From IMG/VR virus record IMGVR_UViG_3300034121_001395: a stretch of 64,000 nucleotides of DNA; one strand, 5' to 3'. Both the position numbers and the translations under genes were made by a program. The notes beneath the pieces are model-generated. The model did not search any database. It worked only from the letters and a program-made list of their open reading frames with translations, and was not told the origin of the DNA. Shown here piece by piece: positions 1-64,000 of the stretch. Source of the stretch: a virus. The stretch's first letter is position 1, and the number at the start of each line of letters is the position of its first letter.

Positions 1-24
1 GCAAATGTTCCTATAGATTTCCCA

Positions 25-210
25 TTGTATGCTTGGCATATTCCTCGAAATGATGAAAATTTAATAGGAGTAATTGAAGAGTTGGGAGAAACATCTTGGG
101 GGCAATTTGCCAAACTAAAACTCGTTGAGATTCCAGATGACGTAGAATGGGAAATTGCTGAGTATGATGGAGTTGAATGGGTAGCTGAGAAACATCGCAA
201 ATGGAATTAA
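25..210 (+). CDS. 3' part of conserved phage hypothetical protein (probably begins upstream of the window)
   Basis: C-terminal LKLVEIPDDVEWEIAEYDGVEWVAEKHRKW, typical of a common phage family. Confidence 0.6.
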   Translation: MYAWHIPRNDENLIGVIEELGETSWGQFAKLKLVEIPDDVEWEIAEYDGVEWVAEKHRKWN

Positions 211-253
211 AAAACTTGTGTACATTTTTCGAGTTTTAGTGTATAATTAGGCC

Positions 254-844
254 ATGATTATTGATACATACAGTCCCAGTCCTTGGAGAGTTTTTAAACA
301 TCCTTCGCTGCTGTTTAACAGCTTTTATTGGAGTGATATCAAATACCAAATCAAAGCATGGTTTAATCCACGCCAAAAGTGGCTAACTAAAACTATTCCT
401 AACACATGGTGTGACAAGGTAACTCTTATTCCGCACTTACTTTTTACTTGTCTCACACACTATGTAGAAGACGAAAAAGGTCTTCAAGATCATACTGATT
501 GGACTGAAGATCTTGAAAAAGGATATATCTCGCAAGAGTATGTTGATAGTGTTAAAAACACTGATAATGAGCTTCGTGAAGTTTATAATTATATTAAAAC
601 CGAGCGACCAGGACTTGAACTACATCTTGAAGTTTCTTATCCAACACCAAGTTCAAAAGCAATCAATGATCTTTTCATTAAAGAGGAAGATGGCAATTGT
701 ACAATGAGAAGCTGTGAAGAGCTTTACGGTATGTCATATAAAGAAGCATATGCTGAGGTTCATCGTCTTGAAGCATTGCTTGAAGAAAAAGATATGTGGG
801 CTATGAACACCATCATCAAGCACTATCAAAAAATGTGGACATGA
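254..844 (+). CDS. hypothetical phage protein
   Basis: 196-aa ORF after early-type promoter GTGTAC...TATAAT (218-247). Confidence 0.7.
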   Translation: MIIDTYSPSPWRVFKHPSLLFNSFYWSDIKYQIKAWFNPRQKWLTKTIPNTWCDKVTLIPHLLFTCLTHYVEDEKGLQDHTDWTEDLEKGYISQEYVDSVKNTDNELREVYNYIKTERPGLELHLEVSYPTPSSKAINDLFIKEEDGNCTMRSCEELYGMSYKEAYAEVHRLEALLEEKDMWAMNTIIKHYQKMWT

Positions 845-1248
845 AAAACTACTTCGCAGACAACAACTATGGCATTCGGTTTAAATCCAAAACAGAAGCA
901 ATTGAGCAGTTATGCTTAAAGGTTTTTGGAGCGACTCCTGTTTATGAATCGTCTCTTGAAGAATTAAAAACAGAAACACTAGAGAGTATGTATGCAAAGG
1001 TAGTTTCTGTAGCTTTAGAATGCGATCCAATTCCAGCAAAGGATCGTGCGGATGATAAATTAGAACCACCGTGGGAAGTTTTTGCGCGAGTTAAACGTGA
1101 ACGTGACAAACTGGTATCGGCTTTGTGGTCGATCAGGGAATATTGGAATCGTAACCAGAATGAATCGGCAATGGTTGACGCATGCTGGCATGCAATCTAT
1201 ACTGCTGAACAAGCACTCGCCGCCGTGGAAGGAGGGAGCGATGAGTGA
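841..1248 (+). CDS. hypothetical protein (ERERD coiled-coil family)
   Basis: ATGA overlap with upstream stop; ends LAAVEGGSDE. Confidence 0.65.
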   Translation: MKNYFADNNYGIRFKSKTEAIEQLCLKVFGATPVYESSLEELKTETLESMYAKVVSVALECDPIPAKDRADDKLEPPWEVFARVKRERDKLVSALWSIREYWNRNQNESAMVDACWHAIYTAEQALAAVEGGSDE

Positions 1249-1720
1249 GGGGCGGATCAGGGTATATGGCCGGAGGCTGTCCAATCGTGAGATTGCGGAT
1301 TTGCTACCTCTTTCAGCCGAACGCCAACGCGAACGCGACATGCTTGTTGAGGAGCAAAACCTATTGAAGCAATGCTTGTCAGCCATGCCAGTCGGCTACA
1401 TTCCAACGCACACAGCGGAGAACTTACCAGAGATGATTTGCGACTTAGCGAAAGCACTTGCTGAAGAAACCACTGAGCGAGAAAATCTCGAACGCGAACT
1501 TGCCACCGTGACTGAGCAACGCGACAGGCTGGCGGAGGCAATACGAAAACACAGAGATGAGCTTGAACTAACTTCTGGCGACTCCGTTGATAGAATTTTA
1601 TGGAACGCCCTCGCCGCCGTAAAAGAAAAACAAACAAAAGACAGTCAAAGTTGTCCAGAGTGTGACGCTTTGGCAAGTCATGGATGCAATGATGGACCAT
1701 GTGAAACTCATAAGTTATGA
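1241..1720 (+). CDS. hypothetical coiled-coil protein
   Basis: GGAGGG before ATG 1241; coupled to neighbours. Confidence 0.65.
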   Translation: MSEGRIRVYGRRLSNREIADLLPLSAERQRERDMLVEEQNLLKQCLSAMPVGYIPTHTAENLPEMICDLAKALAEETTERENLERELATVTEQRDRLAEAIRKHRDELELTSGDSVDRILWNALAAVKEKQTKDSQSCPECDALASHGCNDGPCETHKL

Positions 1721-2442
1721 AATATAAATCAGTAGAAGAATTAAACGATAAAATTATGGAAGCTATAGAAGAAGACGACAAATTTGAAACGCAACTGTTT
1801 GCAAAATATCCTGCTCTCTTTCCACGAGATGAAAGTGGTAATCTATTGCCACAAAGCCAACGATGCTGGAACGATTGCCCAGACGGGTGGAGAAATATTG
1901 TAGACTCGTTGTTTGATTGCATCGATGACTATGTAAAGCATCATAAGTATACAGAAGTCAATCCAAAGCGCAAACTGCAATTGAGAATGCGTAAAGCATA
2001 TTGGAAGTATGTACGTGATCCAATTTACAGAAAGTTCAATCCATATCGAGACTTTGAAAAGAGATTGCCTAAAGGTGCAAAGTTTGCTTCTCCGAGCAAT
2101 GAAGAGCGAGAGAAGATTAATAAAACTTTTGCCTCTCGTATTCGTGCTCTCGTAAGTACTATTGATAGAAAGTTTTTTAATAGACGCGATCTTTACATTG
2201 GTGTGTCTCCTCCCCCTGTAGTTATCGATCAATACAAAGAAAAGTTTGGCACTCTGCGCGTCTATTTTGATGGTGGAGATGATGTTGTTAAAGGCATGGT
2301 TCATTATGCTGAACATCTGTCTTCGCTTACCTGTCAAGACACTGGAAAGCCTGGACAACTGTGTCGTCGTGGAATGTGGTATGCTACTCTGAGTAAATCA
2401 CAAGCTAAAAAGCAAGGATATAAACCGACAAAGGACCAATAA
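1717..2442 (+). CDS. conserved phage hypothetical protein
   Basis: CPDGW...QYKEKFGTLRVY...TCQDTGKPG pattern of a widespread phage family. Confidence 0.75.
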   Translation: MKYKSVEELNDKIMEAIEEDDKFETQLFAKYPALFPRDESGNLLPQSQRCWNDCPDGWRNIVDSLFDCIDDYVKHHKYTEVNPKRKLQLRMRKAYWKYVRDPIYRKFNPYRDFEKRLPKGAKFASPSNEEREKINKTFASRIRALVSTIDRKFFNRRDLYIGVSPPPVVIDQYKEKFGTLRVYFDGGDDVVKGMVHYAEHLSSLTCQDTGKPGQLCRRGMWYATLSKSQAKKQGYKPTKDQ

Positions 2443-2447
2443 AACGT

Positions 2448-3047
2448 ATGAAAAAAAATGACTTTATTGCAAAGGCAATCTCTGAATTGCTAGAAGACGG
2501 ATTTTCTATTCGATTGCCTATGGTAAAGTCTATTGATGGCAAGTATGGTGGTTGGTTTAATGATGATAAGACACAAAAAGAATTTGTAGTCGCGATGAAG
2601 CGTGACAGCGCATTTGAAGTGTTTGTGCATGAATATTGTCACTATCTTCAGTGGAAACATCATCGCAGATTTTTTAATAAAAAGGCAAAGGGATGCGATG
2701 TTGTATTTAGTTGGCTTGACGGTAAACGCTATTCAAAAAAGGTAGTAGCGCAGTCGATACGAGATGCTATAGAACTTGAACTGCATTGTGAACAGCTTGC
2801 GTGCAAGATGATTAAACAATATAAGTTAGACATTGACCTTGACAATTATATTCGTGGTGCAAACTGCTATCTCTTCTTCTATCATACTGTAGAAAAGTTG
2901 AGAGCATGGTGCAACAACAGTCGATCACCATATTCAAAGCCGTTGAGAGCATTAGCATCGACACGACTAGAGCCTTTAGATTTTTATCTAGACGCAAATA
3001 ACTATAGTGATAAGCTTCGTGCTCGTCATGAAAAGATTTGCAATTAA
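2448..3047 (+). CDS. putative zinc metallopeptidase-like protein
   Basis: HEYCH (HExxH) plus downstream Glu. Confidence 0.55.
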   Translation: MKKNDFIAKAISELLEDGFSIRLPMVKSIDGKYGGWFNDDKTQKEFVVAMKRDSAFEVFVHEYCHYLQWKHHRRFFNKKAKGCDVVFSWLDGKRYSKKVVAQSIRDAIELELHCEQLACKMIKQYKLDIDLDNYIRGANCYLFFYHTVEKLRAWCNNSRSPYSKPLRALASTRLEPLDFYLDANNYSDKLRARHEKICN

Positions 3048-3148
3048 AAACCCTTTCACGGTGTAAACTGTGAAGCTGTGGAGACGTATTATCCTCTCCT
3101 TGTTTGCTGAGGACAAATAATACTAAAGATAGAAAGGAAACAAAAATA

Positions 3149-3562
3149 ATGATGAAAAAACTGTTGTATACAACTATAACCTCATTATTGCTTCTTGGGA
3201 CTGCATACTCAACGAGTACCGCTCTTAAGAACGCGACAAAGGTGCGCGCACGCATTACATACTACTATTCGGAATCTCCGTGGTGGGATCGTGTAGCATG
3301 CCCAAAAACCAAAACTGCAAAAAGCGGGGTGACTGTAGCAGCTCATCCCGATTTCAAGATGGGAACGAAGTTATTTATTCCCGGTTTGAAAGGAAAAGTA
3401 GGAAATGGGAGTTTCGTCGTCCAAGATCGTGGTTCGGCCGTTACTCGCAAAAGTGCTGCTCGTGGTCGTGGATATGTCTTTGACATCTACGTTCCAAGAG
3501 CATCATACACTCAGCTTGTAAAGTCCACTCCTGCCTGGATGGATGTTTATATTCTGAAGTAA
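3149..3562 (+). CDS. 3D-domain (MltA-like) cell-wall hydrolase with signal peptide
   Basis: N-terminal hydrophobic stretch; TVAAHP...VVQDRGSAV...FDIY motifs. Confidence 0.7.
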   Translation: MMKKLLYTTITSLLLLGTAYSTSTALKNATKVRARITYYYSESPWWDRVACPKTKTAKSGVTVAAHPDFKMGTKLFIPGLKGKVGNGSFVVQDRGSAVTRKSAARGRGYVFDIYVPRASYTQLVKSTPAWMDVYILK

Positions 3563-3698
3563 AAAATACACTCAGCAAACAGGTTTGGGGATAGTGTGGT
3601 CATTTGTACTACACTATCCCTGTCCCAGGCCTCCCAAGGGCTAAAAATGCCTAAAATATGGTCCCGGGGACGAAAAAAGTGAAAAAAAGTGCATTTTG

Positions 3699-3752
3699 TT
3701 GAAAAAAGTTGTGTACTTTCCGTGGGTTTTATGCTATAATAACCATGTAAGC
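3699..3752 (+). promoter_or_regulatory. early promoter cassette, copy 1
   Basis: TGAAAAAAGTT-GTGTAC...TGCTATAAT-AACCATGTAAGCA, repeated elsewhere. Confidence 0.85.
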
Positions 3753-3767
3753 ACAACCAACCACAAT

Positions 3768-3956
3768 ATGCAAACCACAATTAAGTTCCCTTCCCACGAA
3801 GAGATTTATAAGCAGATGCTCGAACTTTTCAATGCAAGTGCCAACTGGCGCGGGATGCACAATCGTGAGACGCTCGACGATTTGATCTCTGACTTGGAAC
3901 AGTATCGTCGCACTCTTCCAACCGTTGAAGAATATATTGTCCACGATCTTCTCTAA
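3768..3956 (+). CDS. small early hypothetical protein
   Basis: first ATG after the early promoter. Confidence 0.6.
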   Translation: MQTTIKFPSHEEIYKQMLELFNASANWRGMHNRETLDDLISDLEQYRRTLPTVEEYIVHDLL

Positions 3957-3978
3957 TACAAATACCACCACTAATACC

Positions 3979-4233
3979 ATGTCAAACTACCCTAATATGA
4001 GCTACTGCATGTTCGAGAATACCGTTCATGCCATGAAACAAATCGAGAGTGATCTACTAGCTGCTCTCGATGATGGAACATCGCCCGAAGATTATCGTAA
4101 AGCATTGAGTTGCCGTCAAGAGGCAGAAGCATACGATAGACTCAAAGAGATGTGTGAAGATATTCTTAGCATACTTAAGGACATGAATTACAATGATCCT
4201 GACTATGTTGAAATCGACGATGAAGACGATTAA
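3979..4233 (+). CDS. hypothetical protein
   Basis: NMSYCMFENT motif of a common phage small-protein family. Confidence 0.7.
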   Translation: MSNYPNMSYCMFENTVHAMKQIESDLLAALDDGTSPEDYRKALSCRQEAEAYDRLKEMCEDILSILKDMNYNDPDYVEIDDEDD

Positions 4234-4255
4234 GGAACACAGATATAATACACAT

Positions 4256-4411
4256 ATGGAAACGATCTACAATGTTAAAGTACGTACAAACGATGACGAT
4301 GCATTCACTGTCTATCATTTCGATGAAGAAGGTGCCAGGGAGTGCGTTTTTGATTACTTGTCGCAAGGCTTTACGGTCACTATAGTAACTGAAACTTCAG
4401 AGGAACTCTGA
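4256..4411 (+). CDS. small hypothetical protein
   Basis: tightly packed ORF in early operon. Confidence 0.5.
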   Translation: METIYNVKVRTNDDDAFTVYHFDEEGARECVFDYLSQGFTVTIVTETSEEL

Positions 4412-4707
4412 TACAATAAGATATGCAAACAGACACCGTCGAACAAACTATTGAGAAGCTGATGAAGACTGTTGACGAGCTCATGACGCTCGGTCATGCC
4501 GCAATCAACTTCATCGATTACGACAAGCATAGCGCTGATCGTATGCACCTTCGCGATAATCTTCTTAACATCACCAAGCGACACAACGAACAATACTAGA
4601 AGAAGTCTTGGACAATATGCTCTCAATGCAATTTAATGTAAAAAGTTGTGTACATCTTCTAAATTTTAAGTTATAATAGTCTCCTAACAACAAAACAAAA
4701 CAAACAT

Positions 4708-5142
4708 ATGCTAACGCGTGTAAAAGAAATGATTGACGAGTTCAATTCTCGTCCCAATGCTTCCGCTGGCTTTACTGCCAAGGAAGTTTATGAAGTCGGT
4801 AAGACCTTTGGTCTTACTTGTCGTGAAATTGGCCAAACCTTCCTTGGCAAAGACAAGTCGATTGGTTATAGTCGCTATTTGCCGCAAATGCCTCCCGCTG
4901 AGGTTATTGCAGCAGCAATGAAGGCTGGTCCAAAGAAGCGTGGTCGTAAACCAGGTGCTGCAAAAAAAGTTGCTGCTGAAGTCGTGCCAGAGGTTGTTGA
5001 AAAGGCAAATGATGAGATGCCTTCTTCAAGCGAAGGTGGAGAAGTCTTTTGTTGGATCGCATCTCCTCAAGAGATTGCTGAAGAGTTTGAGTCTCCAGCG
5101 CCAGTTAAAGCCAAAAAACCACGTAAAGTAAAGCGTCTCTGA
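4708..5142 (+). CDS. basic putative DNA-binding protein
   Basis: KKRGRKP AT-hook-like motif, Lys-rich C-terminus; own promoter upstream. Confidence 0.6.
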   Translation: MLTRVKEMIDEFNSRPNASAGFTAKEVYEVGKTFGLTCREIGQTFLGKDKSIGYSRYLPQMPPAEVIAAAMKAGPKKRGRKPGAAKKVAAEVVPEVVEKANDEMPSSSEGGEVFCWIASPQEIAEEFESPAPVKAKKPRKVKRL

Positions 5143-5163
5143 TTTAATTTGACGCCTCTTAAA

Positions 5164-5207
5164 AATCCCAGATGGTAATTTTAAATTGCTGTCTGGGATC
5201 TTTCTCT
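5164..5207 (+). terminator. intrinsic terminator-like hairpin
   Basis: ATCCCAGATGGTAATTT/AAATTGCTGTCTGGGAT inverted repeat followed by T-rich tract. Confidence 0.6.
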
Positions 5208-5220
5208 TATAAATCACTAT

Positions 5221-5583
5221 ATGACAGACACTCATCCTATTCTAGATCGCCTCTATTCAATGTTTTGTGCAAAAGCAAATGTGCACACCTCTGACGTTTT
5301 GCAAAATCAACTATTTTCAAAGGTGCTCGATTTTGTTGAATGTCAAGATTGTTTTAATAGCATTTCATGGTCTTCAATCGAAAATGGTCATTCAATCAAA
5401 GATGCTGTTTCAGACGTTTATCTATACGTCACTAATGATCGACCACTTCAAGTCAATAAAATTATAGAGTGCGAGTTGTCTGAAAATTATGACGCGCTCT
5501 CTGAGCGCACAGCAGCTCTTGAAGAGCAAGACAACTATCATTTGAGTTTAATCGTTGCGTTTCGCAAAATTATTTTTGGTTAA
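5221..5583 (+). CDS. hypothetical protein
   Basis: 120-aa ORF. Confidence 0.55.
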   Translation: MTDTHPILDRLYSMFCAKANVHTSDVLQNQLFSKVLDFVECQDCFNSISWSSIENGHSIKDAVSDVYLYVTNDRPLQVNKIIECELSENYDALSERTAALEEQDNYHLSLIVAFRKIIFG

Positions 5584-5584
5584 T

Positions 5585-6319
5585 ATGACAATAGAGCAAA
5601 TACGACAATATTTTGTAGGTCAATACAAAAGCAAAAATTTTGTAGTTGATAAGAGTGGTGTCACTACACTCGAGCTTGTTGGTGCAAGCTTTTGTGCCAA
5701 TGAACCAAGTATCTTTGGTGAAATTAACGATGACTATATTCAACGCGAGTTGGAATGGTATCTTTCGCAAAGTCTCTATGTAAAAGACATTCCAGGTGTT
5801 GTTCCTAAAATTTGGCAAGACGTTTCAAGCCGAGACGGCAAAATCAATTCAAATTATGGTTATCTTGTTTTCAACTCTGAAAACTACGCGCAATATGAAA
5901 ATGTGTTAATGGAATTGTCTCGTTCACCAAACAGTCGCCGAGCTGTCATGATCTATACTCGACCAAGCATGCATAGCAACTGGTGTGTAGGCGGCATGAG
6001 TGACTTTATTTGCACAAATGCAGTGCAATATATGATTCGTAATGGCGCCCTGCAGGTTGTTGTACAGATGCGTAGCAATGATATTTGGGCAGGTTATCGT
6101 AATGACTATGCGTGGCAAAAGTATGTTCAAGACAAACTCGTCTATGATTATAATTGTGGTACCAAAAAAGCCGATAAGATTGTCCCAGGAAATATCATTT
6201 GGCAAGTCGGCAGTCTACATGCATACGAAAATCAATATTATTTGATTGATCATTATTCTAAAACTGGAGAATTCTACATTTCTAAAAAAGATTATAATAT
6301 TTTGTATAATAAATCTTAA
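5585..6319 (+). CDS. dCMP hydroxymethylase (T4 gp42-like, thymidylate synthase fold)
   Basis: SRRAVMIYTRPSMH, DFICTN, MRSNDIWAGYRNDYAWQ, GSLHAY; Asp in RND is the dCMP-type residue. Confidence 0.85.
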   Translation: MTIEQIRQYFVGQYKSKNFVVDKSGVTTLELVGASFCANEPSIFGEINDDYIQRELEWYLSQSLYVKDIPGVVPKIWQDVSSRDGKINSNYGYLVFNSENYAQYENVLMELSRSPNSRRAVMIYTRPSMHSNWCVGGMSDFICTNAVQYMIRNGALQVVVQMRSNDIWAGYRNDYAWQKYVQDKLVYDYNCGTKKADKIVPGNIIWQVGSLHAYENQYYLIDHYSKTGEFYISKKDYNILYNKS

Positions 6320-6348
6320 CGACATAGAGTTTGGTTATAAATACCTAA

Positions 6349-6993
6349 ATGGGATATGTTTATAAATTTACTCACGTCAATACTGGAATGTATTATATAG
6401 GAAGTCATAATGGAAAAAAGAAAAACTATAGTGGAAGCGGTTTAATTTGGCAAAGAGCAAAATTAAAATACAGTATAGATTCTTTTACTAAAGAATTGTT
6501 ATATGAAGGAGATTTTTATAGAGAAGAAGAGGAAAGAATTCTTAAAGAATTAGATGCAGCAAATGATCCGTTATCATATAATATGAAAAATGAAGCATTA
6601 GGTGGTTCATTTCATGGAGAAAAAAATGGAATGTTTGGTAAAAAATTAACTGAAAAACACAAATACAAATGTGGAAATGGATTTAGAGGTAAAAAAAGAC
6701 CAGATCATTCAGAAAAAATGAAAGGTAAAAATAATCCAGCATTTGGTAAATCAGAACATGCATATGGTATAATTGAATGGGCAAAAAATAATGAAGGAAA
6801 AACATATGATGAAATACACGGAGAAGAAAAAAGTAAAATTTTAAGAAGTAAATTGTCTAAGAGTCAGCGAGGTAAAAAACATAATTTGGCACAAAAGCAA
6901 TGTCCTCATTGTCTATTAGTTGGTAGTGGCCCAAATATGTCACGATACCATTTTAACAATTGTAAAAAATATATTCAAGAACACTCCCTTTGA
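6349..6993 (+). CDS. GIY-YIG (Seg-like) homing endonuclease with NUMOD-type repeats
   Basis: GYVY...YYIGSH, YSGSG, YNM, NGMFGKK; AT-rich; TATAAATA just upstream. Confidence 0.8.
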   Translation: MGYVYKFTHVNTGMYYIGSHNGKKKNYSGSGLIWQRAKLKYSIDSFTKELLYEGDFYREEEERILKELDAANDPLSYNMKNEALGGSFHGEKNGMFGKKLTEKHKYKCGNGFRGKKRPDHSEKMKGKNNPAFGKSEHAYGIIEWAKNNEGKTYDEIHGEEKSKILRSKLSKSQRGKKHNLAQKQCPHCLLVGSGPNMSRYHFNNCKKYIQEHSL

Positions 6994-7030
6994 TATTTAC
7001 AAAGCTTAAAAAACATATATAATAACATCT

Positions 7031-7156
7031 ATGAAACACACTGGAATTAAAGTACAACAAAAGAAAATTAAGCGCAAAGGCATTCATGCTAAAAGCAAGA
7101 CTTCACATCTCAAACAAAGTAAACACTACAGGAAACTTTCACGCGGCCAAGGTTAA
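7031..7156 (+). CDS. small very basic peptide
   Basis: MKHTGIKVQQKKIKRKGIHAKSKTSHLKQSKHYRKLSRGQG, read by hand after a promoter. Confidence 0.55.
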   Translation: MKHTGIKVQQKKIKRKGIHAKSKTSHLKQSKHYRKLSRGQG

Positions 7157-7161
7157 TAAAC

Positions 7162-7509
7162 ATGAAAAAAGCATCAATAAAAGTTCTTGAAGAGTGCGCG
7201 GAACTACAACTCAAAAAGTCTAATGACTATCAAAATCCTCATAGCAGGATTCGTCAAGCAGACTATTATCCACGCGGCGCAGCTAGTATACTTGACGTTA
7301 TACACGCAAAGGTGCTACGTATGTCAAGCGTTCTTGAAGCCATGGAAAATGATCCAAATTACACTCCAAACTTTGAAAGTATTGAAGACAGCGGCAAGGA
7401 TCTAATTAACTATGGCAGCTTTCTCGTTGCATGGTGTCGTGGTGGAATTGATGGTCAGGACCCGGATCGTGACTTTTTAAATCGTCGTAAAAAACAAACT
7501 GAAGCATGA
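7162..7509 (+). CDS. nucleotide-modification-associated protein (DUF1599-like)
   Basis: KKSNDY...K..R...ESIEDSGKDLINY helical pattern. Confidence 0.6.
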   Translation: MKKASIKVLEECAELQLKKSNDYQNPHSRIRQADYYPRGAASILDVIHAKVLRMSSVLEAMENDPNYTPNFESIEDSGKDLINYGSFLVAWCRGGIDGQDPDRDFLNRRKKQTEA

Positions 7510-8534
7510 GAATACTAATTACTGGTTGTAATAAAGCACAATGTACATATGACTTTTATCTGCAACAACAATTGCAGGTTGCGATGTGTCAATATAGTTT
7601 GCCACGAGTGCTTCGTGATATGGGTCATACAGTTGATATGCGTCCTACTATTATTGGTGAAAGTTTAGATGAATATGATGAGGTGTTTGTGTTTTTACAC
7701 AACCCGGCCGGGTTTGCCGGGTTTGTCTATAACGCACTTTGGGCAATATCACGTCATCCAAATTGTATTTTTGCTTTTGATGATTGGCAAACCGATAGTA
7801 TTTTCTCTGGAATCACTTCGCTGAGCGATCCAACTAAGTTATTTAGAAAATTTGTTGTAGACAGTCATACTAATATTCCAAGTGATATTGAAACGCATGC
7901 AGATGTATTTCTTCAAGCAATTGAAAAGATAAAGAGCAAAACAAACAGAATGTGTATGCCCGCCTTTGCTGGTGGTGACCTAAGTCTATTATTAGACTGG
8001 CCAAAAGAATTGCTATTTGGATACAACCCAAATCCATATCACTTAAATCGCCAAGCAACACCGGCTCTCTTTCCTGAGCCAAAACAGCGAGTGTTTAATT
8101 TTGCTGGACTAGTCCAAGACAAGACTAAAAAATGGTTGGCAAAACAGGGAGTAGAATCAACAGATTGGCCTCTAAAGCAATATGGCTCTCGTAAAGATGG
8201 CCAAGACAGAGTTGTTGAAAGCGAAATGATGAATGTCTATGCATCACAATGGGGCATACTTATGCCTGGATATTTCCACGCTGGATCTGGATGGTGGAGA
8301 GCACGACCTCTACAAATTGCTGACGTAGAGTCAATTCTTATTGGTGAACCTAAAGAAATGATGTTGTATTATCGTGACGAGAGCCTTGCAAACATTCGAG
8401 CATCTGACATCGCGACTCTATCAGACTCTAAATTGACTGAAATTGCTATCGCACAACGAGAAGCGATTTATCGCAATCATCCGCTCAATAAAGAAGTCAC
8501 ACGTCAAGAATTAAATGCAGTACTAAATGCATAA
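7506..8534 (+). CDS. putative DNA (hmC) glycosyltransferase
   Basis: MRILITG start, DDWQ, GSGWWRAR; position next to gp42 homolog. Confidence 0.5.
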   Translation: MRILITGCNKAQCTYDFYLQQQLQVAMCQYSLPRVLRDMGHTVDMRPTIIGESLDEYDEVFVFLHNPAGFAGFVYNALWAISRHPNCIFAFDDWQTDSIFSGITSLSDPTKLFRKFVVDSHTNIPSDIETHADVFLQAIEKIKSKTNRMCMPAFAGGDLSLLLDWPKELLFGYNPNPYHLNRQATPALFPEPKQRVFNFAGLVQDKTKKWLAKQGVESTDWPLKQYGSRKDGQDRVVESEMMNVYASQWGILMPGYFHAGSGWWRARPLQIADVESILIGEPKEMMLYYRDESLANIRASDIATLSDSKLTEIAIAQREAIYRNHPLNKEVTRQELNAVLNA

Positions 8535-8590
8535 TTTCTTGTTTACTTTACACAAAAACAATATATAATATATCAAAGGAAAAATAAACT

Positions 8591-9655
8591 ATGTCATCTG
8601 TACTTGAAAAATTAAAAAAGAATTGCAGAATTAAAGAAGCTGATGTCCTTGCTGACAGCGACTTTTATTCTGAAAAAGACGTTACATCTACATCTGTGCC
8701 AATGGTCAACGTTGCTCTAAGTGGCAGTATTGATGGTGGTCTGACGAGTGGTCTTACTGTACTTGCCGGCCCATCAAAGCACTTTAAGACGAGCTTTGCA
8801 TTGCTTATGGCAGGTGCATACCTTAAAAAACATACTGACGCGTGCCTTATGTTTTATGACAGCGAATTTGGTTCTCCTCAGCAATACTTTGAAAGCTTTG
8901 GAATTGACACTTCACGAGTGCTGCATATTCCAATTAAAAACATTGAAGAACTTAAGTTTGATATTGTTAATCAACTTGAGCAGATGGATCGCAAAGATAA
9001 AGTAATTATTGTTATTGACAGTGTTGGTAATCTTGCAAGTAAGAAGGAATTGGAAGATGCGATGAATGAAAAGAGTGTTGCTGACATGACTCGCGCTAAA
9101 GCTCTTAAAGGATTGTTTCGTATGGTAACCCCCTACCTGACAATGAAAAACATTCCACTTCTTGCAATCAATCATACCTATCAGACTCAAGAAATGTTTA
9201 GCAAGGCTGTGGTGAGCGGTGGAACAGGAATTATGTATAGCGCTGACAATGTTTGGATTATTGGTCGTCAGCAAGATAAAGATGGCACTGAAATCCAAGG
9301 TTATCACTTTATCATCAATGTTGAAAAGAGTCGATTTGTAAAAGAAAAGAGCAAGATTCCAATCAGCGTTAGTTGGGAAGGTGGAGTTCAAAAATGGAGT
9401 GGGTTGCTTGATATTGCGCTTGAAGGCGGTTTCGTAGTCAAGCCTAAAAATGGCTGGTATACTGCATACGATCCAGCGACAAAAACTGAACTTACAGGAA
9501 ACCTTCGCGCAGCACAAACGCTGACAAAAGAATTTTGGGAAACCATCTTTACAAAGACAACATTTGCCTCACATATCAAACAAAAGTATACAATTGGTCT
9601 GCGAGACATGATTGATGGCGGCTCAGACCCAATTGTAGAAAACGAAGAAGTCTGA
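8591..9655 (+). CDS. uvsX: RecA-like recombinase UvsX
   Basis: AGPSKHFKT Walker A, FYDSEFG, DSVGNLASKKE. Confidence 0.95.
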   Translation: MSSVLEKLKKNCRIKEADVLADSDFYSEKDVTSTSVPMVNVALSGSIDGGLTSGLTVLAGPSKHFKTSFALLMAGAYLKKHTDACLMFYDSEFGSPQQYFESFGIDTSRVLHIPIKNIEELKFDIVNQLEQMDRKDKVIIVIDSVGNLASKKELEDAMNEKSVADMTRAKALKGLFRMVTPYLTMKNIPLLAINHTYQTQEMFSKAVVSGGTGIMYSADNVWIIGRQQDKDGTEIQGYHFIINVEKSRFVKEKSKIPISVSWEGGVQKWSGLLDIALEGGFVVKPKNGWYTAYDPATKTELTGNLRAAQTLTKEFWETIFTKTTFASHIKQKYTIGLRDMIDGGSDPIVENEEV

Positions 9656-9656
9656 T

Positions 9657-10256
9657 ATGAAGACTTTGGCGGACTATATACTTCTATTAAAAGGCGCGAT
9701 GCCGCTTGATATGTGCGAGGCATTGATTGCGAGATATGATTCAATATCAAAAAATGATCCTTTAAAGGTACATCGTAAAAATAAAATCCTTGATTTTGAA
9801 GAGATTAACATGCTTGATCATCCTGGATTTGAAGAGTTTAGGGTTCCAATGATGACGTTGATGAGAGCAGTCAATAAACACTATCTTGAAAAAACGTGTA
9901 ATATTTTAAAGGATCGTTTACCGTGTTATGAACCTCTACAAGATTTTGAGGCGCCACGAATAAAACGTTATGAGCCTAGAACTGGGCTCTTTGATTGGCA
10001 CACTGATCATTGTGATGTTCCATCAAGTAAACGTGCAGTTGTAATGTTTTGGTATCTTAACGACGTTGCAAAAGGGGGTGAAACGTTATTTGATATTGGC
10101 ACAGAAATTGCAATAAAACCTGAAGCTGGTAATGTGCTCTGTTTTCCACCTTATTATATGTATCCACATAAGGGTGCAACTCCAATCTCTAACCCAAAGT
10201 ATGTAATTTCATCATATGTCTGGCTTCCACAGAAGTATGGAAATTCTTGCGATTAA
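9657..10256 (+). CDS. 2OG-Fe(II) oxygenase
   Basis: WHTD, YLND...GGET, HKG...KY. Confidence 0.85.
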   Translation: MKTLADYILLLKGAMPLDMCEALIARYDSISKNDPLKVHRKNKILDFEEINMLDHPGFEEFRVPMMTLMRAVNKHYLEKTCNILKDRLPCYEPLQDFEAPRIKRYEPRTGLFDWHTDHCDVPSSKRAVVMFWYLNDVAKGGETLFDIGTEIAIKPEAGNVLCFPPYYMYPHKGATPISNPKYVISSYVWLPQKYGNSCD

Positions 10257-10261
10257 AATTT

Positions 10262-10564
10262 ATGCCGAGCGAAATATCTGACTATATATTTGTAGATGAC
10301 CCTGCAAATGACAAAGTGTATGCAATACGACTTGTTAGTGGGCCGTATGTAGATACCATCTATAAGTATGCAAATATAAAAATAAATGAAGACACAGAAA
10401 AAGAAATGTGTACATTATCGTATGCGTATAATATAATGTCTACTCCAACTGGATGCGATAAAGAAACATTGCATTCTGATGCAGATTTTAAAAACTATAT
10501 CGGAGACGTATTATCTGATATACTTTCAAACCAAGAATATAAAATAGGAAACCATGGAGAATAA
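10262..10564 (+). CDS. gp40-like head vertex assembly chaperone
   Basis: IRLVSGPY...YKY...FKNYIGDVL; located between uvsX and gene 41 as in T4-like phages. Confidence 0.55.
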   Translation: MPSEISDYIFVDDPANDKVYAIRLVSGPYVDTIYKYANIKINEDTEKEMCTLSYAYNIMSTPTGCDKETLHSDADFKNYIGDVLSDILSNQEYKIGNHGE

Positions 10565-11942
10565 TCTTCAAGACATCATAATTAAAAATCTAGTCAATAA
10601 CGAAGCATTTTGTCGTAAAACCCTACCACACCTAAAACCAGAATATTTTGAAGGACATCATAAGGCGATATATGGTCTTATATTGCAGTTTATAACAAAG
10701 TATAATAAACTCCCAAATTCATCATCGTTAGCAATTGAATTTCAACAGTCCGAACATACTCGTCGTACAGACGCAGGCGCAATTGCACAATCAATCTCAA
10801 CGTTAAATGAAAATTTTTCAGTTGAGCATGAATGGTTACTTGTTCAAACTGAAAAGTGGTGTAAAGATCGAGCAGTTCATCTTGCTATTATTGAAGCAGT
10901 TTCTATTATTGATGGCAAGTCTCCTGACAAAGCAGAAGGAGCAATTCCAAGTATACTTAGTAAGGCGCTAAGCGTAACATTTGATACAAACGTTGGGCAT
11001 GATTATCTTGAAAACGTAGATGGTCGCTATGAGTTTTATCACAAGACAGAAGATAAAATTCCCTTTGACTTGGATATGTTTAATACAATTACTGGCGGAG
11101 GCATTCCACGTAAGACGCTAAACATTATTCTCGCTGGTACAGGTTGCGGCAAGAGTTTAGGAATGTGTCATATGGCTGCTGCTGCTCTTGCCCAAGGGCG
11201 AAATGTCTTGTATATTACTCTTGAAATGGCAGAAGAGCGTATTGCAGAACGTATCGATGCTAATTTGCTTGATATACGAATTGATAAAATCAAAGACCTG
11301 TCTCAACGCGAATTTTATTCTCGCGTAGAGGACATCTCTAAACGCACTCATGGAAAACTTATTGTGAAGGAATATCCAACTGCAGCGGCACATGTTGGTC
11401 ACTTTAGAGCACTGCTGCTCGAATTAAAACTTAAAAAGAAGTTTGAACCCGATATCATATATGTAGATTATCTTAATATTTGTGCGTCTTCACGTGTTAA
11501 AGGATTAAGTGGTAGCATCAACACCTATAGTTTTATCAAAAGTATTGCTGAGGAGCTTCGTGGTCTTGCTGTAGAGTTTAATGTCCCAATCTGGAGTGCC
11601 ACTCAGGTGACTCGCGGAGGATTTAATAATTCAGATGTTGAAATTACTGACACCTCTGAATCTTTTGGCTTGCCTGCTACCGCTGACCTCATGATTGCAT
11701 TTATTCGAACTGAACAACTTGACAAAATGAATCAGATTATGGTTAAGCAACTCAAGAATCGTTATAATGATCCAACAAGCAATAAACGATTTACTATTGG
11801 AATTGATCTTTCCAAGATGAGACTATATGATATTTCAGATCCTATGGCAAATATTACCAATGATGGTGATAGTTCTCCAGTAGTAAGCACTCCATTTAAT
11901 AGTCAACGAAAAAATAGAGATTATAGTGACATAAAGGTGTAA
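10554..11942 (+). CDS. replicative DnaB-like helicase (T4 gp41)
   Basis: AGTGCGKS, LEMAEE, VDYLNI, SESFGLPATAD, QLKNRY. Confidence 0.95.
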   Translation: MENNLQDIIIKNLVNNEAFCRKTLPHLKPEYFEGHHKAIYGLILQFITKYNKLPNSSSLAIEFQQSEHTRRTDAGAIAQSISTLNENFSVEHEWLLVQTEKWCKDRAVHLAIIEAVSIIDGKSPDKAEGAIPSILSKALSVTFDTNVGHDYLENVDGRYEFYHKTEDKIPFDLDMFNTITGGGIPRKTLNIILAGTGCGKSLGMCHMAAAALAQGRNVLYITLEMAEERIAERIDANLLDIRIDKIKDLSQREFYSRVEDISKRTHGKLIVKEYPTAAAHVGHFRALLLELKLKKKFEPDIIYVDYLNICASSRVKGLSGSINTYSFIKSIAEELRGLAVEFNVPIWSATQVTRGGFNNSDVEITDTSESFGLPATADLMIAFIRTEQLDKMNQIMVKQLKNRYNDPTSNKRFTIGIDLSKMRLYDISDPMANITNDGDSSPVVSTPFNSQRKNRDYSDIKV

Positions 11943-11980
11943 TTTTATAAATAATACAAATATTATTATAAATAGCTTAT

Positions 11981-13513
11981 ATGTCAAAACTAACCGAATT
12001 TAAACGTTACCTAACAGAGGCGCTCTCTACATCATCTGTAGAAAAAGCTGCATTCATTATTCAACGCTACCTTAAGAAAAAGACTGGTACTACATTTTTT
12101 AAATATCCTGGATTAGAAAAATACAAGAATCCTAATGGCACTGGTTTTGGACTACGTCTCTATACTACAAAGCGCAACCAAAGTATTCGTTTTAACTGGA
12201 CTCAAAGCTCGCTTGCTGGTTTAAATAACTTAACATCTATTGATTACTGGAATGGTAAGAGCCCAACTCCATTTCATATTGAATTTGATCAGAGTGTCTC
12301 TCTTGTAAAGACATTGCCAATTGTTGCTGATATTATAATTGCAGGCACTGTTGAACTTGGCAAGATTATGTCTATGCCTGACGAGGTGCCACTCTATGAA
12401 GGAGTGCTAAATGAAGCACGTAGCAGTCATGACTTTGAAGCTATTTTTGATGAGATTGCTGACTATCTTGTTGACCCAAACTTTGTAAAAAGTAAGATTT
12501 ACAGCATGTACGGCATTCCTGGAGTCAAGATTTTTGACGCTCTTTCGGCAGCATATCCAAACTATATTGAAAAGCAAGGCATCAAGTATGTTTGGGTCGG
12601 CAAGGCAAAAGACTTAAAGCAAATCAAAGCTGAAAAGGGAAAGATTATGGCTCGTATTGGAGTCGTGGCCGGTGTCGTTTCTAAAGGTGCTGCTAAAGAA
12701 AAATACAGTTATTCTCCGGAAGTAGAACAAATTGAAGCAGATCGTGAGCGCCTATCATTTGAAGCTCAGCTAAAAGATCTTGAAAATCTCGTTAAACTTA
12801 CAGTGAGTGGCGCATCAAATGCGCTCTTTGTTTCTGGTAAGGGTGGAGTTGGTAAAACCCATACAACTGAAAAGATACTTGCTGATATGGGACTGCGCGA
12901 TGGCAATGGTTATTTTAAAAATACCGGTTCCGCAAGTGCTGCTGGTCTCTATTCATTGTTGTTCCGTTACAAAAATGATATTGTTTTCTTTGATGATAGC
13001 GACGACGCACTTGGCGATCAGGAAGCTCGTAACCTATTAAAGGCTGCTACTGACACCAAAAAGATTCGTAAACTTGTTTGGAATAAAATGGGTAAAAATG
13101 TTGTCGATCCTGAAAACGACATGAGTGATGACGAAATTATTGACCAAGGATTGATTCCTCGTTACTTTGAATTTACTGGTAAAATTATCTTTATCTCAAA
13201 CCTTAACCTTGACAAACTTGATCCAGATGGTGCACTACGTACACGTGCTTTTATCATCAACATCGATCCTACTGAAGTTGAAATCTATGACTTTATGGAA
13301 AAGATTGTAGGAGATATGAAGCTTGAAGACGGTCTTTCACTTGATCAAAAAGCTCGTTTGCATGTTGTTGATTTGCTTCGTAAGGGTAAGAGCAGACAAA
13401 GCGCCAACCTTCGCAAACTCTCACGTGGCTTGAATATGGCTGCAGGAGCACTTGCTGCCGGTGTTGAAGTTTCCGACGGCGATCTTGCTCGTATGATTGA
13501 GTCTTACGCATAA
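11981..13513 (+). CDS. AAA-type ATPase with capsid-targeting-like N-terminus
   Basis: GKGGVGKT, FFDDSD, IIFISN, ALRTR; N-terminal EFKRYLTEA; two TATAAATA upstream. Confidence 0.75.
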   Translation: MSKLTEFKRYLTEALSTSSVEKAAFIIQRYLKKKTGTTFFKYPGLEKYKNPNGTGFGLRLYTTKRNQSIRFNWTQSSLAGLNNLTSIDYWNGKSPTPFHIEFDQSVSLVKTLPIVADIIIAGTVELGKIMSMPDEVPLYEGVLNEARSSHDFEAIFDEIADYLVDPNFVKSKIYSMYGIPGVKIFDALSAAYPNYIEKQGIKYVWVGKAKDLKQIKAEKGKIMARIGVVAGVVSKGAAKEKYSYSPEVEQIEADRERLSFEAQLKDLENLVKLTVSGASNALFVSGKGGVGKTHTTEKILADMGLRDGNGYFKNTGSASAAGLYSLLFRYKNDIVFFDDSDDALGDQEARNLLKAATDTKKIRKLVWNKMGKNVVDPENDMSDDEIIDQGLIPRYFEFTGKIIFISNLNLDKLDPDGALRTRAFIINIDPTEVEIYDFMEKIVGDMKLEDGLSLDQKARLHVVDLLRKGKSRQSANLRKLSRGLNMAAGALAAGVEVSDGDLARMIESYA

Positions 13514-13533
13514 TCGTTTAGCATATACAATTA

Positions 13534-13570
13534 AAAAAACGGGGTCTTCTATGAGGATCCCGTTTTTTTA
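13534..13570 (+). terminator. intrinsic terminator
   Basis: ACGGGGTCTTC/GAGGATCCCGT hairpin plus T run. Confidence 0.75.
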
Positions 13571-13584
13571 TAAGTAGTTTTAGA

Positions 13585-14049
13585 ATGATAAGTATCAAGG
13601 TACATGGCGCCAGACGTGACCGCCGCCTTTACAATCTTATAAAAAATGCTGCATATTTTTATCTAAAAACACTGTGTCCACGCATTCGAAAGATACGCAT
13701 AGTAATTCAACTTATTGATAATTTGTCAGAATCTGAACGTGTGCATGGTGACTGTTGTCAATGTGGAGTCGATGAACCAGACATTGACTATATTGTAAGA
13801 CTCAATAAAAGTGATTCATATCATCTTATATTAACGATACTAGCACATGAAATGGTTCATCTTAAGCAGTATGTTCGAAGAGAGCTTGTCCTTTATAGCG
13901 GCGACAACGAAGGTGCCCGATGGAAAGGAGTCTACTGTTCAGAATATGACTATGACTCTGCTCCGTGGGAAAAGGAAGCGGATGAATACGAACTTGAACT
14001 CTATATGGCATTTTTTGAAAACTGTTCATTGTTGAAAGAGTATAAATAG
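13585..14049 (+). CDS. HExxH metallopeptidase-like protein
   Basis: LAHEMVHLKQY...PWEKEA. Confidence 0.75.
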   Translation: MISIKVHGARRDRRLYNLIKNAAYFYLKTLCPRIRKIRIVIQLIDNLSESERVHGDCCQCGVDEPDIDYIVRLNKSDSYHLILTILAHEMVHLKQYVRRELVLYSGDNEGARWKGVYCSEYDYDSAPWEKEADEYELELYMAFFENCSLLKEYK

Positions 14050-14065
14050 TTAACAGACACAAAGC

Positions 14066-15004
14066 ATGAAAAGTTTTAAACAATATATTTATGAAATTGA
14101 ATCTATGATGACCTACGATAACTTAGTAAATATTTTAATTTCATTAGGGTATGACAAAATTAAAAAAATATCTGGAAATAAAATTGCAGTTCTTGTTAAT
14201 GATAACCGAGTAACAACTCTTGAAAAAATTAATAAGAATATTAAAGGATCAATATACGATAGAAATCCTAGTTCTGAAAGTAGTGTAGGACGTGTTAACA
14301 TATCAGGCTTTTCTATTCTAGCTAAACCAGCTTCTAAACAGGGAAGCGCCAGTGCTGGTGTAGAAAACGAACAAATTATTGTCGACACGATCAATAAAAG
14401 AACAAAAACTGGTCCAATTAATGTAATTTTTAAAGCAAAGAATAAAAAATTCACTGTTTTAAATTGTGTTAAAGCCATTCAAGTTGGAGGAGATACTGCT
14501 GGAAGAAAAAAGGCAGATATTGTATTAATTAATTCAAAAAATAAGAGATATCCAATTTCAATTAAAAAGGATAATGCCGAAACATGGGAAAGCGCAGATA
14601 GTTATTTTGGTCCTACTGCATTAAAAATAATCAAAAAGGCAATAAAAGACAAAAAAACTAAACTTGTCAGCGAAGGCAGTTATTTTAAAATAGAACCTAA
14701 CATTGCAGTTGAAGCCACACAAGCAGAAAAACAAGCCGTTGTTTTTGGTTCAGATTTAGAAAATGGCGGAGCGGTTGTCACAAAAACATTTGGTAGTTCG
14801 TCATTTTCTGATGACGGCGATACTTTAGTTGTTGATTGCTCTCACATAATTACATCTTTAAGTGATGTTAAAGGAGACAAGGACGTATATTTTCTTATAA
14901 GAAATGATAAGACTCGTAAATCATTAAAGGAATATCCTGGCATTAGAATATTAGCTGTCTATACAAAGAGAATAAACCAAAACGTAGTAGTCGTTAAACG
15001 TTAA
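14066..15004 (+). CDS. late protein with possible PD-(D/E)xK nuclease fold
   Basis: MKSFKQYIYE leader; ENE...KKADIVL...ISIKK. Confidence 0.55.
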   Translation: MKSFKQYIYEIESMMTYDNLVNILISLGYDKIKKISGNKIAVLVNDNRVTTLEKINKNIKGSIYDRNPSSESSVGRVNISGFSILAKPASKQGSASAGVENEQIIVDTINKRTKTGPINVIFKAKNKKFTVLNCVKAIQVGGDTAGRKKADIVLINSKNKRYPISIKKDNAETWESADSYFGPTALKIIKKAIKDKKTKLVSEGSYFKIEPNIAVEATQAEKQAVVFGSDLENGGAVVTKTFGSSSFSDDGDTLVVDCSHIITSLSDVKGDKDVYFLIRNDKTRKSLKEYPGIRILAVYTKRINQNVVVVKR

Positions 15005-15012
15005 TTTATTTT

Positions 15013-16251
15013 ATGATTACTTTTAAACAATACATAACAGAAGCAAGTACGGAAGGTAAAAATCTTCATATGGTTCATATTGAGGATCAAGTGCTCTATG
15101 GCGGTGTAAAGGGCGCTCGTGAAGCAATCATTGCATTACGCAGTATGAGAGACATGTTAGCTGGAAACAGTCCACAATCATATGATGTTGCTGCAAAGTT
15201 TGACGGTGCTCCAGCAATATTTGTTGGAACTGATCCATCAGACGGAGCATTTTTTGTTGCCAAGAAAGGCATCTTTAATAAAAATCCAAAAGTCTATAAG
15301 AGTGAGCGTGATATTAAGGCTGATACAAGTGGCGACCTTGCAGAAAAATTAACTGTAGCATTTAATGAATTTAAAAAACTAGGCATTAAAGGAGTATTGC
15401 AAGGAGATCTTGCCTATACACAAAAAGATTTAAAGACAGAACGTTTTGACGGTGTTGAATATCTTACATTTCAACCAAACACAATTGTCTATGCAATTCC
15501 TGCTGACAGCACTCTTGCAAAAACTATAAAGGCATCTAAGATTGGTGTAATGTTTCATACACAATACTCTGGAGACTCTTTTGAAACGATGAAGGCATCA
15601 TATGGCTTTGATTCAGGCACTCTTAAAAAGACGTCTGGTGTATGGTTTTCAGACACATACATACGTGACCTGTCTGGCAAGGCTACGCTCACTGCCGCAG
15701 AAACCGATCAGTTAACGGCTAAACTTTCTGAGGCTGGACGTATTTTCCAAAAGATATCGGGCAGCACACTTCGTCAAATTGAAGCAGACCCAACTCTTGC
15801 TCAAACACTCGAGACATTCAATAATACATTCGTTCGTCGTGGAGAAGTTGTCACAAATACCACTCAACACGTGCAACGACTGGTAGATTGGGTGAGTGAC
15901 CGGTTTCAAAAAGACATTGAATCTAAAAAGAGCGAAAAGGGAAAGCTCGCTGCAACTGGAAAGCGCGATGAGTTTATGTCATTCTTTTCTGATTCAAACA
16001 AAGCAAACTTAGACCTCATCTATCAACTACAAAATGCACTCATTGATGCCAAGCTTATTATTATACGCAAACTTGACACTCTTAAAAAGATGAAGACATT
16101 TGTGCGCACTTCAAGTGGCTTTCAAGTGACTCCACAAGAAGGCTTTGCTATCAATGACAGAATCAAACATAATGTCGTTAAGCTTGTCGACCGCATGACC
16201 TTCTCTAAGAATAATTTTGATCCCGCGATATTAAAGGGGTGGTCACATTAG
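15013..16251 (+). CDS. conserved T4-like protein with ligase-like KxDG motif (DUF6267-like)
   Basis: KNLHMVHIED, KFDGAPA, QGD, EGF, KLVDR. Confidence 0.7.
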   Translation: MITFKQYITEASTEGKNLHMVHIEDQVLYGGVKGAREAIIALRSMRDMLAGNSPQSYDVAAKFDGAPAIFVGTDPSDGAFFVAKKGIFNKNPKVYKSERDIKADTSGDLAEKLTVAFNEFKKLGIKGVLQGDLAYTQKDLKTERFDGVEYLTFQPNTIVYAIPADSTLAKTIKASKIGVMFHTQYSGDSFETMKASYGFDSGTLKKTSGVWFSDTYIRDLSGKATLTAAETDQLTAKLSEAGRIFQKISGSTLRQIEADPTLAQTLETFNNTFVRRGEVVTNTTQHVQRLVDWVSDRFQKDIESKKSEKGKLAATGKRDEFMSFFSDSNKANLDLIYQLQNALIDAKLIIIRKLDTLKKMKTFVRTSSGFQVTPQEGFAINDRIKHNVVKLVDRMTFSKNNFDPAILKGWSH

Positions 16252-16280
16252 TGTAAAAGTTGTTTTTTATAAATAACTTT

Positions 16281-17171
16281 ATGCCACACTTATATGAAAT
16301 ACATTTATTAGATCGAAAGGAATCTGGATTGTTACCATGGAAATATAGTGGATCTTCATATAATGATGAACCTTTTTATTTTGGTTCATCGTGTCATCCA
16401 GACTACAAAAATCATTTTAATATTTCATCAAATTTAAAAAAAGTTAAAAAAATTATTATTAAACAGTATAGTAAAACTGATATAAGCCCAATAGAATTGC
16501 GAATTAAAGAATCACAATGGCAAAAGAATAATAATCATAAATATGATGACGAATATTATAATTTATCTGATTCTATTCACCCGGTAGCAGATAATCAAAT
16601 TTCTAAAGAGAAAATATCTAATACATTAAAACGAAAGGGAATAACGCCATATTCATCTAAAACTCATTCACATGAAGCGCTGTCTAAAGCAAAGGCAACA
16701 AAAGAATTAAAGGGATTCAAGTGGTATTATTGTCCGCAAACGTTAGAATCAAAAATGTTTGCAGTTAAAATAGGAGATGTTCCTCCTATATCATGGTTAC
16801 CTGGAAAAAAACCAAAAACAAAATATAATAAGAAACCACTAGGCCAACGTTGGGAAGTGTATAAAAATGGAAATAAAATTTGGGAAGGTCAAAACCTTAA
16901 AAAGTGGTCAATAGAAAATTCTTTAATTGGATTACCATATAATATACACTTATATAAAAAGAGAGAAATAGCTTCAACTCATATTATTTCTAGATCAAAA
17001 GTCACAAATACTATAATTTTTGATGGTCATGATACTGGATTACTTCAATACCAATTTTCAATATTACATGAGTGTTCGTCATCATATATTTCTACAATTA
17101 TAAATGGAACTGGCATATTTTATAAGTATTGTATAGCAGAATATAATGCTATAAAAATTAAAGAGAGGTAA
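16281..17171 (+). CDS. Seg-like (divergent GIY-YIG) homing endonuclease
   Basis: HLY...KYSGS, YFGSS, YYNL; AT-rich; TATAAATA upstream. Confidence 0.65.
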   Translation: MPHLYEIHLLDRKESGLLPWKYSGSSYNDEPFYFGSSCHPDYKNHFNISSNLKKVKKIIIKQYSKTDISPIELRIKESQWQKNNNHKYDDEYYNLSDSIHPVADNQISKEKISNTLKRKGITPYSSKTHSHEALSKAKATKELKGFKWYYCPQTLESKMFAVKIGDVPPISWLPGKKPKTKYNKKPLGQRWEVYKNGNKIWEGQNLKKWSIENSLIGLPYNIHLYKKREIASTHIISRSKVTNTIIFDGHDTGLLQYQFSILHECSSSYISTIINGTGIFYKYCIAEYNAIKIKER

Positions 17172-17174
17172 GCG

Positions 17175-17804
17175 ATGCCATACTTAAATCATAACACTCC
17201 GAATATTACATGTTTCATAAGAAACGAATATCTTTTTAATCATGAAAAGGGTCATGGCGAATATACTCCTGCTAATATACACTCAGTAGCTTCTATTGAA
17301 AATCGTGTTCCACTCTTTGAAGCATTCTTGTCGAATGGTGTAAACTGGACCCGTCGTCCGCTGTCTGCGTTTTGTTGGAAAGAGTGTGATCCGCTTCCAC
17401 TCGAAGAGCTTATCTACTGGGACTGCTTTAGTCCGTATATTGATGTTTCTATTCGCTCTCGCTTTAGGGGTTTGAGAGCGGAACTTATAACTCCATCAAC
17501 TGCTAAAGTCTGGGGTGAATATCTCTTTACTCTTGATTGGGCTTGGGAAAATAAAGGGGTATTAGACACAAACTTTTCAGAGACAAGCGAACATAAGTGC
17601 GCTCATCTTTTTAAAGCGGACAGTGGTCATTTTTATGCATATCCAAACAATCGAATCTTGTGGCATGACAAAGCATGGAGTGATGAGCCTATAACATGCA
17701 ATCCAGGATATAAAATTGATAGCAATATATACAGTGTAGAAAACACAAAAGTTAGCTATACTGATGATCAATATATGACAAACTTTACAGTAACACCATC
17801 ATGA
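17175..17804 (+). CDS. conserved phage hypothetical protein
   Basis: YLNHN...WDCFS...YLFTLDW...EHKC...YPNNRILW family pattern. Confidence 0.75.
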   Translation: MPYLNHNTPNITCFIRNEYLFNHEKGHGEYTPANIHSVASIENRVPLFEAFLSNGVNWTRRPLSAFCWKECDPLPLEELIYWDCFSPYIDVSIRSRFRGLRAELITPSTAKVWGEYLFTLDWAWENKGVLDTNFSETSEHKCAHLFKADSGHFYAYPNNRILWHDKAWSDEPITCNPGYKIDSNIYSVENTKVSYTDDQYMTNFTVTPS

Positions 17805-18247
17805 TGCAATCATTTAAAGAATTTTTATTGGAGAATACTGCCTATTATAGAGGCTTGTCAAAGAGTACGTCTGATAAACGAAGCGCTCATTTTAATCGTC
17901 AGACCCGTATGAGTGATGATGATGCAGACGCGTACAAACCTGCGCCTGGAGATGCACGCGCCGATACAAAGACGTCTAAATGGACGCAGGCATATGCCGA
18001 CAAATACGGAGAAGATCTTGAAGAATCAGAAACAAGTGCACTTCAAAAGAAAGCAGAAAAGACTGGCATAGCATACAGCATTCTTAAAAAAGTATTTGAT
18101 CGCGGCATGGCTGCATGGAAAACTGGTCATCGGCCAGGAGCCTCACAGCACCAGTGGGCATATGCTCGCGTCAACAGCTTTATTATGGGTGGACCTACTC
18201 AAAAGACTACAGATGCTGACCTGTGGGCGCAGCATAAGGGTAAATAA
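17801..18247 (+). CDS. late virion-associated hypothetical protein
   Basis: QSFKEFLLE leader; RGMAAWKTGHRPGASQHQWAYARVNSF. Confidence 0.7.
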   Translation: MMQSFKEFLLENTAYYRGLSKSTSDKRSAHFNRQTRMSDDDADAYKPAPGDARADTKTSKWTQAYADKYGEDLEESETSALQKKAEKTGIAYSILKKVFDRGMAAWKTGHRPGASQHQWAYARVNSFIMGGPTQKTTDADLWAQHKGK

Positions 18248-18268
18248 GTATAAATATATAATCTGCAT

Positions 18269-18955
18269 ATGAAAAAAGAAGTAAGACTCAAAGATCTACT
18301 AACAGTTGACCCTACAGATGGCTCATATAACTATGATCCACTCGACATTATGATCACTGCATACAAAAAACGCAAACGAGATTGGATGATCAGTGAAGAG
18401 GACCCAGAATGTGAGTGTCCAGCAGACTGTGACTGTGACTGTGACTGTCATGACATAGAAGAGTCTGTCTATGATACTATGTCAAAACATGAGTTGAATG
18501 CAGAACTTCGTAGAATTAATGACGAACTTAAAAAATTAAAGTCTGCTGAAAAAACAAAAGACACACTCAACAAAATAGGAATATTGACTAATGCTCGTGA
18601 TAGTGTGCTAGAAATGCTAAAGGAAGAAACAATTGTTGAAGTATTAACTATTCAGCAGCGTATGGCACGCCGTGCAGCTATGCGTCGACTCAAGAGTCGC
18701 ATAAAGGTTGGTCGCGAGCGGGCAAAACGCCGTCGCGCATCAAATGAAGTATTAAAAGCTCGTGCACGTCGTGCAGCTCGTAACCAACTAGCTAAACGTT
18801 TACTTGGAGGCAAGAGCAAAAGTGAAGTATCCTATGCTGCACGTTCACGAGTTGAAAAGGCGCTGTCAAAACAAAAAAATCTTATAAATTCTTTAGCAGC
18901 AAAGTTATTAACACAAGTACGGGCAAAGGAAGTTGCACGATTTAGAAAAAAATAA
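18269..18955 (+). CDS. Arg-rich late protein (probable core/DNA-binding)
   Basis: very basic C-terminal half; CDCDCDC tract. Confidence 0.65.
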   Translation: MKKEVRLKDLLTVDPTDGSYNYDPLDIMITAYKKRKRDWMISEEDPECECPADCDCDCDCHDIEESVYDTMSKHELNAELRRINDELKKLKSAEKTKDTLNKIGILTNARDSVLEMLKEETIVEVLTIQQRMARRAAMRRLKSRIKVGRERAKRRRASNEVLKARARRAARNQLAKRLLGGKSKSEVSYAARSRVEKALSKQKNLINSLAAKLLTQVRAKEVARFRKK

Positions 18956-18959
18956 AATT

Positions 18960-20015
18960 ATGGGAGTTCACTTAAAATCATTTAAGACATACACTGAAGA
19001 AAAGACTTCTGAAATTATAGTTTCTTTTGGCCGTTTTAATCCGCCTACACGCGGCCATGAAGAAAACATTGAAGCCATAGCAAAACTTGCAAAAGGTAAA
19101 CCATTTAGAATATACGCATCTCAAAGTGAAGATCCAAAGAAAAATCCTTTGGGTTATGAAGAAAAGATTAAATTTATGCGTAAAATGTTTCCACAATATG
19201 GTCGCAATATTATATTAGATCGGTCTGTTAAAAATGTATTTGACATAGCAACAAGTGCATATGATGAAGGTTATACTCGCTTTACAGTTGCTGTTGGTAG
19301 CGATCGTGTTGAAGAGTTTAAGGCATTGCTTCGTAAATATGATGGCGTAAAGGGCACGCATGGCTATTATAAATTTCCTGATGGCATAAACATTGCATCT
19401 ACTGGTCAGCGTGATCCTGATATTGACAGTCGTACTGGTGCAAGCACCTTTGCCATTAGTGCTAGCAAGATGAGAAGCGCAGCAGCAGACAATGATCTTG
19501 AAACGTTTGCGAAAGGCGTGCCAAAAACATACGGCGATGTAAAGGATCTTTTTAATGCAGTGCGCAAAGGCATGGGACTAAAAGAAAGTCATAGTTTTAG
19601 AAAACACGTTCAGTTTGATACCTTAAGTGAAACTCGTGAACGCTATATCTCTGGAGAAATATACAACATTGGAGACTCTGTAGTGGCAATAAAAGACAAC
19701 ACAGAATATAAGATTGCCAGTCGTGGTCCTAACTATGTCACGTGTGTAAATGAAACTGAAGACAAACAAGTTAAATTTTTTATACATGACATACGAGAAA
19801 AGTTGATGCTCGACGAAGAAACATGGGAGGCTGGTTATGAGCGTCGAGTTGTAAAGGTTACCAAACCAGATCGTTTAGAAGCTGGATATAAATGGAGAAT
19901 AAAGGGCAAAGATGACTCTTCACGTACAATTAAATATTACAAAGACAAACCAGACTTTGAAGAATTTAAAGCACAAATGCAAAGAGTAGCAGGTCATGAA
20001 TTTGGAACTCGATGA
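18960..20015 (+). CDS. cytidyltransferase-like (HIGH superfamily) protein
   Basis: FGRFNPPTRGHE, VGSDRV, SASKMR. Confidence 0.85.
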   Translation: MGVHLKSFKTYTEEKTSEIIVSFGRFNPPTRGHEENIEAIAKLAKGKPFRIYASQSEDPKKNPLGYEEKIKFMRKMFPQYGRNIILDRSVKNVFDIATSAYDEGYTRFTVAVGSDRVEEFKALLRKYDGVKGTHGYYKFPDGINIASTGQRDPDIDSRTGASTFAISASKMRSAAADNDLETFAKGVPKTYGDVKDLFNAVRKGMGLKESHSFRKHVQFDTLSETRERYISGEIYNIGDSVVAIKDNTEYKIASRGPNYVTCVNETEDKQVKFFIHDIREKLMLDEETWEAGYERRVVKVTKPDRLEAGYKWRIKGKDDSSRTIKYYKDKPDFEEFKAQMQRVAGHEFGTR

Positions 20016-21072
20016 AGAATATGGTGCCGGCTTTGAGGGCACAAAAGGCCTATTGTATAAATATATAAAAGACACACCTGGGCAAAGCATACAACAATAT
20101 ATGAAAACTAAAAGCTTATCTGAAATACTAAAAAAGAGTGATCCAGTCGGAGATTGGATTCGTGATTTTATTAACAGCGACAACTCCCGCTTCTCCGGAA
20201 AGTCAAAAAAAGAACGCATTAATATGGCACTTGGAGCATACTATGCTGCTCAACGCAATGAGAGCACAACAGAAGTTGGACTTGAAGAAAGCACAGTATC
20301 AGCAAGTCAAATCAATCGATATATCGATACAGAAAACTGGAAAGCAATTGCTGACTTAATGAAGGGTCTAAACGATGATGAACACGAATTGTGGGCAAAA
20401 AACGGTTATGATGGACGTACCTATGAGTTGTTAATGAAAACTCGTAAGAAAACTCGTAAAGAGTCTGTAGAACTTGATGAAATGCGCGAACTCTATGCTG
20501 TAGTAGACACTACAGACGGCACAGTAGTTGCAACCGCATCAAGTGAAGACGGAGCAAAGCGTAGCATACGCAGCGCTCACCTTCCACCAATTTCAAGTGA
20601 GCATCCTTCAAAGCTAAAGATTGTAAAGACTAAAAAGACTGCGCAGGTTGGCTATCCAATCAAGGAAGAAACAAATAAATTGACAGAAAAGATTGATGTC
20701 GAAGCTTTGCTTGATGCTGCGGTAGCGCTTAGGAAAAAGAATCCACAATTACGCAAAGGTCAAAGCATTATGATTGCTTTACATGATGTGGATAAAAAAG
20801 CATATGATAATGCTAGAAATAAAGCTGATGCATTTAATAATGACTCTAAAATTCCACAACTAATTCAATTATTAGATCCTTCTTATTATAAAGAAGAGAA
20901 AAATTTAGAAGAAAGTCCTTCATTAGACACTCTTCGTATCATGAAGATAGTCTCACTTGCTACTGGATGTAAAGATCTAGACTCACTCTATGAGTACGCA
21001 TCCACATCACCAAACTATTCTTCAATCGTAGAACTAAAAGAAAACTTTAATAAGTATATTCAACAAGCATGA
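19996..21072 (+). CDS. late multi-domain hypothetical protein (alternative start 20101)
   Basis: acidic LxE linkers; internal TATAAATA at 20056-20063. Confidence 0.6.
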   Translation: MNLELDEEYGAGFEGTKGLLYKYIKDTPGQSIQQYMKTKSLSEILKKSDPVGDWIRDFINSDNSRFSGKSKKERINMALGAYYAAQRNESTTEVGLEESTVSASQINRYIDTENWKAIADLMKGLNDDEHELWAKNGYDGRTYELLMKTRKKTRKESVELDEMRELYAVVDTTDGTVVATASSEDGAKRSIRSAHLPPISSEHPSKLKIVKTKKTAQVGYPIKEETNKLTEKIDVEALLDAAVALRKKNPQLRKGQSIMIALHDVDKKAYDNARNKADAFNNDSKIPQLIQLLDPSYYKEEKNLEESPSLDTLRIMKIVSLATGCKDLDSLYEYASTSPNYSSIVELKENFNKYIQQA

Positions 21073-21860
21073 AATCATTAAACGACATTTTAAACGAATC
21101 ATCTGGTGACGATCTGCTAGGTCGTATGATGGCAGAATATAAGGTATTTGTTTCTACACTAAAATCTTTGGGTTTTGAAAAGGCTCCAATTGGATCTTCG
21201 ACATACAAGCCAGGACCGAATCGTGGAAAGGTAGAAGAACTTTGGGGCATTCCAATGCGCGCTGACAAATGGGCAGACATCTTTTTTGCAGTTATGTATG
21301 ACGATCGTCTTCCATGGCGTATCATTGATCGTGACGGCACTGAAAGCTATGCCAAGTTAAATGATGTCACTAAGGCACTCATGAAGCGTATGCGTACCAT
21401 CAAAGAAGAGCAGTCTGATGAAGAAGTTGATCCAACCGGAGAAGCGCTATCAGAACTAGAAGACATTTGTGAAATGGCAGATGAATTATATGAGACTCTC
21501 TCTGACCTTGATGAAATTGATTCTGAAATGCGCGAAAGTATTACAGCAATCTATTTAGCACTTGATGATCTCTATGAAAATGTAGATAAAAAATATGAAG
21601 TCACAGTTGATGCAGATGAGTATGAAGAAGTAAACGAAGAGGTTGATATGACCCGCTTTAAGCAACTTGCTTCTACTGGACTTGTATCAAGAGAAGAACT
21701 TCCTAAACTCGTACTTGCTATGCGTGCACTTGACGCAGACAAACCGCTGTCAATGTCACAAAAAGATCTTATAAATTCAACATTTCAATCACTTATTGCA
21801 ATTGTAACTGGTGATACAAGCGTACTCTCAAAGGTAAAAAGTAGCATCGCTAACAACTAA
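21069..21860 (+). CDS. acidic late hypothetical protein
   Basis: MKSLNDILNE leader. Confidence 0.65.
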   Translation: MKSLNDILNESSGDDLLGRMMAEYKVFVSTLKSLGFEKAPIGSSTYKPGPNRGKVEELWGIPMRADKWADIFFAVMYDDRLPWRIIDRDGTESYAKLNDVTKALMKRMRTIKEEQSDEEVDPTGEALSELEDICEMADELYETLSDLDEIDSEMRESITAIYLALDDLYENVDKKYEVTVDADEYEEVNEEVDMTRFKQLASTGLVSREELPKLVLAMRALDADKPLSMSQKDLINSTFQSLIAIVTGDTSVLSKVKSSIANN

Positions 21861-22001
21861 TTCTATCTCGCCTTAAAACCCCATTAGCCATCCGTTCCGG
21901 AACTTTCAGGCTATAGTTTTTATCAAGGCATTTTAGGAAGCTTTTATTGAAAGGAATGTATATTATTATACCAATCAAACCCAAAATGTAAATAACAAAA
22001 T

Positions 22002-23264
22002 ATGCCAACTCAATTTTTATCATCTGACCATACACTGACTCGTAAAGCTGCACGTTATGAGGTTGGCATGCTTGCTGATCAGCTTACACCAAGTGGTGCT
22101 TTAACTGATGCATTTGGTCGACTACGCACTTCAACTCCATTCACACTTTTTGACAGTCAACATCGCTATGTTGAGAATGACAAATGGAGTACAGTAACTG
22201 CAAATGGTGGAACGTCAGTACACGTTCCTGTAGAGAGTGTAATGAATATGTCTGTGACGTCAACGACAAACAGCGAAGTTGTTCGTGAGACTCGTCGAGT
22301 GATGGCATATCAGCCAGGCAAAAGTTTGTTGATTATGACAACATTTGCTATGGCAACTCCAGTTGCAAATCTTCGTCAACGCGTCGGTTATTTTAGTACA
22401 ACAAACGGTATATATCTCGAAAATGATGGCGCATACAACTGGATTGTGCTTCGCAGTGCCAGTTTAAACACAGAACTTCGAATTCGTCAAGACGCTTGGA
22501 ATGGTGATAAGTTTGATGGCTCAGGCTATTCTGAAAGAACATTAGACCCGTCAAAAACACAAATATTTTGGATGGACATCGAATGGCTTGGAGTCGGTGA
22601 TGTTCGTTGCGGGTTTGTAGTAAATGGCAAACCAGTACTCGCCCATACATTTCACAATGATAATGTTCGAACAACAACATACATGACGACTGCGTGTTTA
22701 CCACTTCGCTATGAAATTAAAAATCTTGGATCAGCGAGCGGAACGATGAAGCAGATATGTTCTACTGTGCTATCAGAAGGTGGCTATGAAGAAATTACAA
22801 AACAATGGGCAGCAACACGAACAACTGCTATTGCATCGGTATCAGTTGCCACAGGTTGGGCCCCGGTAGTAAGTATACAATTAGCAAGTGGTCGTACAGA
22901 TGGCATTGTTATTCCTGCGCAGATACACATAGTTGGTACAGGAAATGGAATTATATATGAATTTGCTCTTATAAGAAATGCAACAATTTCAAGTGGACAA
23001 TGGGTGACACACTCTTCTAGCGGTGGAGGTGTTGAATATAACGTTACATCGACATCAATGTCTGGTGGTGCAGTAGAAGATAGTGGTATATTTGCAAGTT
23101 CAAACCAATCAAATGCTCTCATCAATATTGAAATTGCACGCCGCTTTGAACAGCAACTCGGGCGAGATCAGTCAGGAACTTCTGATACTATTACTCTTGC
23201 TGCACGTCATCTAGCTGGAAGTGGCTCCGTTTATGGTACACTCAACTGGAACAGCGTAGTATGA
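22002..23264 (+). CDS. beta-rich virion structural protein
   Basis: DAFGRLRTSTPFTLFD, YQPGKS, WLGVG, LPLRYEI; Ser/Thr/Gly rich. Confidence 0.65.
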   Translation: MPTQFLSSDHTLTRKAARYEVGMLADQLTPSGALTDAFGRLRTSTPFTLFDSQHRYVENDKWSTVTANGGTSVHVPVESVMNMSVTSTTNSEVVRETRRVMAYQPGKSLLIMTTFAMATPVANLRQRVGYFSTTNGIYLENDGAYNWIVLRSASLNTELRIRQDAWNGDKFDGSGYSERTLDPSKTQIFWMDIEWLGVGDVRCGFVVNGKPVLAHTFHNDNVRTTTYMTTACLPLRYEIKNLGSASGTMKQICSTVLSEGGYEEITKQWAATRTTAIASVSVATGWAPVVSIQLASGRTDGIVIPAQIHIVGTGNGIIYEFALIRNATISSGQWVTHSSSGGGVEYNVTSTSMSGGAVEDSGIFASSNQSNALINIEIARRFEQQLGRDQSGTSDTITLAARHLAGSGSVYGTLNWNSVV

Positions 23265-23575
23265 TGACCTTTAAAGACTATTTCTATGAAGCCGCTGAGT
23301 ATGACGGTCAGAGCGTGACTCTCAACAAGCCATGGCGTAGCGACGATGAAAAACATAAGTTTTATGTCTATGTGCGTAATGAAAAGGGCAACGTCATAAA
23401 ACTTGGATTTGGTGATCCAAAGGCAGAGATTAAACGAGATGATCCAGAGCGTCTAAAAAGTTTTAGAGCTCGCCATCAGTGTGATACAGATCCGGGTCCA
23501 AAGTGGAAGGCTCGTTATTGGAGTTGTAAGTTTTGGGAAAAAGGGAAGACTGTAACTGATTTATTGTCGAAGTAA
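23261..23575 (+). CDS. conserved T4-like hypothetical protein
   Basis: AEYDG...LNKP...FGD...SFRARHQC...ARYWSC. Confidence 0.75.
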   Translation: MMTFKDYFYEAAEYDGQSVTLNKPWRSDDEKHKFYVYVRNEKGNVIKLGFGDPKAEIKRDDPERLKSFRARHQCDTDPGPKWKARYWSCKFWEKGKTVTDLLSK

Positions 23576-23595
23576 ACGACGATATAAATTATAAT

Positions 23596-23964
23596 ATGCA
23601 GTTGGTAAATGAGTTAACGGATAAAAATTTTTTAGTCTACGCGGCTAAACATTATAACAATCCACACTGTCTAGATATAAAAGAGTTTCACGCTGATCTT
23701 GCTCATCTGAAGTATATCAAAAAACTCTTTAAAAAATATCAAGATAAAAGTATACTTCAAGAGAGGCTAATCTTAAACCATCTCATTATACTTCACAATA
23801 TGTTTTATACTGAAGCTGCAACTCGTATGTGTTTTAATCGAGTAAACGAACACAGTTGGCCAGCACTTAAGACATTTTTGCTTTATCTAAACTATATTCC
23901 AGAAGGCGAATATATAAATATACCTATTGATCTATACGTAGCTCGAACACTTCAAAGAATTTAA
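23596..23964 (+). CDS. conserved T4-like hypothetical protein
   Basis: YAAKHYNNP...ERLILNHLII. Confidence 0.75.
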   Translation: MQLVNELTDKNFLVYAAKHYNNPHCLDIKEFHADLAHLKYIKKLFKKYQDKSILQERLILNHLIILHNMFYTEAATRMCFNRVNEHSWPALKTFLLYLNYIPEGEYINIPIDLYVARTLQRI

Positions 23965-23968
23965 AACT

Positions 23969-24553
23969 ATGGGACTCCTAACACGCACTACAGACACTGT
24001 TTACGCATTTAGATTTTTACGCTTACTCACTACTCCATGGACGAAAACAGGAGCCTATAAGATGGGACTTATAGATGCAAATGGCAACGTAATAAGAAAG
24101 CCAGAGACAAGTGAAGAAAAAAGTAAGTATAATATTTTTCATAAATTGGTCTTTAACGTTAAACGTATGCTTAATGTAATTCCATTTGGCAAGACTACAA
24201 TTGCTTCGTATCTTGCGGCGCTCTATCTCATAAAAGAAAAAACTGGAGTTTCTGATCGAGCACTTGCTAAGGTTATCAAAGAGGCCACTGGGTGCGATCC
24301 ACGTGCGCTTCATCTTGAAGAGTCTTTTTGGTATCTCAATGAAGACAACACTCTTCGTCATGGAACATACAAATTAACGCGTAACCTACCATTACAACTA
24401 ACTGGAGACATATTGGCTCTCAAGAATACAACAATATCAATAGCAGAAAATTCATGCCCGGTTGGAAATATTTTTGGCGTAAATGTGTATGACGCCGTGC
24501 ATTGTAAGACTGGACAAAAAGTATTAATAACTCAACACGATATTAAGCAATGA
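23969..24553 (+). CDS. conserved T4-like hypothetical protein
   Basis: FRFLRLLTTPW...GLIDANG...SYLAALYLIKE. Confidence 0.75.
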   Translation: MGLLTRTTDTVYAFRFLRLLTTPWTKTGAYKMGLIDANGNVIRKPETSEEKSKYNIFHKLVFNVKRMLNVIPFGKTTIASYLAALYLIKEKTGVSDRALAKVIKEATGCDPRALHLEESFWYLNEDNTLRHGTYKLTRNLPLQLTGDILALKNTTISIAENSCPVGNIFGVNVYDAVHCKTGQKVLITQHDIKQ

Positions 24554-24837
24554 AAAACGAAGAAGTAGTTACTGGAGACGTTGCAATGCCACCTTCTGAC
24601 TATCCTAAAAGTGGAGCAACATGGAGACTTTTTAATGTACCAACTGACATCTTTAGACGGTTTGAAACCGGGCGAAATAAGTTTGAACGCTGGTGTAAAT
24701 ATCTAGATATGGCAGATGAGGAGCAGCAAGCTTTATACAATTATGCTAAGAAAAATAGCAAGCATACAATTGTACTACGTGATTCTGTTAGTGGCGCTCT
24801 TCGTAGCATACGCAGACGTGCCATGAATGAATCATGA
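24550..24837 (+). CDS. conserved T4-like hypothetical protein
   Basis: coupled ORF in conserved gene block. Confidence 0.65.
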   Translation: MKNEEVVTGDVAMPPSDYPKSGATWRLFNVPTDIFRRFETGRNKFERWCKYLDMADEEQQALYNYAKKNSKHTIVLRDSVSGALRSIRRRAMNES

Positions 24838-24915
24838 GACGTGTAAAAAATTATTTACAACTCGCCTTTTTCTGTTTATAATAAACATCTGCTACACAGC
24901 GTAACATTTTCCAAC

Positions 24916-25908
24916 ATGAACGACAATAATACACACAGCATCTTCGAAGAACAAATTAGCCGCAAACCAAACCACTATCCATGGACAGAGCAGTTTATTG
25001 AGGCCATGCACAATGGATTTTGGACAGACAAAGAGTTTAGTTTTAAATCTGATGTGCAGCAATTTAAGGTTGATTTAAATGATCAAGAACGCGAGATTAT
25101 TGTGCGTACACTTTCAGCAGTTGGACAAATTGAAGTTGCAGTAAAAACTTTTTGGGCCAAACTGGGAGAAAACCTGCCGCATCCTAGTCTTCAAGATCTA
25201 GGCTATGTTATGGCAAACATTGAAGTTATTCATAATAGTGCCTATGAGCGTCTACTTAGTGTGCTTGAACTAGAAGATATTTTTGAAGAGAATCTTAAAC
25301 TTGAATGGATACAAGGTCGTGTTAAATATCTTCGTAAGTATACTCACAAGTTTTATAAAGATTCTAAAAAACAATATCTCTATGCTTTGATTCTTTTCAC
25401 TCTTTTTGTTGAAAATGTTTCGTTATTTTCTCAGTTTTATATTATTAACTGGTTCGCTCGTTTTAAAAATGTACTTAAAGACACAGATCAGCAAGTAAAG
25501 TATACTCGCAATGAAGAAAACATTCATGCTCTTGTTGGTATAAAGATTATCAACACAATTCGTGAAGAGCATCCTGAACTATTTGACAATGAGCTTGAGG
25601 CACGCATCGCGCATGAAGCTGAAGAGGCATACAAGTCTGAAGCTAAGATTGTTGACTGGATGATCAATGGCATAAATGAACCTGGGCTATCAGCACCAAT
25701 TCTTAAAGAGTTTATTAAAAATCGTATCAATGAATCCCTTGCTCAAATCAGTTTTAAACCAGTATTTGAAGTGGATAGAGAGTTGCTTGAGTCTACAATG
25801 TGGTTTGAAGAAGAACTACTTGGCAACAATATGGCGGATTTTTTTCACACCCGCCCGACTGAATATTCAAAGAAAAATCAAAGCTTTAGCGAAGACGACC
25901 TGTTTTGA
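24916..25908 (+). CDS. nrdB: ribonucleotide reductase class I beta subunit
   Basis: EVIHNSAY, ENVSLFSQF, EENIH metal ligands. Confidence 0.95.
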   Translation: MNDNNTHSIFEEQISRKPNHYPWTEQFIEAMHNGFWTDKEFSFKSDVQQFKVDLNDQEREIIVRTLSAVGQIEVAVKTFWAKLGENLPHPSLQDLGYVMANIEVIHNSAYERLLSVLELEDIFEENLKLEWIQGRVKYLRKYTHKFYKDSKKQYLYALILFTLFVENVSLFSQFYIINWFARFKNVLKDTDQQVKYTRNEENIHALVGIKIINTIREEHPELFDNELEARIAHEAEEAYKSEAKIVDWMINGINEPGLSAPILKEFIKNRINESLAQISFKPVFEVDRELLESTMWFEEELLGNNMADFFHTRPTEYSKKNQSFSEDDLF

Positions 25909-25929
25909 TGTGATATATAGATCTATATT

Positions 25930-27588
25930 ATGAGTGATAAAATATATTGGTTAAATAAAGATAGTAGAAAATTTTTAGAGAGAGGATATCTCTTAGAGGG
26001 AGAAACTCCAGAACAGAGAATACAGGACATTGGCGACAGGGCACAAGCACTGTTAGATGATATGCCTGGGTTTTCAAACAAGTTTGTAGACTATATGTCA
26101 AGAGGTTTCTATTCTCTTGCTTCTCCAATCTGGTCAAACTTTGGCCGTAAACGCGGGCTGCCAATTTCATGCTTTGGTAGCTATATACCTGATGACATGA
26201 ATGGAATCCTCTCAAAGGTCGGCGAGATTGGTACAATGTCAAAAGTCGGCGGAGGAACGTCTGCATATTTTGGAGACGTACGTGGTCGAGGAGCACCAAT
26301 ATCTTCTGGCGGTGCTGCTACAGGTGTGCATCATCAGCTTACAGTTTTTGATTCGCTTATCAACTATGTCTCTCAGGGCAATGTACGACGTGGTTCTTTT
26401 GCGGCCTATTTGCCTATTGATCATCCTGATATTGAAGAGTTTCTCAAGATTCGGTCTGAAGGTAATGCTATTCAAGACTTGTCTATAGGTGTGTGTGTAT
26501 CAGATGAGTGGATGAAGAGCATGATTGGTGGTGACAAAGATAAACGTAAAGTTTGGAGCACAGTCATTAAAAAACGATTTGAGTCTGGTTATCCTTATAT
26601 CTTTTTCTCTGATAATGTAAACAACGGCGCACCTCAGATGTATAAGGACAAGGGTCTTAAGATACATGCAAGTAACCTTTGTACAGAAATCTTTTTGTCT
26701 ACATCAGAAGATGAAAGTTTCGTGTGTGACCTCTCTTCACTTAATCTTGAAAAGTGGGACGAGATTGCAGAAACAGATGCAGTAGAGACGCTTGTATATT
26801 TCTTGGATGCAGTCATGTCTGAGTTTATTTTGAAGACTGGAAATCCTGGCAATGAATTTATGAGAGCGCCTCGTAAGTTTGCTATCAATCAGCGTGCACT
26901 CGGTGTAGGTGTACTTGGTTGGCATTCATTATTGCAGTCAAAGATGGTGCCATTCGAGTCGATGGAAGCAAAGATGATGAACAATCAAATTTGGAGTACT
27001 ATCCGTGCCAAGGCAGACTCTGCTACCTCCCAACTTGCAAAACTTTTTGGCGAGCCATTTATGCTGGAAGGTTATGGTCGACGCAACTCTACTACGCTTG
27101 CAATTGCTCCTACTACGAGTAGTTCTTTTATTCTTGGACAGGTATCACCAAGTATTGAGCCACTAAACAGCAATTATTTTGTTAAGGATCTTGCTAAGGG
27201 CAAGTTTACCTATCGCAATCCATATCTTGAAAAGTTGCTCAAAGAAAAAGGCAAAAATGATCAAGAAACATGGAAGGATGTTCTTACTCATGGTGGTTCT
27301 GTACAACATCTAGACTTTCTTTCTACAGAAGAAAAAGATGTATTTAAAACCTTTGGTGAAATCTCTCAAAAAGAGATTGTCATTCAAGCAGCACAACGTC
27401 AAAAGTATATTGATCAAGGTCAATCACTCAACTTGATGATTGCACCTACTGCAAAGCCAAAAGAAGTCAACGAGCTTCTTATCTTTGCTTGGGAACAAGG
27501 AGTCAAGTCATTGTATTATCAACGTAGTGCAAATCCAGCACAGGAACTTGCACGTTCAATCTTAACCTGTAGCACATGTGAAGGGTAA
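25930..27588 (+). CDS. nrdA: ribonucleotide reductase class I alpha subunit (short, no ATP cone)
   Basis: PISCF, SNLCTEI, APTTSSS, KSLYY, C-terminal CSTCEG. Confidence 0.95.
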   Translation: MSDKIYWLNKDSRKFLERGYLLEGETPEQRIQDIGDRAQALLDDMPGFSNKFVDYMSRGFYSLASPIWSNFGRKRGLPISCFGSYIPDDMNGILSKVGEIGTMSKVGGGTSAYFGDVRGRGAPISSGGAATGVHHQLTVFDSLINYVSQGNVRRGSFAAYLPIDHPDIEEFLKIRSEGNAIQDLSIGVCVSDEWMKSMIGGDKDKRKVWSTVIKKRFESGYPYIFFSDNVNNGAPQMYKDKGLKIHASNLCTEIFLSTSEDESFVCDLSSLNLEKWDEIAETDAVETLVYFLDAVMSEFILKTGNPGNEFMRAPRKFAINQRALGVGVLGWHSLLQSKMVPFESMEAKMMNNQIWSTIRAKADSATSQLAKLFGEPFMLEGYGRRNSTTLAIAPTTSSSFILGQVSPSIEPLNSNYFVKDLAKGKFTYRNPYLEKLLKEKGKNDQETWKDVLTHGGSVQHLDFLSTEEKDVFKTFGEISQKEIVIQAAQRQKYIDQGQSLNLMIAPTAKPKEVNELLIFAWEQGVKSLYYQRSANPAQELARSILTCSTCEG

Positions 27589-27772
27589 AGACTATATAAA
27601 ACTGTCTCCATTTTGGTATGCACTTGGTATGTTTGTAGTAGTACCATTTGCAGCAATACTTATGATAGTGTCTGCTCTTTTAATGCTGGCATTTTGGCCA
27701 TTGGTTCCATTTGTCGCATATTTTGAAAGAAAGAACGACCCCGTTATTGATGATATAAATAACAGAAAATAA
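27578..27772 (+). CDS. small membrane protein
   Basis: long hydrophobic segment. Confidence 0.5.
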   Translation: MKGKDYIKLSPFWYALGMFVVVPFAAILMIVSALLMLAFWPLVPFVAYFERKNDPVIDDINNRK

Positions 27773-27791
27773 TTTAAATATATTAAATATA

Positions 27792-27992
27792 ATGATAGAA
27801 AACAATCGATGCCCTAAATGCAAATATGTCTACGAAGTCTCTTGGGATGATGAGGACGATAAATACTATTGCGATGACGAAGAAGATTTTGAAGATCTAG
27901 AACGTGAAGAACTCTACCCAGAATATTGCCCTTTCTGTGGAACCTATCGTATCTATGGAACAGAAGACGATTCTCGCGATGACGAAATTTAA
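27792..27992 (+). CDS. acidic zinc-ribbon protein
   Basis: CPKC...CPFCG. Confidence 0.65.
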   Translation: MIENNRCPKCKYVYEVSWDDEDDKYYCDDEEDFEDLEREELYPEYCPFCGTYRIYGTEDDSRDDEI

Positions 27993-28002
27993 TATATAAT
28001 TT

Positions 28003-28434
28003 ATGACATGGCTATATAATGAACTTCCTTTTACTCGCGAACTTGCTCAAGAGAAAATTGATGAAGGTTATATTGGGTTTGTCTATGAAATAACTGATAG
28101 TCTAAATGGCAAAAAATATATTGGCAAAAAACTGTTGTCTAGTGTAAAAAAACTTGCTCCACTAAAAGGCAAAACCCGCAAAAGAAAAAAGTGTGTGCAG
28201 TCTGATTGGGAGAAATACTATGGCAGCAGTGAAACTGTAAAGGCTTTAGTCGAATCACGACAATCAGATTTTATTCGTCGAATCATATATCTCTGCAAAT
28301 CTAAAGGTGAATTGTCTTATATGGAAGCAAAGGAACAGTTTGACAAAGAGGTGCTGCTTACAGATGATTTTTATAATGAATTTATTGGAGTAAAAATCCA
28401 CAGCGCCCATGTAAAAAGTTTATGGAAAAAGTAG
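28003..28434 (+). CDS. short GIY-YIG family nuclease
   Basis: GFVY...KYIGKK, SDWEKYYGSS, FYN. Confidence 0.8.
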   Translation: MTWLYNELPFTRELAQEKIDEGYIGFVYEITDSLNGKKYIGKKLLSSVKKLAPLKGKTRKRKKCVQSDWEKYYGSSETVKALVESRQSDFIRRIIYLCKSKGELSYMEAKEQFDKEVLLTDDFYNEFIGVKIHSAHVKSLWKK

Positions 28435-28469
28435 TGTACATTTGAGTCACATTAGTGTATAATTATATC

Positions 28470-29339
28470 ATGTTACTAATCGACTATTCTGGAATTGCAA
28501 TCTCTGCTATATTTTCTCAATCGCGCCCTGGGAAAATTACAGAGGACTTTATGCGACATATTATCTTAAATTCGCTGAGAATGTATAATCTCAAGTATAG
28601 AGAAAAGTATGGACGTATGATTATCGCATGTGATGGCGGCAGTTGGCGTAAAGATTATTATCCGCAATACAAAGCTGGACGCAAGAAGAGTCGTGAGGCG
28701 TCTGATCTTGACTGGAAAGAAATTTTTGCTATCATAAACAAGATACGTGATGAAATAGTTGAGCATATGCCATATCCAGTAGTAGTTGTACAAGGCGCAG
28801 AAGCTGACGATGTTATTGGCACACTCGTTGAATCTACTCAAGAGTTTGGTCAGCATGAACCTGTAATGATTATCAGCGCAGACAAAGATTTTATTCAACT
28901 TCAAAAGTATGATAATGTCTCTCAGTACAGCCCTATGACTAAGAAGATGTTGAGTGATAAAAACCCGGCTAATTATCTCTATGAGCATATCTTTCGTGGT
29001 GACAGCGGTGATGGCATTCCAAATGTCTTGTCATCTGATACTGTATTTGTTGATGGCGGTCGTCAAACACCACTCAGTTCAACTAAAATGACAGCATGGA
29101 TCGCTGCTGCAAATGAAGGTAAACTACAAAGTGTTCTTCCAGAAACAGTCTATCGCAACTATATTCGTAATAGCACAATAATTGATCTTAGCAAAACACC
29201 AGAAAATGTAAAAGCTTCAATTCTATCTGCATATTCCGAGTGTGCTTCTGTCGGAAACTCTAAAATACTTAACTATCTTATCTCTAAGCGTTGCAACATG
29301 TTAGTATCATGTGCTGAAGAATTTTTTACACATAAATAA
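28470..29339 (+). CDS. rnh: T4-type RNase H / 5'-3' exonuclease
   Basis: EADDVIG, SADKDFIQL, GDSGDGIPN. Confidence 0.92.
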   Translation: MLLIDYSGIAISAIFSQSRPGKITEDFMRHIILNSLRMYNLKYREKYGRMIIACDGGSWRKDYYPQYKAGRKKSREASDLDWKEIFAIINKIRDEIVEHMPYPVVVVQGAEADDVIGTLVESTQEFGQHEPVMIISADKDFIQLQKYDNVSQYSPMTKKMLSDKNPANYLYEHIFRGDSGDGIPNVLSSDTVFVDGGRQTPLSSTKMTAWIAAANEGKLQSVLPETVYRNYIRNSTIIDLSKTPENVKASILSAYSECASVGNSKILNYLISKRCNMLVSCAEEFFTHK

Positions 29340-29350
29340 AACCATACATT

Positions 29351-29803
29351 ATGAGACCACAAACTGCATCAAACAACAGAACGAAACATCCGTTTGAAAT
29401 TTTTGAAAGCATACAGGCGACAGACAAAGTCGCTGATCGAGTGCACATACTTCAAGAAAATGAATCTTATGAATTAAAGACTATACTTCAGGCAGCATTT
29501 CGTCCTGATATAAAATTTGATTTACCGGTAGGTGCTCCTCCATATACGCCTAGCCCAAACCCAGCAGGAGTAAATTTTTCTCCGCTAAGAAAACAGATTG
29601 ATACCCTACCTCGCCTTTTAGTTGGTAATACTACATATGACAAGATTAAAAAAGAGATGGCCTTTATCAAACTATTAGAAAATGTTCATGCATCTGATGC
29701 AGAAATTTTAATTGCAATGAAAGATAAAAAACTACATAAAAAATATAGTCTACTTACGTCTTCACTCATTAAAAAGGCCTTTCCAAATCTTGGCATAGAA
29801 TAA
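29351..29803 (+). CDS. conserved T4-like hypothetical protein
   Basis: FDLPVGAPPY...FIKLLENVH..DAEILIAMKDK. Confidence 0.75.
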   Translation: MRPQTASNNRTKHPFEIFESIQATDKVADRVHILQENESYELKTILQAAFRPDIKFDLPVGAPPYTPSPNPAGVNFSPLRKQIDTLPRLLVGNTTYDKIKKEMAFIKLLENVHASDAEILIAMKDKKLHKKYSLLTSSLIKKAFPNLGIE

Positions 29804-29804
29804 T

Positions 29805-30062
29805 ATGAGATACGACTACTATTGTATAGAATGCGACGCCCGCTGGGAAGAAACTCAGTTCATGAATGATCGGGACCTCCCGACTATATTACCATGTCCG
29901 CATTGCGATAAGACCGAGTGTGTTAAGCGAGGAGTAGTTTCCTTAGCGATATCATATGCAGGCGGTCAGACTGTCCTTCAACGAGCAGGTTCTGGTTGGA
30001 ATGACGTATTAAACAAAGTAAAAAAAGCAAGTGGAAGAAAAGCAAATATAGAAACCCGTTAA
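29805..30062 (+). CDS. FmdB-like zinc-ribbon protein
   Basis: YDYYCIEC...CPHC. Confidence 0.75.
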   Translation: MRYDYYCIECDARWEETQFMNDRDLPTILPCPHCDKTECVKRGVVSLAISYAGGQTVLQRAGSGWNDVLNKVKKASGRKANIETR

Positions 30063-30064
30063 AT

Positions 30065-30232
30065 ATGGGACGCAGCAGAAAAAACAAAGACAAAAAAAGA
30101 CAAGACACCTATTATGATGATAGTTATGATGAACGATCACGTAATAAAAAATTTAAGAAAAATCGATTTAACGACAATAGAAGAGACAAAGAAATACAAC
30201 AAAAATTATTTGTTGATTGGGATAAACTCTGA
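30065..30232 (+). CDS. small charged hypothetical protein
   Basis: MGRSRKNKDKKRQ...DWDKL, read by hand; fills the intergenic gap. Confidence 0.5.
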   Translation: MGRSRKNKDKKRQDTYYDDSYDERSRNKKFKKNRFNDNRRDKEIQQKLFVDWDKL

Positions 30233-30927
30233 TGACTCGAAAAAAGTTTACACACACACCTCTAGATCTTGGCTATAGTGATCTAGAAGCAAACACTACC
30301 ACTTCTGGTCGTTTTTATATGACGCCTAATGGTAAAGCCTATCCTAGTATTACTACTGTATTAGGCATTCGTAACAAAGGTGCACTTCAAGAATGGAGAG
30401 CACGAGTTGGCGAAGTTGAAGCAGCACGTGTAGCCCGACATGCAAGTACGCGAGGCACAGCTTTACATGCAGCCGTTGAACGATATATTGATAACATTGA
30501 TTCATATTTTGCTGAAGGAGAGATGCCTCATGTAAAAGATATGTTTAACTCTATCAAGCCTGTCTTGGATGACCGAATCGATAACGTATGTCTTCAAGAG
30601 GCTCCACTCTACTCAGATCATCTTGGACTCGCTGGACGAGTTGACCTCATCGCAGAATTTGATGGTCGGCTGAGCATAATCGATTTTAAGACAAGTTCTC
30701 GAGCTAAAACTGAAGATGAGATTGACAGTTATTTTATACAAATGGCAGCATATGCTATTATGTGTGAAGAGCGTACAGGCACACCAGTAAGTCAAGGAGT
30801 AATCGTTATGGCTGTAGAAAACAGTTCACAACCGCTGGTTTTTGTGCAAAAACGAGATGGTTGGACAGATGAACTTTTTAAAACTATAAATGAATATAAT
30901 ACCAAAAAACTATTTGGACATGCATAA
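30232..30927 (+). CDS. PD-(D/E)xK exonuclease
   Basis: YPSITTVL, RGTALH, AGRVDLIA, IIDFKTS, Q..AY. Confidence 0.85.
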   Translation: MTRKKFTHTPLDLGYSDLEANTTTSGRFYMTPNGKAYPSITTVLGIRNKGALQEWRARVGEVEAARVARHASTRGTALHAAVERYIDNIDSYFAEGEMPHVKDMFNSIKPVLDDRIDNVCLQEAPLYSDHLGLAGRVDLIAEFDGRLSIIDFKTSSRAKTEDEIDSYFIQMAAYAIMCEERTGTPVSQGVIVMAVENSSQPLVFVQKRDGWTDELFKTINEYNTKKLFGHA

Positions 30928-31531
30928 ACACAACATACAAAATAAGGGCTTACTGGATCTACTAAAAGGCGGCGCAAATGATTGCTTTACGAGCGACTAT
31001 GGTGCAGTCAAAGAATATTATCTTTCTGAAGAGATTGGTGATGCAAGTGACTATATACAATGGTTTCATGATATACGCAACAGTCGTCAGAGTGATGTCG
31101 TTAAAATTCACATCAATTGTCCTGGAGGCAACTTGTTTACTACAATTCAGTTTATGCAGGCACTCTCAGAAACTGAAGCACATATTATGGTAAGCGTTGA
31201 GGGGGCATGCATGAGTGCGGCAACTCTAATTTTCTTGATGGCTGACGAGTATATGATAACAGATCATAGTATGTTCTTGTTTCATAACTATAGCGCAGGA
31301 ACTGCTGGCAAAGGTGGTGAGATGTATCATGGCATGGTTCACGAACGCAACTGGAGCGCAAACCTGTTTAGAGACATGTATTCAGATTTTCTCACAGAGG
31401 CCGAGATTAAAGACATGCTTGAAGACAAAGACATCTGGATGGATGCGCAACAGGTACTTGATCGTTTAGAGAAGCGCGGCAAGTCCATTCAAAAACGAAT
31501 CAAGGCTGAAGAGAAGAAGAAAAAAGTATAA
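30920..31531 (+). CDS. ClpP-like serine protease
   Basis: INCPGG, CMSAAT (Ser), FLFHN (His), DIWM. Confidence 0.8.
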   Translation: MHKHNIQNKGLLDLLKGGANDCFTSDYGAVKEYYLSEEIGDASDYIQWFHDIRNSRQSDVVKIHINCPGGNLFTTIQFMQALSETEAHIMVSVEGACMSAATLIFLMADEYMITDHSMFLFHNYSAGTAGKGGEMYHGMVHERNWSANLFRDMYSDFLTEAEIKDMLEDKDIWMDAQQVLDRLEKRGKSIQKRIKAEEKKKKV

Positions 31532-31540
31532 ATACACTAT

Positions 31541-32602
31541 ATGTCAAAGACTTCGCAGCTAACAGAATTAACAACAGGACTTGCACAAAATGATATTTTG
31601 CAAGTTGTTGATGTTAGTGATCTTAATATGGCCACAAGTGGCACAAATAAAAAGATCACTATAGGCAACCTAGCAACTGGTTTGGGTAATAGTGGTACTT
31701 TACAAGCAACAATACCAGCAGGCACGACAAGTCAATATTGGCGAGGAGACAAGACTTGGCAAACATTAAACAAAGCAGTTGTAGGGTTAACCAACGTTGA
31801 TAACACAAGTGATGCAAATAAACCGGTATCAACAGCGACACAAACTGCATTAAATCTTAAAGCAAATCTTGCAAGTCCTACATTTACAGGAACAGTTACA
31901 CTTCCAACCGATGTTGTAATATCTGGTTCTAGTTCTGGTGATGCAGTGCGTATTACTCAAACTGGTTCTGGTAATGCTCTAGTTGTGGAGGACAGCGCAA
32001 ATCCGGACGCAACACCATTTGTGATAAACTCTAGCGGACAGTTATTTATTGGAAAAACGAGTAGCGAAGATACTGGATTAAGAACAATTGACATTATTTC
32101 AAATGGAGGTGCTTCCGTTGCAAACAACGGAAACATTAGATCCATACGCTGTGCAGATGAAGTTACTGGAATTATATATTCACAGGGGAGAACAAGAGGT
32201 AGTGCGCAAACACAAACAATTGTTCAAGCAGATGATAGTTTAGGCAATTTTGTTTGGTCTGGATATGATGGAGTCGATCAAATAGTTGCAGCTAGAATCT
32301 CCTCACTTGTAGACGGGACACCTGGAGCAAATGATATGCCGGGCCGCTTGGAATTCTCGACAACTTCTGATGGGGCGGCCACTCCGACAGAACGCATGCG
32401 CATCACTAGTTCTGGAAATGTTGGAATTGGCACTACCTCACCAAATTCTAAACTACACATCGCTGGAGACCTCACCGTTTCATCCGCTACCGTGGCGACT
32501 TCCGCAACTGCCGGAACTAACGGTGATGTACCAGTTCAAGTCGCAGGATACCTAGTTGTAAACATCAACGGAACCGCTCGCAAGATTCCATACTACGCAT
32601 AA
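31541..32602 (+). CDS. tail-fibre-like structural protein
   Basis: VGLTNVDNTSDANKPVSTATQTAL, ASPTFTG, ERMRITSSGNVGIGTTSP; late promoter. Confidence 0.65.
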   Translation: MSKTSQLTELTTGLAQNDILQVVDVSDLNMATSGTNKKITIGNLATGLGNSGTLQATIPAGTTSQYWRGDKTWQTLNKAVVGLTNVDNTSDANKPVSTATQTALNLKANLASPTFTGTVTLPTDVVISGSSSGDAVRITQTGSGNALVVEDSANPDATPFVINSSGQLFIGKTSSEDTGLRTIDIISNGGASVANNGNIRSIRCADEVTGIIYSQGRTRGSAQTQTIVQADDSLGNFVWSGYDGVDQIVAARISSLVDGTPGANDMPGRLEFSTTSDGAATPTERMRITSSGNVGIGTTSPNSKLHIAGDLTVSSATVATSATAGTNGDVPVQVAGYLVVNINGTARKIPYYA

Positions 32603-32972
32603 TATAAAAACACTTATCTCAAGCACAGAAGATTCTGCAACTATGAGTTCAAATTTGGTGATGTCATTCGGGTAGTTGAATATAGCAAGTCGCCGCCACA
32701 GGAAAGCGAAGAGCAAGCCCCAAAGCAACCATTCGACCATGAGGCAATGTCAGAAGCTGAGTACCAAAGTTGGGTGAGGCTATCTAACGCTAACATGCAA
32801 CTTCGCTGTTAATATGCTTAATGGCGAGGGTGGTAATATCATCCCAATAAATAACCAAATTTACCATACCGTCCATTAATACTTGCCATGCCTCTCAACG
32901 ATGCGCACTTTGGTGGGTATTTTTGCATAAAAAATCATAAATTTGGCATTTTTAGACCTTGGAAGCACTAGA

Positions 32973-33072
32973 TTTCTCTATACGGGGCCTAACTTCGGGA
33001 CCTTTTTTCACTTTTTTGAAAAAAGTTGTGTACTTTCTCTGCATTTTAGTGTATAATGACCATGTAAGCAAC
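32973..33072 (+). promoter_or_regulatory. early promoter cassette, copy 2 (upstream of the ncRNA array)
   Basis: TTTCTCTATACGGGG...TTTTTTCACTTTTTTGAAAAAAGTTGTGTAC...TATAAT. Confidence 0.85.
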
Positions 33073-33229
33073 ACAACACAATATGAAAGAAACATTAGGA
33101 ATTTTCATCGGAATCAATGCAGCAGTTTGGTTCGTCATCTTTATCCAAACCATGAACGGTAGTTGGTAATCACAAGAGTTGAACATCTTTTAAAAAGCTT
33201 TGAGCTTCGGGCACTCGTTAAACCGCTCT

Positions 33230-33262
33230 AGAGAGTTGAGCATCTCTTAAAACTGCTCACCA
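33230..33262 (+). ncRNA. small H-type pseudoknot ending in CCA
   Basis: AGAGA/TCTCT stem; loop TGAGCA pairs with downstream TGCTCA. Confidence 0.5.
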
Positions 33263-33279
33263 CTTTCAAAAAACAATTT

Positions 33280-33442
33280 TCCCCTGAAGTATTGGCCCGC
33301 CAGTAGATCTTCTAGAACAAACACTAAGTGAATCCCGGGCATGTGACCAGTTGGAGTTAACGCCACCGAAACATGAATAGCTTAGTCAATGATCTAGAAT
33401 GAACTCTGGGAGACGAGGTTCGACTCCTCGCGGGGGACACCA
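33280..33442 (+). ncRNA. tRNA-like RNA with long internal domain
   Basis: TCCCCTG/CGGGGGA acceptor, CGAGG-TTCGACT-CCTCG T-arm, 3' CCA. Confidence 0.6.
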
Positions 33443-34088
33443 CTTTCAAAAACAAATTTAAGGTAATGCCCCAATCGTAAGAGACTGCAGCTCGAGAAGA
33501 TAAGAAAATTAAATGTGCAGATGGACTCACACAGCCGTTTCTGATGATAGGAAGACCCCAGGATTGCTCAGCAATAGTAAGGAAACCGAACATGCCCGTG
33601 TTTCATCAGCAACAAAAGTTAGGCACGGGAAATTTTCAAAAAACAAATTTACTGATGGAGGTTGCAAACGAAATCAGAGATAAAAGGAACGAGCCTCTTG
33701 TCCGCAGGGAGAGCGTTAAAAAGTTTCATGGTGCAATTCCATAGCCTGCGGTGCCATTTCCAAAAAAAACAACAACAAATACAAATAGAATAACGACATA
33801 AGATTTTAAAACCTTCTCTATCGCAAAGCCAGTAGTCATGACCTGGTAGTGGCCTATAAGAATATTATTCAAAAGTCCGTTCAATTCGGAGGTGATAGAA
33901 ACCTGGGAGGCTCCTCAGCCCCAATTGAAGCTGTAAAGCACTGAGGATACTTTTAAACAACAAACACCAAACCATGAAACTATCGCATTTTTATCCACTG
34001 GCCATCTTGATATCACTATTTTTTGGAGTCTGTATGATTGGATTCATCAGCGCTCTGTTCAAAGCAGTCTATCTTTTCTTTAACTAAT

Positions 34089-34421
34089 ATGAACACACAA
34101 CGAACAATACTAAAGGTTGAAAATAACGAGGCCGGAAAAACAATAATCTTTCATTTGAGGCGTGAGGTAAAAACTCATAATTTGAGAGAGCGTTTGAAAG
34201 AGATGGAGTCTCCAGACTATGTTGGAAAATTTAAACGAGTTGACCTCTATGGCCGCCTTGGAAAAAATAATCCAAATCGTCACAAATATTCTATTTCTAG
34301 TCGTCGCTCAATCTTTCGCAGCCACACTAGAATTCGTTTAGAAGATGCATCACACATTGCAGTCTATGTAAACAACGTCGTGCGCTCTAAGTTTGGTGGT
34401 TATACTCTCGTCTGTTCATGA
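34089..34421 (+). CDS. conserved phage hypothetical protein
   Basis: RVDLYGRLGKNNPN motif. Confidence 0.65.
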   Translation: MNTQRTILKVENNEAGKTIIFHLRREVKTHNLRERLKEMESPDYVGKFKRVDLYGRLGKNNPNRHKYSISSRRSIFRSHTRIRLEDASHIAVYVNNVVRSKFGGYTLVCS

Positions 34422-35014
34422 TTCCGGTTTTTCCCTCTCATAAGACTACACTCGTATTGACTGCAGGCTTTCAGCCGTGTGGATTTTTTTCTGCTCGGTC
34501 TGCAATTCGAAACATGATGGTTGGAGGCGTAAAAGCCTATGACCAGTATGGAAACATACGAGACTGGAGCAGCTGGATCGCGAACGACGATCATCTCAGT
34601 CCAAACAACCCTGCGCTGAGAAGTGTCGACACGCTGTGGGCAATTCCTACAATCGTGGTGGTTCCTGGCTATTTTGGTCACTACAAGCAAGGCAAAAAGC
34701 AGCCGCGCGCAATCAACCTTCGTCAGCTGTATTATATCTATGGAGGAGAATGTCAATATTGTCTAAAGAAAATTCCATACACTTCTGCGACTCGCGATCA
34801 TCTCATTCCTCGCAGTCGTGGAGGCGGCAACAACGACGACAATATCGTTCTCTCTTGCAAAAAGTGTAATACCAAAAAATCAAACAAGTTTCCATATTTC
34901 AACATTCACGGCTCTGAAGTAAAGCCTAAGATGCTAAAAGACATTGAGTTTAGCGCGCTTAGTGAAAAAGTTACGATTCGTGAAGAGTGGAAGGATTTTT
35001 TACAATATAAATAA
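34418..35014 (+). CDS. McrA-like HNH endonuclease
   Basis: CQYC, TRDHLIPRSRGG, NIVLSCKKCNTKK. Confidence 0.85.
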   Translation: MIPVFPSHKTTLVLTAGFQPCGFFSARSAIRNMMVGGVKAYDQYGNIRDWSSWIANDDHLSPNNPALRSVDTLWAIPTIVVVPGYFGHYKQGKKQPRAINLRQLYYIYGGECQYCLKKIPYTSATRDHLIPRSRGGGNNDDNIVLSCKKCNTKKSNKFPYFNIHGSEVKPKMLKDIEFSALSEKVTIREEWKDFLQYK

Positions 35015-35302
35015 ATCACTTATAGATAAAAAAGATGTTTACATGTGAGAGAGTTTAGTGTATAATGTCTCTGTAAGCAACAAGAAACAAAAGTTTCATA
35101 ACTGAACGCCACATCAACTGCTACTGAAAGTTGAGAACGTCCGTGGTTGTACGGCTTGGATCACTCAGTGATGCGATGTCAAAGGTTTGTATATAGGAGT
35201 TTTCGGTCCCTATAAAAAAGTCATAGTTGATTGCAGTTGCAGCGCACATTTTTTGCGCTCCTCATTCGACATGCCAATATGATTAACCGATAAATTTTCA
35301 AT

Positions 35303-35376
35303 CGCGAGTTAGAGTAGTGGTTACTCGGCAGTCTCATAAGCTGCATAGGTCGGTTCGATTCCGACACTCGCAACCA
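35303..35376 (+). tRNA. tRNA-Met(CAT), initiator-like
   Basis: cloverleaf, C1:A72 mismatch, CCA. Confidence 0.85.
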
Positions 35377-35384
35377 TTTTATAT

Positions 35385-35480
35385 GCTAGAGTGTCCTGAA
35401 TTGGTTAAAGGTCCTTCTTTATAAGGGGGTAGAATCGGTCATCGAGCCGTATGTGGGTTCGAGTCCCACCTCTAGTACCA
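35385..35480 (+). tRNA. tRNA with TAT anticodon (Ile) and long variable arm
   Basis: CCTTC-TTTATAA-GGGGG anticodon arm; 23-nt variable region; CCA. Confidence 0.8.
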
Positions 35481-35484
35481 CTTT

Positions 35485-35558
35485 CGCACGTTGGCAGAGA
35501 AGTCATGCAGTGGTCTGCAAAACCGCCTAGTCCAGAGCGTTACTGGAACGTGCGTCCA
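35485..35558 (+). tRNA. tRNA-Cys(GCA)
   Basis: cloverleaf, U73, atypical T-loop AGCGTTA. Confidence 0.85.
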
Positions 35559-35570
35559 TCTACAACCCAT

Positions 35571-35645
35571 GCTCACGTCGTCTAATGGTTAGGACTTGCG
35601 GTTTTCATCCGCACAATCGGGATTCGATTTCCCGCGTGAGTACCA
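35571..35645 (+). tRNA. tRNA-Glu(TTC)
   Basis: cloverleaf with CCA. Confidence 0.9.
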
Positions 35646-35659
35646 ATAAATAATACACC

Positions 35660-35887
35660 ATGAAAACTATATTTCGCACCTCAACATACGTCAAGGTCGG
35701 TCAATTTTACCTTTCAATAAAACTGCCACTTAAGAGCGGTGAACGTCGCTTTAGAGTCACTCGTGATCATTCACGCTTTCAAAACTATTTTGAAATGCAC
35801 GCTCTAGGATTTACATGCGGTCGCATGTGGTCTACTCATGCCCAACGTGCGAGTGAGAAGCGTTGGTTAAATTCACTCGAAGAATAA
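35660..35887 (+). CDS. hypothetical protein
   Basis: ORF within tRNA cluster. Confidence 0.55.
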   Translation: MKTIFRTSTYVKVGQFYLSIKLPLKSGERRFRVTRDHSRFQNYFEMHALGFTCGRMWSTHAQRASEKRWLNSLEE

Positions 35888-35891
35888 CACT

Positions 35892-36263
35892 ATGAAAATA
35901 TACATTGAACGATGGATGACTGAAACTGTCCACACTGGAAAGCTGTTTAGCATAGACACCGAAAAGTTGAGAGAACTCTATGATGAATATGCACATCTCT
36001 CTGACGAAGAACTCGTTGAACGCGTGAGCGAAGATTCTGAATGCGGCGAGCTTGATTGGCATGAACAGTACGAAGACGCCCTGTCTGCATGCGACATTTC
36101 AGGAGAAAACAGTCTAGTAAAGCTTCACACATCAGAGACCCTGCAAGACAATCTAGAATGGGGTGTCTGGCACAGAGGTCGTCTTACTCTCAATGAAGAA
36201 TATATAGACATTGATACAGAAAATTTTGAAGAGTTTGTCTCTAAAATTCCTCACTATAAATAA
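35892..36263 (+). CDS. acidic hypothetical protein
   Basis: ORF within tRNA cluster. Confidence 0.6.
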   Translation: MKIYIERWMTETVHTGKLFSIDTEKLRELYDEYAHLSDEELVERVSEDSECGELDWHEQYEDALSACDISGENSLVKLHTSETLQDNLEWGVWHRGRLTLNEEYIDIDTENFEEFVSKIPHYK

Positions 36264-36271
36264 CTTTACAA

Positions 36272-36346
36272 TCCGACTTAGCTCAGCGGCAGAGCGGGTG
36301 CCTGTTAAGCACTAGGTCCATGGTTCGATCCCATGAGTCGGAGCCA
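36272..36346 (+). tRNA. tRNA-Asn(GTT)
   Basis: cloverleaf with CCA. Confidence 0.92.
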
Positions 36347-36354
36347 ATTTTTAC

Positions 36355-36429
36355 GCCTCCTTAGCACAGTGGTAGTGCAGCTCATTTGTAATGAGCAGGT
36401 CGTCCGTTCGAATCGGACAGGAGGCTCCA
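36355..36429 (+). tRNA. tRNA-Thr(TGT)
   Basis: cloverleaf with CCA. Confidence 0.92.
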
Positions 36430-36438
36430 GTTTAAAGT

Positions 36439-36515
<77 letters not shown>

Positions 36516-36522
36516 TATTTTA

Positions 36523-36599
36523 CGGGATGTAGCTCAGCCTGGTAGAGCGCTGCGTTTGGGACGCAGATGTCGCATGTTCGAATCGTGTCATCCCGACCA
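36523..36599 (+). tRNA. tRNA-Pro(TGG)
   Basis: cloverleaf with CCA. Confidence 0.92.
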
Positions 36600-36635
36600 T
36601 TTATAGCTCAGTTGGTAATTTTTATAAATAATAAT

Positions 36636-37063
36636 ATGCTTCATAAACATCATATTATTCCACGACACATGGGAGGTACAGACGATCCCTCTAATATAAT
36701 TGAATTAACTATTGAGCAGCACGCAGATGCTCATAAAAAATTATATGAGCAACATGGTAAACTAGAAGATTATGTTGCTTGGAAAGGATTATCTGGACAA
36801 ATCAACAGAGAAGAAGTTATTGCTTATAAATGTTCTATGGGCGGTCATGCCAATAAAGACGTGCCAAAAAGCGAAGATCATAAAGCAAAAATTGCTATAA
36901 CATTAACGGGAACAACTCATACAGAGGAAAGAAAAAATAATATTGCTAAATCTGCCATTGGTAATAAAAATTCAAAAAATCATTCTAGCGAAGAATATAA
37001 ACAAAAACAAAGCGATGCAATGAAACAAGCTTGGGCTAGAAGAAAATTAAAACAATCAACAAA

Positions 37064-37073
<10 letters not shown>
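36636..37073 (+). CDS. HNH homing endonuclease with NUMOD3-like repeats
   Basis: HKHHIIPRHMGGTDDPSNIIELTIEQHADAH; SEDHKAKIA; TATAAATA 36623-36630. Confidence 0.85.
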
Positions 37074-37138
<65 letters not shown>

Positions 37139-37145
37139 TTTTTAA

Positions 37146-37223
37146 GGAGCGGTAGCTCAGTCTGGTTAGAGCGCCAGCCTGTCACGTTGGAGGTCGCGGG
37201 TTCGAGCCCCGTCCGCTCTGCCA
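37146..37223 (+). tRNA. tRNA-Asp(GTC)
   Basis: cloverleaf with CCA. Confidence 0.92.
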
Positions 37224-37231
37224 ATTTAATT

Positions 37232-37307
37232 GGTGGTTGTAGTTCAATGGTAGAGCCCCAGATTGTGATTCTGGTTGTTGCGGGTTCGAATCCGGTAACC
37301 TCCACCA
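37232..37307 (+). tRNA. tRNA-His(GTG), chimeric 3' end
   Basis: His-type 5' part with G-1; 3' end identical to tRNA-Ala so acceptor stem mispairs. Confidence 0.65.
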
Positions 37308-37311
37308 TTAT

Positions 37312-37386
37312 ACGTCATTGGTGTAACGGTAAGCACAAAGGTCTCCAAAACCTTTTGTCTCAGTTCGAATCTGAGGTGACGTGCCA
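37312..37386 (+). tRNA. tRNA-Trp(CCA)
   Basis: cloverleaf with CCA. Confidence 0.9.
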
Positions 37387-37387
37387 T

Positions 37388-37461
37388 AGAGGTATTGTGT
37401 AACGGTAGCACCACAGATTTTGATTCTGTTTGTCGAGGTTCGAATCCTTGTACCTCTACCA
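37388..37461 (+). tRNA. tRNA-Gln(TTG)
   Basis: cloverleaf with CCA. Confidence 0.9.
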
Positions 37462-37466
37462 ACTTT

Positions 37467-37577
37467 GCCGCTAGAGAGGTGCACGGGCTCCATGCCCGGT
37501 ATATAGATACAGATGACGTGCAGGACTGCGTATGCGGGTGCGTACGGGAATGTATCTATGTCGCCTCTCTAGTCGGC
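37467..37577 (+). ncRNA. unassigned branched structured RNA
   Basis: GCCG-CTAGAGAGG/CCTCTCTAG-CGGC and ATAGATACA/TGTATCTAT helices. Confidence 0.6.
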
Positions 37578-37589
37578 TCAATTTTCAAT

Positions 37590-37669
37590 CGCGGGGCAGT
37601 CAGTAGTGGTGCTGAACTAGTCTCATAAGCTAGGCTTCGGTGTGGGTTCGACTCCCACCCCCGCAACCA
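37590..37669 (+). tRNA. tRNA-Met(CAT), second initiator-like
   Basis: CGCGGGG/CCCCGCA acceptor with C1:A72. Confidence 0.8.
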
Positions 37670-37751
37670 ATTTTTAGCAATGGCAATCAGTGAGTTAAAT
37701 GCGCATAAGGCTTGAGATTCTGTGTGGGTCAATAACCATACATTGCTAAAT

Positions 37752-37837
37752 GGGTAGATGCCCGAGTGGCTAAAGGGGGCGGTCTGTAAAATCGCTGGCT
37801 TACGCCTACGCTGGTTCGAATCCAGCTCTGCCCACCA
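37752..37837 (+). tRNA. tRNA-Tyr(GTA)
   Basis: cloverleaf, long variable arm, CCA. Confidence 0.92.
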
Positions 37838-37955
37838 TCTTTGTATAAGTAATTTGCAACCGAGCTCAAGAAGAGTGGTGATGCGCATAGGTGATTAGGT
37901 TCACGCCTTCGGGTTAATATGACAAGTATGCCTGCGTAAGCTCTTCATATATTTT

Positions 37956-38055
37956 CAATGTATAGTGTAGTGGTAGCACGCCCCAAGCAAGGGGTTTCTT
38001 ATCCGATAGGATAGGCGACAACGCCGAGGTGATGGTTCGATTCCATCTGCATTGT
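37956..38055 (+). ncRNA. tRNA-like RNA with extra hairpins
   Basis: acceptor, D-arm and T-arm intact; three hairpins in between; no CCA. Confidence 0.6.
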
Positions 38056-38064
38056 TTAATTTTC

Positions 38065-38119
38065 GCGGGATTTGTATAATGGTAATACGCCATCCTTCCA
38101 AGTTGGAGTCATCAGTTCG
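38065..38119 (+). pseudogene. truncated tRNA-Gly(TCC)
   Basis: stops at T-loop GTTCG, fused directly to TATAAATA. Confidence 0.8.
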
Positions 38120-38136
38120 TATAAATAAATACATAT

Positions 38137-38904
38137 ATGAACTACAAAAAGATTTATGATAATCTGATAAAATATAGACAACAAAATATTTTATCAGATG
38201 GATATATTGAACGACACCACATTGTGCCTCGATCACTTGGTGGATCTGATGAAGAAACAAATATAGTGGCTTTAACAGGTCGTGAACATTATGTTGCTCA
38301 TTTACTTCTAGCAAGATATAATAAATGCAGTCAAACTATATATGCACTTTGTATGATGCAAATAAAAAATATTACGAACGAAGGGCGCCCTCTTATTAAA
38401 TCTGGTAGAATGTATGAATGGGCTCGTAAAGAATTTGCTAAATATGTAGCAAAAAATAATATGATTACCTCAAAAGGAGAACAAAATAGTCAATTTGGAA
38501 CTCGTTGGATATGTAATATAACTTTAAAAGAAAATCGTAAAATTTCTAAAGATAGTTTGATTCCAGACGGATGGATTGCCGGTCGCAATAAATGGAAACA
38601 TAAATACTTAACGCGAACAGCAAAGGGTTCTAAAGAACATAGAAATCGAGTAAGAGACGCACGTATAGGAAAAAAACTAAGTATTGAAACAAAAGAAAAA
38701 ATATCTAAAGCAAATAAAAAATCTCGTTTAGGCAATGAATCTTTAACTGGTAGGATTTGGATTAACAATGGAACAATTAACAAAGCAATACTAAAAAATG
38801 AATCTATACCAGAAGGATTTATTAAAGGAAAACTTTCGCGTCATAAGTGTTACGGCAGCACATTAGACTTCCACTCTGAAGGCGTGAGTTCGACCCTCAC
38901 ATGA
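38137..38904 (+). CDS. HNH homing endonuclease (MobE-like N-terminus)
   Basis: MNYKKIYDNLI, ERHHIVPRSLGG...NIVALTGREHYVAH; GTRWI/GRIWINNG repeats. Confidence 0.88.
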   Translation: MNYKKIYDNLIKYRQQNILSDGYIERHHIVPRSLGGSDEETNIVALTGREHYVAHLLLARYNKCSQTIYALCMMQIKNITNEGRPLIKSGRMYEWARKEFAKYVAKNNMITSKGEQNSQFGTRWICNITLKENRKISKDSLIPDGWIAGRNKWKHKYLTRTAKGSKEHRNRVRDARIGKKLSIETKEKISKANKKSRLGNESLTGRIWINNGTINKAILKNESIPEGFIKGKLSRHKCYGSTLDFHSEGVSSTLT

Positions 38905-38911
38905 CGCACCA
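38838..38911 (+). tRNA. tRNA-Gly(TCC) overlapping the HNH 3' end
   Basis: complete cloverleaf, CCA, A73. Confidence 0.85.
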
Positions 38912-38918
38912 ATTTCAA

Positions 38919-39023
38919 TGGGGTGAAGCTTAGCGGCTTCTATTCTCTTTATACCCTCTACGCTTGATGGGTGCACACTAGACAGCGCATGGTTTTAATA
39001 ATGACATGAGAATACCCCCACCA
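38919..39023 (+). ncRNA. unassigned structured RNA ending in CCA
   Basis: TGGGG/CCCCA and TATTCTC/GAGAATA helices, internal hairpins. Confidence 0.5.
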
Positions 39024-39024
39024 T

Positions 39025-39207
39025 TTTTTCCCTGCCATTGTAGGCATAGACACTGCAATGAGCGATTTGACAGAGAGCGGGTTAGCAACCCGATGATGAC
39101 AAACGTAATCCGACGCAAATTAAACTAGTCTTGGAGTCGCTACCAAGATGAAATAGTCACTGTGTTTCTTCAAAGCAACATCGTTGCTTCATCGGTAGTG
39201 GGGAAAA
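39025..39207 (+). ncRNA. unassigned multi-hairpin RNA
   Basis: TTTTCCC/GGGAAAA closure; CGGGTT/AACCCG, TCTTGG/CCAAGA, AAGCAAC/GTTGCTT hairpins. Confidence 0.55.
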
Positions 39208-39211
39208 CACT

Positions 39212-39283
39212 TTGCGAGAGGGATCATACGGAGATCGCTAGGCCCATAGTCTAGAGTGGAGGTTAAAGCCCTCCCCCTCGCAA
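39212..39283 (+). pseudogene. degenerate tRNA-like element (CAT loop)
   Basis: four arms can be drawn, but C33, T-loop TTAAAGC and no CCA. Confidence 0.45.
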
Positions 39284-39386
39284 TTCGTATCATGCGCGAA
39301 TCCAAATATGTCATGACGCAGCTAGGTGTGGTTCCTAGATAGCCCCAGCCCTGGGTGAGTGTAGCAGCAATCTGTTATGGGCAAAT

Positions 39387-39579
39387 ATTTAACGGGTATG
39401 TCGGCTTAGAAGTAGCCATCATATAAGAAGTGGAACTAAACGTGAAGAAGAGGTAATTCGTATGGATACAATTCAATCAAGCCATACACCCTTGCAAAAG
39501 GTACTGCGATACTCGTGAATTGCGTTTCATAGGACGAGCAATCGTAACTCCTTTGGTGTAACAACAACACCCGTTAAAT
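39387..39579 (+). ncRNA. RNA mimicking 23S rRNA H43-H44 (L11-binding GTPase-associated centre)
   Basis: ATGTCGGCTTAGAAGTAGCCATCAT and GTGTAACAAC inside an 11-bp closing helix. Confidence 0.75.
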
Positions 39580-39698
39580 TCATTTTCTATCGTGCGTTTT
39601 GATCGCCCGAAGTATTCAGAGAAAACAGACAGGAAAATGAGTGTAGCAGCAATCTGTCATGGGCAAATTTTCACAAAAATAAGTCCTGGAGGTCAGTT

Positions 39699-39798
39699 TT
39701 TCTCTATACGGGGCTTAACTTCGGGACCTTTTTTCACTTTTTTGAAAAAAGTTGTGTACTTTCTGTGGGTTTTATGCTATAATAACCATGTAAGCAAC
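39699..39798 (+). promoter_or_regulatory. early promoter cassette, copy 3
   Basis: near-identical to copies 2 and 4. Confidence 0.85.
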
Positions 39799-39810
39799 AC
39801 CAACCACAAT

Positions 39811-40023
39811 ATGAAAAACAAATCTTCAATATTTCTCTTATTAGGACGCGTAGACTATGAAGGCGACGACGTATTAGGAGCCTATAGCTCACTTAAAAAA
39901 GCAAATTGCGCACTAGATGCTTATAAGGCTAAGGTTGATGCTGATCGTGTCAACAATCATTATGAAAATACTGCGTATGATGATTATGTTATAAATGAAT
40001 GTGAGGTCAATGCTGAAGTCTGA
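39811..40023 (+). CDS. small early hypothetical protein
   Basis: DYEGDDVLGAYSSLKKA. Confidence 0.6.
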   Translation: MKNKSSIFLLLGRVDYEGDDVLGAYSSLKKANCALDAYKAKVDADRVNNHYENTAYDDYVINECEVNAEV

Positions 40024-40047
40024 TCTTTTGAGAAACTCCAATACAAT

Positions 40048-40236
40048 ATGAAACAGGACATCGATCAAAAGTTTACTGTCACTTGGAATTCTCCAACGCA
40101 AGCAAAGCGCAAGACAGTTATGTTCCGTAAGCAGAAAGACGCAGAGGAATTCTACGAAGAGAAGAAGGTCGCAAAGAGATCCCCTGCTCTATACATTACT
40201 GAAAAGATTACCTCTACGCGTCGGCTCAAAGCTTAA
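40048..40236 (+). CDS. hypothetical protein
   Basis: packed ORF. Confidence 0.55.
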   Translation: MKQDIDQKFTVTWNSPTQAKRKTVMFRKQKDAEEFYEEKKVAKRSPALYITEKITSTRRLKA

Positions 40237-40276
40237 CACATTAGTTGAGCACTAATAAACTCCACCACATCTTTAT

Positions 40277-40552
40277 ATGACTATCACTGAATCAATTGGC
40301 AAGAAAGTAAGGCATGGCTCTCACGGCTATCAAAATGAGGAGACAATCAAGCAAATCTCCTTTTTAAAAGACTCGGTAGAGATTGAGTTTGAATCGGGTG
40401 TCTTTTCGACCATGTCACCGGGTGAGTTTGGACACTTTATGCGATATGAAGAACTCTCTTATAAAGAGAAGCATCATGAAGGTTCAAGTTATATTTTCAG
40501 TTATATTTTCTTTTGTGACACTGAAAACCAATGGTATTCACTCATCGACTAA
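40277..40552 (+). CDS. hypothetical protein
   Basis: packed ORF. Confidence 0.55.
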   Translation: MTITESIGKKVRHGSHGYQNEETIKQISFLKDSVEIEFESGVFSTMSPGEFGHFMRYEELSYKEKHHEGSSYIFSYIFFCDTENQWYSLID

Positions 40553-40575
40553 AGCAACATCAACACTAAGACCGC

Positions 40576-40782
40576 ATGAAAACAAAACAATATTCGATTG
40601 TATTTCACACAGCTGAATGCTATATAGAAGCAATGACGTTAAGCGACATTCACACCTATAACGATGCCGATGCTGCAGAGATTGAGCTTTTCTGGAACAG
40701 CAAACATAAACGTGACAACGCGGTTCGTCTTCTTAAGCAACATGACATCGTTGTCGACACATATGACGGCGTACCAATATGA
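40576..40782 (+). CDS. hypothetical protein
   Basis: packed ORF. Confidence 0.55.
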   Translation: MKTKQYSIVFHTAECYIEAMTLSDIHTYNDADAAEIELFWNSKHKRDNAVRLLKQHDIVVDTYDGVPI

Positions 40783-40790
40783 AAACACTC

Positions 40791-40865
40791 GGGCATATGA
40801 TGTAATGGATAGCATCAGGGTCTTCTAAATCCTTCGCCTAGGTTCGAATCCTAGTATGCCCGCCA
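40791..40865 (+). tRNA. tRNA-Arg(TCT)
   Basis: cloverleaf with CCA. Confidence 0.92.
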
Positions 40866-40968
40866 AACTAATAAATAAAATTTCGGTACTGTGGTGGTAT
40901 CGCTTACAGGAGCATGAGGTCCCTAAAGTCGAACAAACATCTCGTCGACAACCTCTAAATTTTATAAT

Positions 40969-41053
40969 GGCTGTGTGATGAAATCGGTAAACATTGCGAA
41001 CTTAAAATTCGTTGCCTTATGGCTTGTCGGTTCGAGTCCGACCACAGCTACCA
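40969..41053 (+). tRNA. tRNA-Leu(TAA)
   Basis: cloverleaf, variable arm, CCA. Confidence 0.92.
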
Positions 41054-41065
41054 CCTTAAAAAATT

Positions 41066-41290
41066 ATGAATGAAGAACGCATAAAAACCTTGATTGAGGC
41101 AGAAGTAGAAGCGCTGCTCTCTGAAATAACTGAACTCAGAGAGAGAATAAGTAAACTTGAGCATGAATCATTTCATCTCAAAACTCAGAACATGAATAAT
41201 GCTGCTAAGCATGAGTATATCGGTCGTTGGAATCATAAAAAGATTGAAGATAAAACCAAGGTGACTTGCAACATAAGTAAACTAATTTAG
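41066..41290 (+). CDS. coiled-coil hypothetical protein
   Basis: 74-aa ORF. Confidence 0.55.
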   Translation: MNEERIKTLIEAEVEALLSEITELRERISKLEHESFHLKTQNMNNAAKHEYIGRWNHKKIEDKTKVTCNISKLI

Positions 41291-41338
41291 AATGATCTAG
41301 GACCTGAGCATGTCTTGAAAAGGTTTAACATAATAAAA

Positions 41339-41621
41339 GGGCTTGTAGCTCAGCGGTAAGAGCAGTCGACTCGATAGGGTCTTCTTATTAGAAATAGTAA
41401 GTTAGCAGAACTTAAATTCAGGGAACGCTTAACGGGTAATGCCGATGCCAATCCTGAGCGAAACCTCGAAAGAGGGACGTGCAGAGACTATAATAGTTCA
41501 ATCTTAACAGGTTATGCTGAAGATTAAGGGATAGTCCAGACCACAAACTGAAAAGGTAGTGAAAACTATAGTGGTAAGCATAATCGATTGGTCGCAGGTT
41601 CGAATCCTGCCGGGCCCACCA
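41339..41621 (+). tRNA. tRNA-Ile2(CAT) split by a group I intron
   Basis: exons 41339-41371 and 41579-41621 join to GTCGA-CTCATAA-TCGAT anticodon arm. Confidence 0.88.
41372..41578 (+). mobile_element. group I self-splicing intron (IC3-like, 207 nt, no ORF)
   Basis: P AAATTCAGGGAA, Q AATCCTGAGC, R GTGCAGAGACT, S GATAGTCC; P1 with U.G at splice site; terminal G. Confidence 0.9.
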
Positions 41622-41638
41622 TTATAAATAAATTTTTT

Positions 41639-41728
41639 GGGTGAATGGCAGAGCGGTTTATTGCACTTGTCTTGAAAACAAGAGTGGCTGAAAGGTCACC
41701 GTGGGTTCAAATCCTACTTCACCCGCCA
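41639..41728 (+). tRNA. tRNA-Ser(TGA)
   Basis: cloverleaf, long variable arm, G73. Confidence 0.92.
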
Positions 41729-41822
41729 TTTTTGGAACGTTGGCTGAGTGGCTGAAAGGTCACCGTGGGTTCAAATCCTACTTCACCCGCCATTTTTGGA
41801 ACGTTGGCTGAGTGGCTGAAAG
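41682..41822 (+). repeat. exact 64-bp tandem duplication between the two Ser tRNAs
   Basis: units start 41682 and 41746; bounded by GAGTGGCTGAAAG. Confidence 0.9.
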
Positions 41823-41887
41823 CACTCCCTTGCTAAGGGAACGTAGGGGTGACTCTACCGTAGGTTCAAATCCTACACGTTCCGCCG
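41798..41887 (+). tRNA. tRNA-Ser(GCT)
   Basis: cloverleaf; ends GCCG rather than GCCA. Confidence 0.88.
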
Positions 41888-41907
41888 ACACATATAGATA
41901 CTTTTAT

Positions 41908-41982
41908 GGGGAGTTAGCTCAGCGATAGAGCATCTCGTTTACACCGAGTCGGCCGGGGGTTTGAATCCCTCACTCCCCACCA
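41908..41982 (+). tRNA. tRNA-Val(TAC)
   Basis: cloverleaf with CCA. Confidence 0.88.
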
Positions 41983-42015
41983 CTTCTCCCCCTGAAAAAC
42001 AAAATGAACTATAAT

Positions 42016-42744
42016 ATGAAAAAACAAACACAAATCGTTAAAATTGGTATGATTGCAGCACTTGCTGCTCTTAACTATGCATACGCTGGTACAATCGAAG
42101 ACGCTCCTTCAGCATTCACGCCGGTGATGCTTGAAACTGGCTACTCTTCTGATAAGGTCTGGCGTGGTGCTGATCTAGGCGCAAATGAAGCAAATGCAAT
42201 CGTCACAACGACAACTGAACTTCCTGCGGACGTTTCGTTGGCTTTGAGCGCTGACTATGCAAACGCTGAAACAACTGGGAAGGACGAAGCTACTGAGCTG
42301 TCTGCAATCTTCTCTAAGAGTATTGCTGACTATCTCGTATCTTTGAGCTATACCTGGTATTCGCAGGACTATGCAGGCCAGGAAGGACAAGCGCAAGAAG
42401 CTGGCTTGACTGTATCACGTGCAGTTGGTCCAATCGATCTTTCGCTTACTCAGTATATGAGTATTGTAGGTGATAACAATGCTTACAGCGAACTTGCTGC
42501 AACATACAGTGATGACTTTGGATCTTCATTGATGCTTGACTTTCGTGCTGAGCTTGGTTATCTCGCTCAAGAAGGACAGTGCACTCATTTTGAGACCACT
42601 ATGTCGACTGACATTCCAGTTGTGCAAGGTGTGACCGCTGTCCCGTTTGTTTCGTACTCACTCGGTCTTGATGACTCGGTTGGCGTGCATTCAGACATGA
42701 AGAATCTTTTCTTCGGTGGAATTGAGTTTAAGAAGTCGTTCTAA
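42016..42744 (+). CDS. outer-membrane beta-barrel / putative porin (Gcw_chp/TorF-like)
   Basis: signal peptide AYA, SSDKVWRG, amphipathic strands, C-terminal Phe. Confidence 0.7.
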   Translation: MKKQTQIVKIGMIAALAALNYAYAGTIEDAPSAFTPVMLETGYSSDKVWRGADLGANEANAIVTTTTELPADVSLALSADYANAETTGKDEATELSAIFSKSIADYLVSLSYTWYSQDYAGQEGQAQEAGLTVSRAVGPIDLSLTQYMSIVGDNNAYSELAATYSDDFGSSLMLDFRAELGYLAQEGQCTHFETTMSTDIPVVQGVTAVPFVSYSLGLDDSVGVHSDMKNLFFGGIEFKKSF

Positions 42745-42763
42745 TAGATAATAGAATAAAAAC

Positions 42764-42800
42764 AAAAACGGAGCCTTCTCTATGTTGGCTCCGTTTTTTT
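42764..42800 (+). terminator. intrinsic terminator
   Basis: ACGGAGCC/GGCTCCGT plus T run. Confidence 0.8.
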
Positions 42801-42806
42801 ATTATA

Positions 42807-42890
42807 GGGCAAGTGGTGTAATGGTAGCCACGCTAGATTTAGGATCTAGTGCAGTGATGCGTGAGGGTTCGAGTCCCTCCTTGCCCACCA
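42807..42890 (+). tRNA. tRNA-Leu(TAG)
   Basis: cloverleaf with CCA. Confidence 0.92.
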
Positions 42891-42893
42891 ACA

Positions 42894-43352
42894 TTAATAG
42901 TTGGTCTTGCCAAAGCTATAAAGCATTGGATTGTCACTTGATCCAGTACCGGTTGTAGTGACTTCTTTTTTCGCTGGAGTAAATGCATAGATCTCCCGTT
43001 GAGCACGATCTGCATCAATCCATACTTCTTTATAGTTGCTGTCGCGAATGAGCAGCATTGGTGCACCATGAATATGAGCATAGCCAACACACTCTCCACG
43101 AATGCTGTCAGAACCAGAGTGAACTTCAAGATATTTACCAAAGAGTGGAAACTTGTCTACCTGTCTGTTGATTGTATCGACAGCTGAGCCAAGATCATCT
43201 TTACTTACAAGATCCTTTCCGATATAGATGCCTTTACCTTTAGCACGATAGCTTGGAAATGTTACAATGCCTTCGCTTAATTGTTCTTGAGACATAATCT
43301 GTGCAGCAGCAGAAACCAATGAGTCGTTTTTATAAGAAGTAAAATTAGTCAT
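42894..43352 (-). CDS. late protein with shared N-terminal leader
   Basis: MTNFTSYKNDSLVSAAAQIM; minus-strand TATAAATA at 43358-43365. Confidence 0.7.
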   Translation of the reverse strand: MTNFTSYKNDSLVSAAAQIMSQEQLSEGIVTFPSYRAKGKGIYIGKDLVSKDDLGSAVDTINRQVDKFPLFGKYLEVHSGSDSIRGECVGYAHIHGAPMLLIRDSNYKEVWIDADRAQREIYAFTPAKKEVTTTGTGSSDNPMLYSFGKTNY

Positions 43353-43357
43353 ACTCT

Positions 43358-43395
43358 TATTTATACAATTTTCGAATTATGAAAATGTATAAATA
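43358..43395. promoter_or_regulatory. divergent pair of T4-type late promoters
   Basis: TATTTATA 43358-43365 and TATAAATA 43388-43395. Confidence 0.75.
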
Positions 43396-43428
43396 GTCTT
43401 ATATGCAACCCTTTGACAACTATCAATT

Positions 43429-44217
43429 ATGAAATTATTTAATTATAATGAAGATCCATTATATGATATTGCTGCATCAATTCTTGCTGGCAAAAATATT
43501 TCAGAAGAAACTTTATCAGAAGCATCAGCTAATGACACGCTTGACGGCTTTGGCAGTGCTCCAGAAATTATTGCTGCACTATTAAAACTGCCTGGCGTAA
43601 AAGATCATCTTCGTAAAATCAAAGCTAAACCATATTTTGATGATACTGATTTTGTAGTTGCTAGCAAAACCGCAATTCGAGATGCTATATTCAATCCAAA
43701 GATCAAATTAGCTGATTTAGTACGAGCAGTAATGGCTGAAAAGGGTGACTTTGCTAAACCTGAAAAGGAAGCTATGCCTAATAGAGTAATTGCTGCTGTA
43801 GACAGTGAAGCTGCAGCTAACAAACTTTTAGATTTGATAAAGACAAATAATGCTAAAGCTTCTTCTAAAGACATGAAGGTAAAAGTACAAAAATTTGCTC
43901 GTAAAGGCGGATTTAAATTGTATATTACTGGAAATAGTGTAGCAGCAATTGGGCCATATAAGAAGCTTGCTGAAGAGTCTGATTTATATGAAGACATCAC
44001 ACTCCAAGAATATTATACTGCTAAGTTTCCACTTGCTAAAAAAGCAATTGAAGCAGTAGGCAATCTGGATGAAGACGAAATGGAAGATTTCTTGTTTGCG
44101 CTTGATAGCTTTTTCGAAGAAGGCGAAATGTCTGACTATAAAGAATCAAGCAACATCTCTGCATTAATCTATAAGGCAGCACAAATTTGGAAAAATAGAA
44201 ACGAAAGATATGCATAA
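43429..44217 (+). CDS. late protein with shared leader (putative internal head protein)
   Basis: MKLFNYNEDPLYDIAASIL...ISEETLSEA. Confidence 0.7.
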   Translation: MKLFNYNEDPLYDIAASILAGKNISEETLSEASANDTLDGFGSAPEIIAALLKLPGVKDHLRKIKAKPYFDDTDFVVASKTAIRDAIFNPKIKLADLVRAVMAEKGDFAKPEKEAMPNRVIAAVDSEAAANKLLDLIKTNNAKASSKDMKVKVQKFARKGGFKLYITGNSVAAIGPYKKLAEESDLYEDITLQEYYTAKFPLAKKAIEAVGNLDEDEMEDFLFALDSFFEEGEMSDYKESSNISALIYKAAQIWKNRNERYA

Positions 44218-44731
44218 AGACACACTTGTAGAAGCAGCAACACTCATACTGCAGGGCAAGACTCCGGACGAGTCTCTTCAAGAAGCACAAAGCACAATTG
44301 TAAAACGCCTATTAGCAGAAATTGATAATTTAAATAGAAGTCAGATGCAAGAATTTTTACTTGCATTTGCCGATCACATGGATGAGATGACAAAATATGC
44401 ATCATCACGTGATCAAAAAGGCAATCCAAGAGAAGTCATTAAAAAAATAAGTGATCATCTATATGACGCAGCAAGAGCAGCAAGTGGATTAAAGACTGGA
44501 GAAAAGTATGGTTATTTTGAAGCTGCTGAGCAAGACGCAGGCGAGTATGACGCTGAAGGCAGCATGGCAAAGACCGCACTCCGCACAATCATTCGCAACG
44601 CAAAAGGATTGCATGACATGCTAAGCGACGACGAAAATTTACCAGAGCACGTTCAAGCAAATCTCGTAAAGGCAGAAGAGTATGTTGTCAGTGCTCGTGA
44701 CTATATTGAGAGCACAAAGGAAGCAGAATAA
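44210..44731 (+). CDS. late protein with shared leader
   Basis: MHKDTLVEAATLIL...SLQEA; EYDAEGSMAK domain. Confidence 0.7.
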   Translation: MHKDTLVEAATLILQGKTPDESLQEAQSTIVKRLLAEIDNLNRSQMQEFLLAFADHMDEMTKYASSRDQKGNPREVIKKISDHLYDAARAASGLKTGEKYGYFEAAEQDAGEYDAEGSMAKTALRTIIRNAKGLHDMLSDDENLPEHVQANLVKAEEYVVSARDYIESTKEAE

Positions 44732-44740
44732 ATAAGACAT

Positions 44741-45184
44741 ATGAATAATTTTCATTACAACCAAGACCCGTTGTATGCCGCTGCAGCAAAGATACTCGGC
44801 AGAGAATCATTAACAGAAGATGCATCGCATGCGTCTGCCCTTAAAGAACTTAAAGCTTCTAAGGGCGCTGCAATGTTAAAGTCAAAAAATAATCGGATCT
44901 TTGGTAAAAATGGTGGATTCTCTGCAGCTCAAGAAGACGCTGACACAATTGCTATTATGATTTTCAAGCAGTCGAACAAAGGATGGATTACCAAGACTAC
45001 ATTCTATACAATTGAAAAAGAAGATGGTGAAAGTTATTTTAATGTCTACAGTCAAGACGTGACACACATCGCAAATCCAAAGACGTCTGCTGAAAAGGTC
45101 TATGAGATTGCAAAGGAACACAGCGACAACAAATACTATTTTAAAACCTTCGATCAAAAATTAGAAATTGACGAACTAAACTAA
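44741..45184 (+). CDS. late protein with shared leader
   Basis: MNNFHYNQDPLYAAAAKIL...SLTED. Confidence 0.7.
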   Translation: MNNFHYNQDPLYAAAAKILGRESLTEDASHASALKELKASKGAAMLKSKNNRIFGKNGGFSAAQEDADTIAIMIFKQSNKGWITKTTFYTIEKEDGESYFNVYSQDVTHIANPKTSAEKVYEIAKEHSDNKYYFKTFDQKLEIDELN

Positions 45185-45202
45185 ATATAAATATATTAAC
45201 AC

Positions 45203-47299
45203 ATGAATAACTTCCACTATCACCAAGACCCGATGTATGCTGCAGCTGCAGCAATTCTAACTGGCAAAACTCAACTGCAAGAGTCTGATACTCTTGACGA
45301 AGCAATTGATTGGAACCTTATCCAATCAATGTATGTAAAAGACATTATTGATATTGTAGCAGCATTAGTAATTGGAGGAGGAATTGGTGTAGCTGCTATA
45401 TTTGGTGGCGCAATAAAAAGATATCTTTCAGATAAAGCAGACGAAAGAGACGCAAAGGAGTCTGCACAATTCTTAAAGAGCACACTCGATAAAATCTTAA
45501 AGGACAGCAAATCAAAAGAGCTTATTTCACAAATTAAATCTTTTCCTTATTCATCAAAATCTACAGAAGAAGCTAAAAAGAATAATGAAGAGCGTAAAAA
45601 GCTAGTTAGAGCTTATAGTGCACGTCTCAAAACATTATTAAGCGATGATGAGTATGCATTGATAAATGACATCTATAACAATACCATTCGTGAAAGCGCT
45701 GATACTCTCGAAGAAGGCGTAGAAGACGTCAAGACAATCATTGACACTCTAAAGGTTGGCGACACTACAAACTTTGGCAAGGTGTTAGAGATTGGTCCTA
45801 ACAGCATTACATTCAAGGCAAAAGATCTTCCAAAGACAACAATCGCGTTTAACCAACGCAAGATGGGCAGCTCAGAATTTTTACTTCTTAAAACAATCAA
45901 ACTAAAGGAAGAGACTGAACTTGAAGAAGAGGACGTTGCTGAAGCATACAAGCCATTACGCAAGCCAGCCGACCTCATCGACGAATTACAAAGCATAGTC
46001 GACGCCCCAGATTCAAAACTTTGGGACGTCACTAGCGTGTCTATTCGTTTAAGTCATGAAGATATTTTTGATCGTTTTCCAAAGATTTATGACTATGTTG
46101 AAGACATGTGGTTTGAAATTATGCAACCAAATGGCGCTAAAAAGACAAAAGAAATTGCTAAAAAAGCAATTGAAGCAGTGCGCAAATATTATCCAGACCT
46201 CAACAAATCTCAGAAAAGCAATCCAGTCTATAAAGAAGAAGAGAGCACTGAAGAAGAAACCCTTGATGAAGCAATCAACTGGCTTGGTGACTATCTCACA
46301 ACTTCTGAAAAGAGTCAGTTTGGCGGATATCGTCCGACTATACTTGATAAGAAAACTAAAAGGGTTATATACCAAAGTGCAGTCAGATACAATGTGCCTC
46401 AAGAGGCAAAGGATCACGCTGAAGAATATCTCAAGCAAAAGGCAAAGGGCATCAAAGAGCCAAAACTTCCTCATGTCGGTACATACAAAGAAGAGTCTGA
46501 TTGCTCTGATGAAAAGATGAATGAAGCCACTCCAGCAGATGCCGCACTCAAGCGCCGCAAACAGATTGATATGGCCCGAGTAAATGCTGGCGTTATGAGT
46601 CGTGATGACTACAACAAAAAGTATAAACTTGGTAAATATCGTCCAGCTGGCAGCAAATTGTCTGGTCCAGGTGGTCTCTATAAAAACCTTGTTAAGGAGG
46701 AAGAGACCCTCGAAGAAGCTGTTCCAACACCAGCAATACAAAAGCTTATTGCCAAGATTGATGAAATGAGCCCTAAAGACTATCTACTTTTCTTACAAGC
46801 ACTCGCAGACAATGCACAAGGCATCTCTAATATGAGCCGTCCAGTAAATGCTCTTGGAATGCCAGATAAAAATACAAGTGGTGCATCAAATGCAAAGGCG
46901 TGGGCAGCAGTAGCTGATCATATTTCTGCAGCAGCTGATGCCTATGCAAAGCGTCCAGTTCGTATGGAAGACACCGAAGTGCAAGGTGAGACACTCGAAG
47001 AAGCTGCTAACATCAAACCAGTGCAAGGAAAATATATCTTCTTTATTCAAGACCGCGAACTCTATCAACTCGACCCATATAAACTGCTTGCAAAGACTGA
47101 TTTTGATCGAATCTCTAGCAGCAAACTTATGTCACACATGAAATTAGGCAGCGAGTGGAAAGCAGTATCAGTTGCATGGGGAACAGATCTTCTTGAGATT
47201 GGTGCACTCGAATCTCCAAAAGATATATCTGATGCAGAGCAATGGTATGTCGTGCCCCATCTATACGACAAAGTCACACATCTTGCATTGATACACTAA
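45203..47299 (+). CDS. 698-aa putative polyprotein with shared leader
   Basis: MNNFHYHQDPMYAAAAAIL; repeated TLDEA/TLEEA linkers; TATAAATA 45186-45193. Confidence 0.75.
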   Translation: MNNFHYHQDPMYAAAAAILTGKTQLQESDTLDEAIDWNLIQSMYVKDIIDIVAALVIGGGIGVAAIFGGAIKRYLSDKADERDAKESAQFLKSTLDKILKDSKSKELISQIKSFPYSSKSTEEAKKNNEERKKLVRAYSARLKTLLSDDEYALINDIYNNTIRESADTLEEGVEDVKTIIDTLKVGDTTNFGKVLEIGPNSITFKAKDLPKTTIAFNQRKMGSSEFLLLKTIKLKEETELEEEDVAEAYKPLRKPADLIDELQSIVDAPDSKLWDVTSVSIRLSHEDIFDRFPKIYDYVEDMWFEIMQPNGAKKTKEIAKKAIEAVRKYYPDLNKSQKSNPVYKEEESTEEETLDEAINWLGDYLTTSEKSQFGGYRPTILDKKTKRVIYQSAVRYNVPQEAKDHAEEYLKQKAKGIKEPKLPHVGTYKEESDCSDEKMNEATPADAALKRRKQIDMARVNAGVMSRDDYNKKYKLGKYRPAGSKLSGPGGLYKNLVKEEETLEEAVPTPAIQKLIAKIDEMSPKDYLLFLQALADNAQGISNMSRPVNALGMPDKNTSGASNAKAWAAVADHISAAADAYAKRPVRMEDTEVQGETLEEAANIKPVQGKYIFFIQDRELYQLDPYKLLAKTDFDRISSSKLMSHMKLGSEWKAVSVAWGTDLLEIGALESPKDISDAEQWYVVPHLYDKVTHLALIH

Positions 47300-47320
47300 T
47301 ACTAATTAAAAAATAATATA

Positions 47321-47357
47321 GAAAAAGCCACTCGGGTCACTCTGAGTGGCTTTTCTC
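47321..47357 (+). terminator. intrinsic terminator
   Basis: AAAAGCCACTC/GAGTGGCTTTT. Confidence 0.8.
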
Positions 47358-47399
47358 GTATATATAACTCTATAGAGGACGCGGTTGTCTTCTATACTT

Positions 47400-47430
47400 A
47401 ACACACACAAACACACACAAACACACACAA
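47400..47430 (+). repeat. 3 x 10-bp tandem repeat ACACACACAA
   Basis: seen directly before ATG 47435. Confidence 0.8.
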
Positions 47431-47434
47431 TAAA

Positions 47435-47653
47435 ATGAATAAAAACGCATACGAAATACGACTAGAGGTATTACAACTCGCTCATGGCGATATTATGACG
47501 CAATATCATGAGGCATTAAATTGTCAAAAAGAGACGATTTATCAGGACGGACAGGAAACATCAGACTTGTCTACTGTAGATGTCACACTACCAGCTGTAT
47601 CTAAGGTTATCGAAAGAGCAGAAGAACTCTATGCATTTGTGCACGGAGCATAA
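47435..47653 (+). CDS. conserved T4-like small protein
   Basis: KNAYEIRLEVLQLA...AEELYAFV. Confidence 0.75.
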   Translation: MNKNAYEIRLEVLQLAHGDIMTQYHEALNCQKETIYQDGQETSDLSTVDVTLPAVSKVIERAEELYAFVHGA

Positions 47654-47736
47654 AGGTTAATAGCGAGTAGCCAGTGTTGTATTGCGCTGGCTACTTTTTT
47701 GTTTACATATTAAAAAATATTGTATATAATAACGAC

Positions 47737-47991
47737 ATGAAAATCAAGGATAAAAACGGTGTTCAGTGTGAGCTTGATGATTTTACAGTTCTTCAAATTA
47801 CTCTCAATAAACTTCGTAAAGTATATGACTGGCAGTCAAATTACTATATTGACACTGCTAGCAACAAGGTGTTAAAGACGGAAACCTTTCACACCACTCA
47901 TAGTTGGGACACCACAAGCGAAGTGCGTGATGCAACAGTTGATGATTATCGCTTTTCTGCAGTTTTTGCTAAATTAGTTTGTGGGAGATAG
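47737..47991 (+). CDS. hypothetical protein
   Basis: after GTTTAC...TATAAT promoter. Confidence 0.55.
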   Translation: MKIKDKNGVQCELDDFTVLQITLNKLRKVYDWQSNYYIDTASNKVLKTETFHTTHSWDTTSEVRDATVDDYRFSAVFAKLVCGR

Positions 47992-48786
47992 CTTATGTTT
48001 TGTAATTGGCACTCGATAGAGCCAGTGTACTGAGTCACTAAATCCTGAGCCCCAATGATGCACACTAAACTGATGTATATGTCGTGCTCGTGATAGGATA
48101 AAAAAATCTACTAGTGTGTCAAGCGCAGAATCATTTTCAAGTGCCATATGACTTGGAACCGTAGAAGTGCATCTCAAACCATATTTTTCTGCTAAGATGC
48201 GCTTACATTCAGCTGAGTCTGACATTATTATGCATGGACGACCCGTTGATTCTTTTATATTTTTTATGACATACAAACTATCAATAAGCTGTTCCATTGT
48301 ATAGTCAACAGTGTCTCCTATTTGGGTACCAAATGAAAGTATGTCACCGACGCGAACGTGAATAACTTCATAATCTGTCAGCGAATCTAATGCAGCAACT
48401 ATTGCACGTTCGCACTCTTCAGTTGGTTGCAAATATTTTCTAACAGACTCTACTATTCGCCTTGGTAGTTTAAATACTGGCCATACATTTGTGTAAATAT
48501 GTAAATTATCCCGCCGTAAATTTTTTAGATTTATTTGATTTTTAAGATTGGTTTGTAGTGCCCGTAGAGTGGCATTTTGAATGTCTTGTAAATCTAAAAT
48601 TTTATTTGTATTTGGAGGTGTAACCGAACATTGATTTTGTAAATATTGACCAATTGGGTGCTGCCTAAAATCAATTTCAAATGGTATACTATATTCCACG
48701 CATAGTTGATTTGCCGCGATTGACCCTCGTATAAAATCACCCAATCCCATCCCCCTTTCTTTTGCAAAGTATGTGTGTATGAGCAT
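47974..48786 (-). CDS. fucosyltransferase-like (NodZ/GT23-type) glycosyltransferase
   Basis: GLGDFIRG, IHVRVGD, IMSDS, DFFILS, SGFS. Confidence 0.7.
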   Translation of the reverse strand: MLIHTYFAKERGMGLGDFIRGSIAANQLCVEYSIPFEIDFRQHPIGQYLQNQCSVTPPNTNKILDLQDIQNATLRALQTNLKNQINLKNLRRDNLHIYTNVWPVFKLPRRIVESVRKYLQPTEECERAIVAALDSLTDYEVIHVRVGDILSFGTQIGDTVDYTMEQLIDSLYVIKNIKESTGRPCIIMSDSAECKRILAEKYGLRCTSTVPSHMALENDSALDTLVDFFILSRARHIHQFSVHHWGSGFSDSVHWLYRVPITKHKLSPTN

Positions 48787-48812
48787 GTTATTATTTATTA
48801 TAAATAAAATAT

Positions 48813-49469
48813 ATGAAAATAACGCGTGAAAACATTGCGATTTTAGAGAATGATACTCATATATCACGTTGGGTTGAAGAAAGTGGCCGCCTCGATCATG
48901 ATCGCTACGCGTTGCCAATCATTTTAGAACACATACAACCTGGTTATACAGTTGTTGATGCTGGCGCATTTATAGGCGACCACACACTTGCATATTGTGA
49001 TGCAGTTGGTAAAAATGGAGACGTTTATGCGTTTGAACCTAATCCTGCAGCCTTTGAATGTTTACAATATAATTGTGGTTCAGCAAAATTATTTAATTGC
49101 GGACTATCAAATTGTGACGAAGAAGTAAACTATTCAGTAGATAATAATGCCGGAGCTGGCCGAATATCACAACAGTCTGGTGATGGTTCATTTTGCATAA
49201 AAACTATAACATTAGACTCACTAAACCTACCTGCTCTTGATTTTTTTAAGCTTGACATAGAAGGTTATGAACTCAATGCTTTAGAAGGAGCAAAAGAAAC
49301 AATTTCAAAATATCGTCCAGTTTTTTGGATTGAAATTAATGTCGGTGCCCTTGCGCAACATGGTAAAACTGCGCATGATATTGAAAACTTTCTGTCTCAA
49401 TTTGGTTATGACATAATACCATTCCCTGAAGTTGGTGAACAATATGACATACTTTGCATACCGCAATGA
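48813..49469 (+). CDS. FkbM-family methyltransferase
   Basis: VDAGAFIG, AFEP, KLDIEGYE..ALEGA. Confidence 0.9.
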   Translation: MKITRENIAILENDTHISRWVEESGRLDHDRYALPIILEHIQPGYTVVDAGAFIGDHTLAYCDAVGKNGDVYAFEPNPAAFECLQYNCGSAKLFNCGLSNCDEEVNYSVDNNAGAGRISQQSGDGSFCIKTITLDSLNLPALDFFKLDIEGYELNALEGAKETISKYRPVFWIEINVGALAQHGKTAHDIENFLSQFGYDIIPFPEVGEQYDILCIPQ

Positions 49470-50149
49470 AAACTGATATACTCATACGTTCGTATCGCAA
49501 TGACTTTAAATGGTTGTGGCATTCTTTAAAAAGTATACATAAATATGGTAAAGAGTTTGAAACTCTTCATCTTGTAGTCCCAGAATCTGATGTTCAACTG
49601 CTCGCTCACCTTACAGCAGAGAATGTACATGGCACAGTTGATCAATGTGATGGCTATCTTGCGCAACAGATTACTAAATTACATGCAGACACGTGGTGTT
49701 TATCTGACTATATTCTTCATGTTGATAGTGACTGTATTTTTTATAAAGATTTTTCACCAACTTGTTTTTTTAAAGATAACAAACCTATTATGCTTCGCGA
49801 AGAATGTTCTAATAGTCCATGGAATGCGATCTCTGAAAAGACTCTTGGTTGGTATGATAGTTATGAATATATGAGAAGACATCCAATTATATATCCACGA
49901 TGGATATATAACGAGTTTAGAGCATGGATAATGAAAAAACATAGTTGCAGCCTTGAACAATGGATATGCCAACAACAGCGTAATGAATTTAGTGAGTTTA
50001 ATACTCTTGGTCAATGGGCGCATAAAGTTTATCCTGAAGCATTTTCATGGTGTCACCCAAGCGAAATTCCAGAATATTGTAAGCAATATTGGTCATGGGG
50101 AGGATTGCAAGATGATATAATCAAAGACATTGAAACATTACTGGCATGA
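49466..50149 (+). CDS. GT-A-like glycosyltransferase (DUF6492-like)
   Basis: GYLAQQITKL, HVDSD, FSEFNTLG. Confidence 0.65.
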   Translation: MKTDILIRSYRNDFKWLWHSLKSIHKYGKEFETLHLVVPESDVQLLAHLTAENVHGTVDQCDGYLAQQITKLHADTWCLSDYILHVDSDCIFYKDFSPTCFFKDNKPIMLREECSNSPWNAISEKTLGWYDSYEYMRRHPIIYPRWIYNEFRAWIMKKHSCSLEQWICQQQRNEFSEFNTLGQWAHKVYPEAFSWCHPSEIPEYCKQYWSWGGLQDDIIKDIETLLA

Positions 50150-50799
50150 AAGTTTTGCTTTTAACAGTTTGTTCGGCTCGTCATCAAAACTTTACTGAAA
50201 AGCTTTATAATGAAATTTTGTTACATTGCAAACATGAATGTAAGATTGCATATCTTGATAATAGTTGCGAAGGAGACTTTCAAAGTGAGGCATTTTTTAA
50301 TGCATGTTATAATAAAACACACCATATTATCACTGAACTTGAGGCTTTGCAATATGGTGATGCACTCATATATCTAGATAGTGATATATGCGTAAGAGGC
50401 AACATAGTAACTACAATGTTAGAAGAACTTGGAGACTCTCATATTGCATTTCAACAAGATAGCAAAAACGCATTATGCGCCGGACTTTTTGTATGTCGGG
50501 TATGTCCTGAAACTATTAACTTTTTTAATAATGTAAAAGAAGCTCTCATTTGTAATAAAGAATATTATGCAGCAAAGGAATGTGACCAAACTGTAATAAA
50601 TGAGATGTTACCGCATTCAGGTTTAAAATATATTCCACTTAGTCTCAAATTTACGACATATGGCAATCTAGAACTCGGCCTTTGGAGTCCAGATTCTCCG
50701 CATTTTGTTTTAGATAGTGATGCCTTAGCATTTCATGCAAATTTTACAGTAGGGTTGCATAATAAAACACAATTGTTGAATTTAGTACGATTACAATAG
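50146..50799 (+). CDS. nucleotide-diphospho-sugar transferase
   Basis: YLDSD, CAG, DQ..IN, FHAN. Confidence 0.75.
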   Translation: MKVLLLTVCSARHQNFTEKLYNEILLHCKHECKIAYLDNSCEGDFQSEAFFNACYNKTHHIITELEALQYGDALIYLDSDICVRGNIVTTMLEELGDSHIAFQQDSKNALCAGLFVCRVCPETINFFNNVKEALICNKEYYAAKECDQTVINEMLPHSGLKYIPLSLKFTTYGNLELGLWSPDSPHFVLDSDALAFHANFTVGLHNKTQLLNLVRLQ

Positions 50800-50836
50800 T
50801 TGTGTACAAATAAGTAGATTTGGTGTATAATACATC

Positions 50837-51026
50837 ATGATGCCAAGATTGAGACTTGTTCGTATTAGTGAATTTAATACACTTGGTCAATTGGCACGTA
50901 AATTTCATGCAAGATGCGTTTACTTGGATGTATCCTAGTGATGTACCAACTGTTTGTAAACAATATTGGTCATGGGGAGGTCTAGATGATAATATACATA
51001 ATGAGATAAATAAAATAATAACTTAA
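50837..51026 (+). pseudogene. chimeric uvsE 5' / glycosyltransferase 3' remnant
   Basis: MMPRLRLVRISE fused to FNTLGQ...(frameshift)...CKQYWSWGGLDD. Confidence 0.7.
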
Positions 51027-51028
51027 AC

Positions 51029-51355
51029 GGGTGTGACATGGTTTCGACATGACATTTGAAGCAATATATGCAATGCACAGTCTGCACGACTCTAAGTGCA
51101 AGAGAAAAACGAAAAAGATACACTAGCTCTCGCGGCATAACCGCACCAACGCATCAACTCCGATAACATGCGTTGGTACAGAGGAGGGTCGGATAATTGT
51201 ATATCGAAAATATAATAGACTCATCGATTCGAATATTGATGCGGGATTGCTCGACAACAATCTAGGTTGTGATTGTCCTAACATCAATCAATAAATTGTA
51301 GAAGTATATTGCCGAGAAGTCATGGACTGGAGTTCGATCCTCCACACATCCACCA
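51029..51355 (+). ncRNA. ssrA: tmRNA
   Basis: GGGTGTG/CACATCC-ACCA with G3:U, T-arm, pk1, tag ORF ending LALAA*. Confidence 0.92.
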
Positions 51356-51397
51356 TTTTTTTGTTTACAAATTGACGCTTTTAGGGTATAATACATC

Positions 51398-52315
51398 ATG
51401 ACACCACGACTGGGACTAGTTTGCATAAGTGAAAGACTGACATACCAAAAGATCTCAGCGAAGACGATGACTCGCAAGCAGTTTGTAACTCTTGGTCGTG
51501 AGCGTGGGTTGCAGATACTATCCGAGCGTATACTTCATAATTCGCAGCACATCTTGCGTACACTCCAGGCATGCATCGACTCAGGTGCTCGTCACTATCG
51601 TGTGTCGAGTTCAATTTTCCCGTTGCTTACTGATCATACGCTCGAGTTGCGCTACAACGACCTGCATGGGTTTGATGATATCGCAAGCAACCTTGCGAAG
51701 GCTGGTGAATTTGCTCGGCAGCATGACATCACATGCAGCTCACATCCCGATCAGTTTAATGTCCTATCAAGTTATAACCCTGATGTTGTAGACAAGACTA
51801 TTCGCGAACTTGACCATCAGTCATATGTGCTTGATATGATGGGATGTAAAGCAAACTATAGTTCTCCAATGTGTCTGCATCTCAACAAGAGCCCTGACTT
51901 TAAGCGTGAAACTATTGGCGAGTATGTGTCTCGCTTTTGTGCAAATCTCGCCCGTTGTAGTCGTGGCGTTCGTCATCGACTTGTGTTAGAAAACGAAGAC
52001 AAGGCATACTGGAATTGCGAGAATCTCTACACACATTTTGCAGGGCATCTTCCACTCGTCTATGACAATCTTCATGACACGTGCAACCCGTCATGCGACT
52101 CGTCTCAAAGCATCTCTCGATTTCGCCAAAGTTGGGGAAAGTACACACCTGTGTTTCATTGGAGTGAGGGTATTGGCAGCACTCGTAGTCATACTGACTA
52201 TGCGACTCATCTCCCACATGTAGTCTCTGCAAATCGTGACGTCACCTGGGAAGTCGAACTCAAGGCAAAAGACAACGCGATTGCTCATATTCTGAGCACC
52301 TTTTTTGCCTCCTAA
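51398..52315 (+). CDS. uvsE: UV DNA damage endonuclease
   Basis: RLGLVC, YRVSS, HPDQF, LENED, DNLH, HTDY, EVELKAKD. Confidence 0.9.
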   Translation: MTPRLGLVCISERLTYQKISAKTMTRKQFVTLGRERGLQILSERILHNSQHILRTLQACIDSGARHYRVSSSIFPLLTDHTLELRYNDLHGFDDIASNLAKAGEFARQHDITCSSHPDQFNVLSSYNPDVVDKTIRELDHQSYVLDMMGCKANYSSPMCLHLNKSPDFKRETIGEYVSRFCANLARCSRGVRHRLVLENEDKAYWNCENLYTHFAGHLPLVYDNLHDTCNPSCDSSQSISRFRQSWGKYTPVFHWSEGIGSTRSHTDYATHLPHVVSANRDVTWEVELKAKDNAIAHILSTFFAS

Positions 52316-52322
52316 AGGTCGG

Positions 52323-52422
52323 TTTCTCTATACGGGGCTTAACTTCGGGGCTTTTTTTCACTTTTTTGAAAAAAGTTGTGTACTTTTGCCGCGGTTTATG
52401 CTATAATAACCATGTAAGCAAC
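52323..52422 (+). promoter_or_regulatory. early promoter cassette, copy 4
   Basis: same ~100-bp element. Confidence 0.85.
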
Positions 52423-52436
52423 AAACCGATACCAGC

Positions 52437-52685
52437 ATGACCAACGACGACAAACATTATGGAACAGTAGAGATCAAGATGTCAAATGGTGAGTATTTCA
52501 CCACCGAAGTAGTAAAAGAAGGAGATAAGTTTATCACTGGAACGTTTACCAATACTGGACTTCTTCGCGACAAGTGGGAAGTAAGCATTGAGGAATACTA
52601 TTCTCATCAAGAAGCTCTACAGGAACTTTATGAAATTCTTGAAGAGTATGCAAACTCGCCAGAAGCGCTGCTTCAATATGCCTAA
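52437..52685 (+). CDS. early hypothetical protein
   Basis: first ORF after promoter. Confidence 0.6.
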   Translation: MTNDDKHYGTVEIKMSNGEYFTTEVVKEGDKFITGTFTNTGLLRDKWEVSIEEYYSHQEALQELYEILEEYANSPEALLQYA

Positions 52686-52857
52686 TAATAACCACATAAG
52701 CAACAATATGATTGATATTACTACAGTACAAGGATTTTGGTATGATGGCAATACTCCAATTGCTAATCTCACGGATGGCAGAGAGGTGGTATTGAGTGAA
52801 GAAGATGCTCAGTTCATTTTGGATTGGAGTGCGTCAATAGCTAATAGAGTAGAGTAA
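52678..52857 (+). CDS. small hypothetical protein
   Basis: packed ORF. Confidence 0.5.
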   Translation: MPNNNHISNNMIDITTVQGFWYDGNTPIANLTDGREVVLSEEDAQFILDWSASIANRVE

Positions 52858-52866
52858 ATAATAATT

Positions 52867-53538
52867 ATGAACAAGCCAATCTTTGTAGTAGGAGACATTC
52901 ATGGCAAATGGGATGCGCTTTTTCTTAAGATAAAAGCTGGCGATATTCGTGATTTTGTCTTGATTGGCGTTGGTGACCTTGGAGTCGGGTTTAAACTCGA
53001 GAAGCAGCAGGCCCGTCAGTTTGAATATATCAACACCTTTTTCAAAAGTCGAAACATTGATTTTCTAGGTATACGCGGCAATCATGATGACCCAGCATAT
53101 TTTGATGGAAAGGTAAGCATGAGTAATTTCAAGTTGCTTCCAGATTATACATCAATGACTCTAGATGATAAAGAATTTTTGTTTGTCGGTGGTGCTGTCA
53201 GCATCGATCGACGTATGAGAGCACAGGGCATTTCATATTGGGCAGATGAAAAGTTTGTCTTGGATGTTTTCAAGATAAAGCGATGTGATGTACTCATTAC
53301 GCACAGTGCTCCAACATGGAGTGGTCCATTTGATAAGTCTGGAATCTCAGGTTGGTGTGATCGTGACTCTACGCTTTGGGATGAATGCGTACAAGAACGT
53401 AAGGAGCATGATATGCTTGTAAAGTTGTGTGGCGCAACTCGTCATTACTGCGGTCATTTTCATTTAAGTTCGATAGTTGATGTTGAAGGATGCACTAGTA
53501 TTATATTAGACGAACTCGAAATAAAAGAGATTATATGA
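52867..53538 (+). CDS. metallophosphoesterase
   Basis: GDIHG, GDLG, RGNHD, THSAP, GHFH. Confidence 0.9.
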   Translation: MNKPIFVVGDIHGKWDALFLKIKAGDIRDFVLIGVGDLGVGFKLEKQQARQFEYINTFFKSRNIDFLGIRGNHDDPAYFDGKVSMSNFKLLPDYTSMTLDDKEFLFVGGAVSIDRRMRAQGISYWADEKFVLDVFKIKRCDVLITHSAPTWSGPFDKSGISGWCDRDSTLWDECVQERKEHDMLVKLCGATRHYCGHFHLSSIVDVEGCTSIILDELEIKEII

Positions 53539-53556
53539 TAGTAGAATATAGTGGCG

Positions 53557-53745
53557 ATGAATGAGAAACAAATATATTGTAAATTATTAGACATAATGAC
53601 TAACAAGTGTGCTTTGGAAGCATGGCTTGATATTCCCAATAAAGAGTTGCACAATAAAAGGCCACGCTATTTAATGTTAAGTGAAGATGGAAGAAAAATA
53701 ATTTCTGAATTAATCTTTAAACTTGAAAATAAAAATGAAATTTAA
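53557..53745 (+). CDS. MbcA/ParS/Xre antitoxin C-terminal-like domain
   Basis: AWLDIPNKELHNKRPRYLM...G...I pattern. Confidence 0.6.
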   Translation: MNEKQIYCKLLDIMTNKCALEAWLDIPNKELHNKRPRYLMLSEDGRKIISELIFKLENKNEI

Positions 53746-53932
53746 TGTCATAACATTTGTTATTGCCTTTATCACATGGAGCATTGCTGCTTTTATTGGA
53801 GGTTATATTACTGGTCGTGAAGACACATATCGTGAAGCATATGAAAACGGACTTATGATTATGTCAAGAGACAATGGGGAAAAAGTCTATCGTTGGATCG
53901 AGACTCATAAAATAGGATATGACTATGAATGA
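53735..53932 (+). CDS. small membrane protein
   Basis: N-terminal transmembrane helix. Confidence 0.55.
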   Translation: MKFNVITFVIAFITWSIAAFIGGYITGREDTYREAYENGLMIMSRDNGEKVYRWIETHKIGYDYE

Positions 53933-54010
53933 TTTGACCATAGTACTCTATTGTATTCTCATGACTTCGCTTGCGATTGGCACACTTATAATTTTTGAAA
54001 AATACGACAA

Positions 54011-54964
54011 ATGAAAACTGCATATCAATATAAAGACATATGTTTGCTGCCTCGCTATAGTAGCCTAAAGACTCGTCAGAGAGCTGAAGTTTCTACAGTA
54101 TTTTTAGGATCACAATTTAAATTACCAGTGGTGCCTTCGAATATGGTATGTGTCATAAACGAATCACATGCAAAATGGCTGAGTGAACGCGGCTATTTCT
54201 ATGTCATGCATCGTTTTGGCATCGATAACCTTGAATTTGTTCGCGCTGCCCAAGGTTGGAAAACAATCAGCATCAGCGTAGGCGTACAAGAAGTCGACAA
54301 ATATCTACTTGAGCAGATCGCAGCAGAAGATTTAAAGTTAGACTATGTCACAATCGACATTGCTCATGGTGATAGCATTCTTATGAAAGAGATGTTGAGT
54401 CATATTTCTTTGCTGTCTCTTGATACAAAAATTATTGCCGGCAATGTCTGCACTCCCGAAGGCTATCGCAGGCTTGTTGAATGGGGAGCAGATGCTGTAA
54501 AGGTTGGTATTGGGGGTGGTGGTGTGTGTAGCACAAAAAATAAGACTGGCTTTACTTTTCCAATGTATAGTTGTATCACACTCATTGATCGTGTGCGAGA
54601 ACTTGATGATCCACCAATAGTCGCAGATGGCGGAGTTCGTGAGCATGCCGACATTGTAAAAGCAATTCACGCCGGAGCAGAGATGGTTATGGTTGGTGGT
54701 CTCTTTAGTCGATGTATTGATTCACCGGCTGAAATGATTGACGGTCAAAAAGTTTATTTTGGAAGTGCTTCTCAATACAACAAGGGTGAATATCGAAACG
54801 TTGAAGGAGTTAAGCGTTCACTAGATCTTGACACAATGACCTATGCAGAAAAATTGCTCGAGATAGAACAGGACCTTCAAAGTGCGGTTTCTTACTCGGG
54901 CGGAAGAAACTTACTTGATATCCCGAGTGTAGAAGCAATGCTCGTTACAAGTTGGGAGGCATAA
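54011..54964 (+). CDS. guaC: GMP reductase
   Basis: FKLPVVPSNM, YVMHRF, IDIAHG, KVGIGGGGVCST, ADGG, YFGSAS; no CBS domains. Confidence 0.88.
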   Translation: MKTAYQYKDICLLPRYSSLKTRQRAEVSTVFLGSQFKLPVVPSNMVCVINESHAKWLSERGYFYVMHRFGIDNLEFVRAAQGWKTISISVGVQEVDKYLLEQIAAEDLKLDYVTIDIAHGDSILMKEMLSHISLLSLDTKIIAGNVCTPEGYRRLVEWGADAVKVGIGGGGVCSTKNKTGFTFPMYSCITLIDRVRELDDPPIVADGGVREHADIVKAIHAGAEMVMVGGLFSRCIDSPAEMIDGQKVYFGSASQYNKGEYRNVEGVKRSLDLDTMTYAEKLLEIEQDLQSAVSYSGGRNLLDIPSVEAMLVTSWEA

Positions 54965-54984
54965 ATTTGAAGGAGATCTTTAAT

Positions 54985-55236
54985 ATGTTGAAAAATGAAA
55001 AATGTTGGGAATGCAATGGCACACTGCAGCGGGTGTTCGTCACCGAAACTTATGATGAACATGTTCTTGGAAGCATTACTATAACAGACATTCCGATGCT
55101 TCGCTGCTGTTCATGTGGTGATGAAGTAATCGGTGCAGATGGCAGCGCACATATTGATGACACTATCGAAAGAGAATATAAGAAGCGAGGACTCCAACGA
55201 AAATACAGAACGTGGACCGAAACTGTAGTAGAATAA
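54985..55236 (+). CDS. YgiT/MqsA-type zinc-finger protein
   Basis: CWEC...ITITDIPMLRCCSCGDE; no HTH. Confidence 0.65.
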   Translation: MLKNEKCWECNGTLQRVFVTETYDEHVLGSITITDIPMLRCCSCGDEVIGADGSAHIDDTIEREYKKRGLQRKYRTWTETVVE

Positions 55237-55240
55237 ACTT

Positions 55241-55441
55241 ATGAAAGAACTATATAGAATAGTAGAACGTATAGACGTTCCAACTGCTAGAACATACTAT
55301 GCAATTCAAGAGAAGTTTCTTTGGTTTTGGATCACAGATTTTAGTTATGGAATTTGGGCAACAGCAGAATCTGCAGAAGATATGGTTATGAAACTATTGA
55401 AAAACCCAAACAGAATAGTAAAAACATTTTCTTATGAGTGA
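55241..55441 (+). CDS. hypothetical protein
   Basis: YRIV...YAIQEKFLWFW; paralog of 56772. Confidence 0.6.
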   Translation: MKELYRIVERIDVPTARTYYAIQEKFLWFWITDFSYGIWATAESAEDMVMKLLKNPNRIVKTFSYE

Positions 55442-55631
55442 AGATATAAAATACGAAGTGCTTTGGCTAAACAAAAATAAAGTGTTTAAAAATGCAATCT
55501 TTTTTGATCAGGACATTGCTTTAGATTTTTACGTTGAGAAACTAAAAATGGGAACAAAACCACAGATTAAACAGCATGTAACCGTTACAACGATACTACA
55601 ATGCGCAGTCAATAAAATAGATCATGAGTAA
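55434..55631 (+). CDS. hypothetical protein
   Basis: packed ORF. Confidence 0.55.
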   Translation: MSEDIKYEVLWLNKNKVFKNAIFFDQDIALDFYVEKLKMGTKPQIKQHVTVTTILQCAVNKIDHE

Positions 55632-55986
55632 TACACCGGACACAGATGCAAATCAAATCTTTCTAGGATTCAATCCAGATGAAGGTGACTATTTTGTGCC
55701 AGCAACAGTTGCTCGTAAGCTAGAACAGCAACGCGATGAAGCAGTCAACAACTATGAAACTGCTGTGCTACGAGAGCATCGTATGCAGGAGCAACTTGAT
55801 ACGCTTAAAGAATCAATTCTGGATTTGTCTCATCCTAATATGCAATTGCTGTTAGAAGAACGCAACAAAGCGGTCAACAACTACGAGACTGCTGTGCTAC
55901 ACGGACATCGTATGCAAGAGCAACGAGACAGATTGACGACTATTACTAACGATTTAATCGCAATGGTTCGCATCAATGTTATGTGA
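55624..55986 (+). CDS. coiled-coil protein with internal duplication
   Basis: AVNNYETAVL..HRMQEQ twice. Confidence 0.6.
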   Translation: MSNTPDTDANQIFLGFNPDEGDYFVPATVARKLEQQRDEAVNNYETAVLREHRMQEQLDTLKESILDLSHPNMQLLLEERNKAVNNYETAVLHGHRMQEQRDRLTTITNDLIAMVRINVM

Positions 55987-56198
55987 GGATCGTTTGAGGG
56001 ATGCACTGTCGTACAACTCGATGAACACCTCAAACCATGGATCGAAAAGATCGCTGCTGTGACGAAGGAGAGAGATATACACAAAGCTAAACCCGATTTC
56101 TGGGATGGTTTTGCCTTTAATACTACTATTGGAAACGAAAGCCATGAGTGTCACACTAAAAACGGACGAAGAAGATCTACATGTGAAAGGAGGCAATC

Positions 56199-56555
56199 AT
56201 GAGTGAAACATCAGAAACAGACGCCCTGTGGGACGCACAAATTATGTCAGACACCCCATATCATGAAGCATGGGAAGAGATGTCAGAACATGCATGCAAA
56301 CTAGAACGCGAGCGCGACAATGCAATCGCAGAAGCGACCAATGCAGTCAATGACATTATCGACATGCGATATAAACTAAAGGAAGCAGAAGAAACTGCTG
56401 AGCACTATCGACTTGATGCCAATCGTTTTGAAGCAGCGGTTATGATGCTAAAAGAAAAAATTAAAGAGTATGATGATACATTAACCGTTTGCACCGACAA
56501 CTTCTCATGCAAAACGTTTGTGCCACAAAAGTGGGAACTGCCGCCCTATCAATGA
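56199..56555 (+). CDS. coiled-coil hypothetical protein
   Basis: SETDA...KLERERD; AGGAGG upstream. Confidence 0.6.
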   Translation: MSETSETDALWDAQIMSDTPYHEAWEEMSEHACKLERERDNAIAEATNAVNDIIDMRYKLKEAEETAEHYRLDANRFEAAVMMLKEKIKEYDDTLTVCTDNFSCKTFVPQKWELPPYQ

Positions 56556-56634
56556 GCTAAGCAGTGACCTTAATAGTTTACTCCATAACAAACTTTCACT
56601 GCACAGTAAAAACGATCAAACCCAGTAAAAAATT

Positions 56635-56767
56635 ATGAGTAGTTTATCAAAGGGTAAAGGAAGTGAGTGTGTCAACCATTCAGCGGTGAAAGCATCTTCG
56701 AAAATATTGGAAGCGCGTTCAAAATAAACGTGTACGCGCTGATGGGAAAAAACAAACACAAAAATAA
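56635..56767 (+). pseudogene. degraded paralog of 57485-57619
   Basis: KHLRKYW.RVQNKRVR.DGKK conserved but frameshift and TGA. Confidence 0.65.
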
Positions 56768-56771
56768 ACTT

Positions 56772-57038
56772 ATGCCAAAATACAGAATCGTAAGGGACTA
56801 TCGTGACAGAAACACAAAACTGTCATATGAAAAATACTATATTCAACGCAAGTTCTTATGGATGTGGAATGACATTGACCCGTTTGACATCGACTCGAGT
56901 TTCTACAGAAGCGGTAAAAACTGGGACACCTTTGAAGAGGCACTCGATGTATACACAAAGATCGAAGAGATTGAGGCTCTTAGGCGGCGCGGATTGGAGG
57001 TTGTGTGGCCAAAACCACGTCCGGAATGGCCTTGCTGA
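56772..57038 (+). CDS. hypothetical protein
   Basis: KYRIV...YYIQRKFLWMW. Confidence 0.6.
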   Translation: MPKYRIVRDYRDRNTKLSYEKYYIQRKFLWMWNDIDPFDIDSSFYRSGKNWDTFEEALDVYTKIEEIEALRRRGLEVVWPKPRPEWPC

Positions 57039-57052
57039 GGTCATTTTTCTAA

Positions 57053-57143
57053 GCCCGGACACCGTCCGGGGCCTTTTTTCACTTTTATGAAAAAAGTTGT
57101 GTACTTTTGCAGTGGTTTATGCTATAATAACCATGTAAGCAAC
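57053..57143 (+). promoter_or_regulatory. early promoter cassette, copy 5, with upstream terminator-like hairpin
   Basis: CCCGGAC/GTCCGGG plus T run, then conserved promoter. Confidence 0.85.
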
Positions 57144-57155
57144 AAACCACACAAT

Positions 57156-57458
57156 ATGAAAAAAGCATCACTCAGCGTACAAGACATCAACTCGGCGATC
57201 ATCTCTGGAAATTTTACAATTGATGACATCAATAGCATCCTTCAAGCTGTCACCTTTGCCCGCACTCGCCTTGCTCAAAAGACCAAAGCTTCTCTTCATC
57301 TCGGCGACAATGTCCAATTTACAAGCCCACGAAGTGGAGGCGTGACCACTGGATATGTTGTCAAGATTGCCGTTAAGTTTGTCACGGTTCAAACTAGTGG
57401 CGGTCGATGGAAAGTTCCAGCGAGCATGTTGTCTAAAATCGATGCAGTTCTTAAATAA
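57156..57458 (+). CDS. early protein with SH3-like C-terminus
   Basis: GDNVQF...G.V.KI..K.V.V...WKVPASML. Confidence 0.65.
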   Translation: MKKASLSVQDINSAIISGNFTIDDINSILQAVTFARTRLAQKTKASLHLGDNVQFTSPRSGGVTTGYVVKIAVKFVTVQTSGGRWKVPASMLSKIDAVLK

Positions 57459-57484
57459 ATCTAACCATCACACTTGATAAATTT

Positions 57485-57619
57485 ATGAGTAGTTCAGCAA
57501 AGAGCAAAGGCGGTGTCAAGACCGTTCAATGGTGGAAGCATCTACGCAAGTACTGGGGACGAGTACAGAATAAGCGTGTGCGTAAAGATGGTAAGAAGGA
57601 AATACAGAAGGAACTCTAA
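57485..57619 (+). CDS. small basic protein
   Basis: MSSSAKSKGGVKTVQWWKHLRKYWGRVQNKRVRKDGKKEIQKEL. Confidence 0.6.
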   Translation: MSSSAKSKGGVKTVQWWKHLRKYWGRVQNKRVRKDGKKEIQKEL

Positions 57620-57630
57620 TATAATAAGGT

Positions 57631-57837
57631 ATGCAAGAAGATATTAAAGTAGAAGACTTACTAGTTGCTGCTGATCAAATCTTTCAGGTAACAGACATCT
57701 TAGATGATGTAGGTACACGAGTATACACCTGTCATACATGGGAACCAACCATAGGATTTGTATATAACAGTGACTATGATATGTTTACCGATAGTGACAT
57801 TGAGGATTGCGGACTTGAAGTTTACAGATTGAAATAA
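57631..57837 (+). CDS. hypothetical protein
   Basis: packed ORF. Confidence 0.55.
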   Translation: MQEDIKVEDLLVAADQIFQVTDILDDVGTRVYTCHTWEPTIGFVYNSDYDMFTDSDIEDCGLEVYRLK

Positions 57838-57848
57838 GAAACTCAAAT

Positions 57849-58085
57849 ATGATTAGTGTACTAGCAAATCTTTTAAGAGAATGGGACGGCTCTTATAAGC
57901 CAGAAAAAATTTGTATCTATAAAGAAGGCAAAGAGATGGTTTTTGATGCAGAAGAATGGAGTCACCTATGTGATGTGTTAGCAGGAAAATACAACAAAGC
58001 GGCATCATCAATCCCAGAAGGTTGTTATACACCTGACTCTATATCGGTATGGAGTAAAGAATGGGTTGGAGGACAACTAACGTAA
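57849..58085 (+). CDS. hypothetical protein
   Basis: packed ORF. Confidence 0.55.
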   Translation: MISVLANLLREWDGSYKPEKICIYKEGKEMVFDAEEWSHLCDVLAGKYNKAASSIPEGCYTPDSISVWSKEWVGGQLT

Positions 58086-58139
58086 AATTACTATAAAAAA
58101 TCTATAAATGACTATAGAACCACAATAAATACAAAATAT

Positions 58140-58454
58140 ATGATGACAACACTAACTACAATATTAGCATATACCCTTAGTCTTGGCGCGATTTGCAGCC
58201 TGTTTTACGTTGCATGCCGACTCTTCTCTGAATATATTGCGATGCGTAAACTGAAGCCGCTTAAAATGCCAACGCCAGTAGAAGTGCCATTTGTAAAAAA
58301 ACAAACTGCACCAAAAAAGAAAGCGGTATATAAAAATCCTGCAAAAAAACAGCCAACTATAAAGCAAGCTGCTGCAGATGCTGCTAAAAAAGCAGTGACA
58401 AAAAAACAACCGGCGAAGAAAAAGACCGCTATTCGTAAAAAGCCACAAGCATAA
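58140..58454 (+). CDS. membrane-anchored Lys/Ala/Pro-rich protein
   Basis: transmembrane helix then PAKK repeats. Confidence 0.6.
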   Translation: MMTTLTTILAYTLSLGAICSLFYVACRLFSEYIAMRKLKPLKMPTPVEVPFVKKQTAPKKKAVYKNPAKKQPTIKQAAADAAKKAVTKKQPAKKKTAIRKKPQA

Positions 58455-58463
58455 TCTCTAGCT

Positions 58464-58718
58464 ATGTCAGACGAAGTATTTGATTTTGGGTTTACTGCTG
58501 TTGCAGAAGACGAACTAGAGGTAGTTCGTGCAGCAAATGCAAAGGAAGATGAAGTGATTGAACTTCAGACTCGTCTAGATTCGCTCTATAAATCTATCTT
58601 GCCTCTTGTCTCAAATCTAAAGAAAAACCCAGAAAAGGACTATATCTACTGGCCAAATCGGTTAGACAAGGTAAAAGCTTTTGAGGGTATCATCTCTAAA
58701 ATATACAATGGGGCATGA
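58464..58718 (+). CDS. conserved T4-like hypothetical protein
   Basis: FDFGFTAV...NLKKNPEKDYIYWPNR. Confidence 0.75.
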   Translation: MSDEVFDFGFTAVAEDELEVVRAANAKEDEVIELQTRLDSLYKSILPLVSNLKKNPEKDYIYWPNRLDKVKAFEGIISKIYNGA

Positions 58719-58915
58719 AAAAACCTGCTTTGGGTGATGCTATAGTTGTGCTCATGAAATGGTCTGATGGCTCGACTGCATGTTTTTTTCAAAGCGATAA
58801 GTCAGCAATCAAACAATACATAAAACAAAAGACGCTTAAAAACTCTGGCACAAAGCTAGAATATAGCATAACAAAATGCTTAAAGAGTGACTATGATAAG
58901 CTAAATGGGTTCTAA
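58715..58915 (+). CDS. hypothetical protein
   Basis: coupled ORF. Confidence 0.5.
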   Translation: MKKPALGDAIVVLMKWSDGSTACFFQSDKSAIKQYIKQKTLKNSGTKLEYSITKCLKSDYDKLNGF

Positions 58916-58939
58916 ACCATTTAGAGACATACATAAACT

Positions 58940-58973
58940 AAAAAAGGCATATCGTTTTGATATGCCTTTTTTT
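58940..58973 (+). terminator. bidirectional terminator abutting a late promoter
   Basis: AAAAAAGGCATATC/GATATGCCTTTTTT then TATAAATA. Confidence 0.8.
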
Positions 58974-59029
58974 ATAAATAAAACTAGTGAAGACTCTATA
59001 GTATGTTTAGAAATTAACAAAATAAAGAT

Positions 59030-59218
59030 ATGGAACTACTCGTAAACTTCGTACAGACACAAAGTTGGTTTGGTATATTTACTGCAGTCGTCACTCTTGC
59101 AAGTGCAATCGCAGCTGCTACCCCAACCCCAACTCCTGGAACAGCCATTGCAAAGCTCTATGCAGTCATTGACTTTCTTGCATTAAACTTTGGCAAGGCT
59201 AAAGATAAAGGTGAATAA
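59030..59218 (+). CDS. putative holin
   Basis: small hydrophobic protein ASAIAAATPTP...IDFLALN.GKAK heading the lysis cassette. Confidence 0.6.
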   Translation: MELLVNFVQTQSWFGIFTAVVTLASAIAAATPTPTPGTAIAKLYAVIDFLALNFGKAKDKGE

Positions 59219-59418
59219 TGCAAGCTCTCTTAGTTGCCATTGCTGCTGCGTGCAATGCCTATGCATCATGGGTGGCATGGCAACGAGAGACTGAAATAGA
59301 TCGTATAGAAGATGAAATTGATAAGCTTGCTGCCACTGGTGATCCTGCTGCAAAGTTGCGGATTGAACGACTCGCAACGAGAAAAAAACGAAAGCTTGAA
59401 CGCCTCGGCGCTCTATGA
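59218..59418 (+). CDS. putative i-spanin-like protein
   Basis: hydrophobic N-terminus then charged helix. Confidence 0.45.
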   Translation: MQALLVAIAAACNAYASWVAWQRETEIDRIEDEIDKLAATGDPAAKLRIERLATRKKRKLERLGAL

Positions 59419-59551
59419 TCCGGTGACAGTTACCCTCATCGAAGGAAAACAATACACCTTTGCTGAAGGAACACTCGTTGGGCGTGGTCAAAAATTTCAT
59501 AGCGACTATAGCTATCGCAGAGCAATAATTATAGGAAATTCTAATAAATAA
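59312..59551 (+). CDS. putative o-spanin-like lipoprotein (overlapping frame)
   Basis: MKLISLLPLVILLQSC lipobox. Confidence 0.55.
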   Translation: MKLISLLPLVILLQSCGLNDSQREKNESLNASALYDPVTVTLIEGKQYTFAEGTLVGRGQKFHSDYSYRRAIIIGNSNK

Positions 59552-59556
59552 AAGTT

Positions 59557-60321
59557 ATGTCATACGCAAACGTTGGTAAAGTTTGGACAGTAGAGTCATT
59601 TAAAGAATATCTAAGCACGCTTAAAAAGCCTGCATATGTAAAGAGCGTTACTATACACCACACAGGTGCACCTTCATTGGCGCAGCGCAAGAGTGGTCTG
59701 CTCGCTCAACATATCTTAAACATAAAGGCATATTACCAATCACTCGGTTGGAATCGTGGACCGCATCTTTTTGTTGACGAGGATCAAATCTTTGGCATGA
59801 CCCCACTGAATGTTCCTGGCATACATGCAGTTTCATTTAATCGTAACTCTATAGGCATCGAAATACTTGGAGACTATGACAGTGAAGATCCGCTAACTGG
59901 TCGTGGATTAGCATGCATGAAAAATACAGCTGCAATTACAAAGGCGCTTTTCAATTGGTTAGACATGCCAGTTAATGAAAATACATTAAAGTTTCATCGC
60001 GATGACCCAAAGACAAGTAAAACCTGTCCTGGTAAAAAGGTTAAAAAGGATTGGTTCATCTCACTTGTACAAGGTAGTGAAGTTAAAACAGTTACTCCTG
60101 CTCCAATATTTGCTATAGCTGGAACAGAAGTACCACTCATTGACTATGTGGTGCAGCACAAAGGCTATGATGCTACAGCAGCAACAAAGTTATTAAAGGT
60201 TAAAAATGGAATGACAACCTTTAATGGAACATGGATCGAAAGCGCACGTTATGACTCACAGCGCGCAACCACACTTGCACTCAACAGCGAATTAGACGCA
60301 GACGTGCCTAAAAAATCTTAA
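59557..60321 (+). CDS. N-acetylmuramoyl-L-alanine amidase (endolysin)
   Basis: TIHHT, HLFV, HA..FN..SIGIE, FHRD, KTCPG. Confidence 0.88.
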   Translation: MSYANVGKVWTVESFKEYLSTLKKPAYVKSVTIHHTGAPSLAQRKSGLLAQHILNIKAYYQSLGWNRGPHLFVDEDQIFGMTPLNVPGIHAVSFNRNSIGIEILGDYDSEDPLTGRGLACMKNTAAITKALFNWLDMPVNENTLKFHRDDPKTSKTCPGKKVKKDWFISLVQGSEVKTVTPAPIFAIAGTEVPLIDYVVQHKGYDATAATKLLKVKNGMTTFNGTWIESARYDSQRATTLALNSELDADVPKKS

Positions 60322-60383
60322 TTTTAATGGAGTGATGTATTATATTATGGTAACACCAACAATAACAACACACAAATAAAATT

Positions 60384-61145
60384 ATGGCCACTGCCAAACG
60401 AGAAAAAAAGAAAAAAGCTACTGCTTCAAAACCTGATCTTTTCGCCGAGGACTCAACTAACATTGAGTCCTCGATTGCTTTAAATTTCTGCTTTAATTTT
60501 AAAGTCAAAAAGCCGTTTCACTTTAATGAGGCGCACAAGGCATTTTATGACTGTATAAAGGCAGACGATACAAACATGGCATTTGTTGACGGTCCTGCAG
60601 GAAGCGCTAAAAGTTATATTGCTGTACTTGCTGCCTTGGAACTCTTTAAGGACAAAAAGATTAAGCATATAAACTATATACGCAGCGTAATTGAAAGCGC
60701 GTCTCGTAGCATTGGTGCATTGCCTGGTGAGGTTGACGATAAGTTTTTGCCATATGCAATGCCATGTCTAGAAAAAATACGCGAGATTACAGATGAGAGT
60801 ACCTGTCTGCAACTTCGCAACGCAAATGTGGTGAGTGCCACTCCAGTAAATTTTGTACGTGGTCTTACATTCAATGATAGTGTTGTGATTGTCGACGAGG
60901 CACAAAACCTAACACGTTCAGAGCTTGTAACGATACTTACTCGGTTCGGTAAAAATACAAAATATGTAATCTGCGGAGATCTTAAGCAGTCAGATATTGG
61001 AAAACTTTCGGGCTATCCAGATGTCTATTCTCGATTTAACAATACATCTGCTGTAGAAAATAACATACACACCTTTAAGTTTGGAGAAAGCGAGATTGTA
61101 CGCAGCAAGATATTACGATATATTGTACAGGTGCTTGAAGCATAA
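60384..61145 (+). CDS. phoH: PhoH-family ATPase
   Basis: GPAGSAKS, GALPG, RGLTF, DEAQN, GDLKQSD. Confidence 0.92.
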   Translation: MATAKREKKKKATASKPDLFAEDSTNIESSIALNFCFNFKVKKPFHFNEAHKAFYDCIKADDTNMAFVDGPAGSAKSYIAVLAALELFKDKKIKHINYIRSVIESASRSIGALPGEVDDKFLPYAMPCLEKIREITDESTCLQLRNANVVSATPVNFVRGLTFNDSVVIVDEAQNLTRSELVTILTRFGKNTKYVICGDLKQSDIGKLSGYPDVYSRFNNTSAVENNIHTFKFGESEIVRSKILRYIVQVLEA

Positions 61146-61344
61146 AAAAATAAACTTTTTTCACTTTTTTGAGGGTTTTCTATAGTTTTCTATATAGATA
61201 AATCTATGGTACATAGAAAACCCCAAAAAAGACAAGTATAAATAAAGACTTATCCAAACTATGCCCGAAGGTTCCGGAACGGATAAATAGTGTTGAGTTA
61301 ATGCCAGATTAGACATTTTTTCCTATTTTGTCGAGAATTTTATG

Positions 61345-61409
61345 CACTTTTGTGAAAAAGGTTGTGTACAAATCGTGAGTTTTGTGGTATAATAGTCATG
61401 TAAGCAACA
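61345..61409 (+). promoter_or_regulatory. early promoter cassette, copy 6 (diverged)
   Basis: GAAAAAGGTTGTGTAC...TATAATAGTCATGTAAGCAAC. Confidence 0.75.
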
Positions 61410-61411
61410 AT

Positions 61412-61621
61412 ATGACACACCTCGAAACACTAAAGACTGACCTTGAAATTCACCTCAAAAGTCGTGAAGCCCTGGTAGACGGTTCTGGCGGGTTTTTTAT
61501 TAAACGAGCCGGTTATAATGTCGGTGCCGTTATTCATAGCTATGACGGCATCATACGGTCCTTGGAGGAAGAGATTGCTAGCATTGAGGCTAAAAAACGT
61601 AATAAGAAAACACCCGTATGA
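61412..61621 (+). CDS. early hypothetical protein
   Basis: first ORF after promoter. Confidence 0.6.
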   Translation: MTHLETLKTDLEIHLKSREALVDGSGGFFIKRAGYNVGAVIHSYDGIIRSLEEEIASIEAKKRNKKTPV

Positions 61622-61767
61622 AAACACTACTAGAACGTATAGAAAATATGTCGAACCGCAATCATCGTAAATTGCTCTATATTGGTGCATTATTTGCACT
61701 CATTGGAGGCTCCCCTATTTTTGCCGCAATGCTGTGCTTGGTTGCATTTACACTTGAAGACTAATCT

Positions 61768-61962
61768 ATGAAAAATACACTACAGAAACTAATCGCTCAG
61801 TTCAACTCTGATATTGCCTCTAATCTACAGAATATTGCTGAGATTTTGCCCGATGCCCGCTATGCTGAAGCACTTGACCTTCAAACTGAAAACCTCACGC
61901 TCGAGAGAGTGGTTGATGTTTTAGAAAATGAGTTGAAGGAATTGAATAGTGCTCAGTCTTAA
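61768..61962 (+). CDS. hypothetical protein
   Basis: packed ORF. Confidence 0.55.
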   Translation: MKNTLQKLIAQFNSDIASNLQNIAEILPDARYAEALDLQTENLTLERVVDVLENELKELNSAQS

Positions 61963-61967
61963 GTTGC

Positions 61968-62216
61968 ATGAAAGTTATATCTAAGCCGCTGGCGTTTGCA
62001 TTCATAGTTGCTTTTTTTGCAATTGTAGCATTTGGAATATATCTACAAGTGCTGTGGGCGGATTGGACAATTACTAAAATTTTTAATAAAGATTTTCATA
62101 ATCTAAAAATTTTTGCAGCATTATGCATAGTCGAAATGTTGTCGCCTAAAGCTTTACAGGGCATTACTATGATCATTTTAATTCTTATGACACTGTATAT
62201 CTTTTTGACTGCATGA
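61968..62216 (+). CDS. membrane protein
   Basis: two to three transmembrane segments. Confidence 0.6.
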   Translation: MKVISKPLAFAFIVAFFAIVAFGIYLQVLWADWTITKIFNKDFHNLKIFAALCIVEMLSPKALQGITMIILILMTLYIFLTA

Positions 62217-62375
62217 ATGACAAATCAAATTTTATTGCTCACCTTCGCGGTCATGATGTCTATTATGTCAATGGCTGTTTTACATTGGATCCACTTCCAG
62301 ATTTGGTGACACTACAAACTATAGTTTCTTACTTGATTGATGAAGGGTTTGTAAATGTTGATGAAAGCCTTTAAT

Positions 62376-62639
62376 ATGAAACGTTTAATAACTGCACTGC
62401 TATCAATTTGTTTAACGAGTTGTGTTGTCGAATATACTCCAACCGGCTATTCATCGGTTGGTTACTATAGATATTCTGGTTCATACTCATCATCTACATA
62501 TCGACCATACAATTGTTATCGCTCATATCGTAGGCCAACAATTACCCCGGTTGCACATGGGTTTGATCCTGATCCTCAATATGTAAACGGTTATGTGTTT
62601 AGAGGTGGTGATGGTATGCCATACGCGGCTGAATTTTAA
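62376..62639 (+). CDS. lipoprotein, Tyr/Ser rich
   Basis: MKRLITALLSICLTSC lipobox. Confidence 0.6.
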   Translation: MKRLITALLSICLTSCVVEYTPTGYSSVGYYRYSGSYSSSTYRPYNCYRSYRRPTITPVAHGFDPDPQYVNGYVFRGGDGMPYAAEF

Positions 62640-62644
62640 AAAAT

Positions 62645-63178
62645 ATGTTAACGCTAGATGAACTTAAAAAACTTTGTGAAGACTCATGTACTTTAGAATA
62701 TTGTCTTCCAGTACTTGACTCTCCTACTTTTTTAGCATGTCCTTTAAATTTAGAACCAGACTCTCCATACTCATATGTTGGAGGCCTATGTAATCACACA
62801 CATGAGATTATAAGTTCTGGAATATTGTTATGCTCACTGTACAAAAACTATAATGACGCACCTATAAACACTCGAGAGTATATTATTAGCGCAATATGGT
62901 GTAACTATGGAAAATTATGGGAATATGTCTGCACAGATGCTAACTCGCAAACATGGTCATATGCCACACAAAATCCTAAAATAGAAACCGCATACAGGTC
63001 AGCCTCTCAGTTTGAAATTCACACGTCTACTTTGAATACAACTGATGACATTTCTGTCGCAAATGTAGTGCATAATATACTTTCAACATTGACATATCGA
63101 CCATCTACTCCAGAGGCTCACCTCTTGCTATCAAATATAAAATTAGCACACGCACTGCATAACTATAAACAACTATGA
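62645..63178 (+). CDS. degenerate HD-domain-like protein
   Basis: GGLCNHT...AIWCNYGK (HDxGK position altered)...P.TPEA. Confidence 0.45.
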   Translation: MLTLDELKKLCEDSCTLEYCLPVLDSPTFLACPLNLEPDSPYSYVGGLCNHTHEIISSGILLCSLYKNYNDAPINTREYIISAIWCNYGKLWEYVCTDANSQTWSYATQNPKIETAYRSASQFEIHTSTLNTTDDISVANVVHNILSTLTYRPSTPEAHLLLSNIKLAHALHNYKQL

Positions 63179-63777
63179 GCACACAATATACGGGATACAA
63201 ACACTTTTTTCTTGACGTAGAGACGACTGGTCTTGATCGTGACCGTAATGAAATATTTCAAATTAGTGGAATAATCACTGATGCAAATCTTAACGTTCTT
63301 GAAGAGTGTGATTTGAGATTTCGTCCACTGTCTCTTGAATGCGTTCAGGAGGAGGCTCTTGGCAAGACTGGAATGACTCTCCAAAGTTTGAGTGATTTAC
63401 CTCTTTCTGCTCGAGAGGCATATTCACAACTAATTGAAATGTTAGGACGTCATTGTGATAAGTTTGATAAAAAGGACAAACTTCATTTTGTTGCATATAA
63501 CGCAGCTTTTGATGTTGATTTTATTCGCAGGTTTTTTGAGAAAAACGGAGATCAGTTTTTTGGCAGTTGGTTTTGGAACCCACCAATTTGTGTGATGCAA
63601 GCTGCTGCATGGATGACTATGAGAGTGCGAGGTGCCCTCCCAAATTTCAAACTTGGAACCCTATGTCAATGCGCTGAATTAGGATGGGATGAGTCTGCCG
63701 CGCATGATGCTGCCTATGATATTTGTCAAACCCTAGAGCTTTTTCGGTATTTACGTAAAGATATCCCTCAATTGTGA
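63175..63777 (+). CDS. DEDDh 3'-5' exonuclease (DnaQ-like)
   Basis: DVETTG, AYNAAFD, HDAAYD. Confidence 0.88.
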   Translation: MSTQYTGYKHFFLDVETTGLDRDRNEIFQISGIITDANLNVLEECDLRFRPLSLECVQEEALGKTGMTLQSLSDLPLSAREAYSQLIEMLGRHCDKFDKKDKLHFVAYNAAFDVDFIRRFFEKNGDQFFGSWFWNPPICVMQAAAWMTMRVRGALPNFKLGTLCQCAELGWDESAAHDAAYDICQTLELFRYLRKDIPQL

Positions 63778-63802
63778 GTTTTTTAGGCCTCCAGAAGGCC
63801 AT

Positions 63803-63903
63803 TTTCTCTATACGGGGACACTGTCCGGGGCCTTTTTTCACTTTTATGAAAAAAGTTGTGTACTTTTGTCGCGGTTTATGCTATAATAACCATGTAAGCA
63901 ACA
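63803..63903 (+). promoter_or_regulatory. early promoter cassette, copy 7
   Basis: same ~100-bp element. Confidence 0.85.
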
Positions 63904-64000
63904 ATATGACCGCCACCTACTACGCATCAGAAGTCAGTCCCGAAGAATACTCAGCAACATTGGCAGAAGCTGCAGAACTTGCCCTTGCCAATTATGAAGC

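Follow-up and report, generated by a model that had tools for sequence, protein, structure and literature searches.

Five conserved folded RNAs, three of them tRNA look-alikes without an anticodon, in a gene-free stretch of an uncultured freshwater T4-like phage

The 780-base gene-free stretch at positions 33170-33950 of the window (the whole 64,000-nucleotide DNA analyzed here) was found to consist of five separate, evolutionarily conserved folded RNAs of an uncultured freshwater T4-like phage. Three of the five are tRNA look-alikes without an anticodon. Judging from relatives recovered from IMG/VR and metagenomes, each of the five units is an independent conserved module, and the comparison supports reading the stretch as distinct structured RNAs, several of them tRNA-like, rather than as degenerate spacer. 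We consider it rather probable that these five independent small non-coding RNAs form a cassette whose products are matured by the tRNA-processing enzymes of the host and most likely act in trans.

Results

Location and coding content of the array

The features of the region are the following.

33020-33081, + strand: promoter-like element with TATAAT at 33052-33057; both the box upstream of it and the transcribed leader, TGTAAGCAAC, are conserved
33083-33169, + strand: ORF for a 28-aa hydrophobic peptide, preceding the RNA array
33174-33262, + strand: unit 1, three tandem H-type pseudoknots (A 33174-33200, B 33201-33228, C 33231-33258), then ACCA
33258-33279, + strand: linker 1, CACCA followed by CTTTCAAAAAACAATTT (repeat finder)
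33280-33442, + strand: unit 2, a tRNA-like RNA with the shape of a tmRNA TLD (module scan and fold)
33438-33459, + strand: linker 2 (repeat finder, 91% copy)
33460-33632, + strand: unit 3, a 185-nt two-domain pseudoknotted RNA
33628-33650, + strand: linker 3 (repeat finder, 73% copy at 33628-33649), with no preceding CCA
33651-33756, + strand: unit 4, a 5' domain (33651-33701) and a tRNA-like minihelix (module scan)
33757-33817, + strand: A-rich spacer that includes a linker "variant"
33818-33898, + strand: unit 5, an 81-nt cloverleaf-like tRNA mimic with neither anticodon loop nor CCA
33904-33973, + strand: hairpin and leader of the next ORF, with a weak likeness to the Rfam DUF2815 RNA motif
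33974-34087, + strand: 37-aa hydrophobic ORF, no family match
34089-34421, + strand: conserved hypothetical protein of 110 aa, whose gene accompanies the HNH gene in most relatives
34418-35014, + strand: 198-aa HNH nuclease, a context gene outside the RNA cassette

An earlier note on this DNA had described the stretch as holding no credible ORF, and this was borne out; no ORF there gave a PHROGs match. No tRNA or tmRNA was called in 33170-33950 by ARAGORN, and a decoding tRNA was not detected there with the Rfam tRNA model either, at the gathering score or at E<=10. Searches of Rfam 15 with 64 kb, 2.5 kb and 0.8 kb of sequence, at the gathering score and also at E<=10, returned only a sub-threshold match to the DUF2815 motif. 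This match (33904-33976) reached 18.9 bits against a gathering score of 41.2; the segment nonetheless has the conserved loop of the motif, GCCCC-AUUGAAG. A blastn search with 32900-34300 gave no match among 50,697 cultured-phage records. The MFE z-scores of the single units were unremarkable (+0.65 to -1.7), and single-sequence folding was uninformative.

A strong early promoter had been proposed ahead of the array. The TATAAT -10 box with its conserved flank was confirmed, and the element recurs at 35054-35090 within the window and in at least eight further copies, at 75-89% identity, in the near-identical record G001. The -35 box, however, is weak (3/6), which is why a consensus scan did not list the element, and its early timing is a presumption. 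The 28-aa peptide behind it is kept in L014, L017 and L018, each with different downstream content.

The conserved hypothetical gene and the HNH gene announced downstream are present, as the conserved 110-aa ORF and the 198-aa HNH protein, and the 37-aa ORF precedes them. The AF2 model of the 110-aa protein was good (pLDDT 80.7); a Foldseek search of PDB structures gave nothing below E=0.7, and no PHROGs, Pfam or NCBIfam match was obtained. The 198-aa protein matched Pfam HNH (54.6 bits), the PHROG HNH and endonuclease VII families, and PDB 4h9d. The phage is related to T4 at the level of virion proteins, one of which is 43-46% identical to its T4-like cyanomyovirus counterparts, and it encodes a true tmRNA at 51029-51355.

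Structure and conservation of the five units

Structural conservation in relatives was checked, and the stems were found to be conserved with compensatory changes. MAFFT mis-registers the unit 5 acceptor, the closing pair of unit 3 and the L108 pseudoknot, and these were counted by hand or by script.

Unit 1 begins 4 nt past the stop codon of the ORF for the 28-aa peptide, which it follows in L014 too. Its pseudoknots A and C form a direct repeat (90% alike) and B is divergent. Both stems of pseudoknot A covary over L118, L117 and L140, S1 reading AGAG/CUCU, AAGAG/CUUUU and GGAUG/CAUCU, and S2 reading GAGC/GCUU, GAAC/GUUU and AGCC/GGCU. The same motif was observed again at 40240 and 41298, with other stems, and in L130 and L140 pseudoknots of this type lie within the leader of a downstream gene. 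The 3' ACCA is not conserved, the position of the CCA being taken by ATCA, GGA or AGA. A preQ1-I riboswitch was also sought, and no Rfam PreQ1 match was found at E<=10 in a search of 821 nt. A role of pseudoknot A in stop-codon read-through was rejected, the read-through frames not being conserved.

Unit 2 is built of a 7-bp acceptor-type stem (33280-86/33431-37), a T arm (33414-30) with a 5-bp stem and the canonical loop TTCGACT, a long internal helix and the tail CACCA. The long form is also found in L129/L131, and a short form of 102 nt in L117, L118 and L130. The anticodon position is occupied by the long helix or by a 12-nt loop. Compensatory changes were observed in the long helix, and U-G/U-A changes in the acceptor. 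The 3' tail, N-N-CCA, is one nucleotide longer than that of a tRNA, and unit 2 is the only unit in which the encoded CCA is conserved. Its plan resembles the TLD of tmRNA in the 7-bp acceptor formed by the 5' and 3' ends, the single-stranded D-analogue, the T arm, the 3' CCA and the long helix that replaces the anticodon arm. By contrast with tmRNA, all variants have C3-G70 and lack the G3-U70 alanine identity pair, which is present in the real tmRNA of the phage; there is neither a tag reading frame nor a pseudoknot ring, an extra nucleotide precedes the CCA, and a helix of 40-100 nt, in which no frame is conserved, makes up the internal region. Unit 2 was not called as a tmRNA by Rfam or ARAGORN and showed no sequence likeness to the TLD of the phage's own tmRNA. 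A phage-encoded SmpB, a candidate partner, was not found in G001 or G002.

The first domain of unit 3 consists of hairpins within 33462-33535, and the unit continues with an outer helix (33541-47/33603-09), a variable hairpin (33563-75) and a pseudoknot (33595-600/33624-29). Two invariant loops of 15-20 nt, GAUGAUAGGAAGACCCCAGG and AGUAAGGAAACCGAA, are unchanged across lineages. Over seven distinct homologues, 95.7% of the cells were paired, against 25-45% when the partners were slid, and compensatory changes were counted in 12 of 30 pairs (15 of 37 by RNAalifold). The CTGATGA/TCATCAG and CCCGTG/CACGGG pairings previously proposed for this unit exist, backed by compensatory changes in relatives. 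The covariance model of the unit, R2, run on the loci retrieved for the comparison, found eight members, one of them the divergent L101. When 185,579 species representatives of cellular genomes were scanned for a 17-mer, 13 loci came up, none confirmed by HMM, and a metagenome scan gave three true matches.

Three other readings of unit 3 were tried and discarded. The CUGAUGA...GAAAC segment recalls a hammerhead; the changes at the "C3" position are those of a covarying base pair (C-G, G-C, U-A), no helix II is possible and there is no Rfam match. A coding role for the SD-like AAGGAAACCGAACAUG was rejected, as the AUG is AUA or UCU in relatives. Kinship with T4 rnaD through a common UGAUG...AGUAAGGAA was dropped when nhmmer and the covariance model found nothing.

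The minihelix of unit 4 has a 7-bp acceptor-type stem (33702-08/33745-51), a T-like arm of four pairs (33727-43) with the non-canonical loop TGCAATT, and the tail TGCCA. The CCGCAGG/CCTGCGG stem and the T-like arm claimed in the earlier note were recovered, with pairing kept in the one other lineage available: the G011 homologue (L091/L122/L123) retains both stems with changes on both sides (C-G to G-U, U-A to C-G). This homologue has neither the CCA nor the 5' pseudoknot (CUGAU/AUCAG, GGAGG/CCUCU) that had been proposed, which is left unsupported by it and is weakened further by the variant L124, with two pair-breaking changes.

Support for unit 4 comes from two lineages, and for unit 5 from three (window, L112 and L108). 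In unit 5 the acceptor (33818-24/33892-98, 7 bp), the D stem (33828-32/33843-47), the mini-hairpin and the T arm (33875-91, four pairs, canonical loop TTCAATT) differ in sequence among the three and still pair, so that the T-arm claim holds, with compensatory changes in relatives behind it. The D loop, UAGUCAUGAC, is invariant and a further single-stranded segment is conserved. A hairpin of 4-5 bp with a loop of 3-4 nt stands at the anticodon position, and an encoded CCA is never present. The covariance model R1 scored 82-101 bits on the three lineages, against 21 bits or less for real tRNAs. A scan of IMG/VR with the D loop returned the three known lineages and otherwise only chance matches in coding sequence. 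Units 2 and 5 have the canonical combination, a 7-bp acceptor stacked on a T arm whose loop fits TTCRANY; the loop of unit 4 is non-canonical.

Linkers and modularity of the cassette

Three near-identical linkers and a variant had been claimed. Linkers 1-3 are real and A/U-rich: a repeat finder returned the unit CACCACTTTCAAAAAACAATTT at linker 1 and its two copies at linkers 2 and 3, and the exact 13-mer TTTCAAAAAACAA occurs only twice in the 64 kb, both times inside the array. The variant at 33757, on the other hand, is a match with two mismatches, of which the window holds 12 against 10.2 expected, and on its own it is therefore indistinguishable from the A-rich background. That a CCA precedes three of the four was accurate, as it stands before linker 1 (33260-62), linker 2 (33440-42) and the variant (33754-56).

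Near-identical phages gain, lose and reorder units at the linkers. Unit 3 is missing from L001 and L009-L013, where the edges of the gap are linkers 2 and 3 and the flanking genes are unchanged, and also from the near-identical, 97%-complete G002. Unit 5 is missing from L009-L013, and units 1 and 2 stand in reversed order in L130 and L131. In the DNA, such changes occur at the repeated linker.

Relation to the tRNA genes and to the HNH gene

The array of the window lies 1.35 kb upstream of the first tRNA. In relatives, homologues of units 3, 4 and 5 were found between tRNA genes and flush with them: unit 3 starts 4 nt past the CCA of tRNA-Tyr in L171 and ends about 4 nt ahead of tRNA-Lys in L110, unit 4 comes after tRNA-Met, and unit 5 follows or precedes tRNA-Pro. 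For units 1 and 2 the tie to tRNA arrays is not obligate, because both were also found at loci without any tRNA gene within 11-14 kb. Among the tRNAs called by ARAGORN in the window, 20 of 21 encode their CCA, which is followed by (A/C)TTT-type spacers resembling the linkers.

A partnership between the RNAs and the HNH protein had been suggested, with synteny across related phages as a check. No consistent linkage was seen. Homologues of the HNH gene head the tRNA region in every lineage, whatever is upstream, and the position of the units varies: some lie upstream of that gene, some 2-7 kb downstream, and some at loci that lack both an HNH gene and tRNAs. Since the units assort independently of the HNH gene, the partnership is unsupported.

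Discussion

The proposal of a polycistronic small-RNA cassette released by tRNA-type processing stood as far as the RNAs themselves are concerned, which are distinct, structured and marked by compensatory changes in other phages; their release is plausible on comparative grounds. RNase P recognizes the acceptor/T-arm stack, and release of this type is plausible because units 2, 4 and 5 carry such a stack, because the linkers resemble the ordinary inter-tRNA spacers of the phage, and because unit 3 abuts tRNAs in relatives. The enzyme also accepts pseudoknots with a 3' RCCA as substrates (PMC12710915).

We infer co-transcription, the processing enzymes and any function from these features, in the following form. 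The cassette would be part of an accessory RNA repertoire of a freshwater T4-like clade, kept in and around the tRNA gene region. The phage promoter would give one precursor, downstream of the 28-aa peptide gene, which host tRNA-maturation enzymes would cut into discrete RNAs. RNase P may cleave this precursor at the acceptor/T-arm stacks that units 2, 4 and 5 carry, and RNase E, RNase Z or exonucleases may work in the A/U-rich, tRNA-type spacers, with the encoded CCA protecting some of the 3' ends. The products would be tRNA mimics and pseudoknotted RNAs, most likely acting in trans on the tRNA-handling machinery. Since every one of them lacks an anticodon loop, they do not belong to the decoding tRNAs.

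A more specific form of trans action can be put forward only tentatively, and we hold it to be rather unlikely: a mobile RNA kit for counter-defense or host takeover, in which the mimics (units 2, 4 and 5) and the pseudoknot RNAs (units 1 and 3) would serve as trans sponges or decoys, in combinations that differ from one phage strain to another through cassette exchange at the linker. The targets of such a kit would be proteins that recognize the tRNA elbow and acceptor end, its RNAs being released by host tRNA-processing enzymes. Candidates are defense nucleases acting on the tRNA 3' end or nucleotidyltransferase toxins, EF-Tu, SmpB and RNase P. Units on the acceptor/T-arm plan could not decoy anticodon nucleases, because they have no anticodon loop.

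Action in cis only is an unlikely explanation as well, although several features speak for it. The tRNA-like modules would then be processing punctuation, the pseudoknots stabilizers or translational elements determining where the flanking small-ORF mRNAs (28-aa upstream; 37-aa, 110-aa and HNH downstream) end and what half-lives they have, and no function would fall to the excised RNAs themselves. The array does lie between two small ORFs in one transcription unit, with unit 1 close behind the 28-aa ORF here and in L014, the pseudoknots of L130 and L140 sit in a downstream-gene leader, and unit 5 directly precedes a leader hairpin resembling a known phage 5'UTR motif. Punctuation, however, needs just an acceptor/T-arm stack, yet unit 3 keeps its long invariant loops, and unit 5 its D loop and single-stranded segment though every stem has changed. 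Moreover, relatives carry the same units between tRNA genes, where there is no mRNA to punctuate, and the absence of unit 3 leaves the flanking genes unchanged. A further reading takes the units for tRNA or tmRNA pseudogenes in decay and functionless recombination debris of the tRNA array. It draws on the facts that recombination is frequent in the tRNA arrays of these phages, hot spots with many HNH homing-endonuclease genes, and that the units are dispensable among near-identical phages. We find it highly improbable, and it is largely contradicted by covariation: compensatory changes keep every tested stem in lineages 73-82% identical in sequence, the loops are invariant, and identical architectures recur in phages with HNH proteins that share only 53-57% identity.

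Two further readings concern particular partners. The three head-to-tail pseudoknots of unit 1, each of roughly 28 nt and with A-rich linkers, might be a ToxI-like mimic, of the type III toxin-antitoxin kind, that neutralizes a host abortive-infection endoribonuclease; phages reportedly escape ToxIN through pseudo-ToxI repeats, as Blower and colleagues are said to have described in 2012. This is quite improbable, given that the repeats are not near-identical, with B divergent, that their length is unlike that of the known families, that Rfam ToxI gave no match, that single copies of the motif are scattered at 40240 and 41298, and that the neighbors are two small peptide ORFs, the 110-aa protein and the HNH protein, with no ToxN- or AbiQ-like gene nearby. 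It is scarcely credible that the HNH nuclease encoded downstream uses the unit RNAs as guides or cofactors, as IscB does with HEARO/omega-RNA. The units do lie upstream of the HNH gene, and the best NCBIfam matches of its HNH domain are the HNH domains of Cas9 and IscB; but the score on the IscB model is 38.8 bits against a cut-off of 175, the 198-aa protein is HNH-only with no RuvC domain, Rfam HEARO gave no match, and the units assort independently of the gene.

Among known systems, the closest analogues of the proposed cassette are rnaC (species 1, 139 nt) and rnaD (species 2, 119 nt) of T4. These, too, are non-tRNA small RNAs arranged head-to-tail with the tRNA genes of a T4-like myovirus, a homing-endonuclease gene adjoins in the T4 tRNA cluster, and rnaC has a canonical T arm (CCGGGTTCGAATCCCGG), while an encoded ACCA comes directly after rnaD. 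Small non-tRNA RNA genes among the tRNA genes of T4-like phages are likewise what was found here. Homology was not detected, as nhmmer with the units gave E>0.4 and neither R1 nor R2 matched the T4 locus (L087). Unlike T4, with two such RNAs, the phage has five units, which include an anticodon-less cloverleaf, TLD-shaped mimics and pseudoknot arrays, head the tRNA region behind a peptide gene and are shuffled as cassettes. The roles of rnaC and rnaD are still unexplained (PMC3014915).

Two more distant resemblances may be drawn. Unit 4, in which a tRNA-like minihelix comes after a structured 5' RNA, might be set free by RNase P as in MALAT1-mascRNA and mitochondrial tRNA punctuation; these are eukaryotic and organellar systems, and the Rfam mascRNA model gave only 14.7 bits, on the T arm of unit 2. 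The tRNA-like structures of plant viruses (TYMV, TMV) have pseudoknotted acceptor arms and upstream pseudoknot domains, and may be likened to part of the array. Here, pseudoknot C and the copy at 40240 set a helix between loop and 3' end right before ACCA, and three tandem pseudoknots adjoin a tRNA-like RNA. In contrast to those structures, which form the 3' end of an RNA genome, the units are genes of a DNA phage, the ACCA varies among relatives, and no aminoacylation identity is evident.

To our knowledge, no function has been assigned to the species 1 and 2 RNAs of T4 for about fifty years. The present results show that the repertoire of such RNAs in T4 relatives is modular and much richer; covariation clearly supports the folds of several of them, and Rfam 15 contains none. 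A set of 8,495 candidate RNAs from IMG/VR was published by Fremin and Bhatt in 2023 (PMC10690425). Unit 3, with its two domains, pseudoknot and invariant loops in 185 nt, and unit 5 are well-defined targets for structure determination and protein pull-downs, and nature provides a built-in comparison in near-isogenic phages that differ in the presence of unit 3 or unit 5. If the units were only processing signals, they would be of modest interest; if they are trans-acting tRNA mimics, they would open a class of host manipulation in which DNA phages use RNA.

Genomic setting and content of the RNA array

The window derives from a large uncultured phage with relatives in IMG/VR of up to 173,760 bp (97% complete), and one virion protein was 43–46% identical to the counterparts of T4-like cyanomyoviruses. 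All of the genes around the RNA array lie on the + strand. ARAGORN called 21 tRNAs in the window at 35303-42890, and many HNH-type endonuclease genes were found throughout this tRNA region. The features discussed here are the following:

33020-33081, +: promoter-like element, -10 TATAAT plus transcribed leader; second copy at 35038-35090 (35054)
33174-33262, +: unit 1, three tandem H-type pseudoknots (A, B and C) of ~28 nt each
33280-33442, +: unit 2, 7-bp acceptor, canonical T arm (CGAGG-TTCGACT-CCTCG), long internal helix and 3' tail N-N-CCA
33460-33632, +: unit 3, the best supported of the five units
33651-33756, +: unit 4, 3' minihelix; two lineages only
33818-33898, +: unit 5, cloverleaf-like RNA of 81-82 nt; three lineages
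40240-40270, +: dispersed single copy of the unit 1 pseudoknot motif with a different stem, ATTAG/CTAAT, end ...CUCCACCA
41298-41326, +: dispersed single copy of the unit 1 pseudoknot motif with a different stem, AGGAC/GTCTT, just 5' of the tRNA at 41339-41617
51029-51355, +: tmRNA (Rfam, 82 bits), acceptor with G3-U70

As the earlier note had proposed, no credible ORF was found in 33170-33950, where the ORFs are short, unconserved and without family match; searches of this interval with Rfam and ARAGORN gave no match. A repeat finder located the linker CACCACTTTCAAAAA(A)CAA(A)TTT at 33258 and 33438, with a looser copy at 33628, and the exact 13-mer occurs at no other site within the 64 kb. 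Three of the four linkers claimed were recovered; the fourth, a variant, could not by itself be distinguished from the A-rich background. CCA does directly precede three of the four. The linkers are similar to the ordinary inter-tRNA spacers of the same phage.

The promoter-like -10 and leader were present in at least eight copies in the near-identical record G001. This family is phage-specific: a conserved box AAAAGTTGTGTAC lies 5' of TATAAT, and the transcribed leader TGTAAGCAAC is conserved as well. By comparison with the MotA boxes of T4, a phage activator may bind this box. A 28-aa hydrophobic ORF, also conserved, lies 3' of the element at 33020-33081. At the other end of the array, the leader hairpin of a 37-aa ORF (33904-33976, +) shares a GCCCC-AUUGAAG loop and an A-rich tail with the Rfam DUF2815 RNA motif, and scored 18.9 bits, below the gathering score of 41.2.

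Further RNAs were noted outside the array. The tRNA at 41339-41617 has its ends 279 nt apart. Two tRNAs are oversized: a tRNA-Ile(TAT) at 35385-35480 (+, 96 nt) carries an insertion, and a 100-nt Rfam tRNA match at 37956-38055 (+; 40.9 bits) was not called by ARAGORN and lacks CCA. ARAGORN also missed the tmRNA, yet called its homologue in the related record G011, for which it gave the tag GKNNVVDSGLALAA. A search of the related records G001 and G002 for an SmpB gene found none.

Conservation of the folds

The strongest support was obtained for unit 3, in an alignment of seven distinct homologues (73–82% identical). Standard pairs filled 95.7% of its pair cells, against 25–45% when the partners were slid, and compensatory changes affected 12 of the 30 pairs (covariation score 0.393 versus ≤0.118); independently, RNAalifold found 15 of 37 pairs covarying. 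The pair that closes the CUGAUGA/UCAUCAG helix varies among C-G, G-C and U-A across homologues, and the pseudoknot CCCGUG/CACGGG becomes GGUAUGU/ACAUGCC in one of them (L108), with the loops GAUGAUAGGAAGACCCCAGG and AGUAAGGAAACCGAA invariant. The covariance model of unit 3 recovered a divergent member (L101, 69 bits) in which domain I is retained, the outer helix (ACAACA/UGUUGU) stays in position and the inner domain differs. A search of 185,579 prokaryote genome representatives did not find the family.

Each pseudoknot of unit 1 comprises a 4-5-bp stem, a loop with GAGC, GAAC or GGGC and an A-rich strand, after which GCUC or GCUU pairs back to the loop. Both helices of copy A change in a coordinated way across relatives (S1: AGAG/CUCU, AAGAG/CUUUU, GGAUG/CAUCU; S2: GAGC/GCUU, GAAC/GUUU, AGCC/GGCU). 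Since the terminal ACCA is replaced by ATCA, GGA or AGA elsewhere, the 3' end of unit 1 is not a conserved CCA.

The long helix of unit 2 is maintained through compensatory changes in a second long-form lineage (L129, L131), from UUCUAGA/UCUAGAA to UUCUAAAA/UUUUAGAA and from CUAAG/CUUAG to CUAGU/ACUAG; short forms have a 6-bp hairpin instead. Unit 2 shares the topology of the tmRNA tRNA-like domain (TLD), but has C3-G70 rather than G3-U70, carries no tag and does not resemble the phage's own tmRNA.

The minihelix pairing of unit 4 is likewise kept (CCGCAGG/CCUGCGG to GCGCAGG/CCUGCGU; AUGG/CCAU to ACGG/CCGU), and its homologue in G011 lacks CCA. A 5' pseudoknot proposed for this unit received no support from the two lineages compared. 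In unit 5, which has no CCA, the acceptor, D stem, 4-5-bp mini-hairpin at the anticodon position and T stem differ in sequence among the three lineages and all pair; the D loop UAGUCAUGAC is conserved, as is the segment UGGYYYAUAAG. Its covariance model gave 82–101 bits for members versus ≤21 bits for true tRNAs.

Modularity and placement in relatives

The placement of the units was compared in 51 loci retrieved via the HNH protein, the 20-kb tRNA regions of 15 relatives and further loci from motif scans. The units are independent modules. In phages whose flanks are ~95–99% identical, units 1 and 4 are present together with a 102-nt short form of unit 2, and unit 3 is missing; the gap spans precisely the stretch between linkers 2 and 3, and unit 5 occurs in just one of these phages. 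By BLAST, at its sensitivity, unit 3 was found nowhere in the 97%-complete record G002. In two loci (L130, L131) unit 2 comes before pseudoknots B and C, an order opposite to that in the window. In L130 (100-360) unit 2 and these pseudoknots lie between ~20-nt direct repeats TAGGAACACCAATACAATAA; the repeat forms the downstream gene's leader and would be a footprint of cassette insertion through recombination.

Units 3, 4 and 5 were also found inside the tRNA arrays of more distant phages, filling tRNA-sized slots between tRNAs. Unit 3 begins at ...CCACCA|ATTT behind tRNA-Tyr (L171) or ends ~4 nt 5' of tRNA-Lys (L110), unit 4 comes after tRNA-Met (G011), and unit 5 adjoins tRNA-Pro (G027, L108). 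Units 1 and 2 also occur at loci without any tRNA within 11–14 kb. The cassette of structured RNAs that the earlier note had described is real.

Additionally, other elements were detected in these regions. A 68-nt RNA adjoining the unit 4 homologue (L017 ~5975-6045; also L091, L122, L123 and G011) has an acceptor GGGCACU/GGUGUCC with G3-U70, a D-analogue GGAGUUCGAC, a short hairpin, GGAC, a T arm and ACCA. This RNA resembles the tRNA-like domain of a tmRNA without the mRNA part, and Rfam detected its T arm alone. A tRNA-like RNA not called by ARAGORN lies directly 3' of unit 3 in two lineages (L066 1706-1835; L116, reverse, ~9281-9397 in transcription orientation). Its acceptor has 7 bp, its "anticodon" stem is extended to 11-12 bp and bears a large loop, and it has D and T arms and a long variable arm; it lacks CCA. 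Two distant lineages (L108 ~1990-2070; L116 ~8880-8965, transcription orientation) share a conserved non-coding element, AACCAACTRAGGGGAA ... CCCCTYGGTTTCTTTCCG, 5' of unit 3; it may be another structured RNA.

Proposed processing and relation to known systems

The recognition unit of RNase P is the acceptor/T-arm stack. This enzyme can likewise cleave pseudoknots bearing a 3' RCCA (PMC12710915). Beyond folds and synteny, we infer from the acceptor/T-arm stacks, RCCA pseudoknots, spacer-like linkers and tRNA-sized slots that the array would be transcribed as a single precursor and diced into five small RNAs by host tRNA-maturation enzymes; tRNA-type processing is plausible. Exchange of cassettes by recombination at the linker repeats would fit the indels, which these repeats bound at the DNA level.

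The partnership with the HNH protein suggested earlier found no backing. This generic 198-aa protein is paired with a 110-aa protein of unassigned fold, and in every lineage its homologues (53–99% identical) head the tRNA region. The RNA units occur upstream of the HNH gene, downstream of it or at loci that lack it, and no link between them and this gene was found.

Among known systems, the stable RNAs rnaC and rnaD of T4, located in its tRNA cluster beside the homing endonuclease gene segB, come closest; the T arm of rnaC is canonical, and an encoded ACCA follows rnaD. Their roles are still unknown (PMC3014915). A 2023 survey of IMG/VR predicted thousands of candidate structured RNAs, tRNA-like ones included (PMC10690425). 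No homology of the units to rnaC or rnaD was found, and they therefore represent new families of the same kind. None of the five RNAs is able to decode, and their conserved loops suggest specific partners.

Follow-up and report, generated by a model that had tools for sequence, protein, structure and literature searches.

A phage RNA family resembling the GTPase-associated centre of 23S rRNA

Among the tRNA genes of a 64,000-nt stretch of phage DNA, here called the window, lie two short blocks that read almost base for base like helices 43 and 44 (H43, H44) of 23S rRNA. Their presence raises the question whether the locus is a stray piece of ribosomal RNA or an RNA gene in its own right, and what such an RNA might do for a phage. 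With high confidence, positions 39387-39579 of the + strand are the gene for a stable non-coding RNA of 193 nt, the ends of which fold into a self-closed copy of the uL11-binding, GTPase-contacting domain of 23S rRNA; a phage-specific closing stem joins near-exact copies of H43 and of the H44 loop. The loop-loop docking of the GTPase-associated centre (GAC) via the 1072·(1092-1099) triple appears to be kept in the phage RNA.

The element and its family

The stem arms, the H43 and H44 blocks and the three inner hairpins were all found where the original prediction had placed them (Table 1). The H43 block (39398-39422) is identical to enterobacterial 23S rRNA at 23 of 25 positions, differing at 1061 and 1072, and the H44 block differs at 1092, 1097 and 1099. 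The E. coli sequence with which these 23 matches had first been counted proved correct when compared with a genuine enterobacterial-type 23S copy in IMG/VR (L050), which reads ATGTTGGCTTAGAAGCAGCCATCAT ttaaagaaa GCGTAATAGC tcactgg. With up to three mismatches allowed, the H43 25-mer occurred once in the window and in none of 100 shuffles. The window copy has the H43 hairpin with a UUAGAAGY loop and lower-stem pairing, and carries U/U/A at the triple 1072/1092/1099. At the junction it has A1082, G1086 and A1087, so that the lone pair 1082:1086 and the pair G1087-C1102 are not kept. Folding of the element as a single sequence gave z = -1.6, a value that is uninformative when taken alone. A search of the 64-kb window with Rfam at gathering thresholds returned tRNAs and the tmRNA only and no rRNA, in agreement with the earlier claim that no rRNA flanks the element. 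The insert gave only chance-level matches to 23S rRNA, with neither a second rRNA copy nor a sarcin-ricin-like piece.

Table 1. The element at 39387-39579 and adjoining features (window coordinates)
Feature	Position	Strand	Remarks
Direct repeat, copy 1, 34 nt	39356..39389	+	small hairpin and YATGGRCAAAT; abuts the element; repeat family D11
Closing stem, 5' arm ATTTAACGGGT	39387..39397	+	equivalent to top of H42; perfect 11-bp pairing with 39569-39579
H43 equivalent ATGTCGGCTTAGAAGTAGCCATCAT	39398..39422	+	23S 1057-1081; loop with A1067; U at 1072
Junction ATAAGAAGT	39423..39431	+	equivalent of 1082-1090
Insert, 120 nt	39432..39551	+	between 1090 and 1091
Insert closing helix	GGA 39432-34 / TCC 39549-51	+	short
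Insert hairpin 1	GTATGG 39460-65 / CCATAC 39482-87	+	compensatory changes in relatives
Insert hairpin 2	CCTT-GCAA-AAGG 39490-39501	+	
Insert hairpin 3	CTCGT 39512-16 / ACGAG 39534-38	+	
UUUG linker	39552..39555	+	immediately 5' of H44; family signature, not in rRNA
H44 equivalent GTGTAACAAC	39556..39565	+	1091-1100; A1095; U1092-A1099 pair
3' junction AAC	39566..39568	+	ACA in most of the family; UCA in rRNA
Closing stem, 3' arm ACCCGTTAAAT	39569..39579	+	perfect complement of 39387-39397
Direct repeat, copy 2, 34 nt	39638..39671	+	59 nt past the element; repeat family D11
Terminator-like hairpin and T run	39709..39732	+	probable end of the non-coding transcription unit
Repeated promoter-like module	39771-39809		after the terminator-like hairpin; repeat D10; many copies in G001

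The ribosomal model for this RNA is the 23S GAC, that is the top of H42 together with H43 and H44 (E. coli 1051-1108). Besides the 23 of 25 matches in H43, the phage copy shares with it the H44 loop frame, A1067, A1095, U1060, A1088 and the triple, here as U·U-A, and in members of the phage family the stretch 1051-1090 can equal the bacterial 23S consensus. Unlike the ribosomal domain, the phage RNA stands alone among phage tRNA genes, outside any rRNA operon, and is closed by its own stem of free sequence. It further differs by the 120-nt insert between 1090 and 1091, the added UUUG and A1101 and, in the window copy, by the altered 1082:1086 pair and G1087.

The window element is one member of a large family of structured phage RNAs and not a singleton. 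A scan of IMG/VR with an exact pattern of the H43 core, allowing either base at 1072, gave 52 loci, one of which was the true 23S gene mentioned above; a shorter pattern gave at least 119 loci. When the listed matches were filtered for the presence of an H44 block and a closing stem, 87 copies remained, 76 of them distinct, with lengths of 105-416 nt (median 197). Overall, the family was found in more than 100 unrelated contigs as well as in cultured complete genomes. A covariance model (R1) built from 22 members, the window copy excluded, matched the window over its full length (model positions 1-166) at 39389-39577 with 73.6 bits (E 4e-19), its sole match in 64 kb. True 23S segments scored 59.5 and 49.7 bits with the same model, below the window copy, as expected since the phage RNA is an imitation. 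No match was obtained at the corresponding site of the nearest relative of the window phage (G001).

The members follow a common plan: a closing stem of free sequence (H42), two purines, H43, the junction YTAARGAGT (1082-1090; uuAAaGAgu in the bacterial 23S consensus) and a helix-closed insert of variable length, followed by UUUG, the H44 block G[CU]GUARNA[GA]C, ACA and the second stem arm. The UUUG linker is invariant at its three T columns and at least 90% conserved at the G (alignments A2 and A4). The insert site, the UUUG and an A instead of U at 1101 were absent from the true 23S sequences compared, which argues that the family is one lineage and not the product of repeated captures of host rRNA. 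The insert is present at the same position in nearly every copy, and its length ranges from about 40 to more than 300 nt. Two motifs recur in it, CACCCC-GNRA-GGTAAGG in about 16-18 and GTGCGAAATG...TGATGTGC in about 12 of the 76 listed copies, among which no insert motif is general. One copy (L076, 3700-3790) is apparently insert-free and resembles the plain 58-nt domain; R1 matches only its H43 half. Some loci depart from the plan in other ways. Two or more copies or partial copies were seen per locus in L132 and L176 (3996-4344, 5204-5386), and an additional hairpin insertion, located on the 3' strand of H43 right after the equivalent of A1077, occurs in L066, L082, L093, L098 and L113 and likewise in L126, L127, L131, L153 and L156.

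Together with L026, L027, L040 and L052, the window copy forms a subclade of five that shares the U/U/A triple, A or G at 1082, G1086, A1087 and AAC in place of ACA after H44. The 3' junction of this subclade contains an extra base and stands one register away from that of the other family members. In terms of sequence, the window copy is thus among the less canonical members at the junction.

A hand-written structure was scored on an alignment of 27 sequences and compared with shuffles. In this alignment 95.2% of the paired cells could pair (67.3% in shuffles), double-sided changes were present in 16 of 22 pairs, and the covariation score of 0.646 (0.163 when shuffled) was attained in none of 500 shuffles. 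When the partners were displaced by one to three columns, pairing fell to 32-56%. All eight pairs of the closing stem show double changes across the family, and the stem covaries among close relatives too (alignment columns 7/241 and 8/240). Both of the lower H43 pairs, 1057-1058 / 1080-1081, covary in the family, as do the first four pairs of the insert helix, the first of which (+1/-5) is GC in 13, AU in 7 and UA in 7 sequences. The lone pair 1082:1086 also covaries in the 27 sequences (UA 12, CG 10). The upper H43 stem and its loop are uninformative in this set, being fixed by the search pattern. RNAalifold, applied to five close relatives, recovered the stems and not the ribosomal junction.

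Positions 1072, 1092 and 1099 reportedly form a base triple in the ribosomal domain, a result attributed to Conn, Gutell and Draper in 1998. Among the 76 distinct listed copies, the triple was CCG in 61, UUA in 14 and CUA in one, and none of the five other combinations permitted by the search patterns occurred. On the alignment, 1072 and 1099 were CG in 22 and UA in five sequences, with zero exceptions. After masking of the triple positions, several U-type cores were nearest to C-type cores (L083-L091 and L121-L088, one difference each), and thus the three-base swap probably occurred several times. The covariation that had been proposed from a comparison with E. coli therefore holds within the phage family itself, and the claim that the tertiary triple is under selection is supported. 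This covariation is the strongest sign that the H43 and H44 loops may dock in the ribosomal manner.

A scan anchored on the H44 side gave a view of the H43 loop that is free of pattern bias. Most copies carried UUAGAAGC; several had one to three purine changes at 1067-1070, and other variants carried compensatory changes in the stem. A1095 was replaced by G or C in three copies. The equivalents of A1067 and A1095 are thus strongly, although not absolutely, kept: the original prediction was right for the window copy, yet neither base is invariant across the family. The H44 loop frame of G1093, U1094 and A1098 is retained in nearly all copies, whereas 1096 and 1097 vary freely. Homologues lacking conservation of the H43 and H44 loops or of the triple had been named beforehand as grounds to abandon the idea; in the homologues collected here, the loops are largely conserved and the triple covaries.

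These data bear on the reading of the element as functionless rRNA debris, be it host 23S sequence that was captured or joined in a chimera, or an artefact of assembly. Records of phages do sometimes hold true 23S, as Pd_22F and L050 illustrate, but the flanks of the present element are phage-specific and free of rRNA, compensatory changes run throughout its fold, and it owns a covarying closing stem and shares with its relatives the derived insert site, the UUUG and A1101. That over 100 unrelated contigs carry it, as do complete genomes of cultured phages, also speaks against debris, which we consider extremely improbable. The covarying stem, the compensatory changes and the lack of flanking rRNA uphold the view of a stand-alone, self-closed imitation of H42-H43-H44 as opposed to a decaying rRNA fragment.

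The family also appears to be new. Rfam 15, searched with the window and eight other loci at gathering thresholds and at loose E-values, returned no named family; the sole match among the loci was a local one of a single member to bacterial LSU rRNA, covering exactly the GAC region (31.6 bits, E 3e-8). A full-text literature search found no description of the family, and neither the papers on ROOL and GOLLD nor a paper on 224 motifs mention it, in keeping with the original prediction, which gave no described family for it. As far as found, a widespread, selected and free-standing phage copy of the GAC has no described counterpart. ROOL is likewise located beside phage tRNA genes (PMC12286853). 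Both ROOL and GOLLD are represented in Rfam, neither matches the element, and those RNAs are not rRNA-like. The tRNA-adjacent setting and a probable processing from tRNA transcripts are features that the element has in common with ROOL and GOLLD and probably also with the stable RNAs C and D of T4.

Genomic setting and carriers

The window phage is a T4-like myovirus with a DnaB-type helicase 56-61% identical to the helicases of cyanomyoviruses and Melnitz-type phages. The window contains 21 tRNA genes as well as a tmRNA, every one of them encoded on the + strand. The element closes a non-coding stretch of about 670 nt downstream of tRNA-Gly (38838-38911), the tRNA nearest to it, at a distance of 476 nt. 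The approximately 470 nt between tRNA-Gly and the element (38912 to 39386-39390) are ORF-poor and 89% identical in G001; they gave no Rfam match and no significant folding signal. Downstream, the ORF at 39811-40023 and its neighbours were scanned against PHROGs and Pfam, with no match to a ribosomal protein or anything translation-related. The promoter-like module, a TATAAT with a conserved leader, is repeated in the window (39698-39810 and 35054-35092) and has at least seven copies in G001 (L002-L008). Of the co-transcription with tRNAs that had been suggested, the tRNA-rich non-coding unit and the shared strand are in place, but the nearest tRNA is 476 nt away; we infer co-transcription only from strand and layout.

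The association with tRNA genes is closer in the family as a whole. A tRNA was present within 4 kb in 53 of the 76 listed copies, the median gap between element and nearest tRNA was 12 nt, and all flanking tRNAs within that distance were encoded on the strand of the element (349 same, 0 opposite). No protein family was a regular neighbour at the 76 listed loci, the best cluster occurring in 6 of 76. Many of the carriers are large phages, and complete carrier genomes hold one copy each. Phage-encoded L11 was absent from the five records inspected, namely four carrier genomes and the element-free fragment G001.

In G001, the flanks of which are 89% identical to those of the window element, positions 39390-39697 are missing, and a single copy of the 34-nt repeat stands in place of the two repeats and the element. 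The element is therefore accessory and may be mobile. The repeat motif, a small hairpin and YATGGRCAAAT, also abuts the element in L026 and L052, where it ends 11 nt inside it. The element may reasonably be supposed to have been gained or lost through recombination at this motif, and the 34-nt repeat may be a recombination or processing signal. T4-type phages carry repeat-flanked cassettes that resemble the repeat-bracketed element.

Direct BLAST of the window copy against cultured phages gave no match, and copies in cultured phages were located with a consensus-type query. Complete, unannotated elements were found in Cronobacter phage GAP32 in an intergenic gap, in Pseudomonas phage pf16 between tRNA-Asn and tRNA-Pro, and in Xanthomonas phage XacN1, where a clear, strong terminator follows. 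In XacN1 (L207), the element lies directly 3' of a gene annotated as 2'-5' RNA ligase and 5' of that terminator. Near-full-length relatives with 82-90% identity are present in XbC2, Kaldavass, CBB, BF and the pEa_SNUABM phages, and whole inserts are conserved at 82-90% among the GAP32-like phages. Further copies lie in MAGs and genomes assigned to Bacillota, Bacteroidota, Chloroflexota, Patescibacteria and others. Among the 44 matches from an 18-mer scan of a genome collection, roughly half were due to chance, an 18-mer being too short a pattern for 596 Gb, and matches were counted only when accompanied by a matching H43 and stem. A further candidate, Paenibacillus phage Pd_22F (L212, MZ092003.1, ~83.9-84.1 kb), was rejected as it is true contiguous 23S. 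This record, labelled a complete phage genome, holds the 23S near one end and probably reflects host contamination or a chimeric assembly.

Possible functions of the RNA

The phage RNA probably works away from the ribosome, as a mimic of the GAC. As the best explanation of its features we regard a decoy that binds host uL11, with a probability of roughly 45%. We rank uL11 first because the copied stretch coincides exactly with the autonomous uL11 site and because the positions that determine its fold are invariant or covarying; carriers across many phyla moreover speak for a universal partner, for instance uL11. In isolation, the 1051-1108 fragment is a tight binder of both L11 and thiostrepton, and activation of RelA requires L11. 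The RNA would be transcribed along with tRNA and other non-coding transcripts, would fold by itself into the 58-nt uL11/thiostrepton domain and would bind host uL11. The free particle would then mimic the stalk base and draw uL11, or factors that recognise uL11-H43/H44, off the ribosomes, and it could compete for such factors. A possible outcome would be a weaker uL11-dependent activation of RelA, by which translation might be sustained late in infection.

Several points count against a uL11 decoy. The rebuilt base of H44, with the insert after 1090, the UUUG and A1101, could disturb the contact of A1088 with H43 beside the uL11 site. The subclade of the window copy lacks the canonical 1082:1086 pair and G1087, and its 3' junction is one base longer. 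The element is accessory, and the nearest relative lives without it. Most uL11 resides in ribosomes and host expression is often shut off, so a sponge may meet little free protein. Moreover, A1067 and A1095 are not known to be needed for binding of the C-terminal domain of uL11, and their retention in most copies suggests a ligand that recognises the cleft as such. Binding of L10, also raised in the original prediction, appears unlikely: the closing stem is a simple helix whose sequence varies, and it presumably lacks the portion of the L10 site that resides in lower H42.

The exposed cleft bases fit another reading, which ranks second after uL11 binding: a free RNA at high copy number would soak up host or competitor enzymes that attack the GAC and thereby spare the ribosomes for the brief duration of an infection cycle. 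Toxins with this target exist, for the Rhs ADP-ribosyltransferase Tre23 of Photorhabdus modifies H44 of 23S rRNA within 1095-1098 and blocks the GTPase activity of EF-G (PMC8661411; cited also in PMC13768812). A1067, A1095 and the H44 loop frame are kept nearly everywhere, which a plain handle for uL11 might not require, and the presence or absence of the element between close relatives would suit an accessory counter-defence gene. The RNA is moreover located in tRNA arrays, where other phage RNAs are thought to replace or shield RNAs hit by host defences. Nevertheless, Tre23 is an interbacterial toxin and no anti-phage defence is known against this rRNA site; variation is free at 1096 and 1097, two positions of the stretch mapped for Tre23; a target restricted to some hosts poorly fits the spread over many phyla; and a competing substrate gives only partial protection from an enzyme. 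We therefore hold a toxin decoy to be unlikely.

Two further readings are less likely than the toxin decoy. The ribosome-like fold might be a very stable, perhaps uL11-protected frame that presents the variable insert as the working part, which could serve as binding site, regulator or assembly module. The constant position of the insert over a length range of about 40 to more than 300 nt, the motifs shared by subsets of inserts and the 82-90% conservation of whole inserts in GAP32-like phages would agree with this, but conservation of the family lies in the ribosomal copy, no insert motif is general, and at least one copy (L076) is apparently insert-free, albeit with a model match to its H43 half only. 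A mere scaffold would also need less selection than is seen at the loop-loop triple and the exposed loop bases, and such a frame appears improbable. Quite improbable, too, is a direct trap or modulator, with or without uL11, of EF-G, the EF-Tu ternary complex, IF2, RelA or the tRNA elbow (A/T-state tRNA). The conserved factor-facing cleft bases and the neighbouring translation-related RNA genes (tRNAs, tmRNA) are in its favour; on the ribosome, however, binding of the factors additionally requires the sarcin-ricin loop and L7/L12, the inserts contain no sarcin-ricin-like or other rRNA-like sequence, and the isolated centre would be expected to have a low affinity for factors.

Returning to the uL11 decoy, imitation of rRNA protein-binding sites off the ribosome has a cellular parallel in the leaders of ribosomal-protein mRNAs, such as the L10 leader (RF00557) and the L1-binding leader of the L11 operon. 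Those leaders act in cis in cellular mRNAs, just upstream of the ribosomal-protein genes that they regulate, and imitate rRNA loosely; the phage RNA, in contrast, is a separate gene and a near base-for-base copy, with no ribosomal-protein gene nearby. An identity of the element as such a leader was rejected, given no Rfam leader match and no ribosomal-protein gene among the downstream and neighbouring ORFs scanned. A phage RNA that mimics a host RNA and neutralises a host protein is pseudo-ToxI of phage PhiTE (PMC3475682). Pseudo-ToxI copies the antitoxin RNA of one defence system, whereas the RNA described here copies a universal ribosomal site.

Few parts of the ribosome are as well studied and as conserved as the GAC. 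A particle of phage GAC RNA and host uL11 might, we tentatively propose, blunt uL11-dependent alarmone signalling or divert toxins aimed at the site. If true, this would be the first virus-encoded decoy of an rRNA functional centre and would add a new layer to the contest of phage and host over translation. The family points to a hitherto undescribed route by which viruses might act on translation factors, on uL11, on the stringent response or on toxins directed at the ribosome. Such ideas are easily testable, given that carriers are in culture and that the parent domain is textbook biochemistry with regard to its binding of uL11 and thiostrepton, its ion-dependent folding and its triple mutants. 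The family is also a natural experiment on the positions that tolerate change in a domain freed from the ribosome.

Other RNA features of the window

Further RNA features were seen in the same window. A tRNA-like Rfam match of 100 nt (37956-38055, 40.9 bits) was not called by ARAGORN; it just precedes a homing-endonuclease ORF (38137-38904, phrog_655), the 3' end of which overlaps tRNA-Gly, and could be an interrupted or intron-bearing tRNA. The tmRNA at 51029-51355 matches Rfam over its full length (82 bits) and lies on the strand of the tRNAs. At 35385-35480, a tRNA-Ile(tat) call of 96 nt is over normal tRNA length and may carry an insertion. A perfect tandem duplication of 64 nt at 41682-41809 extends over the 3' half of tRNA-Ser(tga) into the beginning of the following gene.

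Follow-up and report, generated by a model that had tools for sequence, protein, structure and literature searches.

In the tRNA island of a freshwater T4-like phage, a tRNA(CAU) gene, most likely encoding tRNA-Ile2, is interrupted between U33 and C34 by what is with high probability a true group I intron belonging to the compact type known from bacterial tRNAs (IC3-like, 207 nt, without an ORF). Judged by its sequence, this phage-encoded intron is real and well preserved. The respective combination of tRNA and insertion site is already catalogued in bacteria and does not represent a new mechanism. All positions refer to a window of 64,000 nt, the whole stretch of DNA that was analyzed (IMG/VR record IMGVR_UViG_3300034121_001395). 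The window has a GC content of 39% and encodes UvsX, a gp41-like helicase, both ribonucleotide reductase subunits, PhoH and a virion structural protein; its source is a T4-like phage from a lake or freshwater habitat.

Localization and Borders of the Split tRNA Gene

Reading of the sequence divided the tRNA(CAU) gene into segments of 33, 207 and 43 nt (Table 1). When introns were allowed, ARAGORN returned the gene as tRNA(cat) 41339-41621, i(34,207), with the same borders as the initial annotation, whose coordinates for an insert of 207 nt between U33 and C34 thus proved exact. Exon 1 (GGGCUUGUAGCUCAGCGGUAAGAGCAGUCGACU) terminates with ...GUCGACU, the intron extends from CGAUAGGGUC to GUGGUAAG, and exon 2 (CAUAAUCGAUUGGUCGCAGGUUCGAAUCCUGCCGGGCCCACCA) starts with CAUAAUCG (CAUAAUCGAU) and ends with an encoded CCA. 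Because intron and exon 2 both begin with C, a shift of both borders by one base results in the same spliced product. Only the borders chosen in the initial annotation, however, place a U before the 5′ splice site and a G before the 3′ splice site. In related variants the intron begins with U and the borders are unambiguous there. The spliced 76-mer forms a canonical cloverleaf with the anticodon loop CUCAUAA (ARAGORN).

ORFs of at least 50 aa overlapping the 207-nt insert were absent from either strand. The description as a compact, ORF-less element therefore held, and an intron-borne homing endonuclease is absent.

In the default mode, ARAGORN listed 21 tRNAs in the island (35303-42890) and the split tRNA(CAU) was not among them; likewise, Rfam models applied at gathering scores gave no match at its site. 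Since default ARAGORN and curated Rfam miss this gene, phage tRNA sets and codon-supply arguments are undercounted wherever introns of this kind occur.

Table 1. Features of the split tRNA(CAU) gene and of further split tRNA genes in a closely related island. Positions are those of the window unless a contig is named.
Feature	Position	Strand	Characteristics
tRNA(CAU) exon 1	41339..41371	+	tRNA positions 1-33: acceptor 5′ strand, D arm, anticodon-stem 5′ strand, C32-U33; ARAGORN intron mode
Group I intron	41372..41578	+	207 nt, ORF-less; RF00028 full-length match, covariation, bacterial profile match
tRNA(CAU) exon 2	41579..41621	+	C34-A35-U36, rest of anticodon arm, variable loop, T arm, acceptor 3′ strand, A73, encoded CCA; ARAGORN and helix analysis
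P1	41368..41381	+	5′ exon GACU and intron C, loop GAUA, internal guide GGGUC; wobble U33(41371).G40(41378) at 5′ splice site
P2 hairpin	41384..41401	+	7 bp, GAAA loop (41391-41394); one pair changed on both sides, two on one side
P3 5′ strand GAACU	41408..41412	+	pairs with 41495-41499 (AGUUC); crosses P7, forming a pseudoknot
P4-P5-P5a domain	41418..41457	+	P4 41418-41423 / 41452-41457; P5 and P5a 41427-41448; internal loop CUUAAC / GAUG
P6 and P6a	41458..41480	+	GAAA loop; aligns with GCC...GGU P6 of bacterial introns in the Williams seed alignment
P7 5′ strand G(A)GACUA	41484..41490	+	pairs with 41532-41537 (UAGUCC); invariant in 5/5 variants
P8 and P8a hairpin	41500..41525	+	AA bulge (CUUAAC ... 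GAAG); three pairs changed on both sides
P9 (ACCAC/GUGGU) enclosing P9a	41540..41575	+	P9a GAAA loop (41561-41564); 4/5 P9a pairs changed on both sides; followed by AAG
Terminal G (omega G)	41578..41578	+	directly 5′ of the 3′ splice site; conserved in all variants; aligns with terminal G of bacterial introns
Split tRNA genes of L011 (also in L018)	L011:112-384 and L011:5359-5644		two further group I introns

Assignment to the Group I Introns

Several lines of evidence agree on the classification as a group I intron proposed in the initial annotation, namely a full-length match to the Rfam model RF00028 (Intron_gpI), the borders found by ARAGORN and a covarying fold. The RF00028 match covers 41357-41560 and model positions 1-253 with 42.3 bits, corresponding to an E-value of 1.1e-9 in a search of 361 nt and of 2e-7 over the whole window, in which it is the sole match of this model. 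The comparison with the Rfam model, suggested in advance as a check, was thus positive with respect to length and window-wide significance, but the score falls short of the curated gathering score of 50 bits. Related phage tRNA introns reached 47.2, 49.9, 61.3 and 73.3 bits, two of them above the curated cut-off. The 12 Rfam seed sequences in use at that time included no bacterial one, and matches down to 18-20 bits were used in a survey of bacterial tRNA introns (Williams, 2020, bioRxiv 10.1101/2020.01.27.920355).

A profile HMM built from 62 bacterial tRNA-Leu(UAA) introns (type Leu.3Ug) gave a single match in the window (nhmmer, 41405-41578, E 9.4e-17), and its alignment stops at the same terminal G (GGUAAG). 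The score is partly circular because the 62 bacterial introns had been chosen by a 17-mer which they share with the window. In blastn comparisons the intron showed approximately 70% identity over 150-167 nt to the bacterial loci L131 and L183.

The core elements named in the initial annotation were all recovered from the sequence: the P/Q elements of P4 (UCAGGG / UCCUGA), the R/S elements of P7 (GAGACUA / UAGUCC), P1 in the form GACU|C-GAUA-GGGUC with the U33.G40 wobble at the 5′ splice site, and the terminal G.

Conserved Fold and Covariation

For the analysis of covariation five distinct pre-tRNAs from viral contigs were aligned and compared with the P1-P9 fold and the tRNA helices. Within this set 99.2% of the positions expected to pair were paired, and 20 base pairs were changed on both sides, 13 of which are intronic (P2, P3 twice, P4, P5a, P6a, P8 three times and P9a four times). 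As a control, partners were slid by 1-3 columns, whereupon pairing dropped to 35-44% and only 1-2 pairs with changes on both sides were counted. In P3 the two exchanged pairs are seen as GAAUG/CAUUC in L030, and in P4 as well as P5a a G-C pair is replaced by A-U. The acceptor and D helices of exon 1 were likewise 100% paired in the five variants, with changes on both sides. Covariation is mute on P7, P9 and P6 because these helices never vary.

The U.G pair of P1 was kept in 5/5 variants, the following pair being C-G or U.G. The letters of P7 are identical in bacterial tRNA introns, and guanosine is expected to bind at the G-C pair that follows the bulged A. GAAA loops cap P2 and P9a, and the internal loops of P5 and P8 are placed correctly, with the variant letters CUUAAC/GAUG and CUUAAC/GAAG; the AA-bulged motif of P8 is a possible tetraloop receptor. 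P10 comprises at most one base pair, so that the exons would have to be aligned by the anticodon stem.

We infer that the tRNA(CAU) intron is able to splice, and its putative mechanism was drawn by homology with the pre-tRNA introns of Azoarcus and Anabaena. After folding of the pre-tRNA, G30-U33 of the exon would pair with the intron guide GGUC to form P1 with U33.G40. A free guanosine docked at the P7 G-C pair would attack after U33. The terminal G would then take the guanosine site and the freed 3′-OH of U33 would attack after this G, by which ...GACU is joined to CAUAAUCG... The predicted ligated junction reads ...GCAGUCGACU|CAUAAUCGAUUGG... and the product would be the 76-nt tRNA.

Alternatively, the intron could be a decayed relic which no longer splices, and the gene an inactive tRNA pseudogene which the island carries along. 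A score under the curated Rfam cut-off and an intron without homing endonuclease gene would both suit such a relic. We regard it as very improbable, since the core helices are all intact, no variation is seen in P7, J8/7, the U.G pair or the terminal G, and the 207-nt intron is 100% identical in five other contigs. Moreover, pairing was kept in the 13 intron pairs and the further exon pairs with changes on both sides, which points to purifying selection on ribozyme and tRNA.

Identity of the Interrupted tRNA

According to the initial annotation, removal of the insert gives a clean Ile2-type tRNA. The clean cloverleaf was confirmed by ARAGORN, but the Ile2 identity is only likely, as the spliced tRNA is identical to E. 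coli tRNA-Ile(CAU) at 63/76 positions and to elongator tRNA-Met at 62/80 positions in global alignments, which is a small margin. The best full-length match of the 76-mer in E. coli was tRNA-Ile (CAT) with 82.9% identity. Exon 2 alone gave tRNA-Lys as best E. coli match and proved uninformative on identity, for which the full spliced 76-mer is required.

Individual structural elements are more distinctive. The anticodon arm GUCGA-CUCAUAA-UCGAU, the variable loop UGGUC and the D loop of 8 nt agree with E. coli tRNA-Ile(CAU) (GGCGA...UCGCU, UGGUC), whereas E. coli tRNA-Met differs in all of them (CAUCA...UGAUG, GGGUC, D loop of 9 nt). All four phage variants retain the wobble pair G27.U43. Furthermore, the spliced tRNA contains C4-G69, U12-A23, C29-G41 and A73, which we take to be determinants for the E. 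coli enzymes IleRS and TilS. AUA is a frequent codon in the long ORFs of the phage (16.3 per 1000 codons, 23% of the Ile codons). An initiator tRNA can be dismissed because the C1.A72 mismatch is lacking. On these sequence features we consider the host tRNA to be tRNA-Ile2 with good, though not full, confidence. Lysidine modification of C34 by a TilS of the host would then enable the tRNA to read AUA; a TilS gene was not found among the approximately 37 ORFs of the window scanned against Pfam.

The same intron could instead reside in an elongator tRNA-Met, as a representative of the Met.2Ug type, which is also present in the bacterial seed alignment (Williams, 2020). Beside the similar overall identity, this assignment is favored by ARAGORN, which calls Met solely on the basis of the anticodon, and by most GenBank phage records, in which a similar 3′ half is labeled tRNA-Met. 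In addition, the two other CAU tRNAs of the window (35303-35376 and 37590-37669, the second with 80 nt) both have the initiator-like C1.A72 mismatch, so that the island contains no other obvious elongator tRNA-Met. Anticodon arm, variable loop, D-loop length, the conserved G27.U43 pair, the presumed IleRS/TilS determinants and the frequent AUA codons all argue against it, and we judge an elongator tRNA-Met to be unlikely.

Comparison with Known Group I Introns

The classical types of bacterial tRNA introns are Leu.3Ug, Arg.5Ug, fMet.2Ug and the Azoarcus type Ile2.5Ug (Williams, 2020). This list is in agreement with the background of the initial annotation, which named tRNA-Leu, fMet, Arg and Ile as bacterial hosts, assigned the site after U33 to the fMet type and located the Azoarcus intron after the anticodon. 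The same study raised the number of tRNA/site combinations in bacteria from 4 to 21, and its seed alignment holds Gba28.Ile2.2Ug, an intron in the same type of tRNA and at the same site as the phage intron, which occupies position 2 in this numbering (Williams, 2020). Both introns are compact and ORF-less, are inserted behind U33, the second position of the loop, have U at -1 as well as G at omega, and share the layout of P1 (GGCU|CA...UGGGCC in Gba28, GACU|C...GGGUC in the phage). The Gba28 intron, however, has a bacterial host and not a phage, and its 3′ half consists of AUGAUAUAGUCCGACA followed by a GUAA hairpin, whereas that of the phage intron reads AAGGGAUAGUCCAGACCACAAAC...GAAA...GUGGUAAG. 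In this part the phage intron is closer to the Leu.3Ug, Thr.3Ug and fMet.2Ug seeds than to Gba28. Read from the published alignment rather than from a tree, this difference means that the phage intron probably reached the U33 site independently.

The tRNA-Ile intron of Azoarcus shares the host tRNA species and is of nearly the same size (205 nt in a precursor of 284 nt, compared with 207 nt in 283 nt). Both introns consist of P1-P9 without P5abc and lack an ORF; in both, P2 and P9 are capped by GAAA, and internal loops resembling receptors are present in P5 and P8. They differ in the insertion site, which follows the anticodon in Azoarcus (36/37) and precedes it in the phage (33/34), and in the receptor, which is the classical CCUAAG/UAUGG in Azoarcus. 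Self-splicing and structures are experimental in Azoarcus and predicted in the phage.

With the Leu.3Ug introns of cyanobacteria, plastids and other bacteria and with the cyanobacterial fMet.2Ug introns the phage intron has the core sequences in common (AAAUUC-GGGAA, CAAUCC-GAGC, GAGACUA, AAGGGAUAGUCCAGACCAC and a GAAA-capped P9 ending with GGUAAG), and with fMet.2Ug also the site after U33. In contrast to these, it interrupts another tRNA, does not possess the additional hairpin separating P9 from P9a and belongs to the shortest introns.

Introns in protein genes of phages (T4 td/nrdB/nrdD type) are phage-borne as well. Short core stretches with 77-89% identity were found in the introns of the Staphylococcus phage IME1323_01 lysin, a crAss-like helicase and the primase/helicase of Pseudoalteromonas phage RIO-1, and one phage protein-gene intron with a similar core is annotated as "group I mobile intron". 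However, these introns interrupt coding sequences and are often accompanied by GIY-YIG or HNH genes, which the tRNA(CAU) intron lacks. A review from 2014 stated that all phage introns known at that time were located in protein-coding genes (PMC3984707), a summary which is contradicted by the split tRNA(CAU) gene. A full-text search outside subscription journals yielded no paper on group I introns in phage tRNA genes. The residence of tRNA group I introns in phages is thus hardly published and evidently common in uncultured phages. The present case is less singular since Ile2.2Ug has already been catalogued in bacteria and such introns are frequent in tRNA genes of uncultured phages. It further points to a compact ribozyme lineage of 207 nt moving among phage tRNA genes.

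Distribution in Viral and Bacterial Sequences

A 21-mer of the core was present in 13 IMG/VR contigs and a 17-mer of the core in 83 viral contigs. Within the viral contigs carrying these core k-mers, the intron occupies one and the same site in tRNA(CAU) genes of four kinds, which diverge by 20-25% in their exons. Split tRNAs were counted from ARAGORN split calls around the 17-mer, filtered by the rule of U(-1) and G(omega). By this count 45 of the 83 viral contigs with the 17-mer carry split tRNAs, comprising tRNA(CAU) interrupted after U33 (15), tRNA-Leu(UAA) (15) as well as Arg(UCU), Ala, Asn, Lys, Ser and others. Application of the same rule to bacteria resulted in 89 split-tRNA loci, mostly Leu(UAA).

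A viral tRNA-Leu(UAA) at L085:1107-1407 (- strand) harbors an intron which is 79% identical to the window intron over the full length; this similarity suggests that the lineage has moved between tRNA types in phages.

Group I-like inserts in tRNA genes were also observed in the GenBank records of two cultured phages. Microcoleus phage My-WqHQDG (OR578706.1, L331:309-594) has a "tRNA-Arg" feature of 286 nt with the anticodon CCU and an insert of 213 nt after the anticodon. In Agrobacterium phage Atu_ph07 (MF403008.1, L332:245-606) an unannotated split tRNA-Leu(UAA) with an insert of 278 nt is partly overlapped by a CDS for a "hypothetical protein". RF00028 did not match either insert at E <=0.001.

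Turnover of Introns and Nuclease Cassettes in tRNA Islands

Two contigs, L011 and L018, share the tRNA island with the window at 92-99% identity, and the tRNA(CAU) gene with its intron is 99.3% identical. Both contain additional introns of 198 nt in tRNA-Asn(GUU) (RF00028, 73.3 bits) and of 203 nt in tRNA-Leu(UAA) (61.3 bits), and the orthologous genes of the window (Asn, 36272-36346; Leu, 40969-41053) are uninterrupted at exactly those sites.

In G001, the nearest record compared, the orthologous tRNA(CAU) gene is reduced to positions 1-27 and about the last 20 nt, and RF00028 gave no match in this record. Between the tRNA remnants (L002:1511-2204) lies a SegE-like gene with GIY-YIG and NUMOD3 domains (L002, about 1566-2089), followed by a complete, different tRNA(CAU) gene (L002:2099-2174). 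The left break is 6 nt away from the intron site. At the junction GAGCAG|GGGTCT the six letters after the left break equal the guide sequence of the intron. The cassette may have landed in an intron-bearing allele of which GGGTCT was retained; a chance match would explain the six letters as well, and the similarity further downstream is weak. As the close relatives differ at their tRNA loci in this way, introns and nuclease cassettes are gained or lost within a short time in this lineage. With regard to the pseudogene explanation discussed above, loss of the gene to a nuclease cassette means that the tRNA may be dispensable; the relative without the gene gained another tRNA(CAU) in the same cassette, however, and thus the function seems to be kept.

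A clean empty site for the tRNA(CAU) gene was not found when the spliced-junction 20-mer was searched in viral contigs; the best among the matches listed was 67/76 identical. Two intron-less tRNAs (L227 and L301) share 69/76 positions with the L009-type variant; owing to their unrelated flanks they do not represent empty sites.

Between the lineage of the window and those of L006 and L009 the introns are more alike (identity 0.89-0.92) than the exons (0.75-0.76, calculated from only 76 exon positions), which hints at lateral spread. We infer that the intron is a selfish and roughly neutral passenger which would be spread by recombination or by nucleases acting in trans.

A different role is conceivable if the ORF-less intron is not neutral. 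It might be kept because it breaks the DNA target of free-standing homing endonucleases directed at phage tRNA(CAU) genes, or it might be mobilized by such enzymes in trans ("collaborative homing"). Two free-standing homing endonuclease genes are indeed located inside the tRNA island of the window, one at 34418-35014 (HNH, Pfam E 1e-14) and one at 38137-38904 (phrog_655 "homing endonuclease", E 7e-38), and an HNH gene is situated about 600 nt upstream of the L030 variant. The overwritten orthologue in G001 with its break next to the intron site, the higher conservation of the intron than of the exons between lineages and the presence or absence of introns in tRNA-Asn and tRNA-Leu of near-identical islands also fit this explanation. 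On the other hand, an endonuclease gene was not found beside the intron in the window, L006 or L009, the high intron identity can also be due to a strongly constrained ribozyme, and independent selfish elements with a common hot spot fit the pattern equally well. We hold this role to be rather unlikely and prefer the neutral passenger.

In a broader sense, one may speculate that phage tRNA islands are a contest ground in which ORF-less introns and cassettes of endonuclease and tRNA compete for one target in the anticodon arm, where the intron either gives immunity or rides on nucleases in trans. We consider this idea rather improbable; if true, it would amount to a tRNA-gene version of collaborative homing, which has reportedly been described for psbA of cyanophages. 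The more interesting aspect is a possible interaction of ORF-less introns with free-standing nucleases by which the same genes are overwritten; the present evidence is compatible with it. The three near-identical tRNA islands, which differ in the carriage of introns and nuclease cassettes, offer a natural system for the spread of ORF-less introns.

Further Observations on tRNA Genes

Some additional irregularities were noticed in the tRNA islands. In L011:393-975 a complete tRNA (901-972) is preceded, at a distance of about 440 nt, by a partial one (Rfam model positions 8-63 at 400-456), an arrangement resembling a further cassette insertion with duplication of part of a tRNA. Two over-long tRNA-like genes of the window, 35385-35480 (96 nt) and 37956-38055 (100 nt), reached only about 41 bits with the tRNA model. 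The first was called Ile(UAU) by ARAGORN and has a long extra arm; in the second, the anticodon loop is odd and the variable region very long. The window also includes a full-length phage tmRNA gene (51029-51355; Rfam RF00023, 82.3 bits). Finally, a perfect tandem duplication of 64 bp (41682-41822; 2.2 copies, 100% identical) is located between tRNA-Ser(UGA) and tRNA-Ser(GCU). It creates a chimera of the 5′ part of Ser(GCU) and the 3′ part of Ser(UGA), joined at the shared word GGCTGAAAG, and derives either from unequal recombination or from an assembly artefact.
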